NCBI GenBank assembly: GCA_028697455.1
Contig: JAQVEZ010000001.1
Location: 3,902-67,901 of the forward strand
Reading direction: 5' to 3'
DNA length: 64,000 nucleotides
Source: Minisyncoccota bacterium
GTDB lineage: Bacteria > Patescibacteriota > Minisyncoccia > Phycocordibacterales > UBA1006
Shown here: positions 1 through 64,000 of the stretch, piece by piece
Layout: every line of letters starts with the position of its first letter
Numbering within the stretch: the first letter of the stretch is position 1
The notes under the pieces: generated by a model
What the model was told of the DNA's origin: nothing
What the model saw: only the letters and a program-made list of their open reading frames with translations
Databases searched by the model: none
Program-made: the position numbers and the translations under genes

Positions 1-42
1 CGTAAAGAAGGGCTTATTTTTTAATTAGTAATTATTTTATAT

Positions 43-738
43 ATGTCAGAGAATAATGTAGAACAAAAAACACCTGCACCAGGTGGAACAACAGGAGCTG
101 ATACTTCTTCTCAAAGAGGAAGAGGGGGAGCTCGTCGGGCAATGGGGAAAAAACCTCCTTTCCGAAAAAATTCTCGTTTTAAATCAGAGCGACCAGCTCC
201 TGAATTTGAACAGAAAATTATTAACATCAGTCGAGTTACTCGAGTGGTAAAGGGGGGAAGACGTCTTTCTTTCCGTGTTGATATGGTTATTGGAGACAAG
301 AAAGGGCGCATCGGACTCGGGTCAGGAAAAGCAACTGATACTTCCTTGGCAATTCAAAAAGCTTTTGCTCAAGCAAAAAAGAATCTTATTAAGGTTCGTT
401 TGACTAAAGCAAATTCTTTGGAGCACGCGGTCTCAGGGAAAGTTACTTCTTCATACGTTGATATTATGCCAAACCGTGGGCGAGGGCTTATTGCTGGATC
501 AACAGCACGAACCGTTTTCCAATTAGCTGGAATTACTGATACGACTGCAAAATTCCACTCTCGCTCAAAAAATAAACTTAATAATGCAAAAGCAACAATT
601 CTAGCTCTACAAACTTTTGCAATTCCGTTTGAGCCTGTCGTAAGACAAACAAACGAGGAAAAAGGTCGATTTTTTACCCAAGGTAATAGAGATAATCGAG
701 GGGGAAGAGAGCGAAAAAGCTTTTCTCCACAATCATAG
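43..738 (+). CDS. rpsE: 30S ribosomal protein S5 with Arg/Gly-rich N-terminal extension and ~60-aa C-terminal extension
   Basis: Core S5 motif INISRVTRVVKGGRRLSFRVDMVIGDKKGRIGLGSGKA...IKVRL is present. 231 aa versus ~166 aa typical. Lies at the start of an rpsE-rplO-secY block. Confidence 0.9.
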   Translation: MSENNVEQKTPAPGGTTGADTSSQRGRGGARRAMGKKPPFRKNSRFKSERPAPEFEQKIINISRVTRVVKGGRRLSFRVDMVIGDKKGRIGLGSGKATDTSLAIQKAFAQAKKNLIKVRLTKANSLEHAVSGKVTSSYVDIMPNRGRGLIAGSTARTVFQLAGITDTTAKFHSRSKNKLNNAKATILALQTFAIPFEPVVRQTNEEKGRFFTQGNRDNRGGRERKSFSPQS

Positions 739-741
739 CTT

Positions 742-1185
742 ATGCAAATTCACGAAATCAGGAGAGAATCTCCTAATAAAAAAAGTAGACGAGTTGGACG
801 CGGAGGAATAAGAGGAAAAACCTCAGGAAGAGGACACAAGGGACAAAAGCAACACGGAAGCCACGGAATGCGTCCAGAAATACGTGACCAGATCAAGAAA
901 ATTCCTAAACTTCGAGGACGAGGGAAAAACTCTTTGAAATCTATCAAGAGTAATAACATTGCTATCAACGTTTCTTTTATTGAAAAAAACTTTAAAGATG
1001 GTGCTGTTGTTTCTCCGCTTCATCTTCTTGAAGAAGGGTTTATTTCTCAGTATGTATTCAAAAATGCTGATGTAAAGATTTTAGGAAATGGAGATCTTAA
1101 TAAAAAAGTAACCGTTGAAGGATGTCTTGTTTCAAAATCTGCAGAAGAAAAAATTATTAAAGCAGGGGGAAAAATTTTAGCGTAG
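742..1185 (+). CDS. rplO: 50S ribosomal protein L15
   Basis: N-terminal RVGRGGIRGKTSGRGHKGQKQHGS glycine/basic motif typical of L15. Follows S5 directly, with no L30 gene between them. Confidence 0.85.
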   Translation: MQIHEIRRESPNKKSRRVGRGGIRGKTSGRGHKGQKQHGSHGMRPEIRDQIKKIPKLRGRGKNSLKSIKSNNIAINVSFIEKNFKDGAVVSPLHLLEEGFISQYVFKNADVKILGNGDLNKKVTVEGCLVSKSAEEKIIKAGGKILA

Positions 1186-1188
1186 TTA

Positions 1189-2466
1189 GTGCCTATGGAA
1201 ACTATCACAAGAAAATTTAAAATTATTTTAAAAGATGTTTCATTACGAAACGCAATTTTATTCACCCTTGCTATTCTTATTGGATTTCGATTTTTGGCAT
1301 CAATTCCTGTTCCAGGGGTTGATCCTATTGTTCTTCAACAATTCCTTCTCGATAATCAATTTTTTGGATTCTTGAATCTCTTTTCTGGAGGAGGGTTGTC
1401 ACAACTTTCCCTTGTTGTCTTGGGAGTAGGTCCATACATTACAGCATCGATTATCATGCAGCTTATGACGACCGTATCCTCAAAGCTTAAGTCTTTGTAC
1501 CATGAAGAAGGCTCATTGGGACGAAAGAAATTCAACAGCTATTCTCGCTGGTTGATGCTCCCCATTTCTCTTGTTCAGGGGTTTGGAATTTTGACTTTGT
1601 TGGCTCGTCAAGGAGCTTTGCCAGAGCTTTCTTTGGGAGGCTTCATTGCTAATGTTATTATCGTTACTGCGGGGGCCTTCTTGCTTACTTGGATGGGAGA
1701 GCTCATTACAGAGTTTGGGGTAGGGAACGGAGTTTCTTTGCTTATCTTTGCGGGAATCGTTGCTTCACTTCCAAGTGTTTTGTGGCAATTTACCCAATCA
1801 TACATGCCATCAGAACTCTTTAATTATATTTTGTATGTACTCTTTATTTTGGTAGTGATTGTTGCTGTTGTTTTGGTTAACGAGGCCGAAAGGCGTGTTC
1901 CTATTACTTACTCTAAACAGGTAAGAGGAATGAACACGTATGGAGGGTCTGATACTTATGTTCCAATAAAACTCAATCAAGCCGGGGTGATGCCTATTAT
2001 TTTTGCTATGTCTATTTTGCTTTTTCCACAAATGATTGCGAATTGGCTTATTAGTTCTGATATTACGATTCTCTCCACTATTTCAAGATTCGTTCTCATG
2101 ATATTGGAGCACAACATTTGGTATCCATTGGTGTACTTTATTCTTGTATTTGGGTTTACGTATTTCTATACTGCAATTACTTTCGACCCAGAAGCGATGT
2201 CCGAAAATCTTCATAAATCAGGAGCCTTTATTCCAGGTATTCGACCAGGGAATTCAACCGAAGATTATATTGCAAAAGTAGCATCACGACTTACTTTTAC
2301 GGGAGCGATATTCCTTGGAATTATTGCCGTCCTTCCTATTATTGTCCTCTCCTTTACCGGAAACTCTTCAATTGCAATTGGAGGAACGGGAATTTTGATT
2401 GTGGTATCAGTAGTGCTTGATCTTATCAAAAAGATCGATGCTCAGGTTGCCATGCGACAATATTAG
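1189..2466 (+). CDS. secY: Preprotein translocase subunit SecY
   Basis: 10-TM protein with the SecY signature LGVGPYITASIIMQLMT. Canonical position after rplO. Confidence 0.9.
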   Translation: MPMETITRKFKIILKDVSLRNAILFTLAILIGFRFLASIPVPGVDPIVLQQFLLDNQFFGFLNLFSGGGLSQLSLVVLGVGPYITASIIMQLMTTVSSKLKSLYHEEGSLGRKKFNSYSRWLMLPISLVQGFGILTLLARQGALPELSLGGFIANVIIVTAGAFLLTWMGELITEFGVGNGVSLLIFAGIVASLPSVLWQFTQSYMPSELFNYILYVLFILVVIVAVVLVNEAERRVPITYSKQVRGMNTYGGSDTYVPIKLNQAGVMPIIFAMSILLFPQMIANWLISSDITILSTISRFVLMILEHNIWYPLVYFILVFGFTYFYTAITFDPEAMSENLHKSGAFIPGIRPGNSTEDYIAKVASRLTFTGAIFLGIIAVLPIIVLSFTGNSSIAIGGTGILIVVSVVLDLIKKIDAQVAMRQY

Positions 2467-2492
2467 TTTAGTTATTTAATTATTATAAAAAT

Positions 2493-4637
2493 ATGCAACG
2501 AGATTATCCTTTAGAAAAAGTAAGAAACTTTGGTATTGTTGCCCACGTAGATGCGGGAAAAACAACAACGACCGAAAGAATTCTTTACTATACGGGGCGC
2601 TCTCATAAGATGGGGGAGACCCATGATGGAAGTGCTGTAATGGACTGGATGGAGCAAGAACAAGAGCGAGGAATCACCATTACCTCTGCAGCAACAACTT
2701 GTTTTTGGACTCCTACTTATGATCCTACCAACCAACAATTAAAACATCGTTTTAATATTATTGACACACCAGGTCACGTGGACTTTACCGCAGAGGTTGA
2801 GCGGTCTCTTAAGGTACTTGATGGGGCGGTTGTTGTTTTTGATGGACAGGCTGGGGTTGAACCACAGTCTGAAACCGTTTGGCGACAGGCAGACAAATAT
2901 CACGTTCCACGAATGTGTTTTATCAACAAACTTGATAAGGTTGGAGCTGATTTTGACAAGGCCTTTCAGTCTATTATTAATAGACTTACACCACACGCTG
3001 TTATGGCTCAAATCCCTGTAGGATTTGAATCAAGTCTTTCTGGGGTTGTTGACCTTCTTACTATGAAAGCGTATCGCTTTGAGGGAAATATGGGGAATGA
3101 AATCATTGAGTTTGATATCCCAGAAGATCTCAAGGCACGAGCAGAAGAAAAAAGAGCTCTCTTCGTTGAAAAAATTATTGAAAACAACGAAGAGCTCATG
3201 AATGCATATTTTGAAGGAGAAGAAATTCCTTTGGATAAACTAAAAAGTGAACTCAGAAAACAAGTTATAGCCAATAATCTTGTTCCTGTTTTTGGAGGAT
3301 CTTCCTTCAAAAACATCGGAGTCCAGCTTGTTCTCAACGCCGTTGTGGATTATATGCCATCACCTGTTGATATTCCTCCAGTAAAAGGAAAGAATGCAAA
3401 AACAGGAGAAGAAGTTGAGAGAAAAGCTTCTGATAGTGAACCTTTTTCAGCTCTTGCCTTCAAACTCGCAGTGGATCCTTTCGTAGGGCAGATTACTTTC
3501 TTACGTATTTATTCTGGAGTTTTGGAAGCAGGTTCTTATGTTCTAAACACACGAACAGGGGATAAAGAGCGTGTTGGGCGATTACTTCAAATGCATGCTA
3601 ACGAGAGAGAAGAGGTAAAAGCTGCGTATGCTGGAGAAATTGTTGCAGCGGTTGGGCTTAAAGATATTAAAACCTCTGATACCTTGTGTGACCCAGCATC
3701 ACCTGTTATCCTCGATGAAATTATTTTCCCTGAACCAGTGGTTTCTCTCAAGATTGAACCAAAGACAAAAGCCGATCAGGAAAAAATGGGTATTGCTCTT
3801 TCTCGTCTTGCAGCAGAAGATCCAACCTTCAAGGTTTCAACTGATGCAGAAACTCTTGATACGGTGATTTCAGGGATGGGAGAACTTCACCTTGATATTA
3901 TTGTAGAAAGAATGAAGAGAGAGTTCGGTGTTGAGGCTAACGTCGGAGCTCCTCAGGTTGCATACCGAGAAACCATCCTTGGAAATGCAAGTGCAGAAGA
4001 GAAATACATCAAACAATCAGGAGGACGTGGTCAATATGGACACGTTAAGATTAATATCTCACCACTTCGCGAACTTGCAGAAGGGGAAACTCTTCCAAAG
4101 AATGTCAAACGAGACGAAGATGGATTTGAATTTGTTAATAATATCAAGGGAGGAGTTATTCCAAGTGAATATATTCCAGCTTGTGAAAAAGGATTCAAAG
4201 AAGGAATGCAACGCGGTGTTGTTGCAGGATATCCAATGGTAAATGTGTCTGTTGATTTGTACGATGGAACCTATCATGAAGTCGACTCCTCTGAAATTGC
4301 CTTTAAGATTGCTTCTTCAAAAGCTTTCCAAGATGCTGCTCGACAAGCGAATCCAGTTCTCCTCGAACCTATGATGAAGGTTGAGGTGGTTGTTCCAGAA
4401 GAACACATCGGAGACGTTACGGGAGATATTTCTTCAAAGAGAGGACTCGTTGAAGGAGTTGATGAAAAAGGAATGGTCCAAGCAGTTCGAGCAACTGTTC
4501 CGTTGTCTGAAATGTTTGGATATATTAATAACTTACGATCGATGACATCAGGGCGAGGACAGTTTACTATGGAGTTCTCACGTTATGATGTTGTTCCAAA
4601 AAACGTTGCAGATGAAATCATAAAAAAACGAAGCTAA
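2493..4637 (+). CDS. fusA: Elongation factor G
   Basis: G-domain [32 protein letters not shown] and NKLDK motifs. 714 aa. Confidence 0.9.
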
Positions 4638-4689
4638 GCTTTGTTTTTTTTATTTATCTACAGATTATTTTATTTTGTGCAAAAAAACT

Positions 4690-4727
4690 TGCATCGGGGG
4701 GGGGGCAGGACGATATACTAGAAAGGT
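4690..4727 (+). promoter_or_regulatory. Putative promoter with a 10-G homopolymeric tract (approx 4696-4705) abutting a TATACT -10 element, 8 nt before the start codon
   Basis: Sequence gcatcGGGGGGGGGGcaggacgaTATACTagaaaggtATG. An almost identical arrangement is found at 26405-26447. Confidence 0.45.
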
Positions 4728-5279
4728 ATGAATAAATACGTAAAAATATTATTAGTAGCTTCATCCTTATTTTTTGGAGGAGCTGGAATATTATCAGCAC
4801 AGGAGATAGAGTGGTCAGAACCTTTTGCTGATCCATCAGGATATATTATTGAATGGGGCTCAGTAACTTACGGAAACAACACCTTCGTTGCGGTGGGGTA
4901 TAATTATAATACTTATAAAGGAATGATCATGACTTCATCTGACGGAACCACTTGGTCAGGACCTTTTGCTGATCCTTCAGAAAATAATATTTATTGGGGC
5001 TCAGTAACTTACGGAAACAACACCTTCGTTGCGGTGGGGTATAATGGTGGTACTGGTAAAGGAATGACCATGTATTCACTTAACAACGAGATAGTAGATT
5101 CTTCTGTTTCAAAACACTCAAGCATCTTCGGAACTCGCTTCTGCTCAGATACGGTAACTACCTTTTGTAGACCTAAGAGTGGATTTATCAACAACATTCC
5201 ATTGATTAGTATCTATACTGAACTCTTGGGGCTCTATCAACAACTCCTTTCTGCAATGCAAGGCGGAAACAGCTTATAA
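4728..5279 (+). CDS. Secreted BNR/Asp-box repeat protein (short paralog) with a conserved cysteine-containing C-terminal domain
   Basis: Signal peptide MNKYVKILLVASSLFFGGAGILSA. Two near-identical ~45-aa repeats (EPFADPSGYIIEWGSVTYGNNTFVAVGYN), one carrying the Asp-box SSDGTTW. The C-terminal ~50 aa (SSIFGTRFC...VTTFCRP..GF.NN.PL..IYTELLGLYQQLL) is shared with ORF 26448-27764. Confidence 0.6.
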   Translation: MNKYVKILLVASSLFFGGAGILSAQEIEWSEPFADPSGYIIEWGSVTYGNNTFVAVGYNYNTYKGMIMTSSDGTTWSGPFADPSENNIYWGSVTYGNNTFVAVGYNGGTGKGMTMYSLNNEIVDSSVSKHSSIFGTRFCSDTVTTFCRPKSGFINNIPLISIYTELLGLYQQLLSAMQGGNSL

Positions 5280-5295
5280 AAGCTGTTTTTTTATT
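5264..5295 (+). terminator. Rho-independent terminator hairpin aaacagctt-ataa-aagctgttt followed by a T-run
   Basis: Inverted repeat followed by TTTTTTT. The sequence is conserved with the terminator after the paralog at 27752-27782. Confidence 0.5.
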
Positions 5296-5304
5296 TGGCT
5301 TTTC

Positions 5305-5868
5305 TTGTATGATAGTGATATGCATTACATTATTGGTCTTGGAAATACAGGAGCATCTTATCAAAATACTCAACACAATATTGCGTGGATTATTTTTGAT
5401 TCCGAGAAGGCTCTTGAGTGGAAATCTGAAAAGCTTCTTCCTGGTGAGTTAGGAGTTTTTGAAGGTGACCTTTATATTAAGCCCTCAACTTTTGTTAATA
5501 ATTCAGGGAAAGTGCTTCCTTTTTTGAAAAAAAAAGGGCTTTCTCATTATGAAGATCTTGTGGTGGTGCACGATGATATTGATCTTCCTTTTGGAAAAAT
5601 CAAAATATCTTATGGGCATGGAGACGGAGGACATAACGGAATAAAGTCATTCATACAGCATGCCAAGACAAAGAATTTTATACGAATCAGGGTTGGAGTT
5701 GCTGTGGAAAAGAATGGGGTTTTTTATAAACCAAATGTTCTTGCACCTTTTGACAAAAAAGCACTAGAAGAAATATCAACGGTATTAGCCCCAAGGGTTT
5801 TTGCTATTATAAAATCTCTTAGAACAGAAGGCTTAGAAAAAACCATGAATATTTTTAACACAAAATAA
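5305..5868 (+). CDS. pth: Peptidyl-tRNA hydrolase
   Basis: N-terminal IIGLGNTGASYQNTQHNIAWII matches the Pth GLGNPG..Y..TRHN motif. The true start may be M at 5320. Confidence 0.8.
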   Translation: MYDSDMHYIIGLGNTGASYQNTQHNIAWIIFDSEKALEWKSEKLLPGELGVFEGDLYIKPSTFVNNSGKVLPFLKKKGLSHYEDLVVVHDDIDLPFGKIKISYGHGDGGHNGIKSFIQHAKTKNFIRIRVGVAVEKNGVFYKPNVLAPFDKKALEEISTVLAPRVFAIIKSLRTEGLEKTMNIFNTK

Positions 5869-5892
5869 AAAGCCTCTACGGCTTTTTATTTT
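5866..5892. terminator. Bidirectional hairpin terminator between convergent pth and rpsA
   Basis: aaaagcc-tctac-ggctttt flanked by A-run and T-run. Confidence 0.45.
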
Positions 5893-6965
5893 TCTTCTTT
5901 TTTGAAAGAAAGAGTAAGTTTTTGTTCTTTGGGTTCGAAGGTTGTTATGGTGAAATCATACGCTTGTCCCAAGCCAAGTTTGGTTTTGAGATCTTTTTCA
6001 GATTCAAATTCTGAAATATGTACCAATCCCGCAACTCCTTGCTCGATAGAAACAAGAGCTCCGTGTTTGTTATGTTTGATAACAACACCATTAACGGTTT
6101 GTCCTACTTTGTATTTTCCTTCAACAGATTTCCATGGGTTTTCGCTAAGTGCTTTTATTGAGAATGAAATTTTTCCGTCCTTTATTTCAATAATTTTTGC
6201 ACGAACCATGTCTCCTGCTTTGTAAAGTGTTCGTGGGTTTTCAACGAGTGACCAATCCATTTCTGAAATGTGCACAAGCCCCTCAACACCTTCTTCGAGT
6301 TTTAAGAAAATTCCAAAATCAACAATACCGGTAACTTCGCACTCGAGGATATCTCCGACTGAGTATTTTGAAGGAACTGATTTTTCTTTTGCGTTTGCCC
6401 GTTCTCCTCGTTCAGAGAAGATAAGTTTCCCTTCTTTTGGATTTACAGAAAGAATACTTACTTGTAATTTTTGCCCAACAAGTTTTTTGAGTTGATTAAC
6501 AATAGCATCTTTGTCTCCAGATTCAACTTTTGGATAGTGCTCTGCATTGAGCTGTGATGCTGGAAGGAAACCAGAGATCCCATTCCAATCAAGCATGAGC
6601 CCTCCTTTGTTCGCTTCTTTTACGACAATTTCAAGAATCTCCCCTGATTTGAGTGATGTTTCTGCTTCTCCCCAAGCAAGAGCTTGTTTTGCCTCTCGAA
6701 GAGAAAGCTCCACATAACCATCTTCGTTTTCGATATTTACGATTTTTGCCTTGATGGTGTCTCCTGCGTTGAGTTCACGGATCATGTCTCTTGCTACGAG
6801 ATACTCTTTACCGTAAATAACTCCAGTCCCAAACGGAACAAGTTCAACAAAAACCTGTGTTCCTTGGATGCTAATAACTTTTCCCTCAACGAGGGCACCT
6901 TCTTCTGTTTTTTGTTCTTCTTTTTGAGAAAGAAGTTTTTCAAAAAGATTCTTTATATCTGACAT
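5886..6965 (-). CDS. rpsA: 30S ribosomal protein S1 (four S1 domains)
   Basis: Repeated S1-domain signatures (GDIL.G.V..I.DFG.F..L..G.EGLVHISE). Confidence 0.85.
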   Translation of the reverse strand: MSDIKNLFEKLLSQKEEQKTEEGALVEGKVISIQGTQVFVELVPFGTGVIYGKEYLVARDMIRELNAGDTIKAKIVNIENEDGYVELSLREAKQALAWGEAETSLKSGEILEIVVKEANKGGLMLDWNGISGFLPASQLNAEHYPKVESGDKDAIVNQLKKLVGQKLQVSILSVNPKEGKLIFSERGERANAKEKSVPSKYSVGDILECEVTGIVDFGIFLKLEEGVEGLVHISEMDWSLVENPRTLYKAGDMVRAKIIEIKDGKISFSIKALSENPWKSVEGKYKVGQTVNGVVIKHNKHGALVSIEQGVAGLVHISEFESEKDLKTKLGLGQAYDFTITTFEPKEQKLTLSFKKEEK

Positions 6966-7158
6966 GTTTTAAAAAAAATAACCGCAAAAAAGCGGTCTCC
7001 TATTTATTTCTGCGTTTCTTCATCAAGAGAAGGAAAGAGGTCATATGAAGGGGTTACGCAAAAACCGCTAATAATTATTTAGGATAAGTAAACTATATAT
7101 TTTTTCTAAAAAAAATCAAGAGATACAAAATATCTCCTTTTTATGCTATAATAGAGCC

Positions 7159-7797
7159 ATGATAATAACATATTACGGAAAGCAATTTTTTAAACTTCAG
7201 CACGGAGATTTTACCTTGGCAATAAATCCATTGTCAAAAGACAACACTTTGGGGATAAAACCCGCAAAATTTGGCTCACAATTGGCGTTGAGTTCACTGC
7301 ATCATAAAGACTTTAATGGCTTTGAAGCCGTGACATATAATGGGGAAGAGCCTTTTCTTATTTACGGTCCAGGGAGCTATGAGATTAAGGGATATACCTT
7401 TGACGGTTTTCCGAGCGAAGCAAACATCGATGGTAAGTCATATATCAATACTATTTATTTTTTTACCATGGAGGATATTTCTTTTTGTTTTCTTGGAGAT
7501 ATTTTTGACGAACATATTGATCAAAAAGTAAAAGAGTTTATCGAAACCGTTGATGTTATTTTTGTCCCTATAGGAGGAAAGGGGACTCTCGATCCTATCC
7601 AGGCATCTAAAGTTATTCGCTATTTTTCACCGAAAGTTATTATTCCTATGGACTTTGGAAAAGACCGTGATTCAAAAGTCCTTGAGGTTTTTCTTAAGGA
7701 AATGTCATCACATGCAAAAGAAGAAGCAAAATATGTTTTCAAGAAGAAAGATCTTGAGACCTTAAACAATCACGTAGTCCTTCTCAAAGCTCAATAA
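7159..7797 (+). CDS. MBL-fold metal-dependent hydrolase-like protein (UPF0173-like); His motif appears degenerate
   Basis: N-terminus MIITYYGKQFFKLQHGDFTLAINP resembles MKITYLGHACFLIE...ILIDP of YtkL/UlaG-like hydrolases, but no clear HxHxDH motif is visible. Confidence 0.35.
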   Translation: MIITYYGKQFFKLQHGDFTLAINPLSKDNTLGIKPAKFGSQLALSSLHHKDFNGFEAVTYNGEEPFLIYGPGSYEIKGYTFDGFPSEANIDGKSYINTIYFFTMEDISFCFLGDIFDEHIDQKVKEFIETVDVIFVPIGGKGTLDPIQASKVIRYFSPKVIIPMDFGKDRDSKVLEVFLKEMSSHAKEEAKYVFKKKDLETLNNHVVLLKAQ

Positions 7798-7802
7798 TTT
7801 TT

Positions 7803-8156
7803 ATGAAAAGTTTATTCAAGAAATTGAATACTTATCCCGAAGGACTAAAAAAGAAAATAATTCTTTTTTGTGCTGGAGGGGCAACACTTCTATTGTTAGT
7901 GTTTTGGTTTATTCTCACAAGTATTTTTCCGAAAGAGGAACAACAAAACACAGGAGACAGCTTTGAGCTTATTAATGGTTTTGTGAATACCATTTCGAAT
8001 ATGGCTTCTGAGGGGAGCTATCAAGATGACATTTTTTTTACTGAGGATTTAGAACAGCAAACGCAAGAAACTCTCGGCTCAGGAGAAATACCGCAAGAAA
8101 TATTAGAAGAAGCAGTACAAGAAACACAGCAAGGAAACACAAAGGAAACTCTTTAG
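7803..8156 (+). CDS. Hypothetical membrane-anchored protein with acidic C-terminal tail
   Basis: One N-terminal TM (ILFCAGGATLLLLVFWFILTSIF). The C-terminal half is rich in E/Q/T. Confidence 0.4.
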   Translation: MKSLFKKLNTYPEGLKKKIILFCAGGATLLLLVFWFILTSIFPKEEQQNTGDSFELINGFVNTISNMASEGSYQDDIFFTEDLEQQTQETLGSGEIPQEILEEAVQETQQGNTKETL

Positions 8157-8180
8157 TTTATTTTATTTTTACCAAAAATT

Positions 8181-10622
8181 ATGAATTCAGAACACAGAAA
8201 AAACATCATACCAATCAACATCAGCAAGGAGATGAAAGAGTCATTCATTGCTTATTCAATGAGCGTGATTACTTCCCGAGCGCTTCCTGATGTTCGAGAC
8301 GGACTTAAGCCCGTTCATCGAAGGATTCTTTTTGCCATGAATGATATTGGACTTACTGCATCAGCTCGTTTCAAAAAATCTGCGACAATTATCGGAGATG
8401 TTTTGGGAAAATATCACCCACATGGAGATTCTTCTGTGTATGAAGCGATGGTAAACCTTGCTCAAGATTTTTCAACTCGTTATCCGTTGGTTTGGGGACA
8501 AGGAAACTTTGGTTCTATCGATGGAGATGGGGCTGCGGCGTATCGTTATACTGAGGCCAAGATGGCAAAACTTACCGGGGAAATGCTCCGTGATATTGAA
8601 AAAGATACTGTTGATTTTGTCTCAAACTATGACGACACCAGAAAAGAACCGACGGTTTTACCAACAGCAATTCCTTCATTGCTCCTCAATGGAGGGCTTG
8701 GAATTGCCGTTGGGATGGCGACAAATATTCCACCCCACAATTTGTCCGAGGTTATTGATGCGACAATAACTCTTATTGACAATCCTCGTGCTACGGTTGA
8801 AGATCTTTTGGTTCATGTAAAGGGACCAGATTTTCCGCTTGGAGGAATTGCTTATAATGTTAATGACATCAAGGAGGCGTATTCTACAGGAAGAGGAAAA
8901 GTAACGGTTCGAGGTGAGGTTGAGGTTGTTGAAACTTCTTCAGGAAAGAGTCAGATTATTATTAGTTCTATTCCATACCGAGTGAACAAAGCCAATTTGA
9001 TTATCAAGATCGCCGACCTCGTTCGAAACAAAAAAATTAAAGGAATCAAATCAATTCGTGACGAATCAACGAGTGATATTCGTGTGGTTATTGATATAAA
9101 ATCAGGGGGACAGCCAAAACGAATTCTTAATAATCTTTATAAAAATACCGATCTTCAGCAAAATTTTAATTACAACATGGTGGCGTTGGTGGATGGTATT
9201 CCATATACTTTGGGGCTTAAAGATATTATTGAGCACTTTATTAAACACCGTCAGGAGGTTGTTCGACGAAGGCTTGAGTTTGATTTAAGAAAGGCTGAAG
9301 CGCGAGCTCACATTTTGGAAGGTCTCAATAAGGCACTCGACCATATTGATGAAGTTATTGCCCTTATTAAAAAATCAAAAGATACTGGAGATGCAAGGGT
9401 AAAACTTATGAAAAAGTTTACTTTTTCTGAAATCCAAGCGAATGCTATTCTCGATATGAAACTTCAAAAGCTCGCTGGACTCGAGAGAAAGAAAATTGAA
9501 GATGAGCTCAGGGAGATTCTTAAATACATCAAAGAGCTCAAAGCCCTTCTCAAGAGCCAAGAAAAAATGCTTGCTCTTATCAAGGAAGAGCTCGTTGATA
9601 TCAAGGCAAAATATGGTGACGAGCGACGAACAAAGATTGTTTCTGGGGCAATAAACTCAATTAGAGAGGAAGACCTTATTCCTCAAAAGGAATATGCTCT
9701 CGTTCTTACCGAAAATGGTTACCTCAAGAGAACTGATCCCGAAGAATATAAAACTCAAAAAAGAGGAGGAATTGGTGTTATTGATCTCGATACCAAGGAT
9801 GAGGATATTGTTTCTCACTTTATTCTCAGCAACTCTCATAGTGATATTCTTTTCTTTTCAGACCAAGGAAAAGTGTATCAAACAAAAATGTATGAGCTTC
9901 CAGAAGGAAAGCGATCAACCAAAGGAAAGTCGATTAAAAACTTTCTTCCGCTTGAAGGAGAGGAAAAGATTACTTCAATCCTTTCTGTACCAAAAGGGAA
10001 AGAGCTCGAATCATATAGTTTATTCTTTATGACCAAAAAAGGAGTTTCAAAAAGAGTTCGTGCTGATGCCTTCAAGGCGGTTCGTTCTAATGGTTTGATT
10101 GCCTTGAGCCTGAAAGACGGTGATGAGCTCTTGTCAGTTTCTCTTGTTGAAGAAAAAGATGAAGTCATTGCTGTGAGTTCACAAGGAAAATCCATACGAT
10201 TCCTTGCCTCAGATGTTCGTTCAATGGGAAGAGCCGCAACAGGAATAAAGGGAATGACGCTGGCTCAAGATGACTTTGTTGTGGGACTTGGTGTTATCAA
10301 AAGTCAAATAAATGAAAAAGAACTTGAGCTTCTTGTTCTTTCTGAAAATGGATACGGTAAGAAAACAGTTCTTCATGAATATAAAATTCAGAAAAGAGGT
10401 GGATCTGGTATTAAAACCTTTAATCTTAATAAAAAGACCGGTTTGATTATTGGTGCGAAGATTGTTCATGAATCAGTACAAGAGCTTATTGCCATATCAC
10501 AGCGATCTCAGGTTATTCGAACAGAACTCAAGTCTATCCCAAGTCTTGGAAGAGCTACTCAGGGGGTGAAAGTGATGAAGCTCAAAGAAGGGGATTCAGT
10601 TGCATCTCTCATTCTTATTTAA
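8181..10622 (+). CDS. gyrA: DNA gyrase subunit A
   Basis: [30 protein letters not shown] with active-site Tyr region; C-terminal beta-pinwheel repeats. Confidence 0.92.
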
Positions 10623-10625
10623 TGT

Positions 10626-10662
10626 AACAAAAAACAACCTTTGGTTGTTTTTTGTTTAGTTT
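10626..10662 (+). terminator. Rho-independent terminator after gyrA
   Basis: aacaacc-tttg-gttgtt followed by TTTTGTTT. Confidence 0.5.
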
Positions 10663-10683
10663 TAATTTTGCTATACTAGAGCT

Positions 10684-11232
10684 ATGGATGATTATTCAGG
10701 ACCTAAATTAATTATTAGCCAGTTAGATATTTTTCCTGGACAAGATGTTGTAGACCTTGGTACGGGAGCAGGAGCATATGCTTTTGTATTGGCGGAAAAA
10801 CTTCTTGGAGGGGGAAATAGCTCAAGGGTTTTTGCTATTGATGTTCAAAAGAATCTTCTCGAGAAAATACAGACAGAGGCAGAGTTGAAGGGCTTTTATA
10901 ACCTTAAAACTATTTGGGGAGATATAGAAGCTCATGAAGGAACACGACTTAGAGACAACTCTATTGACTGGGTTTTTTTGGCGAACACCCTTTTTCAGGC
11001 AGAAGATAAAAATGCTCTTCTCAGAGAAGCACTCCGCATTGTGAGACCAGGGGGGAGATTTGTTCTCATTGACTGGAGCTCAGGTTTAGGACAAGGAGCT
11101 ATTGGCCCAAGCTCTGTTCAAGTTATCCCAGAAAATGAGGCAAAGACAATGTGTGAGAATGTAGGGTTTGAGTTTATAAAAACACTCTCGGCAGGAGAAC
11201 ATCATTATTGTCTTGTCTTTAAGAAAAATTAA
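10684..11232 (+). CDS. Class I SAM-dependent methyltransferase
   Basis: Motif I VVDLGTGAGAYAFVLAEK and a downstream acidic-loop motif. An extended -10 (TGCTATACT) lies 6 nt before the ATG. Confidence 0.7.
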   Translation: MDDYSGPKLIISQLDIFPGQDVVDLGTGAGAYAFVLAEKLLGGGNSSRVFAIDVQKNLLEKIQTEAELKGFYNLKTIWGDIEAHEGTRLRDNSIDWVFLANTLFQAEDKNALLREALRIVRPGGRFVLIDWSSGLGQGAIGPSSVQVIPENEAKTMCENVGFEFIKTLSAGEHHYCLVFKKN

Positions 11233-11237
11233 TTTTT

Positions 11238-12596
11238 ATGAAAGAAATTTTAACTATAAAGAATATTATTATTGCTCTTTTTGCTCTTTTTGCAATTGTT
11301 GCTTTTCTTATCTTTTCTGGATTCATTAAAGTGGGGAAATCAGCGCAACAAGCTCGAGGGTCGGTTGTTGTGTGGGGGACGATCCCTTTTTCAGTTATGC
11401 AACCATATATTGATAAAATTCAAGACACGCATCTTACGGTAACGTATTCTGAAAAGAAAGAGGCAACCTATGAGTCAGAACTTATTAATGCTTTTGCTTC
11501 CGGAACAGGGCCTGATTTGTTTATTATGTCCCACGAAGCTATTTTGAGGAATAGTGACAAGGTTTTTGAAGTTCCATATACCTCTTTCCGAAAAGATATC
11601 TACGAGAATTCGTATATTTCGGAAGCTCGTCTTTTTTTGACAGAGACAGGGATACTCGCGTTTCCTCTTTTTGTTGATCCTTTGGTTATGTATTACAATA
11701 AGCCATTGATTGCATCATATTCACCAACCTTTTCTCTTAGACTACCTCAATACTGGTCAGAGTTTCAGGAGTTTGCGCGAGAGGTGACACAATATAACGA
11801 AACGGGGGAGGTTATTATTTCAGCTGTTGGTCTCGGGACTTTTGATAATATTCTTCATGCAAAAGATATTCTTGCAACTCTTTTTATTCAAAATGGAAAT
11901 CAGATTGTTGGAACAAACACCACAACAGGAAAAAAGCAATCTGTTTTGACTTTTAATGAAACGGCTCTTGGCCAGTCAGAAGAAATTGTTAATTTCTATA
12001 CTTCTTTTTCACGCTTTGGTTCAACAAACTATTCTTGGAACGAAGCTCTTCTTGATACCCAAAATTCTTTTATTTCAGGGAATCTTGCCGTGTATTTTGG
12101 ACTTGGAAGTGAGGCTGGAGATATTCGTATGAAAAACCCAAATCTTGATTTTGGAGTAATGCGTTTCCCCCAGAAATGTGATCCTTTCACCTCTGGATGT
12201 AATAATTCTTCTGCATATACTTTCGGTGCAATGACAGGAATTGCCGTAAGCAAACATAGCAAGAATCTTCCCGCAGCCCTTGCCGTTGCTTCAAAAGTTG
12301 CCGGAGGAGATATCGTAAAAGGACTTGCAACTGATTTTCAGGTAGCTCCTGCGCGTAAAGATATCCTCTCTTCACTCCTTCAGGAGAGAGCAGGAGATCC
12401 TCTTAATATTCTTCGCTATGAATCAGCAGTTATTGCGACAGGGTGGTTTGACCCAGATAATCGAGAGACTGAAAATATTTTTTCATCTCTTATTCGAAAT
12501 GTTAATTCTTTGGCATTGAGTTCTCGTCAGGCACTCGCCCAAACTCAAGCAGCACTGAACCTCCTTCTTGATAGGACCATTAACCTCAGAGCATAA
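11238..12596 (+). CDS. Extracellular solute-binding protein (ABC transporter SBP family 1-like), membrane-anchored; no permease partner genes in window
   Basis: N-terminal TM anchor followed by GSVVVWGT...LINAFASGTGPDLFIMSHEAI, typical of SBP_bac_1 N-lobes. Confidence 0.5.
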   Translation: MKEILTIKNIIIALFALFAIVAFLIFSGFIKVGKSAQQARGSVVVWGTIPFSVMQPYIDKIQDTHLTVTYSEKKEATYESELINAFASGTGPDLFIMSHEAILRNSDKVFEVPYTSFRKDIYENSYISEARLFLTETGILAFPLFVDPLVMYYNKPLIASYSPTFSLRLPQYWSEFQEFAREVTQYNETGEVIISAVGLGTFDNILHAKDILATLFIQNGNQIVGTNTTTGKKQSVLTFNETALGQSEEIVNFYTSFSRFGSTNYSWNEALLDTQNSFISGNLAVYFGLGSEAGDIRMKNPNLDFGVMRFPQKCDPFTSGCNNSSAYTFGAMTGIAVSKHSKNLPAALAVASKVAGGDIVKGLATDFQVAPARKDILSSLLQERAGDPLNILRYESAVIATGWFDPDNRETENIFSSLIRNVNSLALSSRQALAQTQAALNLLLDRTINLRA

Positions 12597-12613
12597 TCAT
12601 TTTTATCAAAACT

Positions 12614-12656
12614 TACGGAGCCATTTTAGGGCCGTAAGTTTTTCTTTTGCTGCTTG
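12614..12656 (+). terminator. Hairpin terminator (acttacgg...ccgtaagt followed by a T-run)
   Basis: 9-bp inverted repeat with a 14-nt loop followed by TTTTCTTTT. Confidence 0.45.
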
Positions 12657-12679
12657 TTTCGTGATATACTATTTTTAGT

Positions 12680-13639
12680 ATGAATAAGCGTTTTTTTAGA
12701 TATTTTTTTATCCTTTTTCCCCTTGTTTTCTTTGGTATTTTTCAGTGGTCTCCGTCAGAAGCACAGGAGTCAGCTAATGGTGTTAAGGCTCACTGGGGAA
12801 CAGTAGAGTTACAACAAAATAGCAATGGTAATTATACGTATTCTATTAACAGCTCCGGAAATATCACACGGGAGAGTAGCGATACGGTTTATCTCAATGT
12901 ATCAAAAACCTCTGAACAGAACACCGAAGAAGTTTCTTATTACACTCTTTGTAGCTTTGATGCTTCAGCAGGATTGTCGTTTAGTGTTGCATATCCTGCT
13001 TGTGCCAACCCACAGAGTATTCTCAATGTTCAACCAGGATATATTTATAAAATATATTTCTCTGATGGATTAAATTCTTCAAAAATTATTAATAATCTCG
13101 GTGAAGGACAGGGGATTTTTCAACTTCCTTCTGCTCCTGCGTTCGGAGGAGTACAAGAAAATGAACAAAACCCGTTTGGTGGGTTAGAAGGGAAACCAGG
13201 TGGTGATGGGACAACCCAGGCTGAAGAAGAGCAAAACGACCCGATCACCACCACAACCTCTTCCGAAGGAGAAGGTCCTACTACCGCCACAACAACACAA
13301 GAAAGTGATGGAGGGCTCGTTTCTAAGGAATGCGGGTATAACCTTTCTAATGGAGGAAGGATTTGTGGCTTTTCAGATCTCATTGGTCTTCTTGATAGGA
13401 TTATTCAATTTATCTTTATTCTCGCTATCCCTATTGCAGCTCTTGTCTTTGCTTATGCAGGGTTCCTCTACCTTACAAGTGGGGGAAACACTGACAAACA
13501 CAAGAAGGCGGTTAAGGCGATGACTACCGTGGTCAAAGGGATTCTTGTGGTGATGGTTGCGTGGCTCGCTGTCAAAACTATTTTGGTAAGTCTCGGAGCT
13601 TCGCCCGATTCAGCATGGTTTTGGCTTGATGTTAAATAG
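12680..13639 (+). CDS. Secreted protein: ~200-aa Cys-containing extracellular domain, Thr-rich linker, and C-terminal 2-TM TrbC/VirB2-like pilin module
   Basis: Signal peptide MNKRFFRYFFILFPLVFFGIFQWSPSEA. Linker TTTTSSEGEGPTTATTTQ. The C-terminus (IQFIFILAIPIAALVFAYAGFLYLTSGGNTDKHKKAVKAMTTVVKGILVVMVAWLAVKTIL) has the same 2-TM plus basic-loop architecture as the five small paralogs downstream. Confidence 0.55.
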   Translation: MNKRFFRYFFILFPLVFFGIFQWSPSEAQESANGVKAHWGTVELQQNSNGNYTYSINSSGNITRESSDTVYLNVSKTSEQNTEEVSYYTLCSFDASAGLSFSVAYPACANPQSILNVQPGYIYKIYFSDGLNSSKIINNLGEGQGIFQLPSAPAFGGVQENEQNPFGGLEGKPGGDGTTQAEEEQNDPITTTTSSEGEGPTTATTTQESDGGLVSKECGYNLSNGGRICGFSDLIGLLDRIIQFIFILAIPIAALVFAYAGFLYLTSGGNTDKHKKAVKAMTTVVKGILVVMVAWLAVKTILVSLGASPDSAWFWLDVK

Positions 13640-13755
13640 TATATTTATTGCAGATATTTTTGTTTTTATGTTAAAATAAGGATAACTTCTTGTGATAGTT
13701 CTTGATCAAGAAGGTAATAATCGATTATTATTTAATTTTTTAAGTACGAGTTTTT

Positions 13756-14118
13756 ATGAAAAAATTTATTGTTGGAGGAGCAATTTTCTTGACACCTTTT
13801 TTGGCTTTTGCTCAAACAACCTTTGGAACTATCTTAGGAACCATCGGAGGTTTTATTAATGCCCTTATTCCTATTCTCATTGCAGCAGGTCTTGCATTCT
13901 TCATTTATGGAGTTGTTCGATATGTTATTGCAAAAGACGGAGATGATAAGAAAAAAGCAACTGGAATTATTATCAACGGAATCATAGGACTCTTTGTTAT
14001 CCTTTCTATTTGGGGGCTTGTTGGAGTTATTCAGTCAACCTTTGGTATTGGAACAGGAGCAACCCTTAATCAAGATCAAATCCCAGGAGTATGTCTACCA
14101 GGACAACCAGGATGTTAA
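13756..14118 (+). CDS. Small secreted 2-TM pilin-like protein (TrbC/VirB2-like family)
   Basis: Signal peptide MKKFIVGGAIFLTPFLAFA; TM1 ALIPILIAAGLAFFIYGVV; basic loop KDGDDKKKATG; TM2 IIINGIIGLFVILSIWGLVGV. Confidence 0.55.
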   Translation: MKKFIVGGAIFLTPFLAFAQTTFGTILGTIGGFINALIPILIAAGLAFFIYGVVRYVIAKDGDDKKKATGIIINGIIGLFVILSIWGLVGVIQSTFGIGTGATLNQDQIPGVCLPGQPGC

Positions 14119-14160
14119 TCTTATAATAAAATCCTCTCTTTTGAGAGGTTTTTACTTTGC

Positions 14161-14541
14161 TTGATACGTGATATTATAGGGCTATCTATGAAACAGCTTC
14201 TTGAACAATTTACTTCATATTTTACTGTGCCCTATGCGGAAGCAGCCATGTCAGACCTTCATTCTTTTTTAGGAAGACTTAATGATCAGATCATTAACCC
14301 TCTCATCGCTCTTGCCTTTGCTGTTGCTCTTGTTTATTTTGTGACAGGTCTCTTTACTTTTTTTAAAAAAGAAAGTGGATCAGATTCACGAGAAAAAGGG
14401 AAGCGACATATCGTGTGGGGAGTGATTGGTATGGCAGTAATGATTTCTGTTTTTGGGATTATTTCTTTTCTTACAAATACTCTGGGAGTTGGGAATGTTG
14501 ATCCTTCTTCTACAGGAGATATTTCAAGTCTCTTTAATTAA
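14161..14541 (+). CDS. Small 2-TM pilin-like protein paralog (TrbC/VirB2-like)
   Basis: TM1 INPLIALAFAVALVYFVTGLF, basic loop KKESGSDSREKGKRH, TM2 IVWGVIGMAVMISVFGII. Same topology as 13756-14118. Confidence 0.5.
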   Translation: MIRDIIGLSMKQLLEQFTSYFTVPYAEAAMSDLHSFLGRLNDQIINPLIALAFAVALVYFVTGLFTFFKKESGSDSREKGKRHIVWGVIGMAVMISVFGIISFLTNTLGVGNVDPSSTGDISSLFN

Positions 14542-14543
14542 AA

Positions 14544-14578
14544 AAAGCGAGTCACTTAATACGTGCTCGCTTTGTTCT
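14544..14578. terminator. Bidirectional hairpin terminator between convergent genes
   Basis: aagcgag-(14-nt loop)-ctcgctt flanked by A-run and T-run. Confidence 0.45.
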
Positions 14579-14582
14579 TGGA

Positions 14583-15827
14583 TTATTTCTTTTCGAGACT
14601 CTCTTCGAGCTTCTTAATCATCCCTTCTTGATCAGAAGAGGTTTTAAGAAGTTTTGTAAACTCCTTTAAAGACTCTGCTATTTCAGGAGGAATAAGCCCA
14701 TCCCCATTTGGAGTTCCTATAGAGATGATCTTTTCTTCCTGATAAGCATCTGAGAAAAGCTCTGCCACCATCGTCCTTCGGGTCGCTGAGATTTTACCCT
14801 CAGGGTCGATTACCTCAAAAAGTTCCATCTGGGCTTGGTAAATTTTTTGCTTTACCTCCCCAACTTGGGCTATTTTCTTTGCCTCAACTTCTGCTGCAGC
14901 AAAACCTTCAATTTTGGAAGCTTCTGCATCTCCTTCTGCCTTGACAATCCTTGCAGTTTTTTCAACTCCTGCAAGAGCTTTTCTCTTGAGGGAATCTTGG
15001 ACATCCTTTGCGACAAAGAAGGTCTTGATATAGAATCTCCCAGCAATCCCCGCAAAAGGAAATCTAAAAAGAACGCCTGTTTGGTTTTTGTCTTCAAAAA
15101 AGTCAAAACCATTCGAAGTTCTCTCATAGTCTCCACGGGAACCACCTACAGAGACAAAGTCCTCAAGACATTGAAAGTAACTTTTTTCAATTCTGTTTGA
15201 GGCATCCTTGTCTCTAAAAATTTCTTCAAGGGTGTAGTCATCGAAGGTCTTATTTAGAGACTTCAATGACACCTCATGAATAATTTTTTTAAGACCATCT
15301 TCTCCTACGGAAAGAAGGAAGTCAGCGTACTTCCAAGGATCCTCTATGAAATAAGTGAAACCATTGGTACCGTCGACATGGACGCCATCAGAAGTCTTTA
15401 CCTTCTCAAAGGGGTATTCGAGAGGTGTCGGTGTTTTGGTGAACACCCATACATCGAATATCTCAGGGAAGAAGGGAACCTTTGTCAGATTCCTATAGTC
15501 TCCCTCTTTGAGAATCCATGGAAATCTCTGGCTTCCCTTGAGCTCCCCAAGAATTGTAATGATCCCAAAGGAACCGCCTTCAATTTCAAGATAATCTCCA
15601 GCAGAGAAGCTTATCAGAAATAGAACTCCGATGATGCCAAAAATGAACAAAGGATTCATCCCGAAGGCAATCCAGAAGAGGAGACCCAATATTGAGCCTA
15701 CAATTCCAGAAATGATCAGGTGGATCTGAATATTCCACCACAGCACCTTGGAATTCCACAGTGCTGGACTGAGCCCCCGTGCCCTCCCAAAAAGGTTGGG
15801 CAAGAGGTTTTCGAATATTTTTCTCAT
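14583..15827 (-). CDS. SPFH/band-7 (stomatin/prohibitin-like) domain membrane protein
   Basis: N-terminal TMs (IHLIISGIVGSILGLLFWIAF...). C-terminal Ala/Glu-rich segment KDVQDSLKRKALAGVEKTARIVKAEGDAEASKIEGFAAAEVEAKKIAQVGEV typical of SPFH C-terminal coiled coils. The start was moved to the internal MRKIFENL to avoid overlapping the gene upstream; the ORF track extends to 15965. Confidence 0.5.
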   Translation of the reverse strand: MRKIFENLLPNLFGRARGLSPALWNSKVLWWNIQIHLIISGIVGSILGLLFWIAFGMNPLFIFGIIGVLFLISFSAGDYLEIEGGSFGIITILGELKGSQRFPWILKEGDYRNLTKVPFFPEIFDVWVFTKTPTPLEYPFEKVKTSDGVHVDGTNGFTYFIEDPWKYADFLLSVGEDGLKKIIHEVSLKSLNKTFDDYTLEEIFRDKDASNRIEKSYFQCLEDFVSVGGSRGDYERTSNGFDFFEDKNQTGVLFRFPFAGIAGRFYIKTFFVAKDVQDSLKRKALAGVEKTARIVKAEGDAEASKIEGFAAAEVEAKKIAQVGEVKQKIYQAQMELFEVIDPEGKISATRRTMVAELFSDAYQEEKIISIGTPNGDGLIPPEIAESLKEFTKLLKTSSDQEGMIKKLEESLEKK

Positions 15828-15846
15828 TTTTCGTTTTTTAAATATT

Positions 15847-16284
15847 CTACTTTGTGAGAATTCTTTGTTCTCCATACCCGCATCTGATTTCAACCGGTGC
15901 AGTTTCACTGCCCCATACCCAGACACCGGTATCCTCATAGCTGAGAACGTGTCCGTCCGCTTCAAATGGCTTACCCTGTTTTTTGTTTTTGTCAGAGTAA
16001 ATTATCATATTGAGGGTTTCACTTGGGGTATAAAAATCTACCCTTCGTGAGCCCTTTTTTGATCCAAACGGCACAAACTGCCAATCTCCTTTTTGGAGGA
16101 GAACCATGGTAACCATCTCGGAGGAGGCTACAGATCTTTTCTTTTCAGAAGAGTTTCCTCCCCAAAAATAGAAAACCAGGAGTGCCAGCCCAATAAGAAC
16201 CAGTACGATCCATTTTAACGGAAACCCTGCCGTTCCCTTGGAAGAAGTGTTTGCACCGCTTCCTTTTTTAGCTGCTTTTTTCAT
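15847..16284 (-). CDS. Hypothetical membrane-anchored protein
   Basis: Basic N-terminus, then one TM (IVLVLIGLALLVFYFW) and a ~100-aa extracytoplasmic domain. Confidence 0.4.
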   Translation of the reverse strand: MKKAAKKGSGANTSSKGTAGFPLKWIVLVLIGLALLVFYFWGGNSSEKKRSVASSEMVTMVLLQKGDWQFVPFGSKKGSRRVDFYTPSETLNMIIYSDKNKKQGKPFEADGHVLSYEDTGVWVWGSETAPVEIRCGYGEQRILTK

Positions 16285-16382
16285 AGCTCTTTAATTTTTA
16301 AATGTTCACTTTGAATACTATCACATTTTGAAGCTATTGTCAATTTATAAGAGTTCTTAAAGCTGTGATATACTTTTAAGGT

Positions 16383-16808
16383 ATGAATAAATATTTTCTT
16401 GCAAAACTTTACTCATTTTTAATTTTTGCACTTTCTTTTGGCGGAGGGTTAAAAGGTGTTTTTGCTCAGGGGAAATCAGGGACTGATACCCCACCAGGGC
16501 AATCAGGATCTGACACTCCAGAAGGAGTTCCTGGGATGTCGATCAAGCTCGATAACCCTCTTGGAACAACTGACAGTATTCCTATGTTGATCAAGAGACT
16601 CCTTGATGTTGTTTTGACCATTGGGGTTCCTTTAATAGCCTTGGCTATTATTTATGCAGGTTTTCAACTCGTTACTGCTCAAGGGAATACAGAAAAACTT
16701 AAGGTAGCCAAGAGAAACCTTGTCTACGTTGTTATTGGGGCGGGAATTCTTCTTGCAGCTTATGCTATCTCTGAAGTAATCGTTGGGACCGTCACCGCTA
16801 TTCGTTAG
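16383..16808 (+). CDS. Secreted 2-TM pilin-like protein (TrbC/VirB2-like)
   Basis: Signal peptide MNKYFLAKLYSFLIFALSFGGGLKGVFA, Pro/Gly/Thr-rich spacer, TM1 VVLTIGVPLIALAIIYAGFQLV, basic loop QGNTEKLKVAKRN, TM2 LVYVVIGAGILLAAYAI. The start context (tgatatact..aaggtATGAATAAATA) is shared with the two BNR-protein genes. Confidence 0.55.
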   Translation: MNKYFLAKLYSFLIFALSFGGGLKGVFAQGKSGTDTPPGQSGSDTPEGVPGMSIKLDNPLGTTDSIPMLIKRLLDVVLTIGVPLIALAIIYAGFQLVTAQGNTEKLKVAKRNLVYVVIGAGILLAAYAISEVIVGTVTAIR

Positions 16809-16824
16809 CCACACATTAGGAATT

Positions 16825-17175
16825 ATGAACATTTTTAGAAATAAATGGATACTTACTTTGGGGGCTCTTTTGTTACCAAGTTTTGCTCTTGCTGCAACGA
16901 CCTTTAAAAATATTATTTTTTCAACGCTTGATATTATTGGAAATTATTTAATGCCAGTTTTGTTTGCACTTGCCTTGGCTTATTTTATTTGGGGAGTAGC
17001 TGATTTTATTCTATCAGCAAACAATCAAGCCGAACGAGAAGCAGGGAAGACGAGAATTATTTGGGGAATTGTGGCTCTTTTTGCAATGGTTGCGTACCTT
17101 GGACTTGTAAATATTTTTAGTTCAGGGTTCTTTAACACCAGTTCGACCTTACTTCCTCAATTGTTTACCTCTTAA
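16825..17175 (+). CDS. Small 2-TM pilin-like protein paralog
   Basis: AGGA RBS before the internal ATG at ~16825 (MNIFRNKWILTLGALLLPSFALA signal), TM1 MPVLFALALAYFIWGVADFIL, loop NQAEREAGKTR, TM2 IIWGIVALFAMVAYLGLV. Confidence 0.5.
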   Translation: MNIFRNKWILTLGALLLPSFALAATTFKNIIFSTLDIIGNYLMPVLFALALAYFIWGVADFILSANNQAEREAGKTRIIWGIVALFAMVAYLGLVNIFSSGFFNTSSTLLPQLFTS

Positions 17176-17178
17176 ACT

Positions 17179-17529
17179 ATGACATCAAATCTCAAAAAAA
17201 ATATCATTGCGCTTGGTGCAAGTACGTTCCCAGTTTTTTCCTTTGCTCAGGTAGGGCAAAATATAAAATCTTTTCTCTCTTCGATAGGAACTCTTGTTAA
17301 TGCGTATATTATTCCTCTTTTGATTTCACTTGCCCTCCTCTATACCATTCTCTCGGGGGTGAGATTGATTCAGGAATCTGATTCTGCAAAGAAAGGGGAG
17401 AGAAGAACTCAACTATTGTGGGGAATTATAGGACTCTTTATTATCCTTTCTATTTGGGGAATTCTTGCGGTATTTTCAAATACTTTTACTGAAGTCTTTA
17501 TGGGGGGGACCATACAACCTGGAAAATAG
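17179..17529 (+). CDS. Small 2-TM pilin-like protein paralog
   Basis: Signal peptide, TM1 IIPLLISLALLYTILSGV, loop QESDSAKKGERRTQ, TM2 LLWGIIGLFIILSIWGILAV. Very similar to 13756-14118 (shared motif GLFxILSIWG). Confidence 0.55.
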   Translation: MTSNLKKNIIALGASTFPVFSFAQVGQNIKSFLSSIGTLVNAYIIPLLISLALLYTILSGVRLIQESDSAKKGERRTQLLWGIIGLFIILSIWGILAVFSNTFTEVFMGGTIQPGK

Positions 17530-17543
17530 TTTTTTAAAAAACA

Positions 17544-17577
17544 AAACTCGTCTTTGCAACGAGTTTTGTTTTTGATA
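17544..17577 (+). terminator. Rho-independent terminator ending the pilin-like gene array
   Basis: aaaactcgt-ctttgca-acgagtttt followed by GTTTTTG. Confidence 0.5.
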
Positions 17578-17585
17578 CTTTCTTT

Positions 17586-17670
17586 TGGTGCCCAAGAGAG
17601 GACTTGAACCTCCACGCGTTGCCGCACTGGTTCCTAAGACCAGCGTGTCTACCGATTCCACCACCTGGGC
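17586..17670 (-). tRNA. tRNA-Leu (anticodon TAG), long variable arm, CCA encoded
   Basis: Read on the minus strand: GCCCAGGTGGTGGAATCGGTAGACACGCTGGTCTTAGGAACCAGTGCGGCAACGCGTGGAGGTTCAAGTCCTCTCTTGGGCACCA. Cloverleaf with anticodon loop CTTAGGA and T-loop TTCAAGT. Confidence 0.85.
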
Positions 17671-17880
17671 AGGTGTGTTTACCCATCTGTATAAAAGAAT
17701 AGTTTTTTTATTTCAATACACATGCAGGCGTGTCTACCGCTTACTATTCTTTGCACCACCTGGGCAGGTGTGTTTACCCATCTGTATAAAAGAATAGTTT
17801 TTTTATTTCGATACACACGCAGGCGTGTCTACCGCTTACTATTCTTTGCACCACCTGGGCAGGTGTGTATCCCGAGCTGT
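17671..17880. repeat. Tandem direct repeat, 95-bp unit x ~2.2, starting at the 5' boundary of tRNA-Leu(TAG); each unit carries a tRNA 5'-fragment-like segment
   Basis: Unit aggtgtgtttacccatctgtataaaagaatagtttttttatttc[a/g]atacaca[t/c]gcaggcgtgtctaccgcttactattctttgcaccacctgggc at 17671-17765 and 17766-17860, plus a partial third copy. Two SNPs between units. Each unit contains ccacctgggcagg and gtgtctaccg, which match the tRNA acceptor/D-arm on the minus strand. Confidence 0.85.
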
Positions 17881-17944
17881 ACTTAACAAGATCTTTAGAT
17901 TCTGCAAGCCCCGGATTTATTACGTATTGATGATTCATTACGTG

Positions 17945-18017
17945 TCCGCTTGGAAGGATTCGAACCTTCGACCGTCTGGTTAAGAGCCAGCTGCTCTACC
18001 GACTGAGCTACAAGCGG
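17945..18017 (-). tRNA. tRNA-Lys (anticodon CTT)
   Basis: Minus strand: CCGCTTGTAGCTCAGTCGGTAGAGCAGCTGGCTCTTAACCAGACGGTCGAAGGTTCGAATCCTTCCAAGCGGA. Acceptor CCGCTTG/CAAGCGG. No CCA encoded. Confidence 0.85.
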
Positions 18018-18061
18018 GAACAAAAGAAAGTATATAGGAATGATATTTTTTCGCAAGAAAA

Positions 18062-18144
18062 GTGCCGAGAGCGGGAATTGAACCCGCACGCCCGAAAGCA
18101 AGGGATTTTAAGTCCCTCGTGTCTACCGATTCCACCACCTCGGC
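18062..18144 (-). tRNA. tRNA-Leu (anticodon TAA), long variable arm
   Basis: Minus strand: GCCGAGGTGGTGGAATCGGTAGACACGAGGGACTTAAAATCCCTTGCTTTCGGGCGTGCGGGTTCAATTCCCGCTCTCGGCA. Anticodon loop CTTAAAA. Confidence 0.85.
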
Positions 18145-18240
18145 AATGAGAAGATAGTACCATAATTTAGGCTAATATCCAATATTGTCTTTTGAGTTAA
18201 ACAAGCTTTTTAAAATGGATTTTATTTTCTGATATTTTTG

Positions 18241-18312
18241 AGGCATAGGCGGGAATCGAACCCGCGCATGGCGGTTTTGCAGACCGCAGCGTTTCCACTT
18301 CGCCACTATGCC
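18241..18312 (-). tRNA. tRNA-Cys (anticodon GCA)
   Basis: Minus strand: GGCATAGTGGCGAAGTGGAAACGCTGCGGTCTGCAAAACCGCCATGCGCGGGTTCGATTCCCGCCTATGCCT. Discriminator U as expected for Cys. Confidence 0.85.
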
Positions 18313-18344
18313 GTGACAACAAATATCTTATAGCTATTTGTTAA

Positions 18345-18680
18345 TTATCTGAGTTTATCCTTTATAAGAATTTGATCAATCTGCTGTCGGTTCTTTTCTC
18401 CCTCGTCGATAGCAAAATTTACAAAAGGAAGAATACGCGTTGAGATATTTTTTTTGAGGTAGTCACGAGCTTCTTTCTTGTTTCGAGAGAGGAAGGCAAG
18501 AACTTTGTCTTCTTGGTTTTCAGGGAATACCGAGAAATAGACAATGAGGTTTTTGTAGTCATTGCTGAGCTCACAGCGAGTGACGGTGATAAGGGAAGTT
18601 TTGTTGGATTCTCTTTCAATAAATGCTGCAAATATTTTTTGATACTCTTTTTTGAGCTTATCTTGTTTTGATATGTTCAT
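18345..18680 (-). CDS. rbfA: Ribosome-binding factor A
   Basis: Immediately downstream of infB on the same strand (canonical infB-rbfA order). VTRCELSNDYKNLIVYFSV resembles the RbfA KH-like core VTVTDVEVS.DL..AKVYVS. Confidence 0.65.
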   Translation of the reverse strand: MNISKQDKLKKEYQKIFAAFIERESNKTSLITVTRCELSNDYKNLIVYFSVFPENQEDKVLAFLSRNKKEARDYLKKNISTRILPFVNFAIDEGEKNRQQIDQILIKDKLR

Positions 18681-18683
18681 AGT

Positions 18684-20183
18684 TTATTTGATTTCAAGGA
18701 TAAAGGACTCAAGGATATCTCCTTCGTGAATATCGTAATGTGAATCAATCATAATTCCACATTCAGTTCCTTCTCCTATTATTTTTTCAGTAGTGATTTT
18801 TCCTTGTTGGAGTGCGATGATTTTTGTCTCGGTGATAACCTCGTTATTTCTTTTAATCTGCGCTCGGTCACCAAGTTTGAGCTCACCGCTGATGAGCGAC
18901 CCTCCCATGAGGAGTTTGTTCTTTTGTTGTGAGAAAATTTTCAAGATTTTTAAACTTCCGGTGATTGTTCTGACTTCTTTTTTGATACGTCTTTTTTCGT
19001 AGAGTTCAAGGAGCCATTCGGTGAGATTATAGATAATATCAAAGCTTTGGATATTTATAGTTTCATAACCATTGAGGTTCTTGAGATTACTTTCTTCATC
19101 AACATGGAATCCAATAATAATAGTATGAGGATCAGAGAGAGCGAGTTTGATATCGGATTCATTAATTGCTCCTGTTTCGTTTTTGATAATTTTGAAAATA
19201 ACTTCATCGTCAGTAATTTTCTTGATTTCGTCTGCGATAGCTTCTCCCGTTCCCGAAACATCAGTTTTGAGTATTACGGGGATGATGGCAACCCCTTCTT
19301 GGTGCGCAAGTAACTCTGTTGGAGTCGCTATTTCTTCTTTGATATGTTTGTATTCTGAGGCTTGGTGCTCGGCCTCTTTTTTTGTTTCAAAAGTTTCAAA
19401 ATGACTTCCCACAGAAGGAAGTTTGTCAAAACCTACGAGTCTAATAGGAGATGAGAAAAAAGCTGAATCGATATTCTCTCCGCTAAAGTCTCGCAACATT
19501 CGTGTTGAGGTGACGCTCTCTTCTGCAACGACATACTGTCCTTTGTGAAGAGATCCATCCTTTATTACAAGCGTTGCAGTAATCCCTTCTCGTGGGTCGC
19601 GATAGGACTCAACCACAAAACCACTTGCTGGTTTATCAAGATCTCCTTTGAGTTCTTCCATCTCGGCAAGAATGACGAGAGATTCGAGAAGGTCATCAAT
19701 CCCGGTTCCTTTTTTGGCTGAAATAGGAGCAAAGGGAACATCTCCTCCAAATCCTTCAACATAAATCCCTTCTTCAAGAAGGTCAGTTTTTACTTTCTCA
19801 ACATTTGCTTCGGGTTTGTCGATTTTGTTAATAGCGACAATAAAAGGGATGTTGTTTTTCTTGATAACCTCGATAGCATGTCGTGTTTGCATTTTGACAC
19901 TGTCATCGGCAGAAACAATAAGAATAGCGATATCAGCGATTCCTCCTCCGCGATTTCTCATTTGATCGAAGGCAGCGTGTCCTGGTGTATCGAGAAAGGT
20001 TATTTTTTTTCCGCCCTTGAGTGTTACTTCGTAGGTTGATATGTGTTGAGTGATTCCTCCTGCTTCGTGTTCAACAATGTTTGTTTTTCGTATGTAATCA
20101 AGAAGTGTAGATTTTCCATGATCTACATGCCCCATGATGGCAACAACTGGCGATCGTTCAATTATGTTTTTAGATTGAGGCAT
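18684..20183 (-). CDS. infB: Translation initiation factor IF-2 (short form lacking N-terminal domains)
   Basis: G-domain VVAIMGHVDHGKSTLLDYIR, DTPGHAAF, NKIDK. 499 aa versus ~700-900 aa in most bacteria. Confidence 0.9.
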   Translation of the reverse strand: MPQSKNIIERSPVVAIMGHVDHGKSTLLDYIRKTNIVEHEAGGITQHISTYEVTLKGGKKITFLDTPGHAAFDQMRNRGGGIADIAILIVSADDSVKMQTRHAIEVIKKNNIPFIVAINKIDKPEANVEKVKTDLLEEGIYVEGFGGDVPFAPISAKKGTGIDDLLESLVILAEMEELKGDLDKPASGFVVESYRDPREGITATLVIKDGSLHKGQYVVAEESVTSTRMLRDFSGENIDSAFFSSPIRLVGFDKLPSVGSHFETFETKKEAEHQASEYKHIKEEIATPTELLAHQEGVAIIPVILKTDVSGTGEAIADEIKKITDDEVIFKIIKNETGAINESDIKLALSDPHTIIIGFHVDEESNLKNLNGYETINIQSFDIIYNLTEWLLELYEKRRIKKEVRTITGSLKILKIFSQQKNKLLMGGSLISGELKLGDRAQIKRNNEVITETKIIALQQGKITTEKIIGEGTECGIMIDSHYDIHEGDILESFILEIK

Positions 20184-20244
20184 AGTTTTAAATGAGTTAA
20201 GGATGAATAATGAAAGTTTCTAAACGGAGAAATCTCAAGAATTT

Positions 20245-20679
20245 TTAGAGAACCTCTTGTTCTTCTTTGCTGAGCGTGTATTCAGAGGTTCCGTTTTTTA
20301 TTGGTTTTGCAAAGAGGTGAAGATATTCTCGTGAATACAATGATGAAATAATAATTCCGTCTTTGTTTTTGTTCAAAAGAGAAAGGGCAAAGCTTTGGTT
20401 TCCTCCTGTCTCCTTGTAAGGATTAAATCGTAAAACTTTTATATTTTTAATATTCTTTAAATCTTCATTTTCAAGAAATGAAATTCTCTTTTCAAACTGA
20501 GCGATAACTTGTTCCTGCTCATGGATGAGTTTGTTGTTTTCTTTGATAATTTCCTCAAGGCTGAGGCGATCGCGACCTCGTGTGAGAAGGGTGATTCTTC
20601 GGTGGAGAAGAATAATAAAGATAATAATTGCAATGAAGCCGATTCCTCCAAAGAGAAGATTTATTGATATTGTGCTCAT
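20245..20679 (-). CDS. DUF4446-like membrane-anchored protein
   Basis: One N-terminal TM, a coiled-coil region, and a C-terminal RFNPYKETGGNQSFALSLLNKNKDGIIISSLYSRE that resembles the DUF4446 consensus as I recall it. Confidence 0.4.
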   Translation of the reverse strand: MSTISINLLFGGIGFIAIIIFIILLHRRITLLTRGRDRLSLEEIIKENNKLIHEQEQVIAQFEKRISFLENEDLKNIKNIKVLRFNPYKETGGNQSFALSLLNKNKDGIIISSLYSREYLHLFAKPIKNGTSEYTLSKEEQEVL

Positions 20680-20701
20680 ATCATAGCATATTATATGATT
20701 T

Positions 20702-21973
20702 ATGCATGAATTTCAATCTTTTTGTGCTATGATAGAAGAACGATTCTTTATGTTTTCTTTTGGCCAGAAAAAATCCATTTACCTTGACTATGCAGCGGCA
20801 ACCCCTTGTAGCACAGAAGTTTTTGCTGAGATGAAACCATTTTTTGAAAAGAGGTTTTTCAACCCTTCTTCGGCATCCTTACTTTCTCGAGAAATATCTT
20901 CTGAGATACAGAAATCTCGAGAAAGCATTGCAAAAAATCTTGGCGTACGAGCACAGGAGATATTTTTTTATGACGGAGCAACTGAAGCAAATAATATGCT
21001 TATTTTAGGAGCGGTTTCAGCATTCAAAAGAGAACAAGGGATTATTCCACACATTGTTGCAAGCGCTATTGAACACCCTTCAATTGTGGAAACCTTAAAA
21101 TCTCTCTTAAAAAGAGGGGAGATTGAGCTTGATTTTGTTCCTGTTGATTCTTTGGGACGTGCTGATTTGAAAGCATTAAAAAACCTTCTCAAGGAGAACA
21201 CAGCACTCGTGAGTATTGGATACGTAAATAACGAAACGGGAGTTGTTCAAGACCTCAAAGCTATTTCAAAAATTTTAAGAAAGCAACGAAAAAAACAAGA
21301 CACTCTTTTTCCGTTTCTCCACTCAGATATTGTTCAGGCAATTAATTACGTCGATAAAATTAATCCAGAAAAGCTCGGTTGCGATGCGGTAACCATAAGC
21401 TCTGGAAAAATCTACGGTCCAAAAAAAATGGCTGCTCTTTATCGAAAAAAGTCTTTGACCATTGATCCTATCTTTTTTGGAGGAACGCAAGAATCTTCAT
21501 ATCGTTCAGGAACAGAGAACGTTCCTTATATTGTTGGATTTGCAAAAGCCCTTGAGAATGCAAGAAAAAAACAAAAGGAAGAAAATGAGCGACTTTCTCA
21601 TATTCACAAAAAGTTTACCGAAGAACTCTCCTTGTTGTTTCCAGAGCTTATTATGAACACTCCTTCATTAGATCTTTGCTCTCCTCACATTGTGAATATT
21701 AGTTTTCCTCGGGTGGCTCACGAAGAAATTCTTTTTCGATTAGAAGAATCTGGTTATATCTGTAGTATGAAATCAGCATGTAAGTCAGGAGAGGAAGGAG
21801 ATTCGCATGTTATTCTTGCCATTCGTGGAGAAAACGAAAATCATCTTCCTACAGGTTCCTTGAGAATTTCTTTCGGGAAAGATACTGTTTGGAAAGATCT
21901 TGAAAATTTTCTTAAGGACTTATCCGAAATTATTAAACTGATCGAAGATACTCATCAGAGGTTTTTGCCTTAA
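20702..21973 (+). CDS. Cysteine desulfurase / class V aminotransferase (NifS/IscS-like)
   Basis: SIYLDYAAATP N-terminus, PLP-Lys region SSGKIYGPKKMAALY, active-site Cys loop CSMKSACKSGE. The true start is likely the internal M at ~20744. Confidence 0.75.
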   Translation: MHEFQSFCAMIEERFFMFSFGQKKSIYLDYAAATPCSTEVFAEMKPFFEKRFFNPSSASLLSREISSEIQKSRESIAKNLGVRAQEIFFYDGATEANNMLILGAVSAFKREQGIIPHIVASAIEHPSIVETLKSLLKRGEIELDFVPVDSLGRADLKALKNLLKENTALVSIGYVNNETGVVQDLKAISKILRKQRKKQDTLFPFLHSDIVQAINYVDKINPEKLGCDAVTISSGKIYGPKKMAALYRKKSLTIDPIFFGGTQESSYRSGTENVPYIVGFAKALENARKKQKEENERLSHIHKKFTEELSLLFPELIMNTPSLDLCSPHIVNISFPRVAHEEILFRLEESGYICSMKSACKSGEEGDSHVILAIRGENENHLPTGSLRISFGKDTVWKDLENFLKDLSEIIKLIEDTHQRFLP

Positions 21974-21979
21974 AAAAAT

Positions 21980-23041
21980 ATGGAAAAACGAAAGAAAATA
22001 TCATTGTTAACTATTTTTATTATTTGCGCTTTTTGTGCTCTTTTGGTTTTTAGTTTTTTTCTCAAAGAAAATAACAAAAATATATCAAACCTTTTTCAAA
22101 AAATAAGTTTGGAAAAGAAACAGTTAGAAAGTGAAAAAGATCAGCTTAAAACTCTTTTAGAAGAAGAAACAAAAAAAGAAACAATCTACCGCGTCACTGT
22201 TGTTGGGGATATCATGCTTGACCGAGGAGTTAAAACGAGAGTAAAGCAAAACTCTGGAGATTATAATTTCCCTTTTCAACTTATGAAAAGTTATTTTTCC
22301 AATTCAGATTATGTTTTTGCAAATCTTGAAGGATCTATTAGTTCGGTAGGGGCAGATACGGGGAAGCCGTTTTCTTTTCGCTTTGAGCCTGCTGCCGCTC
22401 CTGCTCTTGCAGCAGCTGGAATTGACCTCGTTTCTCTTGCTAACAATCACATTCTTGATTGGGGGAGAGATTCTTTGTGTGCAACAACTACTCATTTAGA
22501 AAAGGTAAACGTCGCTTTTGTCGGGGCTGGATGTAACAATAACCAAGCTGAAAAGAGCACTCTTGTGACATTGGGGAATACAAAAATTGCCTTTCTTGCT
22601 TATACTGAATTTTATCAAGGAGCTCATGCAACAGTTACCGCTCCAGGTTTGAGTGAATACAGTATGACAAAAATAAGGGAGAAGATTAAGGCGCTCAAAG
22701 AGGATGAAGATGTTGACCTTGTTTTTGTTTCTATGCATTGGGGAGACGAATACAAGGCAAGAGCAAATAATTATCAAGTTACAACAGGATATAAGCTTGT
22801 TGAAATGGGTGCCGATCTTGTTATAGGGCACCACCCTCATGTTAAACAAGAAATTGAGCGCTATAAAAATGGATGGATTATTTATTCTTTAGGAAACTTT
22901 ATTTTTGATCAATCATGGTCAAAAGAAACAATGGAAGGGTTAATGGTTGATATTTTTATTCAGAACAAGAAAATCATCAATCTTGAACCAATTGATCTCT
23001 TGATAAATAAAGACTTTCAGCCAGCTATCGAAACCATTTAA
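21980..23041 (+). CDS. CapA/PgsA-family metallophosphatase-like protein (poly-gamma-glutamate synthesis-like)
   Basis: N-terminal TM plus motifs VVGDIMLDRGV, FANLEGSIS, LANNHILDWG, SMHWGDEY, GHHPHV characteristic of the CapA family. Confidence 0.65.
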   Translation: MEKRKKISLLTIFIICAFCALLVFSFFLKENNKNISNLFQKISLEKKQLESEKDQLKTLLEEETKKETIYRVTVVGDIMLDRGVKTRVKQNSGDYNFPFQLMKSYFSNSDYVFANLEGSISSVGADTGKPFSFRFEPAAAPALAAAGIDLVSLANNHILDWGRDSLCATTTHLEKVNVAFVGAGCNNNQAEKSTLVTLGNTKIAFLAYTEFYQGAHATVTAPGLSEYSMTKIREKIKALKEDEDVDLVFVSMHWGDEYKARANNYQVTTGYKLVEMGADLVIGHHPHVKQEIERYKNGWIIYSLGNFIFDQSWSKETMEGLMVDIFIQNKKIINLEPIDLLINKDFQPAIETI

Positions 23042-23139
23042 CATATTTTTCACGCTAATGAAAAACTTGTTAAAATTTTGAAAGGATATATAATAAGAAG
23101 TATATTCACAATTATTAATTTTTAAATATTAAGACTCAT

Positions 23140-25836
23140 ATGCCTCCATTTCAAAATTTTACCCAAAAAGCAAAGGATATCATTCGTAGATCACATGAAC
23201 TTGCAATAGAGCGAGGACAAAACCAAGTTAATGCTCTGCATCTTTTAACAGCCTTTATTCTTCAAGAGGACGGTTTTTTCGTTTCTCTTTTGGAAAAACT
23301 TAATATTAATGCACAAAATGTAACAAACGATCTTCTTGATGAGCTCGACAGAGAAGAGCAAGACGACACTGTTCAAGACGATACCATTTCTTCTCCTGTC
23401 CAAATGTACCTAACACAGGACCTTGCTTACATCATTGAAAAATCAATGAAAATTGCAAAAGAAAAAGGGGATAAGGTTATTTCTTCTGAACATATTTTTC
23501 TTGCTCTTTTTGAAACCGAGAGCCCTGCAAAGAGTTTTATTCTCGATCTTGGTCTTGAGAAAAAAATCGTAGTAAAAGTTCTTGACCAATTAAAAGAAGA
23601 AAGACAAAAAGAAACGAAAACCTTCCATCACCAATTTAGAAACCTTGCAAAATATTCTCGAAACCTTACTGAGATGGCTTCGAATGACAAGCTTGACCCT
23701 GTTATCGGCCGAGACAAAGAGATTATGAGACTTATTCAGATTCTTTCTCGAAGGACAAAGAATAATCCTATTTTGATTGGAGAACCAGGGACAGGGAAAA
23801 CTGCCGTTGTTGAAGGACTTGCTCAGAGAATGGCAAAAGGGGATATTCCTGAATCATTGAGAGGGAAGGAACTTGTCCTTCTTGATTTGGGACTTCTTGT
23901 TGCGGGAACAAAGTACCGTGGGGAATTTGAAGATCGGTTGAAAAAAATAATGAAAGAGGTCGAAGCCTCAGAAGGGAAAGTTATCCTCTTTATTGATGAA
24001 ATTCATACCATTATTGGAGCAGGGTCGTCTGAGGGCTCAATGGATGCAGCAAACCTTTTGAAACCAGCACTTGCTCGAGGTGATCTTCGTGCTATTGGGG
24101 CAACGACTCTTACTGAATATCAAAAACACTTTGAAAAAGATCCAGCCTTGGTTCGAAGGTTCCAGCCTGTTCAAGTTAATGAACCATCTCTTGAAGATGC
24201 TATTGCCATTTTAAGAGGATTAAAATCAAAATACGAACTTTTTCACGGTGTCCAGATAACAGATGATGCTATTGTTGCAGCAGTGAATCTTTCGTCACGT
24301 TATATTACGAATAGATATCTCCCAGATAAAGCTGTTGATCTTATTGATGAAGCAGCTTCGTCTTTGAAAATTTCTCTTCAGGATAAGCCTGCTGAGCTTG
24401 AAGAAGCACATCGAAAAATTATAAAACTTGAAATCGAAAAGGAAGCTCTTCTTAAGGATGTTGAAAAGGGAGAAAAGACAGCAGAAGAACGTCATGAAAA
24501 AATCAATCAAGAAATAGCCGACCTCAAGGAGTCAACACGTGAGCTTGAGTTGAAATGGATTAATGAAAAAACTATTCTCAATAATATTGCCTCTTTCAAG
24601 GAGAAAAAGGAAAGATATAAAATAGAATCAGAACAAGCAGAAGTTGAAGGAGATCTTGGTCGTGTTGCTGAGATTATTTATGGATTAATACCAGCCACAG
24701 AAAAACAACTTGAAAAAGAACTTAAGAAGCTTTCACGTCTTCAAAAAAATACCAGAATTTTAAGAGAGGAGGTGAGCGAAGAAGATATTGCCAATGTTGT
24801 TTCAAAATGGACGGGTGTTCCCGTAACAAGAATGCTTGAGGAAGAAATTTCTAAACTTGCTCGTATGGAAGAAGAACTCCAAAAAAGAGTAAAAGGGCAG
24901 GGTGATGCTATCGCAAAAATCTCACATGCTATTCGACGTTCACGCGTTGGTATTGGTGATCCCAAGCGTCCTATCGGTTCATTTATCTTTCTCGGTCCTA
25001 CAGGAGTTGGAAAAACAGAATTAACCAAAGCGCTCGCTGAGTTTATGTTTGATGACGAAAAGGCTCTTGTAAGAGTCGATATGTCGGAATATATGGAAAG
25101 GCATTCCATTTCTAAACTCATTGGTTCTCCTCCAGGATATGTTGGGTATGAGGATGCGGGGAAATTTACTGAAACCATTCGTCATAGACCCTATTCCGTT
25201 GTGCTTTTTGATGAGATAGAAAAAGCCCACCCAGATATTTTTAACCTTCTCCTTCAGGTTCTTGATGACGGTCGTCTCACCGACGGAAAGGGAAGAGTTA
25301 TTGATTTTACCAACACCATTCTTATCTTGACTTCAAACCTCGGGTCACAACATTTTCAGAAAATGCAGTCAATTGGTTTTTCTGAAAAAACTCAATCTCA
25401 AAATATTGATGATCAGAAAAAGAAGATTCTCGGATCCTTGAAAGATTTCTTCCGTCCAGAATTTTTAAATCGTTTGGACGATATTATTATCTTTAATCCT
25501 CTTGATAAGGCAGTTATTTCTGATATTACTGAACAACAACTTTCTCTTGCTCTTGAAAGACTTTCAGAAAAGAATATCTCTATTAGTACCTCAAAGAGAC
25601 TTATTAAACATCTCTCAGAAAAAGGATTTGACCCTCAGTATGGGGCGCGACCTTTGAAGAGGCTCATTCAGAATGAAATTCTTAATGAGATAGCCTTCAA
25701 GATTGTCAAAAGAGAAATAAAAGAAGGAGATAAAATTTTTGTTGACTATCAAGATTCAAAAATTGAAATCACCAAAAAGAGTACAAAATCAAGCCAAATA
25801 CGAAAGACTGTTCGAAAGAAAACTAGTCAAAAGTAG
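23140..25836 (+). CDS. clpB: ATP-dependent chaperone ClpB (two AAA+ modules with coiled-coil middle domain), Lys-rich C-terminal tail
   Basis: Clp N-domain repeats, Walker [10 protein letters not shown] and [10 protein letters not shown]-domain coiled coil, and the signature [16 protein letters not shown]...RRFQPV. Confidence 0.9.
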
Positions 25837-25884
25837 ACTTTGTGATATACTCGTGATTGCCTTTCTCTAAAAAGGCAATCATTT

Positions 25885-25967
25885 GCGTCGGTGGCAGAGT
25901 GGTCAATTGCACGGGACTGTAAATCCTGCGACGTTAGTCTACGGGGGTTCAAATCCCTCCCGGCGCA
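25885..25967 (+). tRNA. tRNA-Tyr (anticodon GTA), long variable arm
   Basis: GCGTCGGTGGCAGAGTGGTCAATTGCACGGGACTGTAAATCCTGCGACGTTAGTCTACGGGGGTTCAAATCCCTCCCGGCGCA. No CCA encoded. Confidence 0.85.
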
Positions 25968-26228
25968 CTTATTTTAAAGAAAGACACGAAAGTGTTTTTC
26001 TTTTTTAATAAGAAGATAAGAGGGAGGATTTGAAAAAAGTCGCCTGCAAAGCCGGACGAAGTCCGTAGGCGACGGCGGGGTCGAGGCTCTGAGCTCAAAG
26101 CCGAATCTTTGATTCTAGGCGTGAGCCAGAGCGGTGACCAAATCCCTCCCGGCGCACTTATTTTAAAGAAAGACACGAAAGTGTTTTTCTTTTTTAATAA
26201 GAAGATAAGAGGGAGGATTTGAAAAAAT
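25951..26228. repeat. Direct repeat: 191-bp unit x ~1.45 beginning inside the tRNA-Tyr 3' end; the unit contains a terminator hairpin and a GC-rich structured segment
   Basis: caaatccctcccggcgcacttattttaaagaaagacacgaaagtgtttttcttttttaataagaagataagagggaggatttgaaaaaa occurs at ~25951-26038 and ~26142-26228. The ~103-bp segment between the copies is GC-rich and carries hairpins (gtcgcct...aggcgac; gaatc-ttt-gattc). Confidence 0.8.
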
Positions 26229-26404
26229 AAAAACTCTCTAGAGGGTTTTTTGCTGTTAATGATTTTTATCCCTCACAAGAAATGCATACATTTGCTTCTT
26301 GGGTTGATGTTTGTTCTCCCGCAGGAGCCTCGTTGGTAAAAGGATCGATATATTCTTTCTTTTTCATGTTTCTAGTATACCATAATTTTTTTGAAGAAAC
26401 TCTT

Positions 26405-26447
26405 TTTACTTGACTCGGGGGGGGGGCGGAATATATAATAGAAAGGT
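26405..26447 (+). promoter_or_regulatory. Putative promoter with a 10-G homopolymeric tract (approx 26416-26425) abutting a TATATAAT -10 element
   Basis: gactcGGGGGGGGGGcggaaTATATAATagaaaggtATG. Paralogous to the element at 4690-4727. Confidence 0.45.
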
Positions 26448-27764
26448 ATGAATAAATATATTTTTACATCACTACTATCGTTATTTGTGATAGTAGGTTT
26501 TATAAGTTTTATTAATCCACACACAGCTTCTGCCCAACCTCTTGAATGGGAAGAGTTTGATCTCAGCCCCAATGAATATAATTCTATTGCCTATGGAAAT
26601 GGTGTGTATGTTGCTGTAGGAAGCGGAACCCCCATGTATTCCTCTGATGGGAAGAATTGGAATATGTCAATTCTTCCAAACGCAGCATCACTATCCTCAG
26701 TTGTTTATGGAGATGGGAAGTTTGTTGCGGTGGGGAGAACAGGTTCCCCACTTATGCAAAATATGAATCGGATTATTTACCTTTCTTCTGACGGGCTTTC
26801 CTGGGATATTGCTTCATCAATCCCCGATAAGTTAAATGCACAAAGCAATCTTCTCAGTATTTTTTATATGTATGATAATCTCAACGCTAAAGATTTATTT
26901 GTAGCCTTCGGGCAGGACTACTCTACAGGTGCTGGATCTACTAGCTTACCTTATATTGTTTATTCTTCTGATGGGGACGCCTGGCTCAGATCTACTCTGC
27001 CAATAGGTTCTGACGGAAGCCCGTCCGATGCAGTTGTAGGATATAACGAAAATGGAGAGCTTGTTCTTTTATCCTTTGTATATGGATATGGTATTGGTGC
27101 TCCTTCTTATTATATTATGTCTATTGACGGTGGAGCAACTTGGGTTTACCCGGACTCCCTTACAGGGCTTGATGATTTTCAGGGGCTAAGCATGAGTTAT
27201 CTCAACGGAAAATTTTTCTACGTGGGACATTCTTATGACGATGAAGAAGGTAAGGATCTGTTCTCTGTGAGATCCTCTATGAATGGACTTGATTGGGATA
27301 AAGGATCAATAGAGTTTCCTGAAGAATTCTTATCGGGTAGTAGGGAGACATCTGCTTATGGAGATAACACGTATCTTTTTTTCCTTTCCCCATCACTTGG
27401 TTACACACCCCCTCTCTATTCCCCCAACGGAGAAACCTGGGAATTCTTTACCCCAAGTTTTGATAAGAGTAGTTATGTATCTCCTATCCAATTAATTTAT
27501 GCAGAAGATTCATTTATGCTCCTTGGTCGAAATGAATCAGGAGGATATGTTATTGCTTTTCCCAAATCCTTGAATGATTCATCAGAAATACCTTCTTCAA
27601 AATCCTCAAGTATTTTCGGAACTCGATTCTGTACAGCAGGAGTTACTACCTTCTGTAGACCTCAGAATGGATTTACCAACAATAATCCATTAGTAAATAT
27701 TTACACTGAACTCTTGGGGCTTTATCAGCAACTTTTGAATACGATTCAAAATGAAAACAGCTAA
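26448..27764 (+). CDS. Secreted BNR/Asp-box repeat (beta-propeller-like) protein with a conserved C-terminal domain
   Basis: Signal peptide. Asp-box motifs SSDGKNW, SSDGLSW, SSDGDAW, SIDGGATW. Repeated YG.G.FVAVG blades. The C-terminal ~50 aa (SSIFGTRFCTAGVTTFCRPQNGFTNNNPLVNIYTELLGLYQQLL) is shared with 4728-5279. Confidence 0.65.
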   Translation: MNKYIFTSLLSLFVIVGFISFINPHTASAQPLEWEEFDLSPNEYNSIAYGNGVYVAVGSGTPMYSSDGKNWNMSILPNAASLSSVVYGDGKFVAVGRTGSPLMQNMNRIIYLSSDGLSWDIASSIPDKLNAQSNLLSIFYMYDNLNAKDLFVAFGQDYSTGAGSTSLPYIVYSSDGDAWLRSTLPIGSDGSPSDAVVGYNENGELVLLSFVYGYGIGAPSYYIMSIDGGATWVYPDSLTGLDDFQGLSMSYLNGKFFYVGHSYDDEEGKDLFSVRSSMNGLDWDKGSIEFPEEFLSGSRETSAYGDNTYLFFLSPSLGYTPPLYSPNGETWEFFTPSFDKSSYVSPIQLIYAEDSFMLLGRNESGGYVIAFPKSLNDSSEIPSSKSSSIFGTRFCTAGVTTFCRPQNGFTNNNPLVNIYTELLGLYQQLLNTIQNENS

Positions 27765-27782
27765 GTTTAGCTGTTTTTTGTT
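27752..27782 (+). terminator. Rho-independent terminator (acagct-aagttt-agctgt followed by a T-run)
   Basis: Conserved with the terminator after 4728-5279. Confidence 0.5.
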
Positions 27783-27801
27783 TTGTAAAAATATTTTGTC
27801 T

Positions 27802-28737
27802 TTATTTTGTTGAGAACTTTTTAACAAGATTGAAAATCAGCTCTTTGTCATCTATTGGATGGAACCAGTGGATTTTTTTATTTCTTTTGAACCAGGTCAT
27901 CTGTCTTTTTGCAAATTTTTTTGTTGCTTGGGATAGTTGTTCTTGCATTGCTTCTTTGCTTAACTCTCCTTTGAGATAAAGAGAGACGAAACGGTACTCT
28001 AAGCCAAGTTCATAAAGACGTTCATACGAAAGACCTGATTGATGAAGGCTTTGAACTTCTTTTATGAGAGACCCATTTTGTATTCGCTTATCGATACGGA
28101 GATCAATATTTTTGTAGAGTTCTTCTTGAGGAAGCTTGAGTCCAATAAAAAGAGTTTGATAGTTATTTTGTGGTTGCTTTCTTTCCGGGTAATCTCCAAG
28201 AGCCTCTAGGATTTCTATTGCTCGGACAAGGCGCACTTTATTTTTAGTATCGATTTTTTTTAAAACTTTTTCGTCTTGTTCTCGGAGATATTCAACGAGC
28301 TCTTCGGTGCTTTTATGTGAGAGTTCTTTTCTGAGAGCTTCGTTTGGAGGAACGGAAGGGAAGGACATTGATTCTACGAGAGCATCAATGTAGAGACCTG
28401 TTCCACCACAAATTATAGGAAATTTTTGTTGTTTTAAAATATTCTCGATTACCTTGTTTGCCTCGCTTATATATTCTTGCACACTGTATTTTTCTTTTGG
28501 GTCAGTAAGGTCAAGCATATGATGGGGAACACCGCGCATTTCTTCTTGTGTTATTTTTGCCGATCCAATATCAAGACCCCGATATACCTGACGAGAGTCA
28601 GCAGAGATGATTTCTCCGTTGTGTTTAAGGGCAAGCTCTACAGAGAGGGAGCTTTTTCCTGTTGCCGTTTGCCCAAGAATGACAATGAGTTTTGGCTTTT
28701 TTCTGAACAGAAGAAGGAATTTTTTAAAGATGTTCAT
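27802..28737 (-). CDS. miaA: tRNA dimethylallyltransferase
   Basis: P-loop ILGQTATGKSS plus ISADSRQVYRGLDIGSAKIT. Confidence 0.85.
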   Translation of the reverse strand: MNIFKKFLLLFRKKPKLIVILGQTATGKSSLSVELALKHNGEIISADSRQVYRGLDIGSAKITQEEMRGVPHHMLDLTDPKEKYSVQEYISEANKVIENILKQQKFPIICGGTGLYIDALVESMSFPSVPPNEALRKELSHKSTEELVEYLREQDEKVLKKIDTKNKVRLVRAIEILEALGDYPERKQPQNNYQTLFIGLKLPQEELYKNIDLRIDKRIQNGSLIKEVQSLHQSGLSYERLYELGLEYRFVSLYLKGELSKEAMQEQLSQATKKFAKRQMTWFKRNKKIHWFHPIDDKELIFNLVKKFSTK

Positions 28738-28967
28738 AATAGAAATACTATAAATTAATTATTTTAAATCCACAAACTTATCCACAGCTTGGTTTTGAGG
28801 CTATTTGCAAGACAAAGTGGGATACTATAGAATGAAAGTGGGATGAAGTGGTATAAAACAGCAGAACCCAACAATGTATTCATGTAGCAATAATCCATTT
28901 GTTTTGCTGTTTTATACCACTTCATCTAAAGAGAGATCTATTCGCGAGATCTGGTTAAATTTTTATT

Positions 28968-29402
28968 ATGTTTATAGGAGAACACATACACACTCTTGAT
29001 GGAAAAAAGCGTTTATCTTTACCTTCTAAATTTCGAAAGGAATTGGGAAAGACGGTTATTGTTACCAAAGGTTTAGATTCTTGTTTGTTTGTTTATTCTC
29101 AGAAGGAGTGGAAAAAGTTTGCTGAAAAACTTGCAGAGCTTTCTATGGGGCAGGGAGATACACGTGCATTTTCACGATATTTTCTCGGAGGAGCACTTGA
29201 GGTAGACATAGACTCAGCAGGAAGAATTCTTATACCAGATTTCTTGAAAGATATAGCACATTTAAAAACAAAAGTAATGGTGGTTGGTCTTGGAAGTAGA
29301 ATTGAGCTTTGGGACGAAGAACGTTGGACAAGTTACCAAAAAGAACTTGAGAAGAAGGCAGACGTTGTTGCAGAAAAACTTGGTGATATTGGAATGATTT
29401 AA
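28968..29402 (+). CDS. mraZ: Transcriptional regulator MraZ
   Basis: MFIGEHIHTLDGKKRLSLPSKFR, with two MraZ repeats. First gene of a division/cell-wall cluster. Confidence 0.85.
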   Translation: MFIGEHIHTLDGKKRLSLPSKFRKELGKTVIVTKGLDSCLFVYSQKEWKKFAEKLAELSMGQGDTRAFSRYFLGGALEVDIDSAGRILIPDFLKDIAHLKTKVMVVGLGSRIELWDEERWTSYQKELEKKADVVAEKLGDIGMI

Positions 29403-29412
29403 TTTTGAAACT

Positions 29413-30318
29413 ATGAGTTTTCAATCCAAGCACAAATCGGTCTTGAGTGAAGAAGTTCTTCATTATCTTGATATCAAAAAAGGTGATATTGTTCTCGACG
29501 GAACGATCAACGGAGGAGGGCATGCTTCGCTTATTGTTGAACACTTGGGTCCTCAGGGGATTTTTATCGGAATCGATCAGGATAGTAAGGCGCTTGCTTT
29601 CTCTAAAGAAAGATTAAAAGGAGCACTTCCAAAAATTCACTTGATCCACAAAAATACACGACACCTCGATAGTATCCTTGATGATCTAGAAATTCACTCA
29701 ATAGACAAAATTCTCCTTGACCTTGGCTGGTCTTCAAACCAATTTGAAGATGGAGAAAGGGGGTTTTCGTTTCTTGTTGAAGGACCTCTTAAAATGACAA
29801 TGTCAGATAACACTGAAGATGTTTTGTTTACTGCGCATGATGTTGTTAATTTTTGGGATGAATCGTCTTTGGTTGATATTTTGAAATTTTATGGAGAAGA
29901 ATCATTTGCTTCTCGAATTGCAAAAGCAATTCTTGAGAGACGGCAGGAAAGAGAAATAACAACGACAATAGAACTGGCTGAGCTTATTAAAGAAGCTATT
30001 CCTAAAAAATTCCACAAAAAAGGAATCCACCCCGCAACAAAATCTTTTCAAGCAATTCGTATTGCTGTTAATGATGAGATGGAGGCCTTGCGAGAGATAC
30101 TTTATAAGGCTTTTGAAAGAATGTCTTCAGGAGGGAGACTCGTTATTATTTCCTTCCACAGTATCGAGGATCGCATTATCAAAAATTTCTTTAAGGATCG
30201 TTCAAACGAAAAGAAAGCGATTCTCATAACCAAAAAACCCATTACTGCAAGTTCGGAAGAGCTCTTGGAAAACAAGAGATCCCGTAGTGCTAAATTACGA
30301 GTACTAGAAAAATTATAA
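29413..30318 (+). CDS. rsmH: 16S rRNA (cytosine1402-N4)-methyltransferase RsmH (MraW)
   Basis: HKSVLSEEVLHYLDIKKGDIVLDGTINGGGHA; canonical position after mraZ. Confidence 0.9.
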   Translation: MSFQSKHKSVLSEEVLHYLDIKKGDIVLDGTINGGGHASLIVEHLGPQGIFIGIDQDSKALAFSKERLKGALPKIHLIHKNTRHLDSILDDLEIHSIDKILLDLGWSSNQFEDGERGFSFLVEGPLKMTMSDNTEDVLFTAHDVVNFWDESSLVDILKFYGEESFASRIAKAILERRQEREITTTIELAELIKEAIPKKFHKKGIHPATKSFQAIRIAVNDEMEALREILYKAFERMSSGGRLVIISFHSIEDRIIKNFFKDRSNEKKAILITKKPITASSEELLENKRSRSAKLRVLEKL

Positions 30319-30323
30319 TTATT

Positions 30324-30608
30324 ATGTTTAAAAATTTGCAACTAAAAAAAATAAGAAACATCACTCTTGCAGGACTTGCAGGGGCTGCTCTTGTGTATTC
30401 TTTTCAAGTTACTGCGATTACTTTGAACGCTGCTGAGGCACGTGGTTTTGTTAAGAATATCTCTGAAATGGAAACTCAAATTTCACAATTAGAGTTGACT
30501 TATTTTGAACTTCTCAATGATCTCTCTTTAGATGAAGTACAGAACAATGGAAAAAATGTTGAATATGCAAAAATTAATGAAATAAAGACCGTTGCTTATA
30601 ATTTCTAG
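30324..30608 (+). CDS. FtsL-like small bitopic division protein
   Basis: 94 aa, one TM (ITLAGLAGAALVYSFQV), coiled-coil C-terminus. Sits between rsmH and ftsI, where ftsL usually lies. Confidence 0.4.
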   Translation: MFKNLQLKKIRNITLAGLAGAALVYSFQVTAITLNAAEARGFVKNISEMETQISQLELTYFELLNDLSLDEVQNNGKNVEYAKINEIKTVAYNF

Positions 30609-30611
30609 CGT

Positions 30612-32333
30612 ATGAAAAACGAGAATAAGAAATTTACGCTTCGACTTCATGTTTTGTTTGGATTTATGCTGCTTACAGCGGTTTTTCTTATTGCTAATTT
30701 ATTTCGCTTACAAATTCGAGACGGGTATCTCTATCGGGAACAAGCAGATGATCAATATATAGTTTCGAGTCGAACTTTTTTTGAACGAGGGTCGATTTTT
30801 TTTGTTCAAAAAGATGGGACAAGAATGACAGCAGCGGGGAATCATTCGGGGTATAAAGTTTCAATTAACCCCTCTACTTTTCCAACAGAACGAGCAGAAG
30901 AAATTTATAATAAGATTACAAGCATTATTCCAGTTGATAGGGATAAGTTTTTTAACGTACTGAATAATCAAAAAACACGTACCTATTATGAAATAGCAAC
31001 GAGAGTTGAAAAGGAGGACGGTGCCGAGCTCAAATCCCTTGTGGGCTCGGCTGTAGACCTTCATGCTGAAAAATGGAGAACCTATCCTCTTAATGGCTTA
31101 GCGGCCCACCTGCTTGGTTTTTTGGCCTTTAAAGACGATGATTATGCTGGAAGATATGGGCTTGAACGTTATTATGAGAATACCCTCAAAAGAGAAGACC
31201 CTCGTCTTTATGCAAACTTTTTTGCCCGACTCTTTCATGGGATTCAGTCTGGAATAAGCTCGGGAGTAGAACTTGAGGGGGATATTGTTACAACCATTGA
31301 CCCTCAGATTCAGATATTCTTTGAAAATGAACTAAAAAAGATTCAAGAGACATGGAGCTCTCAATCAGTAGGTGGAATTATTATGAATCCAAAAACAGGA
31401 GAGATTTATGCGATGGGCTCTTATCCTTCTTTTAATAATAATACTTTTGAAAAGAGTAGCCTCGAGGTGTTTCAGAATCCACTTGTCGAGAAGGTTTATG
31501 AAATGGGCTCAATTATGAAGCCAATTATTGTCTCTGTTGGGATCGATTCGGGGTCAATTAATCCACAGACTTTTTCTTATAATGATACAGGGTCTGTTCA
31601 AGTGGGGCCTTCAACAATTAAAAACTACGACGGGCGAGGGCGTGGAGTCGTTGATGTTCAAGAAATTCTTAACCAATCTCTTAACACTGGTATGGTTGCC
31701 ATTTCAAAAAAAATATCAAAACAGAATTTTAGAGATTATTTTGAAAAATTTGGACTCACAAGCAAGACAGGGATAGATCTTCCCAATGAGGTAACTCCTC
31801 TGAGTTCCAATCTCAAGAGTAATCGAGATATTGAGTTTGCCAATATGTCTTTTGGACAGGGAATAGCTTTGAGTCCAATGGCGATGGCTCGTTCGTTATC
31901 AGTTCTTGCAAATCAGGGGAAACTTCCTCAGCCACATCTTGTTAAAAAAATTGAGTACAGTAACGGGCTTTCAAAGACCTTTAATTATTCAGATCAACCA
32001 CAGGTTATTTCACCAGAAACTTCTGGAGAGATTTCCCGGCTCTTGGTAAATGTTTTTGATGCCTATACGAGCAATGATGATAGACTTGCAAAGTATAGAG
32101 TTGCAGGGAAAACGGGGACAGCACAGGTTGCAAATCCCGCTGGTGGGTACTATCAAGACCGCAACCTCCACTCATTTTTTGGGTATTTCCCAGCTTATGA
32201 TCCAGAATTTATTGTCTTTCTTTATACAGAGTATCCAAAGAATATTAAATACGCTTCTCAGACTTTGATTGACCCCTTCAAAAAAACAGTAGACTATCTT
32301 ATCAATTATTACGATATTCCTCCTGATCGCTAA
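30612..32333 (+). CDS. ftsI: Penicillin-binding protein (FtsI/PBP2-type transpeptidase)
   Basis: N-terminal TM, dimerisation domain, transpeptidase motifs GSIMKP (SxxK), SLN (SxN), KTGTAQ (KTG). Confidence 0.8.
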   Translation: MKNENKKFTLRLHVLFGFMLLTAVFLIANLFRLQIRDGYLYREQADDQYIVSSRTFFERGSIFFVQKDGTRMTAAGNHSGYKVSINPSTFPTERAEEIYNKITSIIPVDRDKFFNVLNNQKTRTYYEIATRVEKEDGAELKSLVGSAVDLHAEKWRTYPLNGLAAHLLGFLAFKDDDYAGRYGLERYYENTLKREDPRLYANFFARLFHGIQSGISSGVELEGDIVTTIDPQIQIFFENELKKIQETWSSQSVGGIIMNPKTGEIYAMGSYPSFNNNTFEKSSLEVFQNPLVEKVYEMGSIMKPIIVSVGIDSGSINPQTFSYNDTGSVQVGPSTIKNYDGRGRGVVDVQEILNQSLNTGMVAISKKISKQNFRDYFEKFGLTSKTGIDLPNEVTPLSSNLKSNRDIEFANMSFGQGIALSPMAMARSLSVLANQGKLPQPHLVKKIEYSNGLSKTFNYSDQPQVISPETSGEISRLLVNVFDAYTSNDDRLAKYRVAGKTGTAQVANPAGGYYQDRNLHSFFGYFPAYDPEFIVFLYTEYPKNIKYASQTLIDPFKKTVDYLINYYDIPPDR

Positions 32334-32334
32334 A

Positions 32335-32362
32335 ACAAGGTTAAGGCCTTGTTTTTGTTTGA
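32335..32362 (+). terminator. Rho-independent terminator after ftsI
   Basis: aacaagg-ttaa-ggccttgtttttgttt. Confidence 0.45.
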
Positions 32363-32417
32363 GTTTCTATTGAAATTTTTGCCCAAATGAGTATGATAAC
32401 TAATGTTGCTTAGACAT

Positions 32418-32489
32418 TGGCTCTATCGTCTAACGGTTAGGACGCCAGGTTCTCATCCTGGTAATCGGAGTTCGATTCTCCGTAGAGTC
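32418..32489 (+). tRNA. tRNA-Glu (anticodon CTC)
   Basis: GGCTCTATCGTCTAACGGTTAGGACGCCAGGTTCTCATCCTGGTAATCGGAGTTCGATTCTCCGTAGAGTCA. Shares the D-arm (GTCTAACGGTTAGGAC) with tRNA-Glu(TTC) at 49754-49825. Confidence 0.8.
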
Positions 32490-32609
32490 ACTATCACGAA
32501 TACTAGTTTGAGTACTCAAAAGCCCCCAGTTCTTCTTTGTGTTATATATTCAATATTGTGGTAAAATAAGTAGACATGGATTATTAATTAAACCACTTAC
32601 ATATTCAAT

Positions 32610-32996
32610 ATGAGTCTGAAAAGCAAACATCTTAAATTTACCCTCAAGAACATAATGAGAGTTGAACAAAATTCTTTTATTACAAAAATAACCTCTATTT
32701 TGTTCATAGGATCACTCGTTATCTTTGACAGAATGTATAGTATGGATAGCGAAGTTTTTATAGCAATCGCTCTTGTCATTTTCTTATGGGTAATTGATAG
32801 CTCTCTTTCCTATCGAAAAGAACTTTACCGAAAACACTACGATCACATAAAGACCCTCCCAGAAGATGGGGCAGATCTTCTTTTAGAGAACAATACTTCT
32901 TTACAGAAAAATGACCCCTTGAAGTTCTTTTTCTCAAAGAAAATATTTGCATTCTATGGAATACTTATCTTAATTTTCCTTTTATTTCTGGGTTAA
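32610..32996 (+). CDS. Hypothetical small membrane protein
   Basis: ORF with three predicted hydrophobic segments; no recognisable motif. Confidence 0.3.
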   Translation: MSLKSKHLKFTLKNIMRVEQNSFITKITSILFIGSLVIFDRMYSMDSEVFIAIALVIFLWVIDSSLSYRKELYRKHYDHIKTLPEDGADLLLENNTSLQKNDPLKFFFSKKIFAFYGILILIFLLFLG

Positions 32997-33204
32997 TAGT
33001 TAGTAAAATTTACAGACACTTTCCCTGTCACTTTTGTCATCTTGTTGTGCTCGAAAAGGGTTGATAGTAATACTCTTAAAGTATTTTTATGGATATTACC
33101 CCATAATGAAGTTATTAAGTTCGAGCTCGAGAAAAATATCCCTAGAGATTATTTATCTGTGATGGTTTCAATTCTAAGAACAAACAATAGAATGTTTCGT
33201 GTAA

Positions 33205-33242
33205 AACAAAAAGGTGTCTAAAAGACACCTTTTCTTTTTGTT
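33205..33242. terminator. Bidirectional hairpin terminator (aaaaggtgtc-taaa-agacacctttt)
   Basis: Perfect 10-bp inverted repeat flanked by A- and T-runs, just downstream of the minus-strand gene at 33253. Confidence 0.5.
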
Positions 33243-33252
33243 TAATTTTCTT

Positions 33253-33777
33253 TTACCGCCATAATCCTTGGACAATTTGTCCGTAACCATTTTGGTAACC
33301 GTTTGCAATGCTCCCGTACCCGTTGTAATAACCACGACTGATATCATGGTAAACTCTTCCAGAGCCATGATGGAATGATCGCCCAAAGTTTTTCATCCAC
33401 GGGGTGTAATAAGCCGGCGCTGACCAGGGCTGAGAGTAATAGTATGGATAAGATTGGTATCCACGCCATCGCCCTCTGTAACTAAGGTCATTCAGGATAT
33501 ATCCAGTAGCTGCTCCGACAAGAAACGATGTCGTCGATGACCACCCTTGATTCCGTGGTTGCTCCACATAATAATATTGCTGTGGAGGACTTTGAGAAGC
33601 TTGGGTCTGGTAATAATATTCTGTTGAAAGTGACAGCTTGTTCTCATCGTAATACACAGGAGAATCTTGAGCATAGGCTGTCGTTGTGGTAGTAGTTTGC
33701 TGGTAGTATGACATTTTTGACTCTGAATAACACGAAGATAAAATCATCATCAGCAAAATTACAAGTATTTTTTTCAT
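33253..33777 (-). CDS. Tyr/Gln/Gly-rich low-complexity lipoprotein
   Basis: Lipobox-like MKKILVILLMMILSSC; poly-Thr stretch; 30+ Tyr residues in YY/GY repeats (GYYNGYGSIANGYQNGYGQ). Start revised to the internal MKKIL. Confidence 0.5.
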   Translation of the reverse strand: MKKILVILLMMILSSCYSESKMSYYQQTTTTTTAYAQDSPVYYDENKLSLSTEYYYQTQASQSPPQQYYYVEQPRNQGWSSTTSFLVGAATGYILNDLSYRGRWRGYQSYPYYYSQPWSAPAYYTPWMKNFGRSFHHGSGRVYHDISRGYYNGYGSIANGYQNGYGQIVQGLWR

Positions 33778-34146
33778 TGTTAAAAGTATTTCTTGATAAC
33801 AGTCTACCGATTCATATATTTTTTGCAAATATAAAACCCTCCGGAGAGAGGGCTTTTCTTTGTTTGGGACCTACTTTGCTATCTTGAGATAGCTCTGCTC
33901 TTCGTTTTTAGAATTTTGTTTGTAGATTCTAAAAACAAGAAATTTCCTTGTTTCGAGGACTTTTGCCCCTGTTTTGAAACACCCCTTGCCAAGCTCTTCG
34001 AGGGTTGGAATTTTTTGTAAATTTTTCTTTACCCAACGAGTTTCTTTTTGGTCTTCTTTCTTTGCCCAAAAGAATAAAAAGCTTAGAGAACTTGATTTCA
34101 TAGTTTTTCTTTTCAATATAGAAACAAAAGAGAGGGAAGTCAAATT

Positions 34147-35235
34147 TTATTCAATTTCGCTCGGTTTTTTAACGGGGGCTGGTATCTTGAGATCTCCGGG
34201 TTCGCCAGTTATTTTGGTAATGTCTTTGTCTATTTTATTGAGCTCGAGGCTCGCTCTTTGAAAATGGTTCACGGTTGTTCCGAGAGAATTTCCCATTTTT
34301 TCAAATGACTCAGAATAAGCCGAAAGATGCCGACCGAGTTTCTGTACATTTTTTTGAATTTCAACTGCTGATTTTTCAATCTGAAAAGCTTTAAATCCAT
34401 AAAGAACTGATTGTAGATATGCAGCAAAAGTTGTTGGAGAAACAATAATAACTTTTTTATCATTGTAGGCGTAGTCGATAAGGTTCCGTGTGTTTGCCCT
34501 TATGGCACCAACCTCATTAATGAGAAGGTCATAATAAATACCTTCAGCAGGTATAAACATAAAGGCAAAGGGAAGGGTTCCTTCTTCGGGCCGGATATAT
34601 TGTGCTGTTTCATCGATTCTCTTTTTTAGATCATTTTTGAAAAACTTTTCGAGCTCGAGTCTTTTTTCTTCATCGGTCTCATCAACAACTCTTCGATAAT
34701 TATCAAGAGAGAATTTTGCATCAACAGGGATAAATTTATCTTGTTCTGTTCGTATAATAGCGTCTACGATTTTTCCATCAGAAAAACTATACTGCATTTG
34801 ATAATTAAGAGGGGAGAGAATATTGGAAAGAATAAGCTCAAGCCCCATTTCACCTAAATTTCCTCGGGTTTTTTGGTTCTTGAGAACCTTTTCAAGATCA
34901 GCAAGCTGCTCTGCAAGCTCGAAGACTTGTTTATTTGTTTCTTTGGTTTCAGAAATCTCTCTTGTTACATTAATAAGGTTTTTTGAAACCTGATCGTTGA
35001 TTTGTTGAATGAGTTTTTGCGATTCTGAAAACTGAGTTTGAACTGCTCGTGACATATCGCGTTGTGAACCAGTGAGCTTTTCATCAAGGCTATCTCTTAG
35101 GTGATTTATTTGCTGTAAAAGGATTTGGATTTCCCCTGAGTTTTCTTGTGGTTTTTGCCCTGATTTGATTTCTTTGATCAGCCACACAAGAGCAATAAGG
35201 AGCAAAACTCCTATTATTATAATAATTATTTCCAT
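34147..35235 (-). CDS. rmuC: DNA recombination protein RmuC
   Basis: N-terminal TM, long coiled coil, C-terminal IPVDAKFSLDNYRR...FMFIPAEGIYY matching the RmuC nuclease-like domain. Start likely the internal MEIII. Confidence 0.65.
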   Translation of the reverse strand: MEIIIIIIGVLLLIALVWLIKEIKSGQKPQENSGEIQILLQQINHLRDSLDEKLTGSQRDMSRAVQTQFSESQKLIQQINDQVSKNLINVTREISETKETNKQVFELAEQLADLEKVLKNQKTRGNLGEMGLELILSNILSPLNYQMQYSFSDGKIVDAIIRTEQDKFIPVDAKFSLDNYRRVVDETDEEKRLELEKFFKNDLKKRIDETAQYIRPEEGTLPFAFMFIPAEGIYYDLLINEVGAIRANTRNLIDYAYNDKKVIIVSPTTFAAYLQSVLYGFKAFQIEKSAVEIQKNVQKLGRHLSAYSESFEKMGNSLGTTVNHFQRASLELNKIDKDITKITGEPGDLKIPAPVKKPSEIE

Positions 35236-35286
35236 AGCATCAGTATAACAAGGAAAAGAGTAAAAGAAAAAGTAGACCACAAGAGC

Positions 35287-35610
35287 CTACTTTTTTTCGA
35301 ATCGTATTCCTTTTTTGAATCCAATCCCAAAAGCTCGGAGGAGAATTCCTCCAAAAAGGAAAAGGAGAAGAAGGGAATTTTCTTGAAATGTCTCTACGAC
35401 TTTCGAAGGGTTAATGAAGTATAAGACCAACATTAATCCATATACGATATCATACATCCATCCCATATGCCGAGCAATGAAATAGGTAGCCTCTATTTCC
35501 TTAACTATTGATGCCGTCCACAGCTCCTCATCAGATACATGGGGTTTTGTGAGGTAGAAAATCCCTGACAGAAAGAATCCGAAGATGATAATAATCAGAA
35601 ATGTCTCCAT
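35287..35610 (-). CDS. Hypothetical small 3-TM membrane protein
   Basis: 107 aa, hydrophobic throughout. Confidence 0.35.
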   Translation of the reverse strand: METFLIIIIFGFFLSGIFYLTKPHVSDEELWTASIVKEIEATYFIARHMGWMYDIVYGLMLVLYFINPSKVVETFQENSLLLLFLFGGILLRAFGIGFKKGIRFEKK

Positions 35611-35662
35611 AATTTCTTTGTTTTTTCTATTAAAACAAAAACCTTCCCTTTTGTCAATTTAG

Positions 35663-36382
35663 CTAGAGATGGAGGTAGTGGCGGAGGGTGTAAAGCCAGT
35701 TTTCATCTTGAGGATCTTCTTTTTCTTTTTCAGAGAGAAGCCAACGGAGATATCCAGGATCTTCTTGGGCAATTTCTTCTAATTTTTTTCCACTATATTT
35801 TCCAAATTTAATACTTCGATAGAGAAAAGGTTGTGAGGAAGTTTTGATCATATACTCAATAGCCTCGTCTTGTGAAATATTTTTTTCTTCCATTATTTTT
35901 TTAAGAAGTCGATAGAAAAGTTGTTCAAGAACAAGAATATCCCCCCAGGCATCATGAGCATTAGCTTCTATTTCAATTCCAAGAGAATAGCGAAGATATT
36001 GAAGAGCGTATGAATCTATTTTTTCTTGAGGGTCAAGATGACGCGCAATCTTAAGGGTGTCAATAACAGGACCCACCTTAAGGCCTTCTCGTTCAATCAT
36101 ATCAACGTCAAATGTTGCATTGTGAGCTACAAAAACGTGATTTTTTTGAAAGCGTTTTTCAAGATCAACAAAGGCGGGACTTCCTACGAAAGAAGGCTTT
36201 CCTTTGAGCATCTTTTCGGTGATATGGTGAACGGCCATGGCCCCGAAAGAGATTTTTTGGCTACTTGAATAGAGCTCATTAACGTCAACCCCGTCAGTGC
36301 TTCGATAGGCAAGCTGAATAAGTCGGTCCTCAGGGCCATTTCCGGTAGTCTCAGTATCCAAAAAAAGAAGCGTATATTTCAT
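35663..36382 (-). CDS. DEDDh 3'-5' exonuclease (DnaQ/epsilon-like) with C-terminal extension
   Basis: Exo I LFLDTETTG, Exo II VAHNATFDVDM, Exo III HDAWGDILV, followed by a ~70-aa extra C-terminal region. Confidence 0.75.
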   Translation of the reverse strand: MKYTLLFLDTETTGNGPEDRLIQLAYRSTDGVDVNELYSSSQKISFGAMAVHHITEKMLKGKPSFVGSPAFVDLEKRFQKNHVFVAHNATFDVDMIEREGLKVGPVIDTLKIARHLDPQEKIDSYALQYLRYSLGIEIEANAHDAWGDILVLEQLFYRLLKKIMEEKNISQDEAIEYMIKTSSQPFLYRSIKFGKYSGKKLEEIAQEDPGYLRWLLSEKEKEDPQDENWLYTLRHYLHL

Positions 36383-36490
36383 ATATTCAGTATAGCAGGG
36401 AAGAGAGGAAAAGAAAAAGCTTGAAAAGTTTATTTTTTGGTTTTGTTTTAGCTTGCAAAAGGTTCATAATCCTTATAAAATAAGAGGCAT

Positions 36491-36952
36491 ATGACTATTC
36501 AAGAACAAATCAAAGAACAGATGAAAAGCGCTATGAAAGAGCGAAATATGATGGCAGTGACAACCTATCGAGGACTCATGTCAGCTTTTACCAATGAGGT
36601 TGTGGCTACGGGAAAATCACCCGACACTCCTATCTCGGATGAAGATGCTCTCAAGGTTCTCACGCGGGAGGCAAAACGTCGGAAGGATTCAATTCACCAA
36701 TATCATGACGCAGGACGACCAGAACTTGCCGATGAAGAGCAAGCAGAATTAGCTCTCATTGAAGTATTTCTGCCAGAACTTATGTCTCGAGAAGAAATCC
36801 TTGCTTTTGCCAAAGAAAAACAAGAAGCACTTGGAGTTTCAGACGGTATTGCTAATAATAAGGGGCAATTTATGGCAGCACTGATGTCAGAGCTCAAAGG
36901 AAAGGCAGATGGAGGAGAGGTTAAGTCAGTTGTTGATGAGCTTCTAGGATAA
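36491..36952 (+). CDS. GatB/YqeY domain protein
   Basis: MTIQEQIKEQMKSAMKERNMMAVTTYRGLMSAF matches the YqeY N-terminus. Confidence 0.7.
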   Translation: MTIQEQIKEQMKSAMKERNMMAVTTYRGLMSAFTNEVVATGKSPDTPISDEDALKVLTREAKRRKDSIHQYHDAGRPELADEEQAELALIEVFLPELMSREEILAFAKEKQEALGVSDGIANNKGQFMAALMSELKGKADGGEVKSVVDELLG

Positions 36953-36989
36953 ATTTTATTCATTAAGTATTTTCTAAAAGTAGAAATAT

Positions 36990-37328
36990 ATGAAAAGTTT
37001 TATTTTACGTATTATTGGTTTAGGACTCGTTATTTACTTTGTTCTGCCTGCTATTGTTTCAGGAATAAGTATTGACCAAGGGAAAACGGCAATTACGGTT
37101 GCAATACTCTTTGCCGTTATTAACTTTGCAATTAAACCAGTTCTCAAAGTTGTTACCTTGCCGCTTAACCTGCTGACTTTTGGGCTCTTTGGGTTGGCTA
37201 TCAATGTACTCCTTTTTTGGTTCGTAGGTTCTCTTATTGAAGGATTTACTATTGTTAACTTTATGGCTGCTTTCTGGGGATCGTTGATCCTTACCGTAGC
37301 TAATTGCATTCTTGATCGTCTTGATTAA
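36990..37328 (+). CDS. Phage-holin-4 / DUF360-like small membrane protein
   Basis: 112 aa, 3-4 TMs, with FAVINFAIKPVLKVVTLPLNLLTFGLF resembling the PF04020 core. Confidence 0.45.
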   Translation: MKSFILRIIGLGLVIYFVLPAIVSGISIDQGKTAITVAILFAVINFAIKPVLKVVTLPLNLLTFGLFGLAINVLLFWFVGSLIEGFTIVNFMAAFWGSLILTVANCILDRLD

Positions 37329-37362
37329 GAGACTAAATAAAAAACTCTCGAAAGAGAGTTTT

Positions 37363-37842
37363 TTATTTTATGCGAATTCGTGTTTGTCGATCCTTATCAA
37401 TGAGGGGGAGAATGAGCGTAAGAAGTCCATGTTGTTCATGTGCTTCTGCAAGCTCAATATCTATTTCTTCAGGAAGATCTAGGGTTCTCTCAAAAGATCC
37501 CCAAAAGAGTTCTTCAAAATAGATTTCCTCTAATTTTCCTTCGATATTTTGAGATCGTGACCCTTCAATCTGCACACGGTCGCGAGAGAGGGTTATATTA
37601 ATGTCTGATTTTTCTATTCCCGCAACCATCGCCTTGATAATAATGGCGCTATCGTTTCTATACATATCAACAGAAAGCTCTCCAACCTCATCGAGGCTAT
37701 CATGATATTCATTTTCATCATCTTCTTCGAATTCTTCTTCGTCTTCGAGGTATTCATCATCAATAAAATCGTGCTCATCATCAACATGACGAAACTTTAT
37801 ACTTCCTGTTAATTTTTCAAAAAAAGATTTTTTATTAGACAT
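37363..37842 (-). CDS. Hsp20/alpha-crystallin family small heat-shock protein with acidic N-terminal region
   Basis: Alpha-crystallin domain SVDMYRNDSAIIIKAMVAGIEKSDINITL...FERTLDLPEEID...GLLTLILP. Confidence 0.8.
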   Translation of the reverse strand: MSNKKSFFEKLTGSIKFRHVDDEHDFIDDEYLEDEEEFEEDDENEYHDSLDEVGELSVDMYRNDSAIIIKAMVAGIEKSDINITLSRDRVQIEGSRSQNIEGKLEEIYFEELFWGSFERTLDLPEEIDIELAEAHEQHGLLTLILPLIDKDRQTRIRIK

Positions 37843-37850
37843 AATATTTA

Positions 37851-38543
37851 TTAATGATTTACCCTCCGAACTTTTTCTAGTAAGGCGATAATAATGAGTG
37901 TTGAGAGCCAAAGAAGAGCAAGAGTGAGCAAACCATTGATTTGTACATATTTTATTATAAATGAGTTAAAGAAAGTATGCAATATAATTGCGATCCCGAG
38001 ACCGATGGTCCCAAAGAGAACGCGGATACGTTTTCTTTTATAAAAAACAAAACCAAGAGCAATTCCAACAACACTCGCGAGCATAGCATGGAGAATGCTT
38101 GCCCCAAGAAATCTTAAGGTACCTGTTTCAATAATAAATGAGATACTTTGTTGCACACTTGGTTCAATCATAAACATCACGTTTTCGGCTGTTGCAAAAC
38201 CAAGAGCTCCTGTTATCAGGTAGATAGCATAATCAACGGGCTCATCAACAAAATGTGTTCTGAGAGCGACAATTCCAACAATAAGAAACTTTGCGACCTC
38301 CTCGATTCCTGCAAAAACGGCTACCTGCTCGGAACTTCCGAGCTGAAGTGATTTTACGATTTGTTCAAGAGGGAGTACTAAAAAAACCACCAAAGCTCCT
38401 GCAAAAAAAGTTAGCGTGAGAAGCCCAAAAGGCTCGGGCTTTCTCTTGTCGATTTTGAGCCAAAAAAGAAGCCAAAATAATGTAGGGAGAATTCCTGTTA
38501 AAAAAACAATAAGAATAATTTTGAGATCTATAATTTCGGCCAT
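37851..38543 (-). CDS. PrsW-family intramembrane metalloprotease
   Basis: Polytopic membrane protein with EEVAKF (EExxK), FATAENVMF (FxxxENxxF) and HAMLASVVG (HxxxxG) motifs. Confidence 0.55.
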   Translation of the reverse strand: MAEIIDLKIILIVFLTGILPTLFWLLFWLKIDKRKPEPFGLLTLTFFAGALVVFLVLPLEQIVKSLQLGSSEQVAVFAGIEEVAKFLIVGIVALRTHFVDEPVDYAIYLITGALGFATAENVMFMIEPSVQQSISFIIETGTLRFLGASILHAMLASVVGIALGFVFYKRKRIRVLFGTIGLGIAIILHTFFNSFIIKYVQINGLLTLALLWLSTLIIIALLEKVRRVNH

Positions 38544-40690
38544 AGGTTTGTCATGAGAAGCTCTCGGTCATTTTCTTCTCGTGGAATATGTTGCCATATC
38601 TCTTCTGTTATGAAGGGCATGAAGGGGTGGAGGATTTTTAAAATATTTTTGAGCGATTGCCAGAGGAATTTTTGACGGGAAAGTTTTTCTTCTGCAGTTC
38701 CATTTTCAAAAATATCTTTTGATTCTTCGATAATAATATCGGCAAAATTGTGCCATACGTAATGATAGAGTTTTTCTGAGACAAGATAATATTTGTATTC
38801 GTTCATTTCTTGTGAAATTTCTGCGATCAGCTTTTCTTGTTCTTGAGTATGTTCTTGGTCTTTTGGAGAATAATCTGTCTCTTCAGGAGAAGGAACCGTA
38901 TTTTCAAGAATGAAACGAGTAATGTTCCAGAGTTTATTTGCAAATTTCTTGTAAGCCTTGATTTTGTTCTCATCAAGGTTCACATCATTTCCAGGACCAT
39001 TCCCAACAATGAGCGCCATACGAAGAGCATCGGTTCCGTATTTGTCGATAAGCTCTACGGGATCAATAATATTTCCGAGCGATTTTGACATTTTTCTTCC
39101 TTTGTTATCACGAACGAGCCCATGTAGATAAACTGTCTTGAAAGGTATTTCACCAATGAGGTATTTTGTCATAAGCACCATACGCGCTACCCAAAAGAAA
39201 AGAATATCATGTCCTGTTTCAAGAACGTTTGTTGGGTGATAGTTTACAAAATCAGGAGTATCTGTATCAGGCCAACCAAGGGTCGAAAAGGTCCAGAGCC
39301 CAGAAGAGAACCAAGTATCAAGAGTATCTTCGTCTTGAACCCATCCTTCTCCTTCTGGGGCCGTTATCCCAACATAGGTCTCATCATTGCGATACCATAC
39401 GGGGATACGATGACCGAACCAAATTTGTCGTGAAATATTCCAGTCACGCAAATTTTCAATCCAATGAAAATACACTTTTTCAAAACGCTGTGGGAGAATT
39501 TCAATTCCGTCTTTGCGAACGGCATCGAGCATGAGCTCCTTGAGTGAGCGATTATCACGATGAGGGATTTTTTTGTTAACATTAATCCACCATTGAAGTT
39601 TTGGCAGAGGTTCAATAACGGCCCCTGTTCGTTCAGCCGTTCCTACGTTTTGCACAATTTCTTTTTCTTCAACGAGAAGGCCTTGCTCACGAAGCCAATT
39701 AACAACCGCTTCTCGAGCTACTTCTGTTTTTTCTCCCCTTACTCCATCCATTCCTAAAATCATCTTTCCGTATTCATTGATGACTTGTTTGAGAGGGAGC
39801 TTATGTCGTTCTGCAATTTCAAAGTCGATCTGAGAGTGCGCTGGGGTAACTCCAAGAGCTCCAACTCCAAACTCAGGATCGACCTGCTCATCAGCAATAA
39901 CTTTGACCGTTACGGGTTCTCCTGCAAAGTCAAAAGAAAATTCCTTACCGATATATTTTTGGTAACGAGGGTCGTCTGGGTGAACAGCTACGGCAGTATC
40001 ACCAAGCTTTGTTTCTGGTCGTGTCGTTGCTATAGGAAAAGGGAAGTCATGAGAATATTTGAAGGTGTACATTTTTGAAGGACGTTCAATATGCACCACC
40101 TCATCATCAGAAATAGTTGTTTGTCCCTTGGGGTCCCAGTTTACGATACGTTCTTTACGATAAATGAGTCCATCACCATACATTTGTTTAAAGGCAGTGT
40201 AGACGGCTTTTTCACGCTCTTCGTCGAGAGTATAGGCTTCTCGTGACCAGTCGAGTGAAGCCCCCATTTTCTTACACTGAGCAACAATGGTATCGTGAGA
40301 TTCTTGAGCAAATTGATGAACACGTTCTAAAAAAACCTCACGACCCAAGTCGTGTTTACGAATTTTTTCTTTTTCGAGAATTTTCTCAACCTTTGATTGC
40401 GTTGCAATAGCAGCATGGTCAGTTCCAGGAAGCCACAAGGTGCGTTTACCGAGCATGCGTTGGTGGCGTGTCATGATGTCTTGGATCACGAGCATAAGTG
40501 CGTGGCCTGTGTGGAGTGTCCCTGTAACATTAGGAGGAGGGAGTACCATAGAGAAAGCTTCCGCAGACTCCTCGGTGAGACCTGCCTGGATCATAGCATC
40601 AGGATTAAAGAAACCTGATTGCTCCCAGAGTTCGTAGAGGGACGATTCGGTGTCTTTTGGGTTATAGGGCTGTAGAAATTTCTCGTTCAT
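38528..40690 (-). CDS. valS: Valyl-tRNA synthetase (short form lacking C-terminal coiled-coil)
   Basis: PPPNVTGTLHTGHA (HIGH) and KMSKSLGN (KMSKS); editing domain present. 720 aa. Confidence 0.8.
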   Translation of the reverse strand: MNEKFLQPYNPKDTESSLYELWEQSGFFNPDAMIQAGLTEESAEAFSMVLPPPNVTGTLHTGHALMLVIQDIMTRHQRMLGKRTLWLPGTDHAAIATQSKVEKILEKEKIRKHDLGREVFLERVHQFAQESHDTIVAQCKKMGASLDWSREAYTLDEEREKAVYTAFKQMYGDGLIYRKERIVNWDPKGQTTISDDEVVHIERPSKMYTFKYSHDFPFPIATTRPETKLGDTAVAVHPDDPRYQKYIGKEFSFDFAGEPVTVKVIADEQVDPEFGVGALGVTPAHSQIDFEIAERHKLPLKQVINEYGKMILGMDGVRGEKTEVAREAVVNWLREQGLLVEEKEIVQNVGTAERTGAVIEPLPKLQWWINVNKKIPHRDNRSLKELMLDAVRKDGIEILPQRFEKVYFHWIENLRDWNISRQIWFGHRIPVWYRNDETYVGITAPEGEGWVQDEDTLDTWFSSGLWTFSTLGWPDTDTPDFVNYHPTNVLETGHDILFFWVARMVLMTKYLIGEIPFKTVYLHGLVRDNKGRKMSKSLGNIIDPVELIDKYGTDALRMALIVGNGPGNDVNLDENKIKAYKKFANKLWNITRFILENTVPSPEETDYSPKDQEHTQEQEKLIAEISQEMNEYKYYLVSEKLYHYVWHNFADIIIEESKDIFENGTAEEKLSRQKFLWQSLKNILKILHPFMPFITEEIWQHIPREENDRELLMTNLWPKL

Positions 40691-40826
40691 ATAAGAGTAA
40701 TCCTAGCATAAAAAGGTTGGTTTTTGAAGAAAAGAAGGGGGATATATTTGACAAATATACCTGAAAGGTGTATAATAGCGATTAAAGATAAAGATAGTCT
40801 TTATCAAAAAATTAAAATTAAATAAA

Positions 40827-41279
40827 ATGGATGTAAGACAACAAATTAGTATTCCTCAAAAAGAAGTTGAGAATATTATCAAAGAACATTTAGAAGAAAA
40901 AAATTTCAAGGTTAAAGATGGTTCCTTGGGACGAGATGGTTCTTATTTTTGTACTCTTTACTCAGATGAAGAACTGTGGATAGAACGGGTAGGAGAAGTT
41001 CTTCAAAAAGCTCCGGTTGATGTTTTTAATTTTAAAAATCAGCCAAAGCTGTTTGAAATTTTTAACGATTCAATGGTTTATCGGAAGGTAATGGATTTAC
41101 TCCAGGAAAAACTTCCTTCCTATCCTGATTCAGAAGATCTTTTGAAATTTAAATCAGAGAATGTACTTTGGCACGCTCTCTATAATGAACCAAATGCAAT
41201 CTCCAAAAAAGAAGAGGATTTTCTAATTAAAGAGTTTAAAAAACTCGAAATTCACATCCACAAAAGAAAAGATGTATAA
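40827..41279 (+). CDS. Hypothetical cytoplasmic protein
   Basis: 150-aa ORF with normal codon usage for this window; no motif recognised. Confidence 0.35.
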   Translation: MDVRQQISIPQKEVENIIKEHLEEKNFKVKDGSLGRDGSYFCTLYSDEELWIERVGEVLQKAPVDVFNFKNQPKLFEIFNDSMVYRKVMDLLQEKLPSYPDSEDLLKFKSENVLWHALYNEPNAISKKEEDFLIKEFKKLEIHIHKRKDV

Positions 41280-41282
41280 TTT

Positions 41283-41325
41283 AAATAACCACTTTCTAAA
41301 TAAGAAGGTGGTTATTTTTTATTTT
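41283..41325. terminator. Bidirectional hairpin terminator (aataaccacctt...aaggtggttatt)
   Basis: 12-bp inverted repeat followed by TTTTTATTTT. Confidence 0.45.
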
Positions 41326-42503
41326 CCTAATTTCAAATTTCCTACTGCTTTTAGCTCTGATTCAGGGATATATGATTCAGCTCCTTTATTCCAATAATTG
41401 ATAACCCCAGCACTTGCAATCATAAGACTGTTATCTCCGGAAAGTTTTTTGAGAGGAAGATAGAGGGGAATTCCATGATTCTCTGCGATAATTTTAAAGG
41501 ACTCGGTAATAAAAGTATTTGCCGAAACTCCACCCGCGATGATAAGCCCCTGGGCGTTGTAGTCAACGAGAGCTTTTTCTGTTTTTTTGATGAGGACTTC
41601 AGTAACCGCATCTTCAAACTCTCGAGCAACGTTTGAAATTATTTGATCAGGTAATGTCCCGTCGTGTTGTTTTTTGAGATCATCAACAAGGTAGCGGACA
41701 GCCGTCTTGAGACCTGAGAATGAGAATCTATAATCCCCAGAGTTCAACATAGGTCGCGGGAGAGAGATGCTTTTATCGGGAACTCCTCCGTGTGCTGCTT
41801 GTGATATTTTTGGCCCTCCTGGGTATTCCATGCCGAGAAGGCGTGCAACCTTATCAAAAGCTTCTCCGACAGCATCATCAATGGTTTCCCCAATAATTTC
41901 ATACTCTCCCCAGTTTTTTACTAACACAAGCTGGGTATGTCCTCCAGATATAAGGAGTGCTATAAGAGGGAAGTCAAAAGTCTCAAGAGGACTAAAAGCC
42001 TTTTCTTGGTTGAGATAATCCTCCTTGAGGAGAATAGAGGTGATGTGACCTTCCATATGGTTTACGGGAACGATAGGAGCGTCACAAATGATTGAGAGTG
42101 CACGAGCAAAATTAACCCCAACCCATAATGCAGGAGCAAGACCTGGTCCATAAGTAACCATAATCATATCAATATGAGGAATACCGTTTGTGCTGAGGTA
42201 TTCGTGAAGGTCTTGGAAGAGCTCTGGCTCGCGTTCTAGAATAGTAGCGACCCCTTCTTCATCATAGTGTTGGTGGGTACTTTCTATTTTTGATTCTTTT
42301 ACAGCCTGTCTGAGAATGGGAACAAGATTTTTTGCATGCTCTCTTTTGGCAAGTGCAGGAAAGACACCTCCATAAGGCGCATGGGTTTCAATTTGAGAAA
42401 TGACAAGATCAGAGAGAACTTTTATATTTTTATCTCCTTTGTGAAGAGAAACGAGAGAAAGGGCAGTCTCATCACAACTGGTTTCTATAGAGAGTATTAT
42501 CAT
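41319..42503 (-). CDS. tsaD: tRNA N6-adenosine threonylcarbamoyltransferase TsaD (Kae1/Gcp)
   Basis: MIILSIETSCDETALSLV N-terminus; metal-binding HMEGH; ASKHH fold with insertions. Confidence 0.85.
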   Translation of the reverse strand: MIILSIETSCDETALSLVSLHKGDKNIKVLSDLVISQIETHAPYGGVFPALAKREHAKNLVPILRQAVKESKIESTHQHYDEEGVATILEREPELFQDLHEYLSTNGIPHIDMIMVTYGPGLAPALWVGVNFARALSIICDAPIVPVNHMEGHITSILLKEDYLNQEKAFSPLETFDFPLIALLISGGHTQLVLVKNWGEYEIIGETIDDAVGEAFDKVARLLGMEYPGGPKISQAAHGGVPDKSISLPRPMLNSGDYRFSFSGLKTAVRYLVDDLKKQHDGTLPDQIISNVAREFEDAVTEVLIKKTEKALVDYNAQGLIIAGGVSANTFITESFKIIAENHGIPLYLPLKKLSGDNSLMIASAGVINYWNKGAESYIPESELKAVGNLKLGK

Positions 42504-42603
42504 GCTTGTTACTATAGCAGAAATGAAAAAAAATTCATTCTAGCCTTAAATAAAATAAAATTTTTAAATAAAAATACCTCTTGCGAAGGTATTTTCTTGT
42601 TTT

Positions 42604-43107
42604 TTATTGAGTGACAGCAGAACTATCGTTCCCGTCAAAAACTGGTTCAGGATTTCCATATTCGAATACGAAGATATCCCCACCTTCTTGTGATTGTAAG
42701 CTGAGGATGTTTTCTTCATAGCTGAAGATCATTCCCTTGTGAAGTTCTTGGGTAAAAAGTGATTCCATTTCCATAAGGTCTTTTGAGTCACAAGCCATTT
42801 CGGTAATAGTGATGTCAGCTTTTATAATATTTTCTTGAAGAGAGTAATTTCCTCCACCTATATTACAAAAAGTTACTCCAATGTTTTCTCCTTCAAGAGC
42901 AAGGGTAATATTTTCTGAAACAAGGTCGTTGTTGAAGCTACTCAGAGTATAAACACCATCTTTTGCGAGTTTGTTGGTGCTTACTGGGATCACAGCGCTT
43001 GTTATTTTATTATAAATATTTTTTCGATCATTTTTTGTAGTAAAAATAATTCCAAGCAATATAAGTAAGGCAAATATTGAGATTATAATAAAAGGTGTTT
43101 TTTTCAT
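42604..43107 (-). CDS. Secreted META-domain (HslJ-like) protein
   Basis: Signal peptide; GVTFCNIGGGNYSL...ITEMACDSKDLME resembles META/DUF306 signatures. Confidence 0.5.
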   Translation of the reverse strand: MKKTPFIIISIFALLILLGIIFTTKNDRKNIYNKITSAVIPVSTNKLAKDGVYTLSSFNNDLVSENITLALEGENIGVTFCNIGGGNYSLQENIIKADITITEMACDSKDLMEMESLFTQELHKGMIFSYEENILSLQSQEGGDIFVFEYGNPEPVFDGNDSSAVTQ

Positions 43108-43188
43108 ATGATTTTTAAAGTATTAAATTCATACTCGATGAATATAAAAAGTATAGCATATTTTTGCTCTTTGGAAAAAAGAGCGAAA

Positions 43189-44328
43189 TTATTTGATAGC
43201 TTTTGCAACCTGATCAACAAGCCCCTTGGCAGTAACTTTTGGAATAATTGATGAAGGAGTCGGTCTTGTAATCATTTTTGCCACATTTTCAGCTGCCTTT
43301 ATTTTCATTTCGTCGGTTATGGCTGGAACCTTGTGATCTAAGGCTCCACGAAAAATTCCCGGAAAGACAAGCGCATTATTGATTTGGTTAGGAAAATCAG
43401 AGCGACCTGTTGCAATGATGTACGCTCCTGATTTTTGAGCAAGTTCAGGATCGATTTCTGGAGTTGGGTTTGCAAGAGCAAAAACGATAGGTTTCTCTGC
43501 CATCATTTTTATGTGGTTTGGGTGTATTGTTTTTGGCCCTGAGACTCCAATAAAAACATCAGCTTCTATTATAGCATTTTCGAGATTTCCTGAAATACTA
43601 TGAGGATTTGTTTTTTGGACAAGCTGCTTTTTGTATTTGGAAAGGCCAGTTCTTTTTTTGGAAAGAAGCCCTTTGCTGTCACTAACAATAACATTTTTGA
43701 TTCCATAAAGAACAAGAAGGGAAGCGATAGCTGTTCCAGCAGCCCCTGCTCCAATAACAACGACCTTCATATCAAAAATATTTTTTTTGGTTACTTTTGC
43801 TGCATTGATAAGCCCTGCAAGAACAACGATAGCTGTTCCGTGCTGATCATCGTGCATCACGGGAATTGAAAGACTTTTTTTGAGCTCGTCTTCTATGACA
43901 AAACAGTGTGGTGCAGAAAAGTCCTCAAGATTGATTCCACCAAAGGTTACAGAGATATTTTTTATAGTCTGGACGATTTCTTTCGTGTCTTGGGTATTTA
44001 AAACAATAGGAATAGCGTTAATCCCTGCCATTTCTTTGAAGATAGCAGCCTTCCCCTCCATAACAGGTAAAGCACCGATAGGCCCAATATTTCCTAATCC
44101 TAAAACTGCCGTCCCATCAGAGATTACAGCGACGGTGTTATTCTTTATGGTATAAGAATGAGCTTGTTCTGGATGCTTTGCAAGATATTCCGCAACAGCA
44201 CCAACCCCTGGGGTGTAAACTAAACTCCAGTTTTCTCTTTTTTTGAGTGATACCTTACTCGTAACGTTGAGCTTTCCTTTTAGTTTTTTGTGAAGCTCAA
44301 GTGCTTCTTTTCCAATATTTTTTTTCAT
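43189..44328 (-). CDS. NAD(P)-dependent malic enzyme
   Basis: LSLVYTPGVGAVAEYL, VISDGTAVLGLGNIGP and GAGAAGTAIA Rossmann motifs. Start likely the internal MKKNIGKEALELHKK. Confidence 0.8.
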   Translation of the reverse strand: MKKNIGKEALELHKKLKGKLNVTSKVSLKKRENWSLVYTPGVGAVAEYLAKHPEQAHSYTIKNNTVAVISDGTAVLGLGNIGPIGALPVMEGKAAIFKEMAGINAIPIVLNTQDTKEIVQTIKNISVTFGGINLEDFSAPHCFVIEDELKKSLSIPVMHDDQHGTAIVVLAGLINAAKVTKKNIFDMKVVVIGAGAAGTAIASLLVLYGIKNVIVSDSKGLLSKKRTGLSKYKKQLVQKTNPHSISGNLENAIIEADVFIGVSGPKTIHPNHIKMMAEKPIVFALANPTPEIDPELAQKSGAYIIATGRSDFPNQINNALVFPGIFRGALDHKVPAITDEMKIKAAENVAKMITRPTPSSIIPKVTAKGLVDQVAKAIK

Positions 44329-44374
44329 TATACGAGTATAGCACTTTCTGTCTGGAGTAAAACAAAAACCTATT

Positions 44375-45088
44375 TTAAAAAATAGGTTCTGTTTCAATAG
44401 ACGGGCTTACTGCTGGGGTTTCTTCGGTGGTGAGATCGAGACTAAATTCTACCCCTAAAAAGTCGTCAATTAAATTTTCTTTTATATTATTTGAGAACTT
44501 TTTTGAAGCATATTGAATGCCCCAAAGAGTTCTGTCAATTTTTGTCTTTCCCGAGATATTTAAATCATTTTGATTATATGACACATGAACAGGAAGAGAA
44601 ATCTCTTGAGTGACATCTTTGATAGTAAGCTCCCCGTAGAGAATGCCGTCTGTTATTTTTTGTATTTCAAGATGAGACTCTCCATAATGATCAGTATCGA
44701 AGAAGTCAACACCTTTGAGATGATCATCAAGAGAGTTAAACCCAGCTCCGGTTGCTGTGGAGGTTGTTGTGATTGAGTTCATGTCAAAAATTACATCCCC
44801 CGTGACTTCATTGTTTTTAATTTTTAATTGAGCATTTTTAATTTGCAATTCTCCTTTGTTAATAAAATTATCTAAGAGGGGATTTTTTCCGTCCCAGTAA
44901 ATTACAGCACCTTCTTTGGCTGTATAAATCCCATCAAGAAGAGTAGTAGAAGAACCTAAATAGTTTTCTTCGTTGATGACCTTAAAATCATTTGCCGTTT
45001 TTGTTTTTGGTTTTTCATTTTGCACAAAAGTATAAATGAGCACCATCGCTACCGCAAGAAGAATAATAATCTTTGTTTTTTTATTCAT
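44375..45088 (-). CDS. YceI-like domain protein (secreted)
   Basis: Signal/TM; DHLKGVDFFDTDHYGESHLEI...GELTIKDVTQEISLPV matches the YceI core. Confidence 0.6.
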   Translation of the reverse strand: MNKKTKIIILLAVAMVLIYTFVQNEKPKTKTANDFKVINEENYLGSSTTLLDGIYTAKEGAVIYWDGKNPLLDNFINKGELQIKNAQLKIKNNEVTGDVIFDMNSITTTSTATGAGFNSLDDHLKGVDFFDTDHYGESHLEIQKITDGILYGELTIKDVTQEISLPVHVSYNQNDLNISGKTKIDRTLWGIQYASKKFSNNIKENLIDDFLGVEFSLDLTTEETPAVSPSIETEPIF

Positions 45089-45105
45089 ATGTCCTTCGGT
45101 AAAAA

Positions 45106-45633
45106 TTATGCTGATGCTACAATTTCAATATGAATATCAAAATTTACTTCATCACTAACGACAACCCCACCTGTCTCAAGGGTTGCATTCCACTTAAGAC
45201 CAAAGTCTTGTCGGTTAATTTTCCCAGTAATATCAAAACCGGCTATTTTTGTTCCTTCCATGTTTGTTCCAACTCCCTCAGATTCGGCTACAAGGGTAAT
45301 ATTTTGGGTAACACCATTTATGCTAAGGTCTCCTGTGATGAGGTATTCCCCGTCATTATTTTTTTTGAAAGAGTTAGATGAAAATGTTAATACTGGATGT
45401 TGTTCAGCATTGAAAAAATCAGGCGATCGTAGATGATTGTCTCGCATCTCATTATTAGTATCAATACTTGATACTTGTGCTTCGAATGTTACTTGTGTAT
45501 TTTCAAAATCTTCTTCGGGGGAGCTGAGTGTCCCTGAGAATTCTCTAAAAACTCCTTTTACGGTTGAGACCATAAGATGTTTAACCTTAAAACCTATTGT
45601 TGAATGAACAGGATCTATTTTCCAAATTGTCAT
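45106..45633 (-). CDS. YceI family protein
   Basis: MTIWKIDPVHSTIGFKVKHLMVSTVKGVF..F.G...RDNHLRSPDFFNAEQHPVLTF...GDLSINGVTQNITL: a canonical YceI domain with no signal peptide. Confidence 0.8.
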   Translation of the reverse strand: MTIWKIDPVHSTIGFKVKHLMVSTVKGVFREFSGTLSSPEEDFENTQVTFEAQVSSIDTNNEMRDNHLRSPDFFNAEQHPVLTFSSNSFKKNNDGEYLITGDLSINGVTQNITLVAESEGVGTNMEGTKIAGFDITGKINRQDFGLKWNATLETGGVVVSDEVNFDIHIEIVASA

Positions 45634-45687
45634 GATTTTTTATTAAATAATAAATTGATAATGCCTCTAGTTTATGTTATAGAGCTT

Positions 45688-46143
45688 CTATTGTAAAGCG
45701 TGTCCATCATGGTGACTTTTTTGAATGGTTTGAACACCAGTTTTTTTATCTAAAGATCTTGAAAGTTTTTGTGAAAAAGGGGTTAAAAATATTTCTCCTG
45801 TAAGTCCAATAGAAATATTTTGAACGTGCCCTCCAAAAACCTCGTATTTTTTATTAGAAAAAACACCGTGGATATGCCAGTGGGGGTTTCCGTCTTTAAA
45901 ACTGAGATTCCCCTGAAGAGAAAGAATTTCAATATCTTCTTCAAAAGTTTTATTCGTATATTCTTGGTTTTCTGGGTCAAAAAAAGATATTTCTACCTTG
46001 CTTGCTCCTCCAATTCCGTTAAGCCACAAGGAAGATACTTGTGGGTACTTTGAAAAAAAGGAATTTAACGAGGCTATGAGGTTTTCGTTTTTTTCAAGGA
46101 TGAGTATATAAGATGATTTTTGGGCGTCTTCATAGATTGTCAT
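45688..46143 (-). CDS. PPC/DUF296-domain protein
   Basis: ILSLQGNLSFKDGNPHWHIHGVFSNKKYEVFGGHV resembles the DUF296 consensus (EilSLsGni..dG.pHlHvsl..G.v.GGHL). Confidence 0.5.
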   Translation of the reverse strand: MTIYEDAQKSSYILILEKNENLIASLNSFFSKYPQVSSLWLNGIGGASKVEISFFDPENQEYTNKTFEEDIEILSLQGNLSFKDGNPHWHIHGVFSNKKYEVFGGHVQNISIGLTGEIFLTPFSQKLSRSLDKKTGVQTIQKSHHDGHALQ

Positions 46144-46179
46144 ATTCCTATACTACCACATTAGTGGTAGTATAAAGGT

Positions 46180-46767
46180 ATGAAAAATAATAAATTCTTT
46201 TCAATAATCATTGTATTATTTGCCCTTGTTGTTGTTGCGGCCTTAATTCGTGTCTACAGCAGCAACGAAACATCCTTTTTAACCACAGCAGATCAAGCAA
46301 ATATTGACGAGGTAGATCAGAGTGATATGAGCACCTCAGAAAAACTTCTTTCTCAAGAAGATCTCGACAACTCTGCTCAAAATTTTTTTGGCAATCTGGA
46401 GACCATCCTTGATACTGATTATATTTCTCCTGTTGATTGGCCGCCACTTGTTCGTGTCCTTTCGGGAGAATCTTATCAGTGTGTTCAAGCAGGAAATGAA
46501 TTTCAGCAAGGAGGGGAAACGAAATCCTTGATATTTGATGGGGCTGAATACTGTGTTACCAAGGTTTCTGAGGGAGCAGCGGGGAGCCAGTATACTCAGT
46601 ATGCTTATCTAAGAGATTTTGAAGGAGAACTTGTTGCACTTTCTTTTAGTTTTCGTTTTGTTCAATGTATGAACTATGATGAGCCAAAACAATCTGAATG
46701 TCTTCATGAACAAGAGAATTTCAATATCACTCCCATTATTCACCAATTCTTTTCTCAGCTAAAATAA
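46180..46767 (+). CDS. Hypothetical membrane-anchored secreted protein with four Cys
   Basis: N-terminal TM/signal, acidic linker, Cys-containing globular part. Confidence 0.4.
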   Translation: MKNNKFFSIIIVLFALVVVAALIRVYSSNETSFLTTADQANIDEVDQSDMSTSEKLLSQEDLDNSAQNFFGNLETILDTDYISPVDWPPLVRVLSGESYQCVQAGNEFQQGGETKSLIFDGAEYCVTKVSEGAAGSQYTQYAYLRDFEGELVALSFSFRFVQCMNYDEPKQSECLHEQENFNITPIIHQFFSQLK

Positions 46768-46806
46768 CGTACCTGCAAGGTATTTTATTTTTGCTACAAT
46801 AGTGCC

Positions 46807-47379
46807 ATGTTTCCAACTTTTTTAAATGAATCCGCAGATTCTGTCGCTAAAAAACTTTTGGGGTGTTTTTTTGAGAGAACTATTAATAACAAAAAAATCC
46901 TCGTACGTATTGTTGAAACAGAAGCTTATGATCAAGATGATGAGGCGAGCCATACTTATCGAGGCAAAACACAAAGGAACGCAACGATGTTTGGAGAAAG
47001 TGGACATCTCTATGTGTATTTTACTTATGGTATGCACTATTGCTGTAATGTTGTTGCCTCTTCTTCTGGTTATGGGGCAGGGGTACTTATCCGAGCGGTA
47101 GAACCTGTTGAGGGGATTGAAATAATTCAAAAATTGAGAAAAAACAAAATGCCTATTAAAAACCTCACAAATGGACCAGGAAAACTTTGTCAGGGGTTGG
47201 GTATTGATAAGAAATTTAATGGGCATGACCTTAGAGAGGATCCGCTTAAACTCATTACTGGAAAACTCCAAAAGAGTGAGAAAATTATCCAAACAACGAG
47301 AATTGGTGTTTCTCAAGCGCAAAACAGAAAACGGAGGTTTTATATTAAAGGAAATCTTTATATTTCTAAAAACTCTTAG
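46807..47379 (+). CDS. DNA-3-methyladenine glycosylase (MPG/AAG family)
   Basis: AKKLLGCFFER...VETEAYDQDDEASHTYRGKTQRNATMFGESGHLYVYFTYGMHYCCNVV...NGPGKLCQGLGI. Confidence 0.8.
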   Translation: MFPTFLNESADSVAKKLLGCFFERTINNKKILVRIVETEAYDQDDEASHTYRGKTQRNATMFGESGHLYVYFTYGMHYCCNVVASSSGYGAGVLIRAVEPVEGIEIIQKLRKNKMPIKNLTNGPGKLCQGLGIDKKFNGHDLREDPLKLITGKLQKSEKIIQTTRIGVSQAQNRKRRFYIKGNLYISKNS

Positions 47380-47456
47380 TACTATATAAAAACTCTTTTT
47401 TAGGTTATACTGCAACTAGAGGCACTTTTTGTGTTCTTTAAATACATAATCTTCAT

Positions 47457-47972
47457 ATGAAAACTTTAATTTATATTATTCTTATTGTTGGAGTTATTTT
47501 AATTGCTCTCCAGCTTTTTAACAAAAACGAGGTAACAGCACCCTCTGACTCAGAAAACGTTGAATTTTTGTCTGGAACAGTTACTGGAACAGTTAACTAC
47601 CTCCCAAGAATCGCACTTCCAGAAGGAAGTATTATTAACATTGCTCTTCTCCAAGAAGGAGATGCAAATCTCGCAACGGTTTCAAGCACCGAAATTGTTA
47701 CTAAGGGAGAAAATGTTCCTGTACCATTTGCCCTTGATTATTTTGTTGATGATCTTGATGAAAATGCAGGGTATTACATTAAAGCGTCTATCTATTCTGA
47801 CGGAGGAGTTCTTGACTGGGAAGGGGATTCTGGAAATGTTATCACAAAAGGAAATCCAGTTGATGGGGTAGAGATTATGGTTTCTCAAGTACCAGCACCT
47901 GAAACTGCTAGCGAAACTAATGGGCAAGCCCCAGAAGCCACAGAAGGAGAAATTACTTCAGCTGTTGAATAA
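47457..47972 (+). CDS. YbaY-like secreted/lipo-protein
   Basis: Signal peptide; GTVTGTVNYLPRIALPEGSIINIALLQEGDAN...VPVPFALDY resembles YbaY-family lipoproteins. Confidence 0.4.
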   Translation: MKTLIYIILIVGVILIALQLFNKNEVTAPSDSENVEFLSGTVTGTVNYLPRIALPEGSIINIALLQEGDANLATVSSTEIVTKGENVPVPFALDYFVDDLDENAGYYIKASIYSDGGVLDWEGDSGNVITKGNPVDGVEIMVSQVPAPETASETNGQAPEATEGEITSAVE

Positions 47973-48079
47973 AGAGAATTTTTAAAAGCATCTCTATTAT
48001 GAGATGTTTTTTGTTTTAGAAAAACCATTATTGACAATTTATTTAAATTCTATTAAGATTAATACAAAATAATTTAAAA

Positions 48080-48418
48080 ATGGAAGTTTTCCTAAATCAA
48101 GATAGTCTTGGTGCAGATGATACTCTCGAAAATCTCCAAAAGATTTTGAAAAGATATTTGGTGACGAAAGCTTCCCTGAAAGGTTGCGGGGAAGGTGTTC
48201 TCACGGCTCTTCATATAGGGGGGTATTGGAACCCTTTTATGGGGTATTGGCCACTTGTTGTGGCAGTAACCCTGCAGAGCCAAAAGGAATATCTTCATCA
48301 AGCTTTTGCTTTCTCGTCATTGAGCGTAATCTATGACGAAGATCGCATCCTCTTTGATGGAGTAGCCTCAGATGAAAAAACCGAGAGAAGAATTGAACTT
48401 GCGTTCTTCTCTCATTAA
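48080..48418 (+). CDS. Hypothetical protein
   Basis: 112-aa ORF; no motif recognised. Confidence 0.3.
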   Translation: MEVFLNQDSLGADDTLENLQKILKRYLVTKASLKGCGEGVLTALHIGGYWNPFMGYWPLVVAVTLQSQKEYLHQAFAFSSLSVIYDEDRILFDGVASDEKTERRIELAFFSH

Positions 48419-48440
48419 AAAAACTTAATTTAAAAAACAA

Positions 48441-48472
48441 AACCGCTTTCGAGCGGTTTTTTGTATAGTTTT
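48441..48472. terminator. Bidirectional hairpin terminator (aaaccgct-ttcga-agcggtttt)
   Basis: Inverted repeat flanked by A/T runs between convergent genes. Confidence 0.45.
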
Positions 48473-49117
48473 TTATTTTGTAAGGGTGATATCAATTTTT
48501 ACGGTAAAATTATCGTCAATCATTTGGTTTGCCAGATTATCAAAGAATTTTCCTGACCCGAATTTTACATCCCAAAGAGTTCGGTCAAGTTGTGTTGTTG
48601 CAATGATGTGAAGCTCATTTTCCCCTGAAAGAGTAACAGGAAATTGTACAGGCTGAGTAATTCCCTTTATCGTGAGGTCTCCTATCAATATTCCGTTAAT
48701 AACTTCTGTAACGGTGAAATAAGCTTCTGGATATTTTTCAACGCTAAAAAAATCGTCTGACTTTAAATGGTTTGCAAGCATATCATTTCCTCGTCCCATT
48801 CCTGTTGAGCCAACGTGGATACTTTTCATATCAAAGGTAAAACTACCTGATGTAATTTGATTATCTGCAACCTTAAGAGAACCTTTGGTGATATTGAGTA
48901 CTCCCGAATCGAGATAGCCTTCTATAAGTGGTCGCCGTCCTTCCCAAGAGAGTGTTGTCGGCTCCTTAAGTGCGTATGTCCCATTTTCAGCTTGAAAATC
49001 AACAATGCCTGAAGTCATTTCAGGAGAGGTAGGATTTTCTGATTTTTTCTTGGAAAATACATTAAGAAGTAAGATTACAATAATGATAAGTGCTAAAAAG
49101 ATTAAAATTTTTTTCAT
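48473..49117 (-). CDS. YceI-like domain protein (secreted), third paralog
   Basis: Signal/TM; NHLKSDDFFSVEKYPEAYFTVTEV..GDLTIKGITQPVQFPV. Domain order matches 44375-45088. Confidence 0.65.
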   Translation of the reverse strand: MKKILIFLALIIIVILLLNVFSKKKSENPTSPEMTSGIVDFQAENGTYALKEPTTLSWEGRRPLIEGYLDSGVLNITKGSLKVADNQITSGSFTFDMKSIHVGSTGMGRGNDMLANHLKSDDFFSVEKYPEAYFTVTEVINGILIGDLTIKGITQPVQFPVTLSGENELHIIATTQLDRTLWDVKFGSGKFFDNLANQMIDDNFTVKIDITLTK

Positions 49118-49216
49118 GTGATTTTATGATATTTTTTATTAACAATATGCGAGTAAGTATATCATAGTTTTTTGAGTTGTTTTATCTTCTTGGTGATCAG
49201 CGGGATAAAATAACCC

Positions 49217-49702
49217 TCATACTTTTTTTTGTAATTCTGGGAGAAGATAATCCTTGCCGGTAATAACCTGGCGGCAATTGAAAGCTCCACATTCACATTT
49301 CCATTTTGAAATTTTATTTTCATCTGTTTCCCAGAGTATATAATCCGCAGTGAGCTCTTCTCCTATTTTTACATCTCTCATTGTTTCAAGTCTAAAAGCA
49401 TCTTTCATCCAAACATTCGGATTGCATGAATGATTTATAAAATAAGCATCACTTTCACCTCTATCTTCTATAGAAAATAAATTATCATCAAATTGCATAA
49501 CCAACATACCTCTATTTTTGGCAATATCGGCTTGTTTCTTGTTTACGTAATTTCCACCCCAAATAATTACAACCGTTCCTTTATTTATTGGTTGTGAAGC
49601 AAATAATCCCTTACCACGTTTTTTTGTTTCGCAAATTTCTATTTTAGGATTTACCCAATCCTCTCTCGGCGGTTTAATTTTTGATTTAAACAAACTAAAC
49701 AT
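49217..49702 (-). CDS. SET-domain protein (putative protein-lysine methyltransferase)
   Basis: FINHSCNPNV (SET NHSCxPN motif), ELTADY (Tyr motif), and a C-terminal Cys cluster CECGAFNC (post-SET-like). Confidence 0.65.
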   Translation of the reverse strand: MFSLFKSKIKPPREDWVNPKIEICETKKRGKGLFASQPINKGTVVIIWGGNYVNKKQADIAKNRGMLVMQFDDNLFSIEDRGESDAYFINHSCNPNVWMKDAFRLETMRDVKIGEELTADYILWETDENKISKWKCECGAFNCRQVITGKDYLLPELQKKV

Positions 49703-49753
49703 ATATTTTGATTATATGAGTTTTTCCAAAAAAAATCTAAGTATTTGTGACGG

Positions 49754-49825
49754 TGATCCCACGGGGAATCGAACCCCGATTGCCAGGATGAAAACCTGGT
49801 GTCCTAACCGTTAGACGATGGGACC
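49754..49825 (-). tRNA. tRNA-Glu (anticodon TTC)
   Basis: Minus strand: GGTCCCATCGTCTAACGGTTAGGACACCAGGTTTTCATCCTGGCAATCGGGGTTCGATTCCCCGTGGGATCA. Confidence 0.85.
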
Positions 49826-49899
49826 AAAATTTAATATTGGTAAAAATATTTTGCCTTTTGTTTTTTCAGGTTTTTGAAAAATCTGGTCTCTGCTCGCCT

Positions 49900-49926
49900 A
49901 TAAAAGGTTAGACGATAAGACCAAAA
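49900..49926 (-). pseudogene. Degenerate fragment resembling the 5' end of tRNA-Glu(TTC), ~75 bp upstream of the intact gene
   Basis: aaggttagacgataagaccaaaa here versus aaccgttagacgatgggaccaaaa at the genuine tRNA 5' end (plus-strand view). Confidence 0.35.
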
Positions 49927-50064
49927 AAGTTACCGTTACTTTATATAAGTTAGATAACGAAAGAAAGTATAACACACAAAAGTCCTTTTGCAATAAGCTC
50001 AAAAAGAACAGAACCTTGACCCCTCTTTTTTCTTTGGTATCATTAAGAAAACAATATAAATTAT

Positions 50065-50469
50065 ATGGTCCAATCCATTATACAAAGGCAGCGAGAGGTT
50101 AAAGAACGCTTTCTTGATGCCGTTGAAAGAGGGTACGAGTTCTCCTCAATTGAAATCTTCTTTTTAAGAAATGGGGTAGAGAAGCCAATTCTTCCTTTTT
50201 TAGGAACGATTGCTGGAACAAAAAAAATCCCCGGAGAAAGAGCTTCTGTTAAGGTAGAGGGAGATCTTATCGTAAGTGTTTTAAAAAACAAAGTTATGAT
50301 ACGATTTTCTGACCCAGAAGCTTTTGGAGAAGTTCAAAAAAACTTCGATCCGGAAACTATTTCTGTTTCAAAAATTATGTCCTTGAGCTACCAATTTTCT
50401 TTGGTAACTCCAGTACTTAATATTACTTCTTTCTTTTCCTTTCCTAGTAGCCTAAAAAGGAAGCGATAA
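50065..50469 (+). CDS. Hypothetical protein
   Basis: 134-aa ORF; no motif recognised. Confidence 0.3.
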   Translation: MVQSIIQRQREVKERFLDAVERGYEFSSIEIFFLRNGVEKPILPFLGTIAGTKKIPGERASVKVEGDLIVSVLKNKVMIRFSDPEAFGEVQKNFDPETISVSKIMSLSYQFSLVTPVLNITSFFSFPSSLKRKR

Positions 50470-50480
50470 TTAAAAAGAAG

Positions 50481-50514
50481 AAAAGCCGTCTTTTGAACGG
50501 CTTTTTTATTTCTT
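50481..50514. terminator. Bidirectional hairpin terminator (aaagccgt...acggcttt)
   Basis: aaaagccgtcttttgaacggctttttt between convergent genes. Confidence 0.45.
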
Positions 50515-50518
50515 CTTT

Positions 50519-51445
50519 CTATGCGTAGAGTGTTTTGTAAATATCTTCAACAGCTTTTACAGCATCTCCTGCCGAAATATTATTTTGGTGATAACGAACA
50601 TCGGTTACATCACCTGCTGCCCAAACCCCAAGAAGGGAAGTCTTTTGGGTATAGGGATCTGCAATAATTTGGTTATGTTCGTTTGTATCGATAACACCTT
50701 TTACAAATTGCGAATTAGGAATTTGTCCTATTTCTACGAAGACGCCTTGCACGGGGAGAAGTTCTTCAGTGTTGGTTTCTTTGTTTTTATAACGTACTCC
50801 TGTTATAAAATTTTCTCCATAAACCTCGAGGATGTCAGCATTGAGAATACCACGAACATTGTCTCTCTTGAGGACTTTTTCAACGGTGAGAGGCTCTGCT
50901 TTATACGAACTATTTCGATGAAGAAGGGTGACTGATTTACAGTAGGCAGCTAACTGAGCAACTGATTCAAAGCCTGCATTTCCTCCTCCGACAACAACCA
51001 CATCCATGTCGGTAAAGAGTGGCCCATCACAGCTAGCACAATAGGTGAGCCCACGATTCTCCCATTCCTTTGCCCCAGGAACCTTGAGTTCTTTTCGTGA
51101 CGACCCAGAGCTGATGAGTACAGTTTTTGTTTCGTGAGTTTTTCCCTTGTTGTCAGTAATTTTAAAATGAAAATCATCTATACGCTCGAGCTTTTCTACA
51201 CGAGTCCGAGAAAGGAGCGTTAGGGTTTCGTTATCAGCGTATTCTTCAAGATGTTTTTTGAAGGCTTCAGCAAGTCCATTTCCGGAAATTTCAGGAGTTC
51301 CTATCCAATTGTAGATAGTTTCAGAAACGGCAGACTGTCCACCGAATTCTTCAGCAATAAGAAGAGTTTTGAGTTTTTTTCGTGCAGCATAAACTCCAGC
51401 AGCAACTCCTGCAGGGCCCGCACCAATAATGACAAGGTCGTACAT
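50519..51445 (-). CDS. trxB: Thioredoxin reductase
   Basis: FAD motif DLVIIGAGPAGVAAGVYAAR, redox-active CASC (YCASCDGPLF), NADPH motif VVVGGGNAG. Confidence 0.85.
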   Translation of the reverse strand: MYDLVIIGAGPAGVAAGVYAARKKLKTLLIAEEFGGQSAVSETIYNWIGTPEISGNGLAEAFKKHLEEYADNETLTLLSRTRVEKLERIDDFHFKITDNKGKTHETKTVLISSGSSRKELKVPGAKEWENRGLTYCASCDGPLFTDMDVVVVGGGNAGFESVAQLAAYCKSVTLLHRNSSYKAEPLTVEKVLKRDNVRGILNADILEVYGENFITGVRYKNKETNTEELLPVQGVFVEIGQIPNSQFVKGVIDTNEHNQIIADPYTQKTSLLGVWAAGDVTDVRYHQNNISAGDAVKAVEDIYKTLYA

Positions 51446-51570
51446 AGTATAAAATCTGTTTGTTAATGACGAATAAAGAAATTATGAGCCTAGTATAGCG
51501 TGAATAAGGAGAAAGTCATAATTATTGACAAAATGTCTTTATATGATGTTTTGATAAAAAATCATTACTA

Positions 51571-51852
51571 ATGCTAAATAGCGAAAAAAAATTCAAAAAA
51601 TTTGAGGAGCTTTCAGAGGAAGAGAGGAGATTTGCTCATGATATTGCAAAAATTATTCTTTGCGAAGCACAGAATGGGATACTTCCACATCCCTCTTATA
51701 TAGCAAAAAATATAAGACCGATTTCTTTGGATGCTGATATTGAAGCGATTAAAGTTCCAAAGATTTTTTTGAAGGCCCAAATGATCGCCATGGAGCTTGC
51801 CTTTTCTCATTTTGGAAAATCAGAAATTGGTTTTAACAGAAAAACACCGTGA
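51571..51852 (+). CDS. Hypothetical small protein
   Basis: 93-aa ORF followed by a hairpin terminator (caccg-tgaga-gcggtg followed by T's). Confidence 0.3.
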   Translation: MLNSEKKFKKFEELSEEERRFAHDIAKIILCEAQNGILPHPSYIAKNIRPISLDADIEAIKVPKIFLKAQMIAMELAFSHFGKSEIGFNRKTP

Positions 51853-51866
51853 GAGCGGTGTTTTGT

Positions 51867-53009
51867 CTATTTTTTATTTCCTCTTCGCAAGAAGGCGGGA
51901 ACAGCAGACCAATCATCATCAGAATCATCAATCTCTTCGATCTCCTCAATTTCATCGACAGAGATATCTACGTCTTTTGATTTAGTCTTTGGTGTTCCTT
52001 CAGTTTTTGGAGCTTCATTTTTTTTGAGTGTTGAGAAACTCTTTTTTTGTGGAACCCCATCAAAGCCAGTAGCAATAACGGTTACTTTTATTTCTCCATT
52101 TTTGAGTTTTGGATCATGAATAGTTCCAAAGAATACACGAGCTGCCTCATCAGTAGACTCAGTAATAATTGATGCAATGTTGTTGACTTCACTCATAGTA
52201 AGGTCATCTCCTCCAGAAATGGCAAAGAGAATCCCTCGAGCCCCGTCGATACTAATATCAAGAAGGGGAGAGTTAATAGCCTGGAGAGCAGCTTCTTCAT
52301 CGCGGTTTTCTCCTTTTGCTTTTCCTACTCCCATAAAGGCTGGGCCAGCATCAGAAAGAACGGCACGGATATCAGCATAGTCGATATTGATGGTTCCAGG
52401 AGTCGTAATGAGTTCAGAAATTCCTTCCACGGTTTGCTTGAGAACATCGTCAGAAACCTTAAAAGCTTCTTTGAAGGTCATGTCTTTTCCTGCAATATCG
52501 AGAAGACGATCATTCGGGATGATAAAGAGAGCGTCTACTTCTTTTTCGAGTTCCTCAACCCCTTTTTTTGCAATTTGTTTTCTTTGTTCACCCTCAAAGG
52601 TAAAAGGCTTGGTTACCACACCAATAGTAAGAACTCCTTGTTCTCGTGCAATACGAGCAACAACAGGGGAAGCCCCAGTTCCTGTTCCTCCTCCCATACC
52701 GGCGGCAACAAAAACCATATCAGCTCCTTTTATAGATTCTTGAAGTTCTGCTTTTGTTTCTTCTGCAGAAAGTTGCCCAATTTCTGGGTTCATCCCTGAT
52801 CCAAGCCCCTTGGTAAGGTTTTTTCCAATATGGATTTTTTGTCCAGCATCAGAGTGATGAAGATCCTGGGTATCAGTGTTGACTGCAATAAACTCTACTC
52901 CATTGATTTTTTCGTTAACCATGTGATTTACGGCATTTGTTCCGCCTCCACCAACACCGATAACTTTGATTCGAGCAAATGTTTCTATTTCTGGGTTTAC
53001 TTTTGGCAT
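51867..53009 (-). CDS. ftsZ: Cell division protein FtsZ
   Basis: [17 protein letters not shown] and the tubulin signature GGGTGTG; acidic C-terminal tail. Confidence 0.92.
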
Positions 53010-53074
53010 ATGTTAAAAATTATTACTATAAAAGATTGTTTCATTCTATCAAAAATACACTATTCATGCAAAGT

Positions 53075-54247
53075 TTAAGGCATGAGCTGTCGAAAAATTT
53101 TACTAAAGAAGGTTTTTATCTTCTTAAGAGAAAAACTTCTTTGGGATCCCCTGTATGATGATTTTTCATCGTTACAGAGCCCATAGGCAGAAGAAAATTG
53201 ATTTGGAATACGTGTTGATTTTTTGTTTTTTTGACTTGTCTGAGTGATCTTGATTTCCTCAGAAGGAAGTTTCATCATTTGGCGAGTGTATTCATTAAGA
53301 TCTTTGGTATAAGAACCTCCTCCTGTAAATAATATTCCCGCAGGGAAAAGCCGATGTTTGTTCATTTGTAACAAATGTTTGTCTGCGAGCTCAAGGATAT
53401 CTGCTATTCGTGCATAAATAATATCTTCAACTCTTTTTTTGGGAAGGTCATGATGAGCTCCTTTTTTGATACTTTCTGCTTTTTCAAGCGGAATTTGAAG
53501 ACCAAGAGCAAGGTCGTTGGTAATATCATTTGACCCCAGGGGAAGAATCTCAAGCGAGGTTATAATTCCGTTTTTAAAAGTTGAAAAGGATGTTGTCTCT
53601 GACCCTATGTTAATAATTACAGAGCCTTGGTTTTTCTGTTGGTAGGAAAGAATAGCAGCCGCATCGGCAAGAGGTCCTGCGAGAACATCAGTAATAGCAA
53701 TGTTATTTTTCTCGATAAGAGATACGAGTGCATCAAGGTGATGTTCTGGGATAGTGATGAAAATTATTTTTATCTCAAGCCGTGTCCCGTACATTCCAAT
53801 TGGAGTTCCAAGAACGTCTTTGTCATCAACCCTATATTGAACAGGAATAGCATGGAGAATCTTTTTATTCGGGTATTTTGAAGCAAAAAGCTCTTCTGCT
53901 TTTTGGGTAACTTCTTCGGTGTGAGCTTCATCTATCTCGTTATTTTTCTTGGTAATTTCTATTGAGGTTCTTACGTATTGTGATTTAAGACCAACACCGC
54001 TAATACTAAAACGTGCTCTTGTGATTGGTTGTTTGTATTCGAGTTCGGCTTTTTTTATTGCAGATTTAAATGATTCAAAAGCTCTTCCTTGGTCAACGAC
54101 ATATCCATTACGAAACCCATGAGAAGGGTATTCAAGAGAATGAATGATTCTTGGTTTTTTCTTGCTTGTTAATTGGGAGGGGTCAGCTATAACGATTTTT
54201 ATTGCATACGTTCCTAGATCTATTCCTATGATATGTTCTTTACTCAT
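53075..54247 (-). CDS. ftsA: Cell division protein FtsA (actin-like ATPase)
   Basis: IIGIDLGTYAIKIVIAD; actin-fold motifs (DIGSETTSFSTF, GGGSYTKDL); immediately upstream of ftsZ. Confidence 0.8.
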   Translation of the reverse strand: MSKEHIIGIDLGTYAIKIVIADPSQLTSKKKPRIIHSLEYPSHGFRNGYVVDQGRAFESFKSAIKKAELEYKQPITRARFSISGVGLKSQYVRTSIEITKKNNEIDEAHTEEVTQKAEELFASKYPNKKILHAIPVQYRVDDKDVLGTPIGMYGTRLEIKIIFITIPEHHLDALVSLIEKNNIAITDVLAGPLADAAAILSYQQKNQGSVIINIGSETTSFSTFKNGIITSLEILPLGSNDITNDLALGLQIPLEKAESIKKGAHHDLPKKRVEDIIYARIADILELADKHLLQMNKHRLFPAGILFTGGGSYTKDLNEYTRQMMKLPSEEIKITQTSQKNKKSTRIPNQFSSAYGLCNDEKSSYRGSQRSFSLKKIKTFFSKIFRQLMP

Positions 54248-54258
54248 AATAAAAAAAA

Positions 54259-54660
54259 TTAGAGAGCTTTACTAAATTTCAGATATAACTGACGCTCATA
54301 CTTTTCCATTTTAGCACCATGTGTCATTCCTTTCAAATGGAGACAACTATGAATGAAAAGAAAGAGAACGTGTTCGCGATAGCGATGCCCATATTTTGGT
54401 GCCTCTTTCCGTGCCTGAGAAAGGGTGAGAATAATTTCTCCTGAGTTTTTATCGAGAGGAAAAGAAAGCGTATTTACAGGACTTTCCTTTTTCTTCCAGA
54501 TTTGGTGAAGTTCGATAGAATTTTTTTTATGAGGAAAAACCAAAGAAAGTTCATACTCTTTCCCTAAAATTTCATTTTTAACGTCAACAAAAGGCAGGTT
54601 AAGAATCCCGCCTTTTGTTTGTCGAATAATAGTTAAGTTGTCCTGTTCAAGAACGGTCAT
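54259..54660 (-). CDS. ybeY: rRNA maturation endoribonuclease YbeY
   Basis: HSCLHLKGMTHG matches the HxxxHLxGxxH zinc motif. Confidence 0.8.
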   Translation of the reverse strand: MTVLEQDNLTIIRQTKGGILNLPFVDVKNEILGKEYELSLVFPHKKNSIELHQIWKKKESPVNTLSFPLDKNSGEIILTLSQARKEAPKYGHRYREHVLFLFIHSCLHLKGMTHGAKMEKYERQLYLKFSKAL

Positions 54661-54666
54661 TATGTT

Positions 54667-54909
54667 TTAACGTTTTTTCCTGTCGGTTTTGAGAAGTCCC
54701 ATTTTATCTTTATATTCGTACTCTTTTCGCTTCTCTATTTTATTAAGAGCATTCATTTTCTTTCGGAACTCAGAAAGATTTCTTTCAAAATACCGTTGAG
54801 ATCTTTTCTTTGCCAAGATTCCTGATATTTTAACTTTTCTTGAAAACTTTCGGAGAACTCCTAAGTTGTTATCATTTTTTGCTCTTTTAATATCTACATT
54901 GGTAGCCAT
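54667..54909 (-). CDS. rpsU: 30S ribosomal protein S21
   Basis: 80 aa, very basic; VLRKFSRKVKISGILAKKRSQRYFE resembles the S21 core (ALRRFKR..EKAGVL.E.RRRE.YEKP). Confidence 0.6.
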   Translation of the reverse strand: MATNVDIKRAKNDNNLGVLRKFSRKVKISGILAKKRSQRYFERNLSEFRKKMNALNKIEKRKEYEYKDKMGLLKTDRKKR

Positions 54910-54949
54910 ATGAAGGTTATCTTAACACAAGAGAAAGATAATTCAAGTC

Positions 54950-56887
54950 TTAAAAATTAAGATATTCTGGGTTTATTCGTATTTCAGATTTTAAAGAAAG
55001 AGGGGAGAGTAAAGAAGAGATTTTTTGATCTTGATAGTAGTAATTCCAGTTTTCGGTGTCTACTTTAAGGTAAACATAAAGAGAGAGAAAAGATTTCTTT
55101 TTACTATTTTCGACGTTTATTTCTGGGGAATAGTCTTTTAAAAGATTCTGCATTTTTTGGTACTCTCTCTTGAGATAAACTCTCGGAATTTCTTTTTTTA
55201 TGGCGATGAGTGTTTTATAAGGAGGGAAGGAAAGCTCTTTCATTGTTTGGAGTTCTTTTTTGATAAATGAAGAAAAAATTCCATTTTGAAGGATTGGAAG
55301 ATTTTCGGCAACAATATTTTTTATTTGAAGGAGCACTTTCCTTTCGGTTTTTTCGATAATAGTTGATACCAGTTTGAGTATTTTTGTTGCTAAGGAGCGA
55401 TGAAGAATTGCAAAATAAGGGTCAATCGAAACAAGAATACTGGAGGAGATGTTCTTAAGGAAGGGAAAAGCTTTTGTTGTTCCAATAATAAGAAGCCCTT
55501 GCTCTTTGGAGAGTTTTTCTTTGAGACTTTCTTGTTGTTTTTTTGTTTTGATATGATCACCATCTATACAGAGTATTTTTGCTTTTGGATATTTCTTGAT
55601 TAAACTCTGTTCAAGAGACTGGGTTCCTGTTCCAAGAAGGTTAAGGTTATTTCCTGAGCAAAATTGGCAGGTATCGAAAGCAGGCATTTTTTCACCTGTT
55701 TGTTTGGCTATAAAGACATATTCGATGCCTTTTGCTCCTTTCTTTGAAAAGAGAGAAAGAGGATGCCCTGTGTTTGGCGACCGCGCAATATTTCCGCAAT
55801 CATTACAATGAATTACAGAAGCAAGTCCTTTTTTGGGAACGAAGAGGAATAAGTTTTTCTTTTCTTTGAGAGATTGTTCTATGAGCATTTTTGCATCCCC
55901 TCCAAGAATTTCAAAAGAGTTCTTTTTTACCAGTTCTTGATATCGTTCGGTATCAGTTTTTTTCTTTTCATGAGGGAGATAATTTTTGCTAAGGATGAGT
56001 TTTTCTTCTTTAAAAATTTTTTTAATATGAGGGTCAATAAGATCTGCTTCTCGGTTTCTGATCTTGTACCATATTTCTGGTCTGATAATGCTATCAGCGC
56101 TTATGAGAGAGAGGGAAGATTCTTTTGCATACACCTCAATGAAATCTCTCATATCAACAAAAGGAGAAGAAAATCCAATATAATGTTCAGATGATGCTTC
56201 CTCAAGGATGAGAGTACTTTGCTGATGCTGATAGGTGTCTATAAAAAGAGGAGTGCTAATGAGGAGAGTCGGAGATTCTTCTTGGGTGATTTTTTTGAAA
56301 GTACTTTTTGCTTTTGTCTGTGAAAGCCCACTATGAAGAAAAAAACATTTTTCTTCGATATTTTTTGAGAGCTCGGCATAAAGAAAATCAACGTCTTCTT
56401 TCGTTGGAGAAATAATGTGAAGAGACTCTCCATGGAGAACTTTTTCTCGAATGAGACTTCGGTAAAAAATAATTCGATCGTTTTTTTTCTGATGAAGGAC
56501 TGAGTGTTGATACGAAGCATTTTTAATATTTTTTCTCAAGGGAAGTGCGAGGGTTTCTTTTTGTAACCATGTGGGACTTGTTTCGTTGATTATTTTTCCT
56601 GTTGTTGTGAGGTAAAAATTTTTTAGCTGAGAGCAGGTTTTGAGAAAAGCGGGTGAAAAAAGAGCGTGATCGTAAACCTCGAGAACATTTCTCATCTTAA
56701 AAGAAGCTTGTTTGATTTGAGCCTTGAGATTAATGAGTTCTTTCGTTTCTGTAACAAGGGCAAGGACTTCTTTTTTTCTAAGAGGAACTTTTACGAGCTG
56801 CCCAGGAGACACTTTTTTTGCTGAAAAATAACTTAAGGTTTCTAGTCGGGCTGATTTTGCTATGGGAATTACTTCGAGAATCTGCAT
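54950..56887 (-). CDS. priA: Primosomal protein N' (PriA)-like protein with degenerate helicase motifs
   Basis: N-terminal 3'-DNA-binding-domain-like region (MQILEVIPIAKSARLETLSYFSAKKVSPGQLVKVPLRKKEVLALV) and a Cys4 zinc ribbon (CNDCGN...CQFCSGN). The position where Walker A (GxxGSGKT) is expected reads IIFYRSLIREKV, and the DEEH position reads LEEASSEH. Confidence 0.55.
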   Translation of the reverse strand: MQILEVIPIAKSARLETLSYFSAKKVSPGQLVKVPLRKKEVLALVTETKELINLKAQIKQASFKMRNVLEVYDHALFSPAFLKTCSQLKNFYLTTTGKIINETSPTWLQKETLALPLRKNIKNASYQHSVLHQKKNDRIIFYRSLIREKVLHGESLHIISPTKEDVDFLYAELSKNIEEKCFFLHSGLSQTKAKSTFKKITQEESPTLLISTPLFIDTYQHQQSTLILEEASSEHYIGFSSPFVDMRDFIEVYAKESSLSLISADSIIRPEIWYKIRNREADLIDPHIKKIFKEEKLILSKNYLPHEKKKTDTERYQELVKKNSFEILGGDAKMLIEQSLKEKKNLFLFVPKKGLASVIHCNDCGNIARSPNTGHPLSLFSKKGAKGIEYVFIAKQTGEKMPAFDTCQFCSGNNLNLLGTGTQSLEQSLIKKYPKAKILCIDGDHIKTKKQQESLKEKLSKEQGLLIIGTTKAFPFLKNISSSILVSIDPYFAILHRSLATKILKLVSTIIEKTERKVLLQIKNIVAENLPILQNGIFSSFIKKELQTMKELSFPPYKTLIAIKKEIPRVYLKREYQKMQNLLKDYSPEINVENSKKKSFLSLYVYLKVDTENWNYYYQDQKISSLLSPLSLKSEIRINPEYLNF

Positions 56888-56958
56888 GTTCTTAAGTATA
56901 CGTTTAAAACACCAAGCATCAAGAAAACCCCTCCAATGAAGAAGGGGTTTTTATTCAT

Positions 56959-57501
56959 TTATTTCGGAAAGACAATGATCCCTTTCATTTTGGGATTATT
57001 GCCTTTTGTAAAAAATGGGGAAAGAGATGTTTTTCCATAAGGAAATCTCTTGAGAATTATCATAAAATCCTCCAGAAGGACATAGATATTCTCTCCGTTC
57101 TCTTTGATTTCCTTGTCGGTCATTAGCCCCTTAAGAATACGTACTCCGGCAATGGGGGAGACTCTTTGAATATTTTCAAAATCAGATAAAGATTTCTCTC
57201 CTTCGATTTCTTTGATCTCGTAAGAAGGAGAAATCATTTTTTCATCCTCCATGTCTTCTCCGAGAAACGCAAAGAGATGAGAACTTATCATATAATCTCC
57301 ACGAGACTCTCTTTTTATTATTTTAAGAAGATCGTCAACTTCCTCCGAGAGAGTTCTTTTGTTTTTCTTTTGGTCATTCTTTTCAAGAAATTCTTTGAGG
57401 TCTTTCACCTCAATTTCTTCTTTGATTAAACTGTCTTTGAGTTGTTGTAAGAGAGTATGAATTTCCCCTCCTATCTCAAGACCTTTTATGATCTCAACCA
57501 T
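56959..57501 (-). CDS. Hypothetical protein
   Basis: 180-aa acidic ORF; no motif recognised. Confidence 0.3.
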   Translation of the reverse strand: MVEIIKGLEIGGEIHTLLQQLKDSLIKEEIEVKDLKEFLEKNDQKKNKRTLSEEVDDLLKIIKRESRGDYMISSHLFAFLGEDMEDEKMISPSYEIKEIEGEKSLSDFENIQRVSPIAGVRILKGLMTDKEIKENGENIYVLLEDFMIILKRFPYGKTSLSPFFTKGNNPKMKGIIVFPK

Positions 57502-57593
57502 ATATAATTTTTTTATATATTTTGTATTTTTTTCTTAATCTTGTCAAATTTTCCAACGCTAGAAAAAAACCTTTAGCGTGCTATGATATCCCT

Positions 57594-58604
57594 ATGTCAT
57601 TATTTGGAAAGAAAATTGGAATAGATCTTGGTACGACAAATATCCTTGTGTATGTCCCTAAAAAAGGAGTTATCCTCGATGAACCTTCAGTCGTTGCGAT
57701 TTCGATTCAAGACAATAAAGTTCTTGCAATTGGAAGTGAAGCAAAACAGATGATAGGGAAGACCCCAGAAGAAATTATTGCTTACCGACCTATGAAAGAT
57801 GGGGTTATCGCTGATTACAAGGTTACCGAAAAGATGCTCGAATACTATTTTGAGAAAGCTTTGGGGAAATGGAATATTTGGAAACCAGATGTGCTCCTCT
57901 CTGTTCCAGCAGGGATTTCTTCGACCGAGAGACGAGCCGTTATCGAGGCAGCTCTTAAGGCGGGAGCAAAAAATGCGTATGTGGTTAAGGAGCCAATTCT
58001 TGCTGCAATTGGAGCAGGGATTTCAATTCATGAGCCAAATGGATATATGATTATTGATATTGGAGGAGGGACTATTGATATTGCTGTGATTTCTCTTGGA
58101 GGTATTGTTGCCTCAACCTCGGTAAAATGTGCGGGGAGAAAGCTTGATGCCGCAATTATTGATTACCTCAAGAAGACTTATAATCTCGCTATTGGAGACC
58201 GAACTGCAGAAAAAATAAAAGTAAAAATCGGATCAGCTCTTCCTATGGATGAAGAGCTTGAGGTGATTGTAAAGGGAAGGGACTATGTGACAGGGCTCCC
58301 ACGTTCTATCAAGATCTCTACCAATGAAATAACCAAAGCTATTGAAAACGAACTCAAGACCATGATTCAAGCAATCAAGGACGTTCTTGCTCAAGTACCT
58401 CCTGAGCTTGCGTCTGATATTATTGATAACGGAATAACCTTGACTGGGGGAACTTCACAATTGCGAAACCTCACTGAGCTTATCCACCGAAGAACAGGAG
58501 TAAAAGCTGAAGTTGTTGATGACCCACTTTTTTGCGTTGCACGAGGAACAGGAATTGCCTTGGAACATCTTGATACTTATAAAAAAGCAATTATTAGTAA
58601 ATAA
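57594..58604 (+). CDS. mreB: Rod-shape-determining protein MreB
   Basis: IGIDLGTTNILVYV, actin-fold phosphate motifs, IIDIGGGTIDIAV. Start placed at MSLFGKK, 7 nt after an extended -10 (TGCTATGAT). Confidence 0.85.
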   Translation: MSLFGKKIGIDLGTTNILVYVPKKGVILDEPSVVAISIQDNKVLAIGSEAKQMIGKTPEEIIAYRPMKDGVIADYKVTEKMLEYYFEKALGKWNIWKPDVLLSVPAGISSTERRAVIEAALKAGAKNAYVVKEPILAAIGAGISIHEPNGYMIIDIGGGTIDIAVISLGGIVASTSVKCAGRKLDAAIIDYLKKTYNLAIGDRTAEKIKVKIGSALPMDEELEVIVKGRDYVTGLPRSIKISTNEITKAIENELKTMIQAIKDVLAQVPPELASDIIDNGITLTGGTSQLRNLTELIHRRTGVKAEVVDDPLFCVARGTGIALEHLDTYKKAIISK

Positions 58605-58633
58605 TAATTGCTTTTAGTTTGAGAGGAAAAATA

Positions 58634-58668
58634 AAAAGCACTTCATTAAAGAAGCGCTTTTTTGTAAG
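58634..58668. terminator. Bidirectional hairpin terminator (aaaagcacttc...gaagcgctttt)
   Basis: Inverted repeat flanked by A/T runs after mreB. Confidence 0.45.
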
Positions 58669-58685
58669 TTTTTAGAATTTTATTT

Positions 58686-59183
58686 TTATTTTTCTTTTCG
58701 AAGAATATATTCATCGCTCCAAGTATCATCAAGATATACCCCAGTCGTACATGCTGATAATTCACTGCGAGTGTCGCACCATAAATGAACTTCGCAATTA
58801 GTCTCTGACATATTCTTAGTTGAAAGAAAAATAATGATGCCGCGGTTATCAGCTGGAACTTGGTCATTTTTCACAAATTCTACAAACATGTCAAGAGCCT
58901 GTCGAATTGGGAGTCTCACTGCTCGATCGTGGTTAAGAAGCTCTCTTTCTGTTGTCTCCTTTTTTAAAAGTTCAATTGAAGGTGAGAATTCAATGTATTC
59001 TTCGGTATTAGCTTTTTTGTGATCAAACCAGTTGAGAATGTCTTTATCAATATACCAATTGTTTGGTGCTTTTTTTTGGAAAACCTCCTTAAGGTTTTCT
59101 ACTTTTTGAAAAAGTGTTTGAAGTTCTCTTTCTTTTTGTTTTAAAATCTCCCAACTCAGTTTGGGTTTTTTTGTTTTCTTCAT
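58686..59183 (-). CDS. Hypothetical protein
   Basis: 165-aa ORF, basic N-terminus, three Cys near the C-terminus; no motif recognised. Confidence 0.3.
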   Translation of the reverse strand: MKKTKKPKLSWEILKQKERELQTLFQKVENLKEVFQKKAPNNWYIDKDILNWFDHKKANTEEYIEFSPSIELLKKETTERELLNHDRAVRLPIRQALDMFVEFVKNDQVPADNRGIIIFLSTKNMSETNCEVHLWCDTRSELSACTTGVYLDDTWSDEYILRKEK

Positions 59184-59295
59184 TGTATAAGGTCTTTGTA
59201 GTTAATATGATTCTTTTTTATTGATTTGTCAATGATTTATTTGATGAGGAAAGAGTTTTATTTTTTTTAGAGATTTTTGTTATACTGTTTTTATT

Positions 59296-59955
59296 ATGGA
59301 AAAATTGAAAAAAATATTTTCCACCTATCCTTTGCCTCATCATGCTTATGGTATTGAAACAGCAGAGCATATTGGAGAGAATGTTGCTTCTTTTTTTGAG
59401 AAAGACCAGCTTGCTTTTGTGTACCACCATCGATATAAAAACCTTAGTATTGATGATGCTCGATCTCTTCGACTTCTCCAATCAGAAAAAACAGAGAAAA
59501 TGTTTATTTTTGTTTTGGAATTTTCAACAATCCATTATGAGGCACAAAATGCACTCCTTAAGGTTCTCGAAGAGCCAAGTGCTCACACCCATTTTATTTT
59601 GATTTTTCCGAGGGCTGATATTTTGCTTCCGACACTTCGTTCTCGACTTGAGATGGTTTTTCTAGAAAAAAATTCTCTATCACAAGAAAATGGAGATCTT
59701 TCTCCTAAAGAGTTTGTGGCAATGTCACTTGAAGATCGACTTGGTCTTATTAAAAAAATAACTGATAAAAAACAAGGGCATCCTTTTGATCTTGGGTCTT
59801 ATTTTCTTTTCCTTGATCACCTTGAACAGTATCTTCATCAAAACAACAATATCTCTCGCGAAAAGGCAGAGGCCTTGTGGAGTGCACGAAGTTTTGCTGA
59901 CAAGAAAGGAGCATCACTTAAAATGGGGCTGGAATATCTTGCTCTGTACCTTTAA
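59296..59955 (+). CDS. holB: DNA polymerase III delta'-subunit-like (clamp-loader AAA+ fold lacking Walker A)
   Basis: NALLKVLEEP (sensor-1 region) and TLRSRL (SRC motif) present; no P-loop. Confidence 0.5.
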   Translation: MEKLKKIFSTYPLPHHAYGIETAEHIGENVASFFEKDQLAFVYHHRYKNLSIDDARSLRLLQSEKTEKMFIFVLEFSTIHYEAQNALLKVLEEPSAHTHFILIFPRADILLPTLRSRLEMVFLEKNSLSQENGDLSPKEFVAMSLEDRLGLIKKITDKKQGHPFDLGSYFLFLDHLEQYLHQNNNISREKAEALWSARSFADKKGASLKMGLEYLALYL

Positions 59956-60001
59956 AAAACAAAAACTTGCGAGTTTGTGGAGCTCATTATATTATAGAGA
60001 T

Positions 60002-60556
60002 ATGAATTTTGATTTTAGTCTAGCTGATAAGGCTTTTGAAGAAGTAATTGAATTTTTGAAAAAAGAATTTCGACAAATCTCAACAGGAAGAGCAAATCCG
60101 GCACTTCTTGATAGTATTGTGGTTGATTCTTATGGATCACTTCAGCCCATTAAAAATATCGCATCTTTAAATGTCGAAGATGCACGTACTTTGCGGATAA
60201 GCCCATGGGATGGAAGCCAAGTGAAAGCAATAGAAAAAGCGATTGTTGATTCTTCGCTTCCTTTTTCTGTGAGCTCTGATGGAACAGGAGTAAGAGTACA
60301 CATTCCACAAATGACAGAGGAATCAAAAAAATCAATACTCAAAGTTCTCAAGGATAAGCTCGAAGACGCACGTGTCCGAGTTCGTAATGTGCGCCACGAC
60401 ACGCTCAAAAAAATAGATGACGGAGAAGCAGAGGGTCTTTATGCTGAAGACGCTAAGAACACTTTCAAGGAAGAGCTTCAAAAAAAGGTTGACGGTATTA
60501 ACAAAGAATTAGAAACCATTTATCAGGAAAAAGAAACTGATATTATGTCTGTATAG
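60002..60556 (+). CDS. frr: Ribosome recycling factor
   Basis: MNFDFSLADKAFEEVIEFLKKEFRQISTGRANPALLDSI... is a full-length RRF. Start chosen at the internal ATG at ~60002; the ORF-track upstream extension overlaps holB. Confidence 0.88.
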   Translation: MNFDFSLADKAFEEVIEFLKKEFRQISTGRANPALLDSIVVDSYGSLQPIKNIASLNVEDARTLRISPWDGSQVKAIEKAIVDSSLPFSVSSDGTGVRVHIPQMTEESKKSILKVLKDKLEDARVRVRNVRHDTLKKIDDGEAEGLYAEDAKNTFKEELQKKVDGINKELETIYQEKETDIMSV

Positions 60557-60558
60557 CT

Positions 60559-61656
60559 ATGAATATTCTTGTTTTTATTATTGTTTTGGGAATTCTTATT
60601 TTTGTCCACGAGCTTGGGCATTTTTCCTTTGCAAAATTATTTAAAATTCGAGTTGATGAGTTCGGGTTTGGGTACCCTCCTCGGATAGCAAAAATCGGAA
60701 AATGGAAGGAGACAGTTCTGACTATTAATTGGATTCCTTTTGGAGGTTTTGTAAAAATTTTTGGAGAAGCTGATGATGGGAGAGAGCTAAGTGATCAAGA
60801 GAAAAAAGAATCTCTGATTTACAAACCTCGTTGGCAGCAATTTCTCGTTATGTTTGCCGGGGTTCTGTTTAACTTTTTGTTTGCATGGTTACTCTTTTCA
60901 GCACTTTATTTTTCAGGGGTTACCGCGTCTCTTTCGTCGGTTCCAGAGAATTATAAGGTTCATGATACTCGAGTTGTTGTGAGTTCAATTTCAGAAGGTT
61001 CACCTGCCTTTGAAGCAGGGTTACAAGCAGGAGATGAGATCAAGGAGCTCTTTTCTCAAGATTTTCAAATTCCAATGACAGTAGAAAATATAGATGAAAA
61101 TATTGGATTCTTTAATGAACAGGGAGAAAAAGGGGAAGAGGCTGGTCTTGTTGTTTTAAGAGACGGGGAACTTACTATTATTGAAGTTCAGCCCGTTGAA
61201 GATATCATTCCTGGAAAGTATGGAATTGGTATCGCAATTGATAAGGTGGGGAAATTAGATTTAAATGTTGTTCAGGCTGTATCTCTTGGTTTCAAAAATA
61301 CACTCTTTATGACAAAAGAAATTGCTCTCAGCTTTTGGCACCTGATTACAGGTTCAATTTCTTTTGATAATGTTTCTGGCCCTGTTGGTATTGTCAAACA
61401 AATAGGGCAAGCAAGTTCGATTGGATTTTCATATCTCATTTCTTTTACAGCACTTTTGTCTATTAATCTTGCGATTTTGAATTTGATACCTTTTCCAGCA
61501 CTTGATGGAGGGAGAATCCTGGTGATTCTCATCGAATCAATTATTCGAAAAAGGATAAAACCAGTTATTACTAACTGGATCAACATTGTCGGTTTTTTTG
61601 TACTGATTCTTCTTATGGTCGTTGTCACCGTGAAAGATATTATTGGTCTTTTTTAA
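60559..61656 (+). CDS. rseP: RIP (site-2) zinc metalloprotease RseP-like
   Basis: HELGHF (HExxH) in TM1, PDZ domain, LNLIPFPALDGG (LDG motif). Confidence 0.85.
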   Translation: MNILVFIIVLGILIFVHELGHFSFAKLFKIRVDEFGFGYPPRIAKIGKWKETVLTINWIPFGGFVKIFGEADDGRELSDQEKKESLIYKPRWQQFLVMFAGVLFNFLFAWLLFSALYFSGVTASLSSVPENYKVHDTRVVVSSISEGSPAFEAGLQAGDEIKELFSQDFQIPMTVENIDENIGFFNEQGEKGEEAGLVVLRDGELTIIEVQPVEDIIPGKYGIGIAIDKVGKLDLNVVQAVSLGFKNTLFMTKEIALSFWHLITGSISFDNVSGPVGIVKQIGQASSIGFSYLISFTALLSINLAILNLIPFPALDGGRILVILIESIIRKRIKPVITNWINIVGFFVLILLMVVVTVKDIIGLF

Positions 61657-61657
61657 A

Positions 61658-61692
61658 AAACACCTTGTAAGGGTGTTTTTTATTTTGAAAGA
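61658..61692. terminator. Bidirectional hairpin terminator (acaccttgtaagggtgt followed by T's)
   Basis: Inverted repeat between convergent rseP and murD. Confidence 0.45.
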
Positions 61693-63053
61693 TTTGTTTT
61701 TACATTTTTGATAAATTCGTCATTTCTTTCGTATTCGTTTTTGAAAACCCCAAAGGACGCTGCGCCAGGTGAAAGAATAATGATATCTCCTGGTTCGGCA
61801 TGATCAAGAGCAATGTTCATCGCTGTTTTCATGTTGATAACCTCCGTAAATCGTTCAGAGCGAGGAGGAAAACACTCGCGAATTTTATCGGTTGCGGTCC
61901 CCGAAAAGAGCAGCGTATATTTGATATTACGTGCAATGTATTTTGCCATGTTTTGATAGTGAGCTTCTTTGTCAAAACCACCGGCAAGAAGAATAATATC
62001 TTTATCGGGATATTGTTTTTTAAGAGACTGAAGAGAGAGCACCGTCGATTCTGGTGCTGTTGAGTTGTTATCGTTAAAAAAGAGAATATTTTCTTTTGAA
62101 GATCCAAGATATTGGAATCTCCCTTCAACCCCTTTAAAATCAGCAAAAGCCTCTTTTATTTTAGCATTTGGAATTCCGAGAAGTTTTCCCACCTCAAAAG
62201 CTTGAGCAATGTTTTTTTCGTTATGTTTTCCAAAAATCCCAATAGCCCACGATTTGAGAATATTTTTAAATCGTGCAATTTTCTTTTTTGAAAGAATTGT
62301 TTTTTTATAATATTTTTTGATGGCCTTTTGTGATCCATGAGTTACCACAAGAAAATCATCTTCTCCCTGATGAGCAAAAATTGCAGACTTATCCTTAAAA
62401 TAATCCTTCATTGAGCCATTGTAGTAGTTCATATGATCTTCAAAAAAATTAGTAAAGACCGCAATGTGGGGAGATATTTTAAGTGAGTTGAACCCTTGCA
62501 GCTGCCAAGAATCAAGCTCGGCAAGAATAATGTCACCATCTTTGATTTTTTTAAGAAGGGAGAAATTCGAAACACCTTTTACATTACCTGCAAGATGGTA
62601 AGGGAGTTGTTCTTTTTTTAAGAGGGCTTCGATAAGTCCCAGGGTAGTGGACTTTCCTTTTGTCCCCGTAACACCAATAAAAGTAAATTTGATATTTTCT
62701 TTTTTGAGAATATCAATAACAAAAGCAAGCGACATGTGAACAGGGGTTCCTTCCTTGAGAGCGGTTTCAATATATTTATTTTCAAGAGAGATTCCCGCAT
62801 CTTTGATAATCATATCTTTGTTTCGAAAATCACGAACTCGATACCCTCCAAGAGTGTAGGAAATATTTTTGTATTTTTTAAGTTGGCGAAGTGTTTTTGT
62901 GAGTTTTTCTTCAGGAAGGAGATTCGTTACAACGAGATTGGTTCCAGTATTAGCAAGAAAGACAATATCCTCAATATCATGGCTCATCGTTGCCGTTCCC
63001 ATAATCGTTATATGCTTCCCGCGGAAATATTGTTCATACTGAGACTTTGTCAT
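61680..63053 (-). CDS. murD: Mur ligase family protein, probably UDP-N-acetylmuramoylalanine--D-glutamate ligase
   Basis: ATP-binding FIGVTGTKGKSTT; central and C-terminal Mur ligase domains; 457 aa; divergent from murE downstream. Confidence 0.55.
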   Translation of the reverse strand: MTKSQYEQYFRGKHITIMGTATMSHDIEDIVFLANTGTNLVVTNLLPEEKLTKTLRQLKKYKNISYTLGGYRVRDFRNKDMIIKDAGISLENKYIETALKEGTPVHMSLAFVIDILKKENIKFTFIGVTGTKGKSTTLGLIEALLKKEQLPYHLAGNVKGVSNFSLLKKIKDGDIILAELDSWQLQGFNSLKISPHIAVFTNFFEDHMNYYNGSMKDYFKDKSAIFAHQGEDDFLVVTHGSQKAIKKYYKKTILSKKKIARFKNILKSWAIGIFGKHNEKNIAQAFEVGKLLGIPNAKIKEAFADFKGVEGRFQYLGSSKENILFFNDNNSTAPESTVLSLQSLKKQYPDKDIILLAGGFDKEAHYQNMAKYIARNIKYTLLFSGTATDKIRECFPPRSERFTEVINMKTAMNIALDHAEPGDIIILSPGAASFGVFKNEYERNDEFIKNVKTNLSK

Positions 63054-63129
63054 CAGACTCTAGTATACATGGATACGTTTGTATGAAAAGAAAAGTTTTT
63101 TATTTATTATTGTGTTATATAATAAAAAA

Positions 63130-64000
63130 ATGAAACTTCAGGAATTACTTTCCCATGTCATTGTCCAAAAGATTTTGGGAGCAAAAGATGTTGATATCTC
63201 CCACATATCCCAAGATAGTCGAGATATTAAAGAAAATACTCTGTTTGTCGCAACTGTTGGGACACAAGTTGATGGACATCTTTATATTTCAGAGGCAATC
63301 GAAAAAGGGGCAATAGCTATCGTTTGTGAAACATTACCTAAAATGGTTGACTCCTCTATTAGTTATATCCTTGTTGAGGATTCAAATTTTGCACTGGCTA
63401 ATATTGCTAGTAATTTTTATGGAAACCCATCTGCTGATTTGAAAATCATTGCAATTACTGGGACAAATGGGAAGACAAGTATTGCACATCTTCTTTATCA
63501 ATCCTTACTTTTTCTGGGAAAAAAAGTAGCTATTTTTTCTACAGCAGGGGATTTCGTTAATGGAGAAAAAATATTTCTTGAAAGGAAGGCTCCTACTTCA
63601 TTGGAGCTTATTGAACTTCAGAAGAACTTAAGAATGGTAAAGGATGACTATCAGTGTGAATTTGTATGTCTCGAAGCAACCTCTCACGCACTTGACCAAA
63701 ATAGATTGGGATCAACGAACGTATCTGCAGCCGTTTTTACTAATCTATCTCAAGATCATCTTAATTACCATAAGACCATAGAAAATTATGCAAAGGCGAA
63801 AAAGAAACTATTTGATCTTTTGCCAGAATCTTCTTTTGCACTCATTAATATCGACGATCCGTGGGGAACTTTTATGTTTCAAGATACTCAAGCGAGAATA
63901 TTTACTTACAGTAGCAAAAATAAAAATGAAGTTGATTATTTTTATAGTGTTCAAAAGATGGGCTTAAGGGGGAGTCGTTTTTTACTGAAAGATATATTGT
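63130..64000 (+). CDS. murE: UDP-N-acetylmuramoyl-tripeptide ligase MurE (partial, runs off window end)
   Basis: MKLQELLSHVIVQKILGAKDVDISHISQDSRDIKENTLFVA...IAITGTNGKTS...NYHKTIENYAKAKKKLF. Not in the ORF track because no stop codon falls inside the window. Confidence 0.8.
   Translation, partial: MKLQELLSHVIVQKILGAKDVDISHISQDSRDIKENTLFVATVGTQVDGHLYISEAIEKGAIAIVCETLPKMVDSSISYILVEDSNFALANIASNFYGNPSADLKIIAITGTNGKTSIAHLLYQSLLFLGKKVAIFSTAGDFVNGEKIFLERKAPTSLELIELQKNLRMVKDDYQCEFVCLEATSHALDQNRLGSTNVSAAVFTNLSQDHLNYHKTIENYAKAKKKLFDLLPESSFALINIDDPWGTFMFQDTQARIFTYSSKNKNEVDYFYSVQKMGLRGSRFLLKDIL

Follow-up and report, generated by a model that had tools for sequence, protein, structure and literature searches.

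The 95-nt repeats that abut tRNA-Leu(TAG) on its upstream side in an uncultured Paceibacteria (CPR) genome probably represent a lineage-specific partial duplication of the leader and first 28 nt of this tRNA gene, remodelled into a hairpin and recently re-duplicated, a reading to which we assign a probability of about 0.55. Recombination or repair most likely left it as a scar with a copy number that differs from strain to strain, and we do not read it as a row of small genes, each equipped with a promoter and a terminator. The locus would then be a small natural record of an essential tRNA gene that was partly duplicated, neutralised and re-amplified, and the number of units offers a ready marker for separating closely related Paceibacteria populations.

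Architecture of the repeat array

Within the window, by which we mean the whole 64,000-nt stretch of DNA analysed, TRF reports a repeat of period 95 at 17659-17868 (2.2 copies, 98% matches, score 406), and a direct-repeat search of the window recovers the same tandem. Both bear out an earlier note on this DNA, which described 2.2 copies of a 95-bp unit at the 5' boundary of tRNA-Leu(TAG); the range 17586-17880 that it gave for the repeats contains the array and takes in the real tRNA as well. Read on the tRNA strand, unit A (17860 to 17766) precedes unit B (17765 to 17671), and the leader copy of unit B runs straight into G1 of the real tRNA-Leu(TAG), the gene whose 5' part recurs in both units (Table 1). 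The units are surrounded by tRNAs, pilin-like genes, RbfA and IF-2, and the tRNA cluster has the conserved order Cys-Leu(TAA)-Lys-Leu(TAG), which is the same in the relatives L003 and L083. The strong hairpin beyond tRNA-Leu(TAG) is a terminator common to this gene and a convergent pilin-like gene.

Table 1. Features of the tRNA-Leu(TAG) locus, in window coordinates.
Feature	Position	Strand	Basis or remark
tRNA-Leu(TAG), intact, 85 nt, CCA encoded	17586..17670	-	ARAGORN; Rfam tRNA 55.9 bits; sequence
Unit B, proximal, 95 nt	17671..17765	-	TRF, direct-repeat search, sequence
Make-up of unit B: tRNA nt 1-12, 14-nt replacement, nt 17-28, hairpin tail, leader copy	17671..17765	-	
Unit A, distal, 95 nt	17766..17860	-	TRF, direct-repeat search, sequence
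Third leader copy, start only, old and diverged	17861..17896	-	direct-repeat search, 76% over 51 nt
Spacer between tRNA-Lys and repeat, 75 nt	17869..17943	-	about 89-93% identity in sibling populations
tRNA-Lys(CTT), upstream neighbour	17944..18017	-	ARAGORN; own promoter-like site TTGCGA-16-TATACT
Arm X (AAAGAATAGT) of 10-bp inverted repeat	unit B 17743..17752; unit A 17838-17847	-	inverted-repeat search
Arm X' (ACTATTCTTT)	unit B 17694..17703; unit A 17789-17798	-	inverted-repeat search, sequence
TATACA, -10-like hexamer	unit B 17688..17693; unit A 17783-17788	-	sequence
Strong 15-bp hairpin, T/A runs on both sides	17537..17573	.	inverted-repeat and terminator scans

Both units begin with GCCCAGGTGGTG, an exact copy of tRNA nt 1-12 that confirms the likeness to the acceptor stem and start of the D arm pointed out earlier. 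This is followed by CAAAGAATAGTAAG, which substitutes the 4-nt D-loop piece GAAT; the replacement had been described as 15 nt long, and it is present with a size of 14 nt for 4 (or 15 for 5). On its 3' side stands CGGTAGACACGC, the segment previously called D-arm/anticodon-stem-like and in fact an exact copy of tRNA nt 17-28. The two 12-nt tRNA-derived blocks are thus 24/24 identical to the real gene. As read, the tRNA 17-28 block is followed in both units by the inverted repeat AAAGAATAGT ... ACTATTCTTT, of which arm X sits within the D-loop replacement, and the unit ends ...TATACAGATGGGTAAACACACCT. This perfect 10-nt inverted repeat (p=0.0005 by chance in a shuffle test) upholds the self-pairing tail noted earlier. 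Units A and B differ at two sites, positions 43 (G/A) and 51 (C/T), a 20-nt direct repeat ACACACCTGCCCAGGTGGTG lies at every unit junction, and 57 nt lie between the copies.

At the distal end of the array, ACACACCT (17861-17868) repeats without change the sequence with which both units end, and the roughly 28 nt upstream of it show about 57% ungapped likeness (TACAG..GGG..); beyond the 8-mer the likeness of this third leader copy is not significant in a local-alignment shuffle test. The unit tail likewise resembles the native leader significantly in its last ~8-20 nt only (shuffle test), and the duplication of the leader is therefore shown in part. The idea that the unit is a complete decayed tRNA gene (85 nt plus 10) was rejected: past nt 28 only the 7-mer GCGTGGA matches, and the 3' end of the unit is closer to the leader than to the acceptor end. 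No cloverleaf is found in the units by ARAGORN or Rfam, with no tRNA-clan match at a permissive E-value, and Rfam at gathering and permissive thresholds returns only tRNAs, its weak matches being noise. A 70-aa open reading frame on the forward strand (17585-17797), antisense to the tRNA and the repeats, was treated as spurious.

Distribution and copy number among relatives

A single copy of the unit is present in four sibling populations (L083, L110, L111 and L112), which come from four other sequencing runs and in which the unit is 11-14% diverged. In each of them an unbranched contig connects unique DNA, the unit and the real tRNA. Since the unit occurs in four independent assemblies, it is not an assembly artefact. 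Farther off, a Ca. Taylorbacteria MAG (L003), a useful relative among the matches listed in an IF-2 search of genome contigs, has the same tRNA order with a 45-nt Lys-Leu spacer and no unit, and L086-L090 keep the synteny with a 50-nt spacer, again without it. One copy in siblings and a bare 45-50 nt spacer in more distant relatives indicate that the unit is heritable and lineage-specific with a variable copy number. The comparison of related genomes proposed earlier thus does reveal a variable repeat number, one in each of the four siblings against two here. We show from this distribution that the unit arose after the split from relatives with the 45-50 nt spacer, that one copy was already present in the common ancestor of the five sampled populations, and that one further duplication, with copies differing at two sites, took place in the window genome, where it is seen in this assembly alone.

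These head-to-tail units of 98% identity, with their bounding direct repeats and two versus one copies among close relatives, have the character of a minisatellite, for which the junction sequence GGGTAAACACACCTGCCCAGGTGGTGCAAAG is diagnostic of at least two copies. The second copy is backed by this assembly alone because the Logan contigs of the source run SRR22315504 (L001/L116 and L002) stop inside the flanking genes tRNA-Leu(TAA) and tRNA-Leu(TAG). One could accordingly suppose that two strain variants were laid in tandem by the assembler and that the true genome has one unit, as do all four related assemblies; the copies differ at two sites only, as strain variants would, and the source-run contigs do not span the region. 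We consider this the least probable of the readings discussed here. The unit itself is independently confirmed, and the unit-to-unit junction (...GGGTAAACACACCT/GCCCAGGTGGTGCAAAG) has only 20 nt in common with other junctions, so that, reasoning from the sequence, a de Bruijn assembler at k>20 should be unable to fabricate it unless it is in the reads.

Between the window and L110 we count by hand 11 differences per 95-nt unit versus 6 in 84 aligned spacer positions. On this comparison the unit shows no excess conservation, diverging at least as fast as the adjoining spacer.

Predicted fold and transcription signals

Folding of the units, which had been suggested as a check, predicts a hairpin of -30.3 kcal/mol for unit A (z -4.6) and -22.8 kcal/mol for unit B (z -1.9), where a substitution weakens the inner stem. 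Pairing involves X/X', the inner stem and GCCCA/TGGGT, which means that the pseudo-tRNA part pairs with its own imperfect inverted copy and the whole unit forms one long hairpin. The same overall fold is predicted for the relatives' units (z about -2), and the antisense strand folds poorly (z +1.6). We further examined pair conservation in a hand-gapped alignment of the five units, the MAFFT alignment being ungapped with the 3' arm displaced. Among 26 pairs in these 5 sequences, seven paired columns vary, four holding pairing through G-U only and three breaking it; double compensatory changes number zero, a count of low power at this sample size. The two substitutions that the L110 clade has in the stem can be accommodated as G-U pairs, but on the tRNA strand alone. 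Together with the poor antisense fold, this gives a hint of RNA-level constraint.

A rival reading takes the unit as a functional cis element, either an added promoter for tRNA-Leu(TAG), with the duplication giving that gene two promoters, or a leader hairpin steering Lys/Leu processing or termination. Unit B indeed contains TTGAAA (17711-17716), 17 nt and then TATACA, which lies 17 nt before G1; this arrangement has 9/12 matches to a sigma-70-type consensus, a yardstick to be read with the caveat that CPR promoter rules are not established. Unit A has TCGAAA in the corresponding place, and the change to TTGAAA is one of the two A/B substitutions. The strand-specific hairpin that beats its shuffles, the G-U compatible changes in the L110 clade and the retention of the unit in five populations also speak for this view. 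We nevertheless regard a cis-acting role as unlikely. The unit diverges no more slowly than the spacer, covariation is absent, with the three breaking columns among the seven, and no Rfam family matches. A consensus scan reports neither a promoter-like site in the units nor a terminator-like site on their tRNA strand; the promoter-like site of unit B goes unreported because TATACA is without the conserved final T. Moreover, TATACA and the T-run that follows are found in the window genome only: the four relatives read ...CTTAGGGTACAG / CTTAAGGTACAG, with GGTACA in place of TATACA and no T-run. A promoter or terminator role would therefore be new here and cannot explain retention elsewhere.

The same observations bear on the earlier proposal that each unit carries its own promoter and terminator, from which RNAs of ~60-95 nt (about 60 nt in the original wording) would be expected, starting just past TATACA and ending after ACUAUUCUUUU. 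The hexamer does recur in both A and B, but the proposal is poorly supported. Its signals are specific to this genome and unreported by the scans, the stem shows no compensatory changes, and, being AU-rich and enclosing 39 nt, it differs from the compact G+C-rich stem-loop followed by a U tract that defines an intrinsic terminator.

tRNA-end copies elsewhere in the window

Similar duplications had been claimed for other tRNAs of the window. For tRNA-Tyr, an exact repeat of the 19 nt at its 3' end and of 70 nt more occupies 26139-26227, and for tRNA-Glu(TTC) a 14/16 copy of the 5' end lies at 49922; for tRNA-Glu(CTC) a similar end duplication was not confirmed. Nearby tRNA-end copies thus accompany 3/7 window tRNAs versus 0/49 tRNAs in other loci. 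This agrees with the genome-wide habit suggested earlier and points to a general propensity of the genome and not to a dedicated element. Neither the unit nor the other affected tRNAs adjoin a mobile-element, integrase or nuclease gene.

Integrative elements leave partial tRNA gene repeats (attL/attR) at their tRNA integration sites. The sublocation preference of integrases is reportedly the subject of a 2002 study by Williams. The units could be attL/attR-type scars of an integrase-bearing element that was repeatedly integrated and excised at this tRNA, in which case the attP of a lineage phage or plasmid would contain ACACACCTGCCCAGGTGGTGCAAAGAATAG.... Such elements classically leave part of the tRNA directly repeated next to the intact gene, several tRNAs of the genome are affected, tRNA-Tyr in the window has an orthodox 3'-end repeat, and the contig L105 carries 3' fragments of tRNA-Leu(TAA). 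The window units depart from this pattern in several ways, however, and we judge the explanation very unlikely. What is copied is the 5' third of the gene (tRNA nt 1-12 and 17-28, with 8 nt of 5' leader) and not its 3' part. The 95-bp units stand head to tail, their copies only 57 nt apart; they carry no cargo, and the neighbourhood is free of integrases and other mobile genes. The copy is also folded back on itself and has an internal replacement, the latter unexpected of an att site. Neither the unit nor the gapped pattern derived from it has a match in 2.9 million viral contigs; a 20-mer of the GC-rich spacer linked to tRNA-Tyr matched only unrelated GC-rich coding DNA among viral contigs. 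With the 5' part copied and no element or integrase between the copies, the array is not a classical integrase scar. The earlier suggestion of a recombination scar at this tRNA therefore holds as to lineage specificity and the one versus two copies, and fails as to site-specific integration of the classical kind.

A model for the origin of the units

We propose that the first duplication began with a break or replication slip in the tRNA gene near position 28, and that repair on a misaligned sister copy would have created the junction of tRNA nt 28 with the leader. The change of GAAT to CAAAGAATAGTAAG may then have been templated by the downstream complementary segment containing ATTC, through quasi-palindrome template switching. 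The unit would be transcribed within a precursor from upstream, with the RNase P cut staying at the real G1, and the decoy 5' half would do no harm, being tied up in a hairpin of its own. The ACACACCTGCCCAGGTGGTG flanks would give rise to minisatellite behaviour, copies being gained or lost by slippage or unequal exchange. An independent function is not needed to explain the unit.

The steps of this model have counterparts in known systems. Quasi-palindrome template-switch mutations and slipped-strand tandem duplications are familiar from bacterial mutagenesis. As in the former, a multi-base replacement here perfects an inverted repeat (GAAT/ATTC becoming AAAGAATAGT/ACTATTCTTT), and as in the latter, the duplication is bounded by short direct repeats; in the window both events are deduced from their product. 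In organelle genomes, tandem repeats of pseudo-tRNAs arise via duplication and random loss. These too are degenerate partial copies beside a functional gene whose number varies among close lineages, whereas the window unit lies in a bacterial chromosome and its tRNA-derived blocks are perfectly identical to the gene.

Some observations sit uneasily with a neutral scar. The rest of the unit has strongly diverged from any recognisable source while the tRNA blocks are intact. Plain neutral decay would also hit these blocks, which suggests that they are constrained or refreshed from the real gene. The unit is also kept in all five sampled populations though its 20-nt direct repeats should delete it, and structurally parallel units elsewhere are tied to a nuclease gene.

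Palindrome and GIY-YIG units at tRNA genes in other genomes

These parallel units emerged when metagenomes were searched for a motif modelled on the unit of the window, GCCCAGGTGGTG N9-30 GTAGACACGC, which matched 13 contigs. Most of them have an intact tRNA-Leu downstream on the same strand, and two short contigs end before one. The class so exposed (L092-L104, L117, L118 and L152) is found in Bacteroidota, a Magasanikbacteria (CPR) MAG and viral contigs. Its members have a pseudo 5' tRNA half with a palindrome in the D arm, placed upstream of the intact tRNA and often in tandem, and a small GIY-YIG ORF often follows 3' of the pseudo half. The 20-nt palindrome is conserved, perfect or nearly so, and of the CCTGCCTGCCGGCAGGCAGG or TCCCGATAGCTATCGGGA type. 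The ORF-bearing versions encode a PF01541 GIY-YIG protein (E=2e-16) of 77-89 aa, which is present, for example, in the isolate Chryseotalea sanaruensis; L118, an isolate genome, and L117, the CPR MAG, have such versions too. Tandem units that lack the ORF measure 60-138 nt, in some cases with the leader duplicated, and are seen in L092, L093, L094/L098, L095/L100 and L097. The searchable literature yielded no description of GIY-YIG/palindrome elements at tRNA-Leu or of CPR repeats made of pseudo-5'-tRNA, and the class is apparently undescribed.

The window unit shares with this class a same-strand pseudo 5' part directly upstream of the intact tRNA-Leu, with an interrupted D arm. In both, tRNA nt 1-12 and GGTAGACACGC are kept, a longer insert stands in for the alpha region of the D loop, there is a second copy of the leader and the units are amplified in tandem. 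A possible, if doubtful, reading is that a selfish nuclease element of the palindrome/GIY-YIG kind, directed at tRNA genes, left the window unit as its decayed, ORF-less footprint, in which case cutting of the intact copy and repair on a misaligned pseudo copy would create and amplify the units. ORF-less tandem units and ORF-bearing versions both exist; the L092 unit and that of the window are predicted to share one nested long-hairpin fold; and the window X/X' (AAAGAATAG/CTATTCTTT) and the palindrome TCCCGATAG/CTATCGGGA have an ATAG/CTAT core in common. A precedent is the GIY-YIG enzyme SegB of phages T4 and T6, where a homing endonuclease drives tandem amplification of a tRNA segment, the amplified unit in T6 being 718 bp with the whole tRNA and the nuclease gene (PMC13096335; PMC2330249). 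As in the window, the units there are joined at the 5' end of a tRNA gene, amplification is microhomology-mediated and copy number is unstable. The difference is that neither the window nor the locus in relatives has a nuclease gene.

Several findings weigh against placing the window unit in the class. A D-loop insertion was demanded by the search pattern, and that common feature is thus partly ascertainment. Searches of the window that allowed up to 3 mismatches found neither class palindrome, and the insert CAAAGAATAGTAAG is without local symmetry, pairing only with a distal segment. The window also has no GIY-YIG coding remnant (tblastn with two family members, best E=8.6), and the ORF is absent in all five related populations. 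Without palindrome and ORF, the unit is not a member of the class. Its anticodon is TAG, versus mostly GAG in the class, and the other affected tRNAs of the window are Tyr (at its 3' end) and Glu, not Leu.

More speculatively, the window unit might be an ORF-less CPR end-member of widespread undescribed selfish elements that settle in essential tRNA genes and leave them functional, a proposal to which we lend limited credence. Such an element would bring a substitute for the tRNA part that it displaces, disable the displaced 5' half by placing a hairpin in a loop that tolerates it structurally, depend on the promoter of the tRNA for its expression and multiply in tandem by way of breaks made by the nuclease. 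The Tyr and Glu(TTC) end copies would be further footprints of the same process, and intragenomic conflict in small CPR genomes would then have a main arena in the tRNA genes. If the window unit does belong to the class, ordinary-looking tRNA scars would be tied to an active, unstudied invasion of essential genes. A separate match of the 12-mer GAATCGGTAGAC in the window (33802-33813), with no adjoining tRNA, was judged a chance occurrence. We also note that some tRNA-Leu and tRNA-Met genes are intact except for a clean insertion of the class palindrome.

The repeat at tRNA-Leu(TAG)

Tandem Repeats Finder places a single strong array (period 95, 2.2 copies, 98% matches, score 406) directly 5' of an intact tRNA-Leu(TAG), the latter called by both ARAGORN and Rfam, and a separate direct-repeat search of the window also recovers the two 95-bp units, A and B (see table). 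This tRNA is the final gene of a cluster in the order tRNA-Cys, tRNA-Leu(TAA), tRNA-Lys(CTT), tRNA-Leu(TAG). Next to the cluster are genes for a short IF-2, for RbfA and for several small membrane proteins that resemble T4SS pilins, besides other housekeeping genes. RbfA has the same sequence as NCBI MDD3693802.1, assigned to a "Candidatus Pacebacteria/Paceibacterota" MAG, and IF-2 is 48% identical in a Ca. Taylorbacteria MAG, the closest species representative among the matches listed. These matches place the window in a small CPR/Patescibacteria genome, of 37.5% G+C. On the tRNA strand, tRNA-Lys is followed by a 75-nt spacer, ACACACCT, unit A, unit B and the real tRNA.

Positions of the repeat units and associated features in the window
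Feature	Position	Strand	Basis
Tandem array	17659-17868		Tandem Repeats Finder
Unit A	17860->17766	minus	sequence
Unit B	17765->17671	minus	sequence
tRNA-Leu(TAG)	17586-17670	minus	ARAGORN, Rfam
Palindrome at tRNA-Leu(TAG) 5' boundary	17661-17674	minus	
tRNA-Tyr	25885-25968		
Second copy of tRNA-Tyr repeat	26139-26227		
tRNA-Tyr repeat, both copies	25950-26227		
Spacer between tRNA-Tyr repeat copies	26039-26138		
tRNA-Glu(TTC)	49752-49825		
Pseudo 5' end of tRNA-Glu(TTC)	49885-49922	minus	
G-run sites	4697-4738; 26417-26458		
Paralogous gene stretches	4812-5297; 26696-27785		
141-nt tandem repeat	4812-5072		

Each unit reads GCCCAGGTGGTG / CAAAGAATAGTAAG / CGGTAGACACGC / CTGCGTGTGTATCGAAATAAAAAAACTATTCTTTTATACAGATGGGTAAACACACCT and contains exact copies of tRNA nt 1-12 and 17-28, with GAAT of the D loop swapped for 14 nt. 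Positions 43 and 51 are the only differences between units A and B. Each unit ends in 8-20 nt identical to the leader ahead of unit A, a similarity that runs on weakly for about 28 nt in the repeat search and is not significant alone in a shuffle test. The 5' arm (the pseudo-tRNA part) and the next 45 nt form an imperfect inverted repeat, the 10-nt perfect core of which has a chance probability of 0.0005 by shuffling. Within the D-loop replacement the original GAAT is still present, as AAA-GAAT-AGT, and ATTC is present in the partner arm. The earlier description of the 95-bp repeat was thus accurate apart from small counting details.

We further note a palindrome, CACCTG-CC-CAGGTG, around G1 of tRNA-Leu(TAG), which also starts each unit. 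Because it is built from the leader and the first tRNA bases (centre at tRNA nt 2-3), the 5' boundary of this tRNA is itself an inverted repeat, which could be a template-switching aid or a protein recognition site.

Copy number in related genomes

The Ca. Taylorbacteria MAG keeps the tRNA order with a 45-nt Lys-Leu(TAG) spacer, and a further relative (RbfA 61%) has a 50-nt one; neither spacer holds a unit. Four sibling populations from other sequencing runs (L083, L110, L111 and L112), which belong to the same 90% RbfA cluster as the window, each have exactly one unit at the same site, on contigs that cross the unit without branching, from unique DNA on one side to the real tRNA on the other. 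Since the four siblings carry one unit and the more distant relatives none, the unit is real, inherited and born within the window's lineage. Unit number, raised in the earlier note as possibly variable, does vary between close relatives, one versus two, with the second copy known from the window's assembly alone. The Logan contigs of the source run stop inside both tRNA-Leu genes. The assembler is unlikely to have invented the second copy, because the unit-to-unit junction has only 20 nt in common with other junctions.

In the CPR relative with the 50-nt spacer (L086-L090, RbfA 61% identical), tRNA-Lys and tRNA-Leu(TAG) stand together in inverted orientation with respect to tRNA-Cys. Two ORFs that match nothing in Pfam, one of 190 and one of 230 aa, flank the pair, and tRNA-Leu(TAA) is displaced by 1 kb. 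In this CPR group, the cluster is a hot spot of rearrangement.

Proposed transcription signals, RNA structure and likely origin

The units had been read as mini-genes, each with a promoter and a terminator, and the comparison does not support this. A consensus scan reports neither promoter-like sites within the units nor, on the tRNA strand, terminator-like ones. Ahead of the tRNA, unit B has TTGAAA-17 nt-TATACA; the counterpart of TTGAAA in unit A is TCGAAA, and TATACA lacks the final T. Both TATACA and the T-run after X', the second arm of the 10-bp inverted repeat, are confined to the window's genome, relatives having CTTAGGGTACAG or CTTAAGGTACAG. Judged from these sequences, a promoter or terminator role cannot be the reason for the unit's existence, and would be at most a recent by-product in the window's lineage.

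On the tRNA strand, the same long hairpin is predicted for all five unit versions, with a closing stem GCCCA/UGGGU, a 9-10 bp X/X' stem (AAAGAAUAGU/ACUAUUCUUU) and an inner stem ending CACG-CCUG-CGUG. Unit A folds with a z-score of −4.6 and the other versions with about −2, and the antisense strand of L111 folds worse than shuffles. Between the window and L110 there are 11 differences in the 95-nt unit and six in 84 aligned positions of the adjacent spacer; by this measure the unit as a whole is not conserved above background. In a hand-gapped alignment of the five sequences, 7 of 52 paired columns vary; four of the changes pair only as G-U, three break pairs and none is a double compensatory change (a count of low power). 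This is the pattern expected of transitions in an inherited hairpin without selection, which makes the evidence for a selected RNA structure weak. The 24 tRNA-derived positions still identical to the real gene, and the survival of the unit in all five populations despite flanking 20-nt direct repeats, argue for some constraint.

We favor, at slightly better than even odds (about 0.55), a lineage-specific partial duplication, variable in copy number, of the leader and the 5' third of the tRNA that was reshaped into a hairpin and is probably read through in transcription of the tRNA precursor. The steps are deduced from the product. A break or slip near tRNA nt 28, repaired from a misaligned sister copy, would give the junction of nt 28 with leader-like sequence, and a quasi-palindrome template switch could have extended 4-nt complementarity to 10 nt in one event; GAAT in the replacement with ATTC in the partner arm is the pattern expected of such a switch. 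For the later step from one to two copies, slippage or unequal exchange on the 20-nt direct repeat would suffice. The alternative proposal of a recombination scar is supported in this sense, though not as the mark of an integrase. Genes for integrases, transposases or nucleases are absent from the surroundings of tRNA-Leu(TAG) and of the window's other tRNAs.

A class of tRNA elements with palindromes and GIY-YIG genes

Taken alone, the tRNA-Leu(TAG) locus is moderately interesting; it is valuable for its copy-number polymorphism and for having led to a second class of loci. A pattern drawn from the window unit (GCCCAGGTGGTG, 9-30 nt, GTAGACACGC) matches 13 loci on metagenome contigs, each a tRNA-Leu 5' part with a D-loop insert. 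An intact tRNA-Leu follows downstream on the same strand at most of them, two short contigs ending sooner. The insert is a near-perfect palindrome, TCCCGATAGCTATCGGGA-like or CCTGCCTGCCGGCAGGCAGG, and the units are often tandem, with lengths of 60 nt (L095/L100), 104 nt (L094/L098) and, in three copies, 138 nt (L093).

In contigs L096 and L101-L104 a longer pseudo half, which includes the anticodon arm, precedes a gene for a GIY-YIG protein of 77-89 aa (PF01541, E=2e-16); L096 has at least four complete ORF-bearing units of 412-417 nt in tandem. Here and in L117 and L118 the ORF lies between the pseudo 5' half, whose D arm carries the 20-nt perfect palindrome CCTGCCTGCCGGCAGGCAGG, and an intact tRNA-Leu(GAG). 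The identical palindrome and arrangement occur in L118, from the isolate Chryseotalea sanaruensis, and in L117, from a Ca. Magasanikbacteria CPR MAG, and viral contig L152 has the arrangement with a different tRNA (ORF 47% identical, E=4e-24). The ribosome-binding site of the ORF appears, from its sequence, to be made from the anticodon stem. We found no published description of this tRNA-Leu arrangement in the searchable literature. The nearest precedent is phage T6, in which the GIY-YIG nuclease SegB drives tandem amplification of a tRNA+segB unit (PMC13096335).

Removing the palindrome in silico from a full-length L096 copy yields a tRNA-Leu(GAG) recognised by ARAGORN, and from L145 a tRNA-Met(CAT), so that the palindrome has been inserted cleanly, at loops with room for extra bases. 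The same 20-nt palindrome cleanly interrupts otherwise intact tRNA genes in L096 (reverse strand 5435-5540), L102 (5650-5700), L122/L145 and L152; its sites are the D loop in tRNA-Leu(GAG) and, for a tRNA-Met(CAT) on a viral contig, the variable loop. The palindrome is also found in the T loop of a tRNA-Leu 3' fragment, and other copies on viral contigs are intergenic, sometimes with 7-14 nt flanking direct repeats (L123, L129 and L139). It behaves like a tiny mobile hairpin.

The main rival to partial duplication is that the window unit is an ORF-less footprint of such an element. Unit and class share position, retained tRNA blocks, a disrupted D loop, a duplicated leader and tandem amplification, and the L092 unit is predicted to fold into the same nested hairpin. 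However, the search pattern itself required a D-loop insert, the window has neither palindrome, a GIY-YIG remnant was not found there, and the window's other affected tRNAs are not tRNA-Leu. For these reasons we do not file the unit in the class and regard the footprint explanation as unlikely.

Copies of tRNA ends elsewhere

For each tRNA, a scripted census looked in the 500-nt flanks for copies of its first or last 16 nt, with up to two mismatches allowed. Copies occur at three of the seven window tRNAs, Leu(TAG), Tyr and Glu(TTC), and at 0/20 tRNAs of diverse bacteria and 0/29 of CPR relatives. The "genome-wide habit" proposed in the earlier note is supported: the Tyr and Glu(TTC) duplications stand, though one at Glu(CTC) was not confirmed. 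In all three cases the tRNA-derived piece pairs with a nearby inverted copy (z −4.4 for Glu, −6.3 for the Tyr repeat).

At tRNA-Tyr, the last 19 nt and the 70 nt downstream are repeated exactly (89 nt, 100%), taking in the terminator hairpin and AGAGGGAGGATTTG, which is complementary to the tRNA-Tyr 3' end. The 100-nt spacer between the copies has 62% G+C versus 37.5% for the genome and matches nothing in Rfam. With the 20 nt that follow, it gives a stable predicted fold of −56 kcal/mol (z −3.5). It resembles either a small structured RNA or a mini-insert reusing the tRNA end and terminator.

On the minus strand, 97 nt upstream of tRNA-Glu(TTC), GGTCTTATCGTCTAAC matches the tRNA start at 14 of 16 positions; an imperfect reverse complement of this sequence and AGATTTTTC come next, giving a terminator-like hairpin from a pseudo 5' tRNA end (z −4.4). 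In L105, a CPR relative (RbfA 66% identical), two degenerate tRNA-Leu(TAA) 3'-end fragments, CAATTCCCGCCCTCTAGCAC and CCCTCGGCACAAAGAAAA (3340-3420), lie 190-230 nt downstream of tRNA-Leu(TAA), at a locus missing the tRNA-Lys/Leu(TAG) part of the cluster. Given these fragments, tRNA-end copies seem common in this group of CPR genomes.

Lastly, a G9-10 run followed by ATATA..TAGAAAGGTATGAATAAATA stands at two sites (88% identity) ahead of two paralogous genes, one of which begins directly after the tRNA-Tyr repeat. The two genes share internal repeats, comprising a 141-nt tandem and 190 nt of 76% identity.

Follow-up and report, generated by a model that had tools for sequence, protein, structure and literature searches.

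The window (the whole stretch of DNA that was analysed, 64 kb) contains on the plus strand a tRNA-Tyr gene whose 3' end is repeated a short distance downstream. The direct-repeat search returned two copies, A1 and A2, of 89 nt each, which are 100% identical and start 189 nt apart. A1 starts at C56 of tRNA-Tyr(GTA) and therefore spans the last 18 nt of the tRNA and 71 nt further. The tRNA ends with A73 at position 25967, CCA being absent from the gene, and only 100 nt (26039-26138) separate A1 from A2. The features of the locus are listed below with their evidence; antiT stands for a segment reverse-complementary to the T-loop of the tRNA and the 3' strand of its T-stem, tail for the part of the tRNA from C56 onward, copied exactly, and R1 for the covariance model of the family presented further on.

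25885..25968 (3' end 25967/8), plus strand: tRNA-Tyr, anticodon GTA (ARAGORN; Rfam RF00005, 56.6 bits)
25950..26038, plus strand: repeat copy A1, made of tRNA positions 56-73, C, spacer and antiT (direct-repeat search)
25979..26006, plus strand: terminator-like hairpin GAAAGACAC-GAAA-GUGUUUUUC, then U6, in the spacer (fold, sequence read)
26021..26157, plus strand: full-length R1 match (cmsearch 25.2 bits, E = 1.9e-6, model positions 1-98)
26022..26032, plus strand: antiT GGGAGGATTTG, the 5' strand of P1 (sequence, MFE fold, R1 alignment)
26039..26076, plus strand: P2 domain, an elongated variant of the family motif GCC-GGA(G)-hairpin-GA-GGC (folds, R1 and family alignments)
26077..26139, plus strand: J23 (GG) and P3 domain (R1 alignment, fold, P3 covariation in 50 family members)
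26139..26156, plus strand: tail, exactly tRNA-Tyr positions 56-73 (repeat search, R1 alignment, fold)
26139..26227, plus strand: repeat copy A2, made of the tail, a second spacer hairpin (26168-26195) and a solo antiT (26211-26221)
26229..26250, plus strand: weak hairpin AAAAACUCUCUAGAGGGUUUUU followed by U's, just past the repeat (-6.1 kcal/mol, z = -1.5)

An exact repeat of 89 nt cannot have arisen by chance. The tandem duplication claimed by the sequence-only reading is real, but its period is 189 nt, not 191 nt, and its coordinates were off by one. Tandem Repeats Finder did not report the repeat in the window because just 1.47 units are present. The GC-rich, structured middle part and the terminator hairpin behind the tRNA, both noticed earlier from the letters, were confirmed. 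The interval 26039-26138 has a GC content of 61% (100-nt window) versus approximately 30-40% in its surroundings, and the folds compared with shuffled sequences gave z = -3.7 for 26039-26156 and z = -4.7 for 26016-26157. The spacer hairpin, folded over 25969-26012, reached -14.3 kcal/mol (z = -5.4) and is followed by the U run; it was missing from the list of a simple terminator scan. The hairpin at 26229..26250, weak by itself, may be the original terminator of the locus. The ten ORFs flanking the repeat are all housekeeping genes and neither an integrase, whose absence nearby had been remarked before, nor a mobilising enzyme was found within approximately 7 kb. An exact 34-mer had zero matches in species-representative genomes, and the exact look-up of two flanking proteins returned no identical sequence on record.

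The unit is ordered as tRNA 3' end, variable spacer, antiT, conserved GC-rich core and tail. The antiT of the window is, one base short, the reverse complement of CAAATCCCTCCC of tRNA-Tyr, an assignment supported by a search with the 9-mer GGATTTGAA. In the MFE fold and the R1 alignment, antiT pairs with tail positions 57-63 to make helix P1, while the acceptor 3' strand stays single-stranded, and P1 is thereby shown to close a three-way junction with P2 and P3. The P2 domain contains GCCGGAC at 26051-26057 and the hairpin GGAC-GAA-GUCC. In P3, GGUCG (26079-26083) is paired with UGACC (26135-26139) around a long irregular hairpin, and the domain includes the conserved motifs GGCGGGGUCG and GUGAC. 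As 26022-26032 pairs with the tail, the true 5' boundary of the element falls inside the repeat. We interpreted A2 as the start of a truncated second unit, no core following its solo antiT, and the 89-nt repeat as a putative tandem iteration of the unit; the second units at other loci are decaying in L094 and L169 and full in L096. Altogether, the feature probably represents one full and one truncated unit of an RtT-like small non-coding module, located on the same strand directly 3' of the tRNA.

R1 was built from 50 metagenome copies among the matches listed, with the window left out. Applied to the 64-kb window it gave the single match at 26021..26157, with a score that is low for the family since P2 and P3 hold long insertions here; the ClpC-linked loci score 28-91 bits. 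The window element has the family's same-strand upstream tRNA (less than approximately 200 nt away), a tail running from C56 onward and a complementary antiT, as do all 19 R1 hits in the ClpC-linked loci.

The related set comprised 80 ClpC-linked Paceibacteria loci. A second copy of the tRNA's own 3' end was found in these loci behind tRNA-Tyr, Trp, Leu and Cys at a distance of 85-240 nt, in no case on the upstream side. The contig of L002 stops right past the second copy. R1 recognised 19 copies in the 80 loci, each of the 19 with a same-strand tRNA 4-183 nt upstream (Tyr at 10/68 loci, Trp at 7/33, Leu and Lys once each). The closest relative, L005, has the same tRNA-Tyr and no element. The layout of a core between two repeat copies recurs in the independent assemblies L094, L096, L147, L169 and L204, and at least 120 metagenome contigs carry the architecture of the element. 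Among the matches listed, a same-strand tRNA precedes the element in 93/120 metagenome loci, 13 loci without an upstream tRNA sit at a contig edge, and the copies follow more than 30 different anticodons, including those of Trp, Arg, Ser and Glu tRNAs. The tail 12-mer (T-stem and acceptor) fits the local tRNA with at most one mismatch in 68 of the 89 distinct copies among the matches listed, and the antiT tracks variants of the T-loop, all six tRNAs with a TGCA-type T-loop in the same set having an antiT that ends in TGCA. The metagenome set was collected by a pattern with 26 fixed bases and two two-fold degenerate positions, so the invariance of these positions reflects ascertainment, for which the 19 R1 hits compensate only in part, their loci having been chosen by ClpC. 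A scan of viral contigs with a two-motif pattern gave 13 matches, the expected chance count being of the same order; 12 were chance matches in GC-rich, apparently coding sequence, and the match in L081 looked structured but unrelated.

The interval length is approximately 100-190 bp throughout the family. L111 and L182 carry arrays in which three or four different cores follow one another, every core with a tail of its own. Besides the order antiT-core-tail, a second layout was seen: a 5' fragment of a tRNA followed by core, stub and antiT. The insert of the TGAGAA/TCGCAAG subfamily is placed between copies of tRNA positions 46-53 and 56-76, and one continuous complementary strand pairs with both flanks. 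Tails are truncated in 21 metagenome copies among the matches listed. Two loci on one contig carry type-2 copies approximately 90% identical by eye, and of 32 core pairs with at least 88% identity, 21 lie behind different tRNA isoacceptors; gene conversion between resident copies could be the source of such near-identical cores.

The family fold is supported by covariation. Its pairing was present in 84.7% of cells versus 68.7% in shuffles and 35-46% with slid partners, and the covariation score was 0.406 versus 0.14, a value of 0.406 being reached by none of 500 shuffles. Compensatory swaps were found in P1, hp1 and P3, for example a UA/AU swap in P1 at tRNA position 59. Variable pairs included 53 G-U versus 38 A-C; since this excess is small, either strand, as RNA or as single-stranded DNA, may be the acting molecule. 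The hammerhead, HDV-like and k-turn readings of the core were rejected by eye, none of them fitting the conserved junction sequences. Pairing of GCCGG with CCGGC in the acceptor strand of tRNA-Tyr, as a pseudoknot, was also rejected, since tRNAs whose acceptor stems are unrelated are followed by a conserved GCCGGAG as well. A general acceptor-stem mimic fared no better: a clear upstream reverse complement to the acceptor 3' strand was seen in only approximately 10% of copies (perfect 7-mers, by eye), with an overall signal barely higher than in shuffles (5.20 vs 4.87).

The comparison with Rfam 15, a scan that the sequence-only reading had proposed, identified no known RNA family for the segment: no family matched the core at the gathering threshold and nothing meaningful appeared at E ≤ 10; the best sub-threshold match, a C/D snoRNA on the minus strand, scored 16.9 bits (gathering score 45). 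The literature searched contained no account of the Patescibacteria family.

Knowledge of the E. coli tyrT repeats and of RtT RNA dates back to the late 1970s. In E. coli, repeats of 178 bp with a spacing of 178 nt overlap the 3' end of tyrV, and every unit matches RF00391 (134-137 bits). In the curated RF00391 structure, GgGaaGGAU pairs with AUCCuuCcC of the tRNA 3'-end copy, the GAGAA junction comes next and CCACCA is unpaired; the annotated rttR ends exactly at that CCA and spans spacer, antiT, core and tail. The number of RtT matches per genome is 0-14, 685 of 5426 E. coli genomes having none and the others 1-14. The mode of action and function of RtT have been called unresolved (bioRxiv 10.1101/2024.07.17.603846).

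Both RtT and the window element lie directly 3' of a tRNA-Tyr, on its strand, and their plans agree. The RtT unit likewise ends with the last 19 nt of the tRNA, copied from within the T-loop onward. Its 5' segment, complementary to the T-loop and the 3' strand of the T-stem, pairs with this copy and encloses a GC-rich core of several hairpins; the acceptor 3' strand stays unpaired; and the units are arranged in tandem with a period of approximately 180 bp (189 nt and 1.47 units in the window) and in variable number. A purine-rich GAGAA junction after the antiT is common to RtT and one Patescibacteria subfamily. However, the two cores differ in sequence and fold, the tail starts at C56 in Patescibacteria and at A58 in RtT, CCA is often not encoded in Patescibacteria, and RtT occurs with Tyr only, whereas the Patescibacteria family shows the wide range of anticodons, 5'-side variants and mixed arrays. 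RF00391 (gathering score 45 bits) had no match in the window at threshold and none at E ≤ 10 in 25800-26450 or on the canonical Patescibacteria copy L026:7372-7480, and R1 had no match on the E. coli locus. As neither model crosses, the link to RtT is one of architecture, homology not being demonstrated. The Patescibacteria family is very large, is built like the E. coli RtT repeat and is new to Rfam and to the literature searched.

The elements might instead be small RNAs or cis-acting RNAs that serve the host, derived from the tRNA 3' trailer and inherited vertically, their presence at many tRNAs being due to old duplications and frequent loss; the antiT and tail would then merely give a tRNA-like, processable end. 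In favour of this, the core is conserved and covaries, all 19 unbiased copies share the strand of their tRNA, and the annotated rttR covers exactly the spacer-antiT-core-tail unit, the Rfam type of RtT being 'Cis-reg'. We nevertheless consider a host-serving role rather unlikely in view of the patchy presence (10/68 tRNA-Tyr loci), the common decayed and truncated copies, the unrelated cores in serial arrays, the near-identical cores behind different tRNAs and the unconserved spacer; many copies are also preceded by terminator-like hairpins, seen by eye in many printed metagenome spacers too.

Direct repeats of a tRNA 3' end that run from the T-loop to near position 76, such as those observed, are typical of tRNA-integrating elements. 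The sequence-only reading had rightly treated the direct repeat of the tRNA 3' end as the key signature and had offered the residue of an integrated element as one possible source. In the version considered here, a larger integrative element (phage, plasmid or island) with a copy of the tRNA 3' end would have attached at the T-loop of tRNA-Tyr and later lost its interior, so that the direct repeats (attL and attR) and an attP-arm remnant stayed behind. Integration that leaves partial tRNA genes is documented in general (PMC9897764). For the window, this origin is improbable: the same short interval with a conserved, covarying core recurs in more than 100 loci, which random internal deletions would not yield. 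The repeat reaches 71 nt past the tRNA, only 100 nt without cargo lie between its copies, no integrase is nearby, the antiT is left unexplained, and blastn against phage and plasmid collections gave no match.

A decayed tRNA-Tyr paralogue of 88 nt with an acceptor stem of GCGACGG and CCGGCGC, another proposal of the sequence-only reading, was abandoned as very improbable. The last 18 nt are indeed identical to those of tRNA-Tyr, and the left flank of one subfamily holds remnants of tRNA positions 46-53, but ARAGORN and Rfam call a tRNA only at 25885-25968, the same core occurs behind Trp, Arg, Ser, Glu and other tRNAs, and what was taken for the 5' acceptor strand is part of a conserved motif of P2/J23, GA-GGC-GGGGUCG, which is constant whatever the neighbouring tRNA or acceptor sequence. 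A one-off tandem duplication or an assembly artefact without biological meaning deserves hardly any credence, since the layout recurs in independent assemblies and the unique core matches the independent model R1, even if assemblers can collapse or mis-join repeats with 100% identity over 89 nt.

The RtT-like module remains the preferred reading, and it agrees with the tRNA-derived small structured element that the sequence-only reading had also considered, the element being tRNA-linked, small and structured. The family looks like a duplicative, tRNA-linked structured RNA element that is probably selfish. It may be a non-autonomous element that multiplies and moves between tRNA genes, its folded nucleic acid being what the copying machinery would recognise, and the partial duplication of the tRNA would preserve an intact tRNA. 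Tandem units probably arose when the tRNA 3' end recombined unequally with its copy, the second unit of the window having presumably lost its core and tail afterwards. The element might be transcribed with the tRNA, or by read-through from it, and its tRNA-like 3' end might then be trimmed by the tRNA 3'-end machinery, as suggested by the annotated 3' end of E. coli RttR, which is the CCA of its tail; the terminator-like hairpin between tRNA and element counts against simple co-transcription. Retro-copying of the mature tRNA was rejected: among the matches listed, CCA was found in the tail but not in the gene in 6 cases and the reverse in 4, and the duplicated 5' part of L148 takes in 24 nt of flank. 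The near-equal counts and the flank of L148 thus fit duplications at the DNA level better. The insertion boundaries and the actual mobility of the family are what we infer from these patterns.

A bolder and more tentative idea is that RtT-like elements are unrecognised fold-dependent non-coding mobile elements homing to the tRNA T-loop. The antiT would act as an antisense guide to the target, and the three-way-junction core would be a ribozyme or would serve as the handle by which a recombinase or polymerase acts in trans. Propagation might proceed via a small circular or hairpin intermediate of RNA or single-stranded DNA, the two layouts would be circular permutations of the same parts, and E. 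coli would keep, in its RtT repeats, a resident relic of such an element.

A large and diverse sister family with the RtT plan provides many natural variants for an old E. coli puzzle, and these can separate the essential parts (P1 with the T-loop sequence, junction purines, P2 and P3) from the incidental ones. In Patescibacteria, tRNA genes are commonly followed, and sometimes preceded, by partial self-copies around folded inserts. If mobile, the family would represent a new kind of tRNA-targeted non-coding element in hosts whose genomes are very small and whose tRNA genes are single-copy. Annotation of tRNAs can also be misled, and assemblies broken, by the partial copies.

Three other known systems share parts of this plan. 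Integrative elements with attB in the T-loop and their miniature derivatives (cis-mobilisable, MITE-like) produce direct repeats of the tRNA 3' end from the T-loop and restore an intact tRNA, as here, and they are likewise patchy in presence and inserted serially at one tRNA. Unlike them, the Patescibacteria element is approximately 100-190 bp with no recombinase nearby, its antiT and tail arms copy the local target rather than being fixed terminal repeats, and the fold of its interior is conserved and covaries.

Introns and splits of tRNA genes include the bacterial group I introns, archaeal introns at non-canonical positions, the T-loop among them, and split or permuted genes. Here too a structured insert lies at a defined tRNA position (53-56), and the pairing with both flanks in the TGAGAA/TCGCAAG subfamily recalls the guide-exon pairing of introns. 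In contrast to introns, the interrupted partial copy always lies beside an intact tRNA, and in contrast to group I/II introns the core is far smaller and matches no Rfam intron or ribozyme model. True T-loop introns were also rejected as a candidate, since ARAGORN, run on the chimeric 5' part plus tail, called no gene that was both interrupted and complete, but only intact tRNAs next to the elements and, in L148, a truncated one.

Folded single-strand recombination sites are known from the integron attC and the attP(+) hairpin of the CTX phage. Although no integron-type or Xer-type recombinase is linked to the Patescibacteria element, and, unlike attC, its central part is conserved rather than variable and its units carry no genes, the imperfect inverted repeat likewise rebuilds the target duplex within one strand. 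In an attC-like scheme, new units would enter proximally and push the older ones downstream, giving arrays such as those of L111 and L182.

The unit 3' of tRNA-Tyr is modular and consists of a spacer, antiT (the reverse complement of the tRNA T-loop and T-stem 3' strand), a core and a tail that copies the tRNA exactly from C56 onward. The exact direct repeat of 89 nt starts at C56 in the T-loop, runs through A73 and extends 71 nt beyond. The 100 nt between its two copies (26039-26138) contain 61% GC against 30-40% in the surroundings, and their folding lies far above that of shuffled sequence (z = -3.7). The sequence-only reading, which had described a direct repeat overlapping the tRNA-Tyr 3' end with a GC-rich structured middle, was borne out in substance, but its positions were off by one and its period by two (189 nt being the actual one). 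The features in the window are as follows.

25885-25967/8: tRNA-Tyr(GTA), discriminator A73 at 25967
25950-26038 and 26139-26227: exact direct repeat, 89 nt, spacing 189 nt
25979-26006: spacer hairpin followed by U6, between tRNA and antiT (-14.3 kcal/mol, z = -5.4)
26022-26032: antiT, GGGAGGATTTG, reverse complement (one base short) of CAAATCCCTCCC in the tRNA
26039-26073/76: P2, long hairpin of the MFE fold
26079-26083 with 26135-26139: base of P3 (GGUCG:UGACC), long irregular hairpin of the MFE fold
26168-26195: second spacer hairpin, in repeat copy 2
26211-26221: second antiT, in repeat copy 2

When 26016-26157 is folded to its MFE structure (-63.8 kcal/mol, z = -4.7), antiT and the second tRNA-end copy form a helix, P1, that closes a three-way junction with P2 and P3; the last 7-8 nt, which are the acceptor 3' strand, remain unpaired. 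The 5' boundary of the element lies inside the repeat, at antiT, and not at 26039. No core was found 3' of the second antiT, and the second repeat copy is probably best read as another unit that breaks off behind antiT, as in loci with tandem units. Since a spacer hairpin stands between tRNA and antiT, expression of the element, if any, would proceed via read-through or a putative separate promoter. The mechanical ORF list contained a 75-aa GTG ORF antisense to the element (25949-26176, minus strand), overlapping both the end of the tRNA and the folded core; it is regarded as spurious. Further downstream, a promoter-like site (26410-26439; TTGACT, 18 nt, TATAAT; 11 of 12 consensus matches) directly precedes an ORF of 438 aa (26448-27764; weak DUF6242 match); the run of ten Gs in its spacer (26417-26426) could mean that the promoter is phase-variable or that the homopolymer is in error.

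The ORF upstream of tRNA-Tyr encodes a ClpB/ClpC-type ATPase, via which relatives were picked in species-representative genomes, independently of the presence of the element (718 kb of loci). Every ATPase relative was from Patescibacteria, in most cases under the label Paceibacteria or Parcubacteria, and identity reached 75%; the taxonomic assignment of the element family follows the record titles of these ClpC-linked loci. Most of the loci keep tRNA-Tyr 3' of the ATPase gene. In about 9 of 68 loci the 3' end of the local tRNA-Tyr recurred on the same strand 110-240 nt downstream, and no element was found in L005, whose tRNA-Tyr is the closest in sequence (97.6% identical; L numbers denote related loci, ClpC-linked or on metagenome contigs). 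Copies of their own 3' ends also accompany tRNA-Trp, Leu and Cys in this set, always downstream and never upstream. The recurrent parts, from tRNA to copy, are a spacer, a locally matched antiT, GCCGGAG, GAGGCGGGGTCG, GTGAC and the tail from C56. The closest ClpC relative (L002:6824-6941) has a terminator behind tRNA-Tyr, then 42 nt of unrelated sequence and then the last 16-18 nt of the tRNA once more, 6 nt past which the contig ends; this suggests that such tRNA-end repeats break assemblies.

A single scan of a metagenome collection with a pattern built from the recurrent motifs returned at least 120 loci, attached to many tRNA types. Among the matches listed, a same-strand tRNA was present within 500 nt upstream in 93 of 120, with more than 30 different anticodons, and 13 of the other loci were at a contig edge. 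Both antiT and tail match the neighbouring tRNA. The tail 12-mer of T-stem and acceptor fitted the local tRNA with at most one mismatch in 68 of the 89 distinct copies among the matches listed, the tail being truncated or decayed in the other 21; its right-hand boundary was most often position 76, with or without CCA at 74-76. In the same listed matches antiT tracked the local T-loop variant (TTCGAAT, TTCGATT, TTCAAAT, TTCAATT) and, behind tRNAs with TGCA-type T-loops, ended in TGCA in 6 of 6. Hence antiT also mirrors positions 54-55, which are absent from the tail, and is a copy of, or partner for, the tRNA itself, beyond its pairing with the tail. The T-loops TGCAAAT or TGCAATT, with G55 replacing the near-universal U, belong to tRNA-Met, Tyr and Cys of L106, L151, L169, L177, L207 and L212. 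At L095:2346-2700 (minus strand) the element stands behind a tRNA-like 3' end, GGGGTTCGAATCCCTATCCCCGAACCA, without an ARAGORN call, which may belong to a tmRNA or an unusual tRNA.

The P1/P2/P3 fold is shared by the family. In the alignment of 50 metagenome copies (A1), RNAalifold recovered both P2/hp1 and P3, with compensatory changes in large number. Once P1 was included, the share of paired cells was 84.7%, against 68.7% in shuffles and 35-46% with slid partners, and the covariation score of 0.406 (versus 0.14) was reached by 0 of 500 shuffles. The inner 7 bp of P1 were well conserved, with a UA/AU swap in step with tRNA position 59. Bases of A1 fixed by the search pattern are invariant by construction, so the evidence for the fold comes from the variable stems and the unbiased ClpC-linked loci, where by eye the short P2 stem covaries (GCC/GGC, GAC/GTC, GGC/GCC). 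The covariance model built from A1, window copy excluded (R1), gave a single, full-length match in the window (26021-26157, plus strand, 25.2 bits, E = 1.9e-6). It found 19 places in the 718 kb, all 19 with a same-strand tRNA 4-183 nt upstream (Tyr in ten, Trp in seven, Leu and Lys in one each).

The element is iterated in tandem and decays. A full second unit runs to the contig end in L096, the second core is reduced to 18 nt in L094, and the second unit of L169 has an internal deletion, while L111 and L182 hold arrays of three or four different cores behind one tRNA, each with its own antiT and tail. Core pairs at least 88% identical stood behind different tRNA isoacceptors in 21 of 32 cases; gene conversion between resident copies could partially explain the core similarity. 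On a single contig (L020), two type-2 copies at two loci share about 90% identity, as judged by eye, which points to recent copying. Unrelated-looking cores share the antiT/tail scaffold (L020, two copies, and L046; L038 and L111; L182; L170): type 2 reads GCCACGGAG...GAGTGGCCGTCC, type 3 ends in CTGAACATGTAATG ahead of TTCAAATCC, and further types are also present. The mirror layout of L108, L143, L170, L174, L194 and L148 (tRNA positions 1-53, hairpin, core, the 7-nt stub CGAATCC, short loop, antiT, spacer, complete tRNA) has the same parts in circularly permuted order. The duplicated part in L148 includes 24 nt of 5' flank; in L143 and L170, a separate insert of 65-95 nt interrupts the D-loop region of partial tRNA copies after position ~12-18, and the insert hairpin of L143 has the AACUGCUU loop of the optional hairpin before antiT in type-1/type-2 elements. 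In the subfamily with TGAGAA-hairpin-TCGCAAG ahead of the core, the left flank comprises, in order, tRNA 46-63 as reverse complement, a loop and positions 46-53 repeated in direct orientation; the insert is thus bounded by positions 53 and 56 of an incomplete tRNA copy, and one continuous complementary strand pairs with both flanks. The 124-bp tandem repeats downstream of tRNA-Leu(TAA) (254-338) in L019, each a 5'-truncated tRNA-Leu copy with an altered T-loop, are iteration of a different kind. Tandem units, arrays, shared cores and variant layouts fit a multiplying element better than one conserved gene. A host sRNA passed on by vertical inheritance would account for the conserved fold but leaves the patchiness, arrays and decay unaccounted for, and we consider it unlikely, if the most serious of the alternatives.

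For the multiplying element, new copies may arise when a core becomes attached to a tRNA gene copy at its T-loop (positions 53-56), the intact tRNA being retained. The order tRNA-spacer-antiT-core-tail is the exact product expected of a crossover at 55/56, whose partners would be the tRNA gene and a putative small circle that carries tRNA positions 56-76, the spacer, antiT and the core. The 89-nt repeat probably resulted from unequal recombination of the tRNA end with the tail, after which the distal core was lost. An integrase scar (attL/attR) also explains direct repeats, but the uniform tiny size, the conserved core and antiT speak against it, making it improbable. The segment as a decayed tRNA-Tyr paralogue or pseudo-tRNA, proposed from the sequence, is contradicted by the family alignment and very improbable. 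A one-off duplication or assembly artefact, given the same layout in independent assemblies, is the least credible of all.

The tyrT locus of E. coli carries 178-bp repeats, each starting with the end of tRNA-Tyr. In K-12 such repeats, 178 bp apart, were found from the tyrV 3' end onward, and each unit matched RtT (RF00391) with 134-137 bits. In the curated RtT structure, a 5' strand complementary to T-loop and T-stem 3' strand (GgGaaGGAU) is base-paired to AUCCuuCcC in the copy of the tRNA end and is succeeded by a GAGAA junction, the same GAUGAGAA junction occurring in one Patescibacteria subfamily, and the GC-rich core with several hairpins and the unpaired CCACCA follow the same plan. The annotated sRNA rttR starts 8 nt past tyrV, and its 3' end coincides with the CCA of the first tail; by analogy, read-through transcripts of the Patescibacteria element may be trimmed back to the tRNA-like end that the tail provides. 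E. coli genomes carry 1 to 14 RtT units, with no match in 685 of 5426. The mode of action of rtT was still called unknown in 2024 (bioRxiv 10.1101/2024.07.17.603846). RF00391 did not detect the window copy or a canonical Patescibacteria copy, nor R1 the E. coli locus, and the element is thus of the same kind as RtT and not of the same family; the likeness concerns the kind of element and carries no claim of common descent. With no entry in Rfam 15 and no description in the literature searched, the Patescibacteria family itself is new to both, the element type having its precedent in RtT. It differs from RtT in its distinct core, its association with essentially all tRNA types, its 5'-side variant and its mixed arrays.

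Follow-up and report, generated by a model that had tools for sequence, protein, structure and literature searches.

A probable family of phase-variable, cassette-exchanged secreted proteins with poly-G promoters and a conserved C-terminal tail in a Paceibacteria genome

Much of bacterial diversity belongs to the CPR bacteria (Patescibacteria), most of which are believed to lead a life attached to other cells; very little is known about the biology of their surface, and the way in which they are recognised to vary it is by diversity-generating retroelements. In Mycoplasma hyorhinis each of the vlp genes (and likewise in the Vsa and Vsp systems) has its own homopolymer promoter next to a conserved 5' region, and expression is switched on and off combinatorially. 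We know of no description in CPR of a switchable, swappable surface coat of this mycoplasma or of the Neisseria style, and a full-text literature search found no paper on simple-sequence contingency loci or phase variation in CPR. [quoted passage not shown]

The unit at positions 26405-27782 of the window (the whole stretch of 64,000 nt that was analysed) is on balance likely to be self-contained and to belong to a multigene family, of which this Paceibacteria (CPR) MAG holds at least 10 members. The layout proposed for a member runs from a sigma-70-type promoter and a leaderless mRNA through a conserved Sec signal peptide, a hypervariable body (in most cases a six-bladed Asp-box-like beta-propeller), a Ser-rich linker and a nearly invariant tail of about 50 aa to a terminator which overlaps the stop codon. 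The ORF of this unit (26448-27764) encodes 438 aa and that of the second copy in the window (4728-5279) encodes 183 aa. The features of the two copies are the following:

26410..26415, + strand: -35 hexamer TTGACT of the 26448 promoter (consensus scan)
26417..26426, + strand: G10 homopolymer in the -35/-10 spacer, the proposed slipped-strand switch
26434..26439, + strand: -10 hexamer TATAAT, 8 nt 5' of the ATG, a leaderless-type promoter (consensus scan)
26448..26534, + strand: Sec signal peptide MNKYIFTSLLSLFVIVGFISFINPHTASA/Q, read from the sequences
26535..27572, + strand: variable body, an Asp-box-like beta-propeller with six S-x-D/N-G-x-x-W turns and YG.G.FVAVG strands
27573..27602, + strand: Ser-rich linker (…NDSSEIPSSK…), predicted disordered (pLDDT <50 from residue 381)
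27603..27761, + strand: conserved C-terminal domain SSSIFGTRFC-x7-C-RP…, followed by the amphipathic helix PLVNIYTELLGLYQQLLNTIQ (alignments A1 and A4)
27753..27784, + strand: intrinsic terminator of the 26448 copy
4689..4719, + strand: promoter of the 4728 copy, TTGCAT, a 19-nt spacer with G10 (4696-4705) and TATACT 8 nt 5' of the ATG
4728..5279, + strand: 183-aa paralog composed of a signal peptide, two blades in tandem and, at 5118-5276, the C-terminal domain found in the 26448 product
5265..5292, + strand: terminator of the 4728 copy

The sequence upstream of 26448 reads cTTGACTc-G10-cggaaTATATAATagaaaggtATGAATAAATA, as quoted in the initial annotation, and the second poly-G promoter claimed there is borne out by the consensus scan, which places the G10 run inside a promoter matching 11 of the 12 consensus positions (26410-26439, TTGACT-18 nt-TATAAT, with the spacer c G10 cggaata). 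Only two runs of at least 8 G occur in the 64-kb window, those at 26417-26426 and 4696-4705, and each sits between a near-consensus -35 element and a -10 element; overlapping G 8-mers number six against 0.6 expected, and six or more were reached in none of 100 shuffles. The -35 position is occupied by TTGCAT at the 4728 copy and by TTGACT at a third locus, L002, which has also kept some 50 nt upstream of the 4728 -35 element (78% over 92 nt). Promoters with G10-11 were thus found at three loci (26448, 4728 and L002), while an intact tract is absent from four of the eight family loci examined (L001, L003, L004 and L006); in L003, which is syntenic with L002, the tract is degenerate (caagagaaggg) and the promoter is kept. 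The assembled spacers of 18 nt (26448), 19 nt (4728) and 20 nt (L002) all exceed the 17-nt optimum. L002 combines its G11 tract with an extended -10 (TGaTATACT) and its promoter may therefore depend less on the spacer.

A hexamer resembling -10 lies 5-10 nt upstream of the start in 22 of 52 ATG genes, clustering at 6-9 nt, and the genome-wide pattern check found no Shine-Dalgarno enrichment upstream of starts. As the -10 element of 26448 ends 8 nt 5' of the ATG, in keeping with this genome-wide arrangement, the mRNAs are leaderless or nearly so. The “aaggt” in front of 26448 is discriminator sequence, and neither the “shared RBS” of the initial annotation nor a reading of “aaagg” as a Shine-Dalgarno sequence survives this spacing and the genome-wide pattern.

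The signal peptide of the 26448 product belongs to a class which also occurs in P0003, P0004, P0005, P0019, P0123 and L006. By eye its A-x-A motif (ASA) is a signal peptidase I site and a lipobox Cys is absent; the signal peptides end in ASA/Q, LSA/Q or AYA/N with no Cys of the kind that anchors lipoproteins, and inspection of the proteins found no other anchor. Ser-rich stretches equivalent to the 27573..27602 linker are present in all family members. At the 3' end the 5' arm of the terminator stem is formed by the last codons (E-N-S) with the stop codon at the stem-loop junction, an arrangement which recurs at 4728 and in L001-L005. The hairpins at the two 3' ends fold at -14.9 kcal/mol (z = -4.5) and -13.4 kcal/mol (z = -3.0), in agreement with the terminator conservation that had been noted before. 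The paralogy of the two genes is likewise upheld. Their bodies align at 35-42% identity, and body identity among the paralogs ranges from 31 to 60% (alignment A3); the two blades of the 183-aa protein are encoded by a tandem 141-nt repeat with 88% matches. The family loci are dispersed among housekeeping genes (fusA/pth, clpB/tRNA-Tyr/miaA and PBP1a/yebC). That the GC-rich insert beside tRNA-Tyr might encode another tRNA or a tmRNA was considered and rejected, Rfam returning nothing and relaxed ARAGORN a single low-threshold minus-strand tRNA-Val that was judged spurious.

Comparison between strains shows replacement of whole gene bodies. At the 4728 locus the flanks of the window and of L007 are 99-100% identical and the gene interior is unrelated; the 5' and 3' ends are shared and enclose, in near-identical strains, a 417-aa propeller unrelated to the body of the 183-aa paralog. 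L002 and L003 share flanks that are mostly 91-100% identical (85-86% in the two 200-nt flank windows closest to the gene) around bodies of 46-56% identity. L001 has the yebC-side flank in common with L002 and L003, has a non-propeller body, and is 82% identical in nucleotides to the signal-peptide stretch of 26448, the gene body being unrelated. In the model favoured here bodies are swapped by recombination between close strains, with breakpoints in or just outside the conserved ends. A search for a donor of the body of the 183-aa allele among all the proteins retrieved gave no match above 45% identity.

Variation in tract length, which the initial annotation had proposed to look for, was seen at the 4728 locus; the comparison is of that locus, and no other assembly of the 26448 locus was found. 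Two contigs from independent assemblies, L007 (G10) and L008 (G11), have a single G as their sole difference over 4,516 aligned nt. Four more independent contigs, encoding the same protein or one at least 90% identical, stop inside the tract, and in Logan data the contig ends at this tract keep 9, 10 and 11 G in different samples, although trouble with poly-G on the part of Illumina or the assembler could partly cause both the length differences between assemblies and the contig ends. Slipped-strand mispairing would alter the spacer length at each promoter with such a tract, and each gene should thereby be graded or switched in its transcription independently of the others, in the manner of Neisseria porA/opc or Mycoplasma vlp. 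That tract length affects expression is suggested by the assembled spacer lengths taken together with the spacing rules of sigma-70 promoters.

As in porA and opc, a homopolymer of about 8 nt or more, here G10-11, lies between -35 and -10; at 4728 it is polymorphic by 1 nt. The differences are that the present system belongs to a CPR bacterium with leaderless mRNA, that several paralogs each have their own tract, and that every spacer observed (18-20 nt) is longer than optimal. The likeness to vlp lies in a reduced-genome, presumably host-dependent bacterium with a multigene family whose members combine a conserved 5' region and signal peptide with a variable, presumably exposed part and would be expressed in on/off combinations; several paralogs have their own homopolymer promoter, and signal-peptide classes are common to unrelated bodies. 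However, Vlp promoters contain poly-A and Vlp proteins are anchored through an N-terminal lipobox Cys, whereas the present proteins have an A-x-A motif, no lipobox and a conserved C-terminal domain. Vlp variation resides in C-terminal repeats and the vlp genes are clustered; here whole folded bodies are exchanged and the genes are dispersed between housekeeping genes.

The tail is the best conserved part of the proteins. In the two window copies it is 72-73% identical over 55 aa, and the identity of about 80% given in the initial annotation holds for the segment quoted there (35 of 44 residues). The layout described before, two Cys and then an amphipathic helix, was recovered as a Cys-x7-Cys loop followed by a helix that AF2 predicts at residues 414-436 (mean hydrophobicity 0.23-0.29, muH 0.35-0.5), confidence being low for residues 381-412. 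The tail ends in …YTELLGLYQQLLNTIQNENS, with a polar Q-x-E-N-S end and no basic cluster. When the 56-aa tail, or its alignment, was the query of a word-index search, the sole match was the 78-aa fragment P0001, and an exhaustive profile search took its place; against 1.84e9 representatives (clusters at 50% identity) it gave 16 matches, of which about 13 are real. The domain is therefore not confined to the two window proteins, and the suggestion of a novel, modular domain of some 50 aa is strengthened by its bearers, which include several propeller subfamilies, diverged propellers, the non-propeller P0019 and the short Gly-rich P0123 and P0127. No match to the tail was found in Pfam, NCBIfam or PDB sequences, the sole weak PDB-sequence hit being a helical segment of the chaperone FliT (E = 0.76, not significant). 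Far from marking proteins across CPR proteomes, the tail is confined to one narrow lineage and was present in NCBI and Logan data only: scans of GTDB and JGI metagenome contigs, whether by the tail profile or by back-translated YTELLGLYQQ, gave nothing. Exact-protein look-ups of the window proteins, P0001, P0003 and P0004 returned no contigs. Among non-allelic copies of the tail pS is 0.31-0.74 and pN 0-0.12 (one near-identical allele pair excluded). Such diverged synonymous sites around a conserved peptide point to strong purifying selection on the tail peptide, and speak against recent gene conversion as the source of its conservation.

The family shares with the LPXTG/sortase, PEP-CTERM/exosortase, GlyGly-CTERM, PGF-CTERM and T9SS CTD systems a short C-terminal module that is lineage-restricted, sits behind a low-complexity linker on secreted proteins otherwise unrelated, and is far better conserved than their remainder. 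The analogy with LPXTG and the Por CTD drawn in the initial annotation holds for the role and fails for the structure, the tail having no transmembrane helix, no basic end and no match to a sorting-signal model. Sortase and exosortase signals differ in consisting of a signature motif, a transmembrane helix and a basic cluster, and the T9SS CTD is a beta-sandwich of 80-100 aa (PF18962, TIGR04183), whereas the tail has about 50 aa and a predicted helix. No candidate sorting enzyme was found linked to the family loci. A role as a retention or docking module specific to this lineage is probable for the tail. In the model that we propose the proteins would be exported and their signal peptide removed, the tail most likely keeping the variable domain at the cell surface or docking it to a conserved bacterial partner, and the variable propeller face would meet host, phage or environment.

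The beta-propeller fold expected for the body is confirmed at the level of prediction. Single-sequence AF2 of the 438-aa protein reached a pLDDT of 41 and the model used is that built with a 50-sequence MSA, with a pLDDT of 84 overall and above 90 across most of residues 30-375. The at least four Asp-boxes noted before correspond to real turns (SSDGKNW, SSDGLSW, SSDGDAW and SIDGGATW, with degenerate SMNGLDW and SPNGETW); the canonical 8-residue S-x-D-x-G-x-T-W spacing is found in SIDGGATW only, and profile HMMs score the 438-aa protein below threshold. The best HMM matches are DUF6242 (21.9 bits, cut-off 29), BamI_Bacteroidota and PSII_BNR, all below their gathering thresholds, and there is no match to PF02012 (BNR); the paralogs P0006 (29.9) and P0020 (30.3) marginally pass for DUF6242 (PF19755 / PF25852), for which precomputed PF25852 matches are labelled “faint”. 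What the family has in common with DUF6242, BamI and Ycf48 (PSII_BNR) is the repetition of a YG.G.FVAVG strand followed by an S-x-D-G-x-x-W turn, and BamI (9his_H) is among the structural matches of the model. It differs from them in that most turns fall one residue short of the canonical Asp-box, and in its hypervariability and novel tail. To our knowledge CPR cells have no outer membrane or BAM.

Four other explanations have to be set against the reading of the family as promoter-spacer phase-variable, cassette-exchanged surface proteins. A poly-G run that serves as a constant part of the promoter (such as a rigid spacer or regulator site) and not as a switch, with the length differences arising as sequencing or assembly artefacts, would agree with G10 in both window copies, with the error-prone behaviour of homopolymers of 10 or more G on Illumina, and with contig ends in Logan that could reflect a drop in quality or coverage and not heterogeneity. 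We nevertheless consider this reading unlikely. Two long contigs (L007 and L008) span the tract and differ there only, contig ends retain three different lengths across samples, and the syntenic allele with a degenerate A/G sequence in place of the tract has kept its promoter, so that specific binding to the G run is not required; moreover, G runs of at least 9 are hypermutable in all bacteria tested (e.g., PMC3639595; PMC5084427). A simple recent duplication would also leave two window copies alike at their two ends (5' and 3'), and what they share in promoter, tail and terminator would then be leftover identity with no modular function, but this explanation can hardly be correct given that synonymous sites of the tail are near saturation between the window copies (pS 0.52) while the peptide is kept (pN 0.12), that the bodies of these copies align only at the low identity given above, and that the tail is found on unrelated bodies in about 13 clusters.

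With regard to function, the 438-aa protein could be a secreted sialidase or glycoside hydrolase which scavenges host glycans and varies as substrates differ. The AF2 model does contain the six-bladed propeller with Asp-box-like turns that sialidases have, the top Foldseek matches include bacterial sialidases and GH propellers (E about 1e-9), and NCBI names the paralog P0015 “sialidase family protein”. Against PDB, however, Foldseek finds generic six-bladed propellers (TM about 0.4-0.52, 12-15% identity), the sialidases (TM 0.41-0.43) doing no better than Kelch domains or lectins; in the range of TM 0.41-0.52 Kelch, lectins and BamI score equally. BNR_2 reaches 16.5 bits against a cut-off of 31.4, a FRIP/RIP motif or Arg triad is absent from the 438-aa protein, and the 50-sequence alignment has no conserved Arg, Asp, Glu or Tyr columns, only M1 and structural S/G/W/F/V repeat positions being conserved. 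The two-blade allele and non-propeller bodies also have the same ends, and the enzymatic function to which the signature named in the initial annotation would point seems very improbable. The closest competitor leaves the rest of the model unchanged and sees in the tail a module for oligomerisation or partner docking (a helical bundle multimer, or attachment to a pilus or S-layer) and not an anchor. A broad hydrophobic face and only moderate mean hydrophobicity make the amphipathic terminal helix more typical of protein-protein packing than of insertion into a membrane, the two-blade 183-aa allele could close a propeller only as a multimer, and the non-significant FliT match is to a helical chaperone. 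On the other hand docking and anchoring can both hold, and no partner gene is linked to any locus, the neighbours being housekeeping genes; we regard docking in place of anchoring as possible though rather doubtful. We continue to favour, with some reserve, promoter-spacer phase-variable and cassette-exchanged proteins with a probable location on the cell surface.

More tentatively, the tail may be a previously unrecognised surface targeting or docking signal of this Paceibacteria lineage, and the family a set of combinatorially phase-variable, cassette-exchanged adhesins or decoys serving host attachment or phage escape. If true, CPR would have here their first described contingency-locus system driven by a homopolymer, and with it a handle on what these uncultured episymbionts bind would be at hand. 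Confirmation would mean that about 10 genes out of roughly 600-700 (a rough estimate of genome size from locus-tag numbering) are given to individually switchable, rapidly exchanged secreted proteins, and that promoter-spacer slippage acts on leaderless promoters. The partner of the strongly constrained novel tail could then reveal the envelope structure that displays these proteins, and the tail profile together with the G tract would provide a marker for strain-level surface variation in metagenomic time series.

The initial annotation had proposed a second poly-G promoter and paralogous proteins sharing a C-terminal tail and a terminator; this arrangement was confirmed in the sequence, and the promoter sequence that it quoted for the second copy is present at that place. 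The features of the two genes are:

26410-26415, + strand, -35 box TTGACT of the 438-aa gene
26417-26426, + strand, G10 run inside the -35/-10 spacer of the 438-aa gene
26434-26439, + strand, -10 box TATAAT of the 438-aa gene, with the ATG 8 nt after it
26448-27764, + strand, 438-aa ORF with the poly-G promoter upstream
4696-4705, + strand, G10 run in the same promoter position of the paralogous gene
4728-5279, + strand, 183-aa ORF with promoter TTGCAT-19 nt-TATACT, the -10 lying 8 nt before the ATG

In a consensus scan the promoter of the 438-aa gene matched 11 of 12 positions with a spacer of 18 nt. The two G10 tracts are the only runs of eight or more G in the 64-kb window (GC 37.5%), where six G8 matches were observed versus 0.6 in dinucleotide shuffles. 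The two proteins have a common signal-peptide style and blade motifs, and aligning their tails over 55 aa gives 72-73% identity (35/44 in the stretch quoted initially). At the 3' end of each gene is a terminator hairpin: its 5' arm encodes the final codons, and the stop codon falls where stem and loop meet.

All family members examined have 8-9 nt between the end of the -10 box (TATACT or TATAAT) and the ATG. Genome-wide, -10-like hexamers concentrate 6-9 nt before ATG (21 matches in this 4-nt band versus about one per position elsewhere), and in the whole window 22 of 52 ATG genes carry one 5-10 nt upstream, often in the extended form TGnTATAcT (e.g., 7159, 10684, and 12680 on the + strand; 35663, 41319, 49217, 54950, and 61680 on the - strand). 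SD-like tetramers showed no enrichment at SD spacing, and no gene had Shine-Dalgarno enrichment before it. Because of this clustering and the lack of an SD signal, transcription should start at the ATG or 1-2 nt before it, and leaderless mRNAs appear to be widespread in this genome. The shared motif agaaaggt, originally read as a ribosome binding site, is instead discriminator sequence. Since the -10 sits at the leaderless spacing typical of the genome, its placement confirms the position of the G tract inside the core promoter spacer. The start context of gene 16383 resembles that of the family for the same cause, its leaderless architecture. This gene, previously called pilin-like, is the first of three consecutive small genes (16383-17529) for T4SS pilins, TrbC/VirB2-like by PF18895 (37.2, 32.4, and 28.1 bits, cut-off 26.6). 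The third of them holds the next-longest G run of the window, a G7 at 17502-17508, 20 nt before the stop codon, which is a possible frameshift-type variable site.

Other features were seen around the second promoter. A 33-aa ORF (MKKKEYIDPFTNEAPAGEQTSTQEANVCISCEG; 26266-26367, - strand) is divergent from it and has its own leaderless-type promoter, TGgTATACT-6 nt-ATG. A perfect 89-nt direct repeat (25950-26038 and 26139-26227) lies some 200 nt upstream of that promoter. Its first copy starts in the 3' end (T-arm, acceptor) of tRNA-Tyr (25885-25968), and its two copies flank a 100-nt GC-rich insert; the folded stretch 26030-26165 reaches -56 kcal/mol (z = -3.4). The insert matched no RNA family in Rfam, and a minus-strand tRNA-Val, the sole low-threshold call of relaxed ARAGORN, was judged spurious. 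The arrangement resembles an att-type duplication or the remnant of a tRNA-like sequence.

Poly-G runs are error-prone on Illumina platforms. Tract length differed between assemblies at the locus of the 4728 gene (fusA-X-pth), where independent Logan assemblies encode a 417-aa protein (P0130): between the two contigs that read through the tract, G10 in L007 versus G11 in L008 is the sole internal difference in 4,516 aligned nt. Four other contigs for the same or an at least 90% identical protein end inside the tract, with 10 (L005), 9 (L009), 11 (L010), and 3 (L011) G left, and their far ends differ. At a second locus, PBP1a-X-yebC, contig L002 has G11 and a spacer of 20 nt, while the syntenic L003 keeps the promoter with a degenerate caagagaaggg replacing the tract and a spacer of 18 nt. 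Family promoters lacking an intact tract (L001, L003, L004, L006) have the extended -10 TGnTATACT, and L002, with tract and TGa together, is an exception. Both window promoters should be spacer-dependent, because their -35 boxes are good and the TG is missing. None of the assembled tracts gives the optimal 17-nt spacer. Tract length may act as a switch of expression. The direct precedent is porA, whose expression is high with 11 G in this spacer, intermediate with 10 G, and low with 9 G (PMC3639595).

Comparison of loci revealed exchange of whole bodies. Identity between the window and L007 is 99-100% through fusA and pth, about 96% in a 115-nt stretch that begins at the tract and reaches into the signal peptide, and 99.5% in the final 222 nt, which hold the tail, the terminator, and downstream sequence. 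The interiors are unrelated: the 417-aa propeller versus the 183-aa protein, which is made up of a tandemly duplicated propeller blade (a 141-nt repeat with 88% matches, 4812-5072). No donor of the 183-aa body was found among the proteins retrieved. L002 and L003 have flanks of mostly 91-100% identity over about 7 kb upstream and 3 kb downstream; the two 200-nt windows nearest the gene drop to 85-86%, identity within the gene is 46-56% up to about 45 nt from the stop codon, where it recovers. L001 has the yebC-side flank in common with both, yet encodes a non-propeller protein (P0019). It was also observed that about 50 nt upstream of the -35 (TTTATTTATCyACAGATTrTTTTAT…CAAAAAAACTTG) are conserved between different loci (78% over 92 nt; L002/L003 6918-7000 versus window 4647-4736), which indicates that the promoter module, mobile or conserved, extends beyond the core promoter; this stretch may be UP-element-like or a recombination arm.

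The 438-aa protein (P0002) matches PHC89_00200 of a 'Candidatus Pacebacteria' MAG at 100% identity; this MAG encodes at least nine further tail-bearing proteins. Family members are:

P0122, the 183-aa protein of the window (PHC89 MAG)
P0003, P0004, P0005, P0015, and P0020, propellers 31-60% identical to P0002 in the propeller alignment (PHC89 MAG)
P0019, 283 aa, with a Cys-rich acidic body (PHC89 MAG)
P0123, 130 aa, Gly-rich (PHC89 MAG)
P0001, a 78-aa fragment (PHC89 MAG)
P0006, P0010, P0012, P0024, P0029/P0130, P0126, and P0127/P0129, from Logan assemblies

An exhaustive search with a tail profile gave 16 matches at E ≤ 1e-3 among 1.84 billion 50%-identity representatives, about 13 genuine and three low-complexity repeats; none turned up in GTDB species genomes or JGI metagenomes, and the tail had no match in Pfam, NCBIfam, or PDB sequences. 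With about 13 clusters on differing bodies and empty GTDB and JGI scans, the tail, suspected initially to be a novel module, is a real modular domain restricted to a very narrow lineage. Members combine signal-peptide class, body, and tail in different ways. Their loci are single genes flanked by housekeeping genes, and every one has a promoter and a terminator of its own. The P0024 gene (L006 3981-5426), on a contig found in three samples and with an extended -10 promoter without poly-G, has an in-frame TAG after codon 47, with signal peptide and body in the same frame; it appears to be a pseudogene or a nonsense allele.

Recent gene conversion or duplication could have kept the tails alike, and was ruled out because synonymous sites have diverged: across the 41-codon core of seven genes, proportional synonymous differences were 0.31-0.74 and non-synonymous 0-0.12, with the two nearly identical 4728-locus alleles (window and L005, pS 0.04) left out. 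These values indicate conservation at the peptide level. The residues G-x-R-F-C…F-C-R…Y…L…Q are invariant in the alignment of close and distant members. In the AF2 model of the 438-aa protein a predicted disordered Ser-rich linker precedes the tail, which comprises a low-confidence Cys-loop region (residues 381-412) and a predicted terminal helix (414-436). This helix is amphipathic (muH 0.35-0.5, mean hydrophobicity 0.23-0.56), is not a transmembrane segment, and is followed by no basic tail; the defining features of sortase/exosortase-type signals and of the T9SS CTD are absent.

The AF2 model (50-sequence MSA; pLDDT 84, pTM 0.79) bears out the proposed beta-propeller, with residues 30-375 mostly above pLDDT 90 in an all-beta repeat structure. 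The sialidase or glycoside-hydrolase reading found no support. Foldseek against PDB did return six-bladed propellers, including sialidases and GH family proteins, but also Kelch, lectin, and BamI (TM-score 0.4-0.52, identity 12-15%). The 438-aa protein stays below the HMM cut-offs for DUF6242 (21.9 bits, cut-off 29), BNR_2 (16.5, cut-off 31.4), and BamI (29.8, cut-off 370); two paralogs score just above the DUF6242 cut-off. The protein has neither a FRIP motif nor an Arg triad, and in the alignment only the S/G/W and F/V positions of the repeats are invariant or nearly so. The propeller more likely has a binding or structural role than a sialidase activity.

A full-text literature search joining phase variation or homopolymeric tracts with Patescibacteria/CPR found only incidental, off-topic mentions; a different kind of hypervariable surface gene has been described in Gracilibacteria (PMC6851277). 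At the system level the family resembles the vlp-type families of Mycoplasma, differing in its poly-G instead of poly-A tract, absence of a lipobox, novel C-terminal module, whole-domain exchange, and dispersed rather than clustered genes. Functionally it would be like the porA/opc promoter-spacer switches. Each gene would be an independent contingency locus, in which slippage of the G run would shift the -35/-10 spacing and so change transcription of the leaderless mRNA; the product would be exported by Sec, with the variable propeller displayed on a Ser-rich stalk and the conserved tail keeping the protein on the cell or docking it to a conserved partner, and recombination in or near the conserved ends would swap bodies between strains or paralogs.
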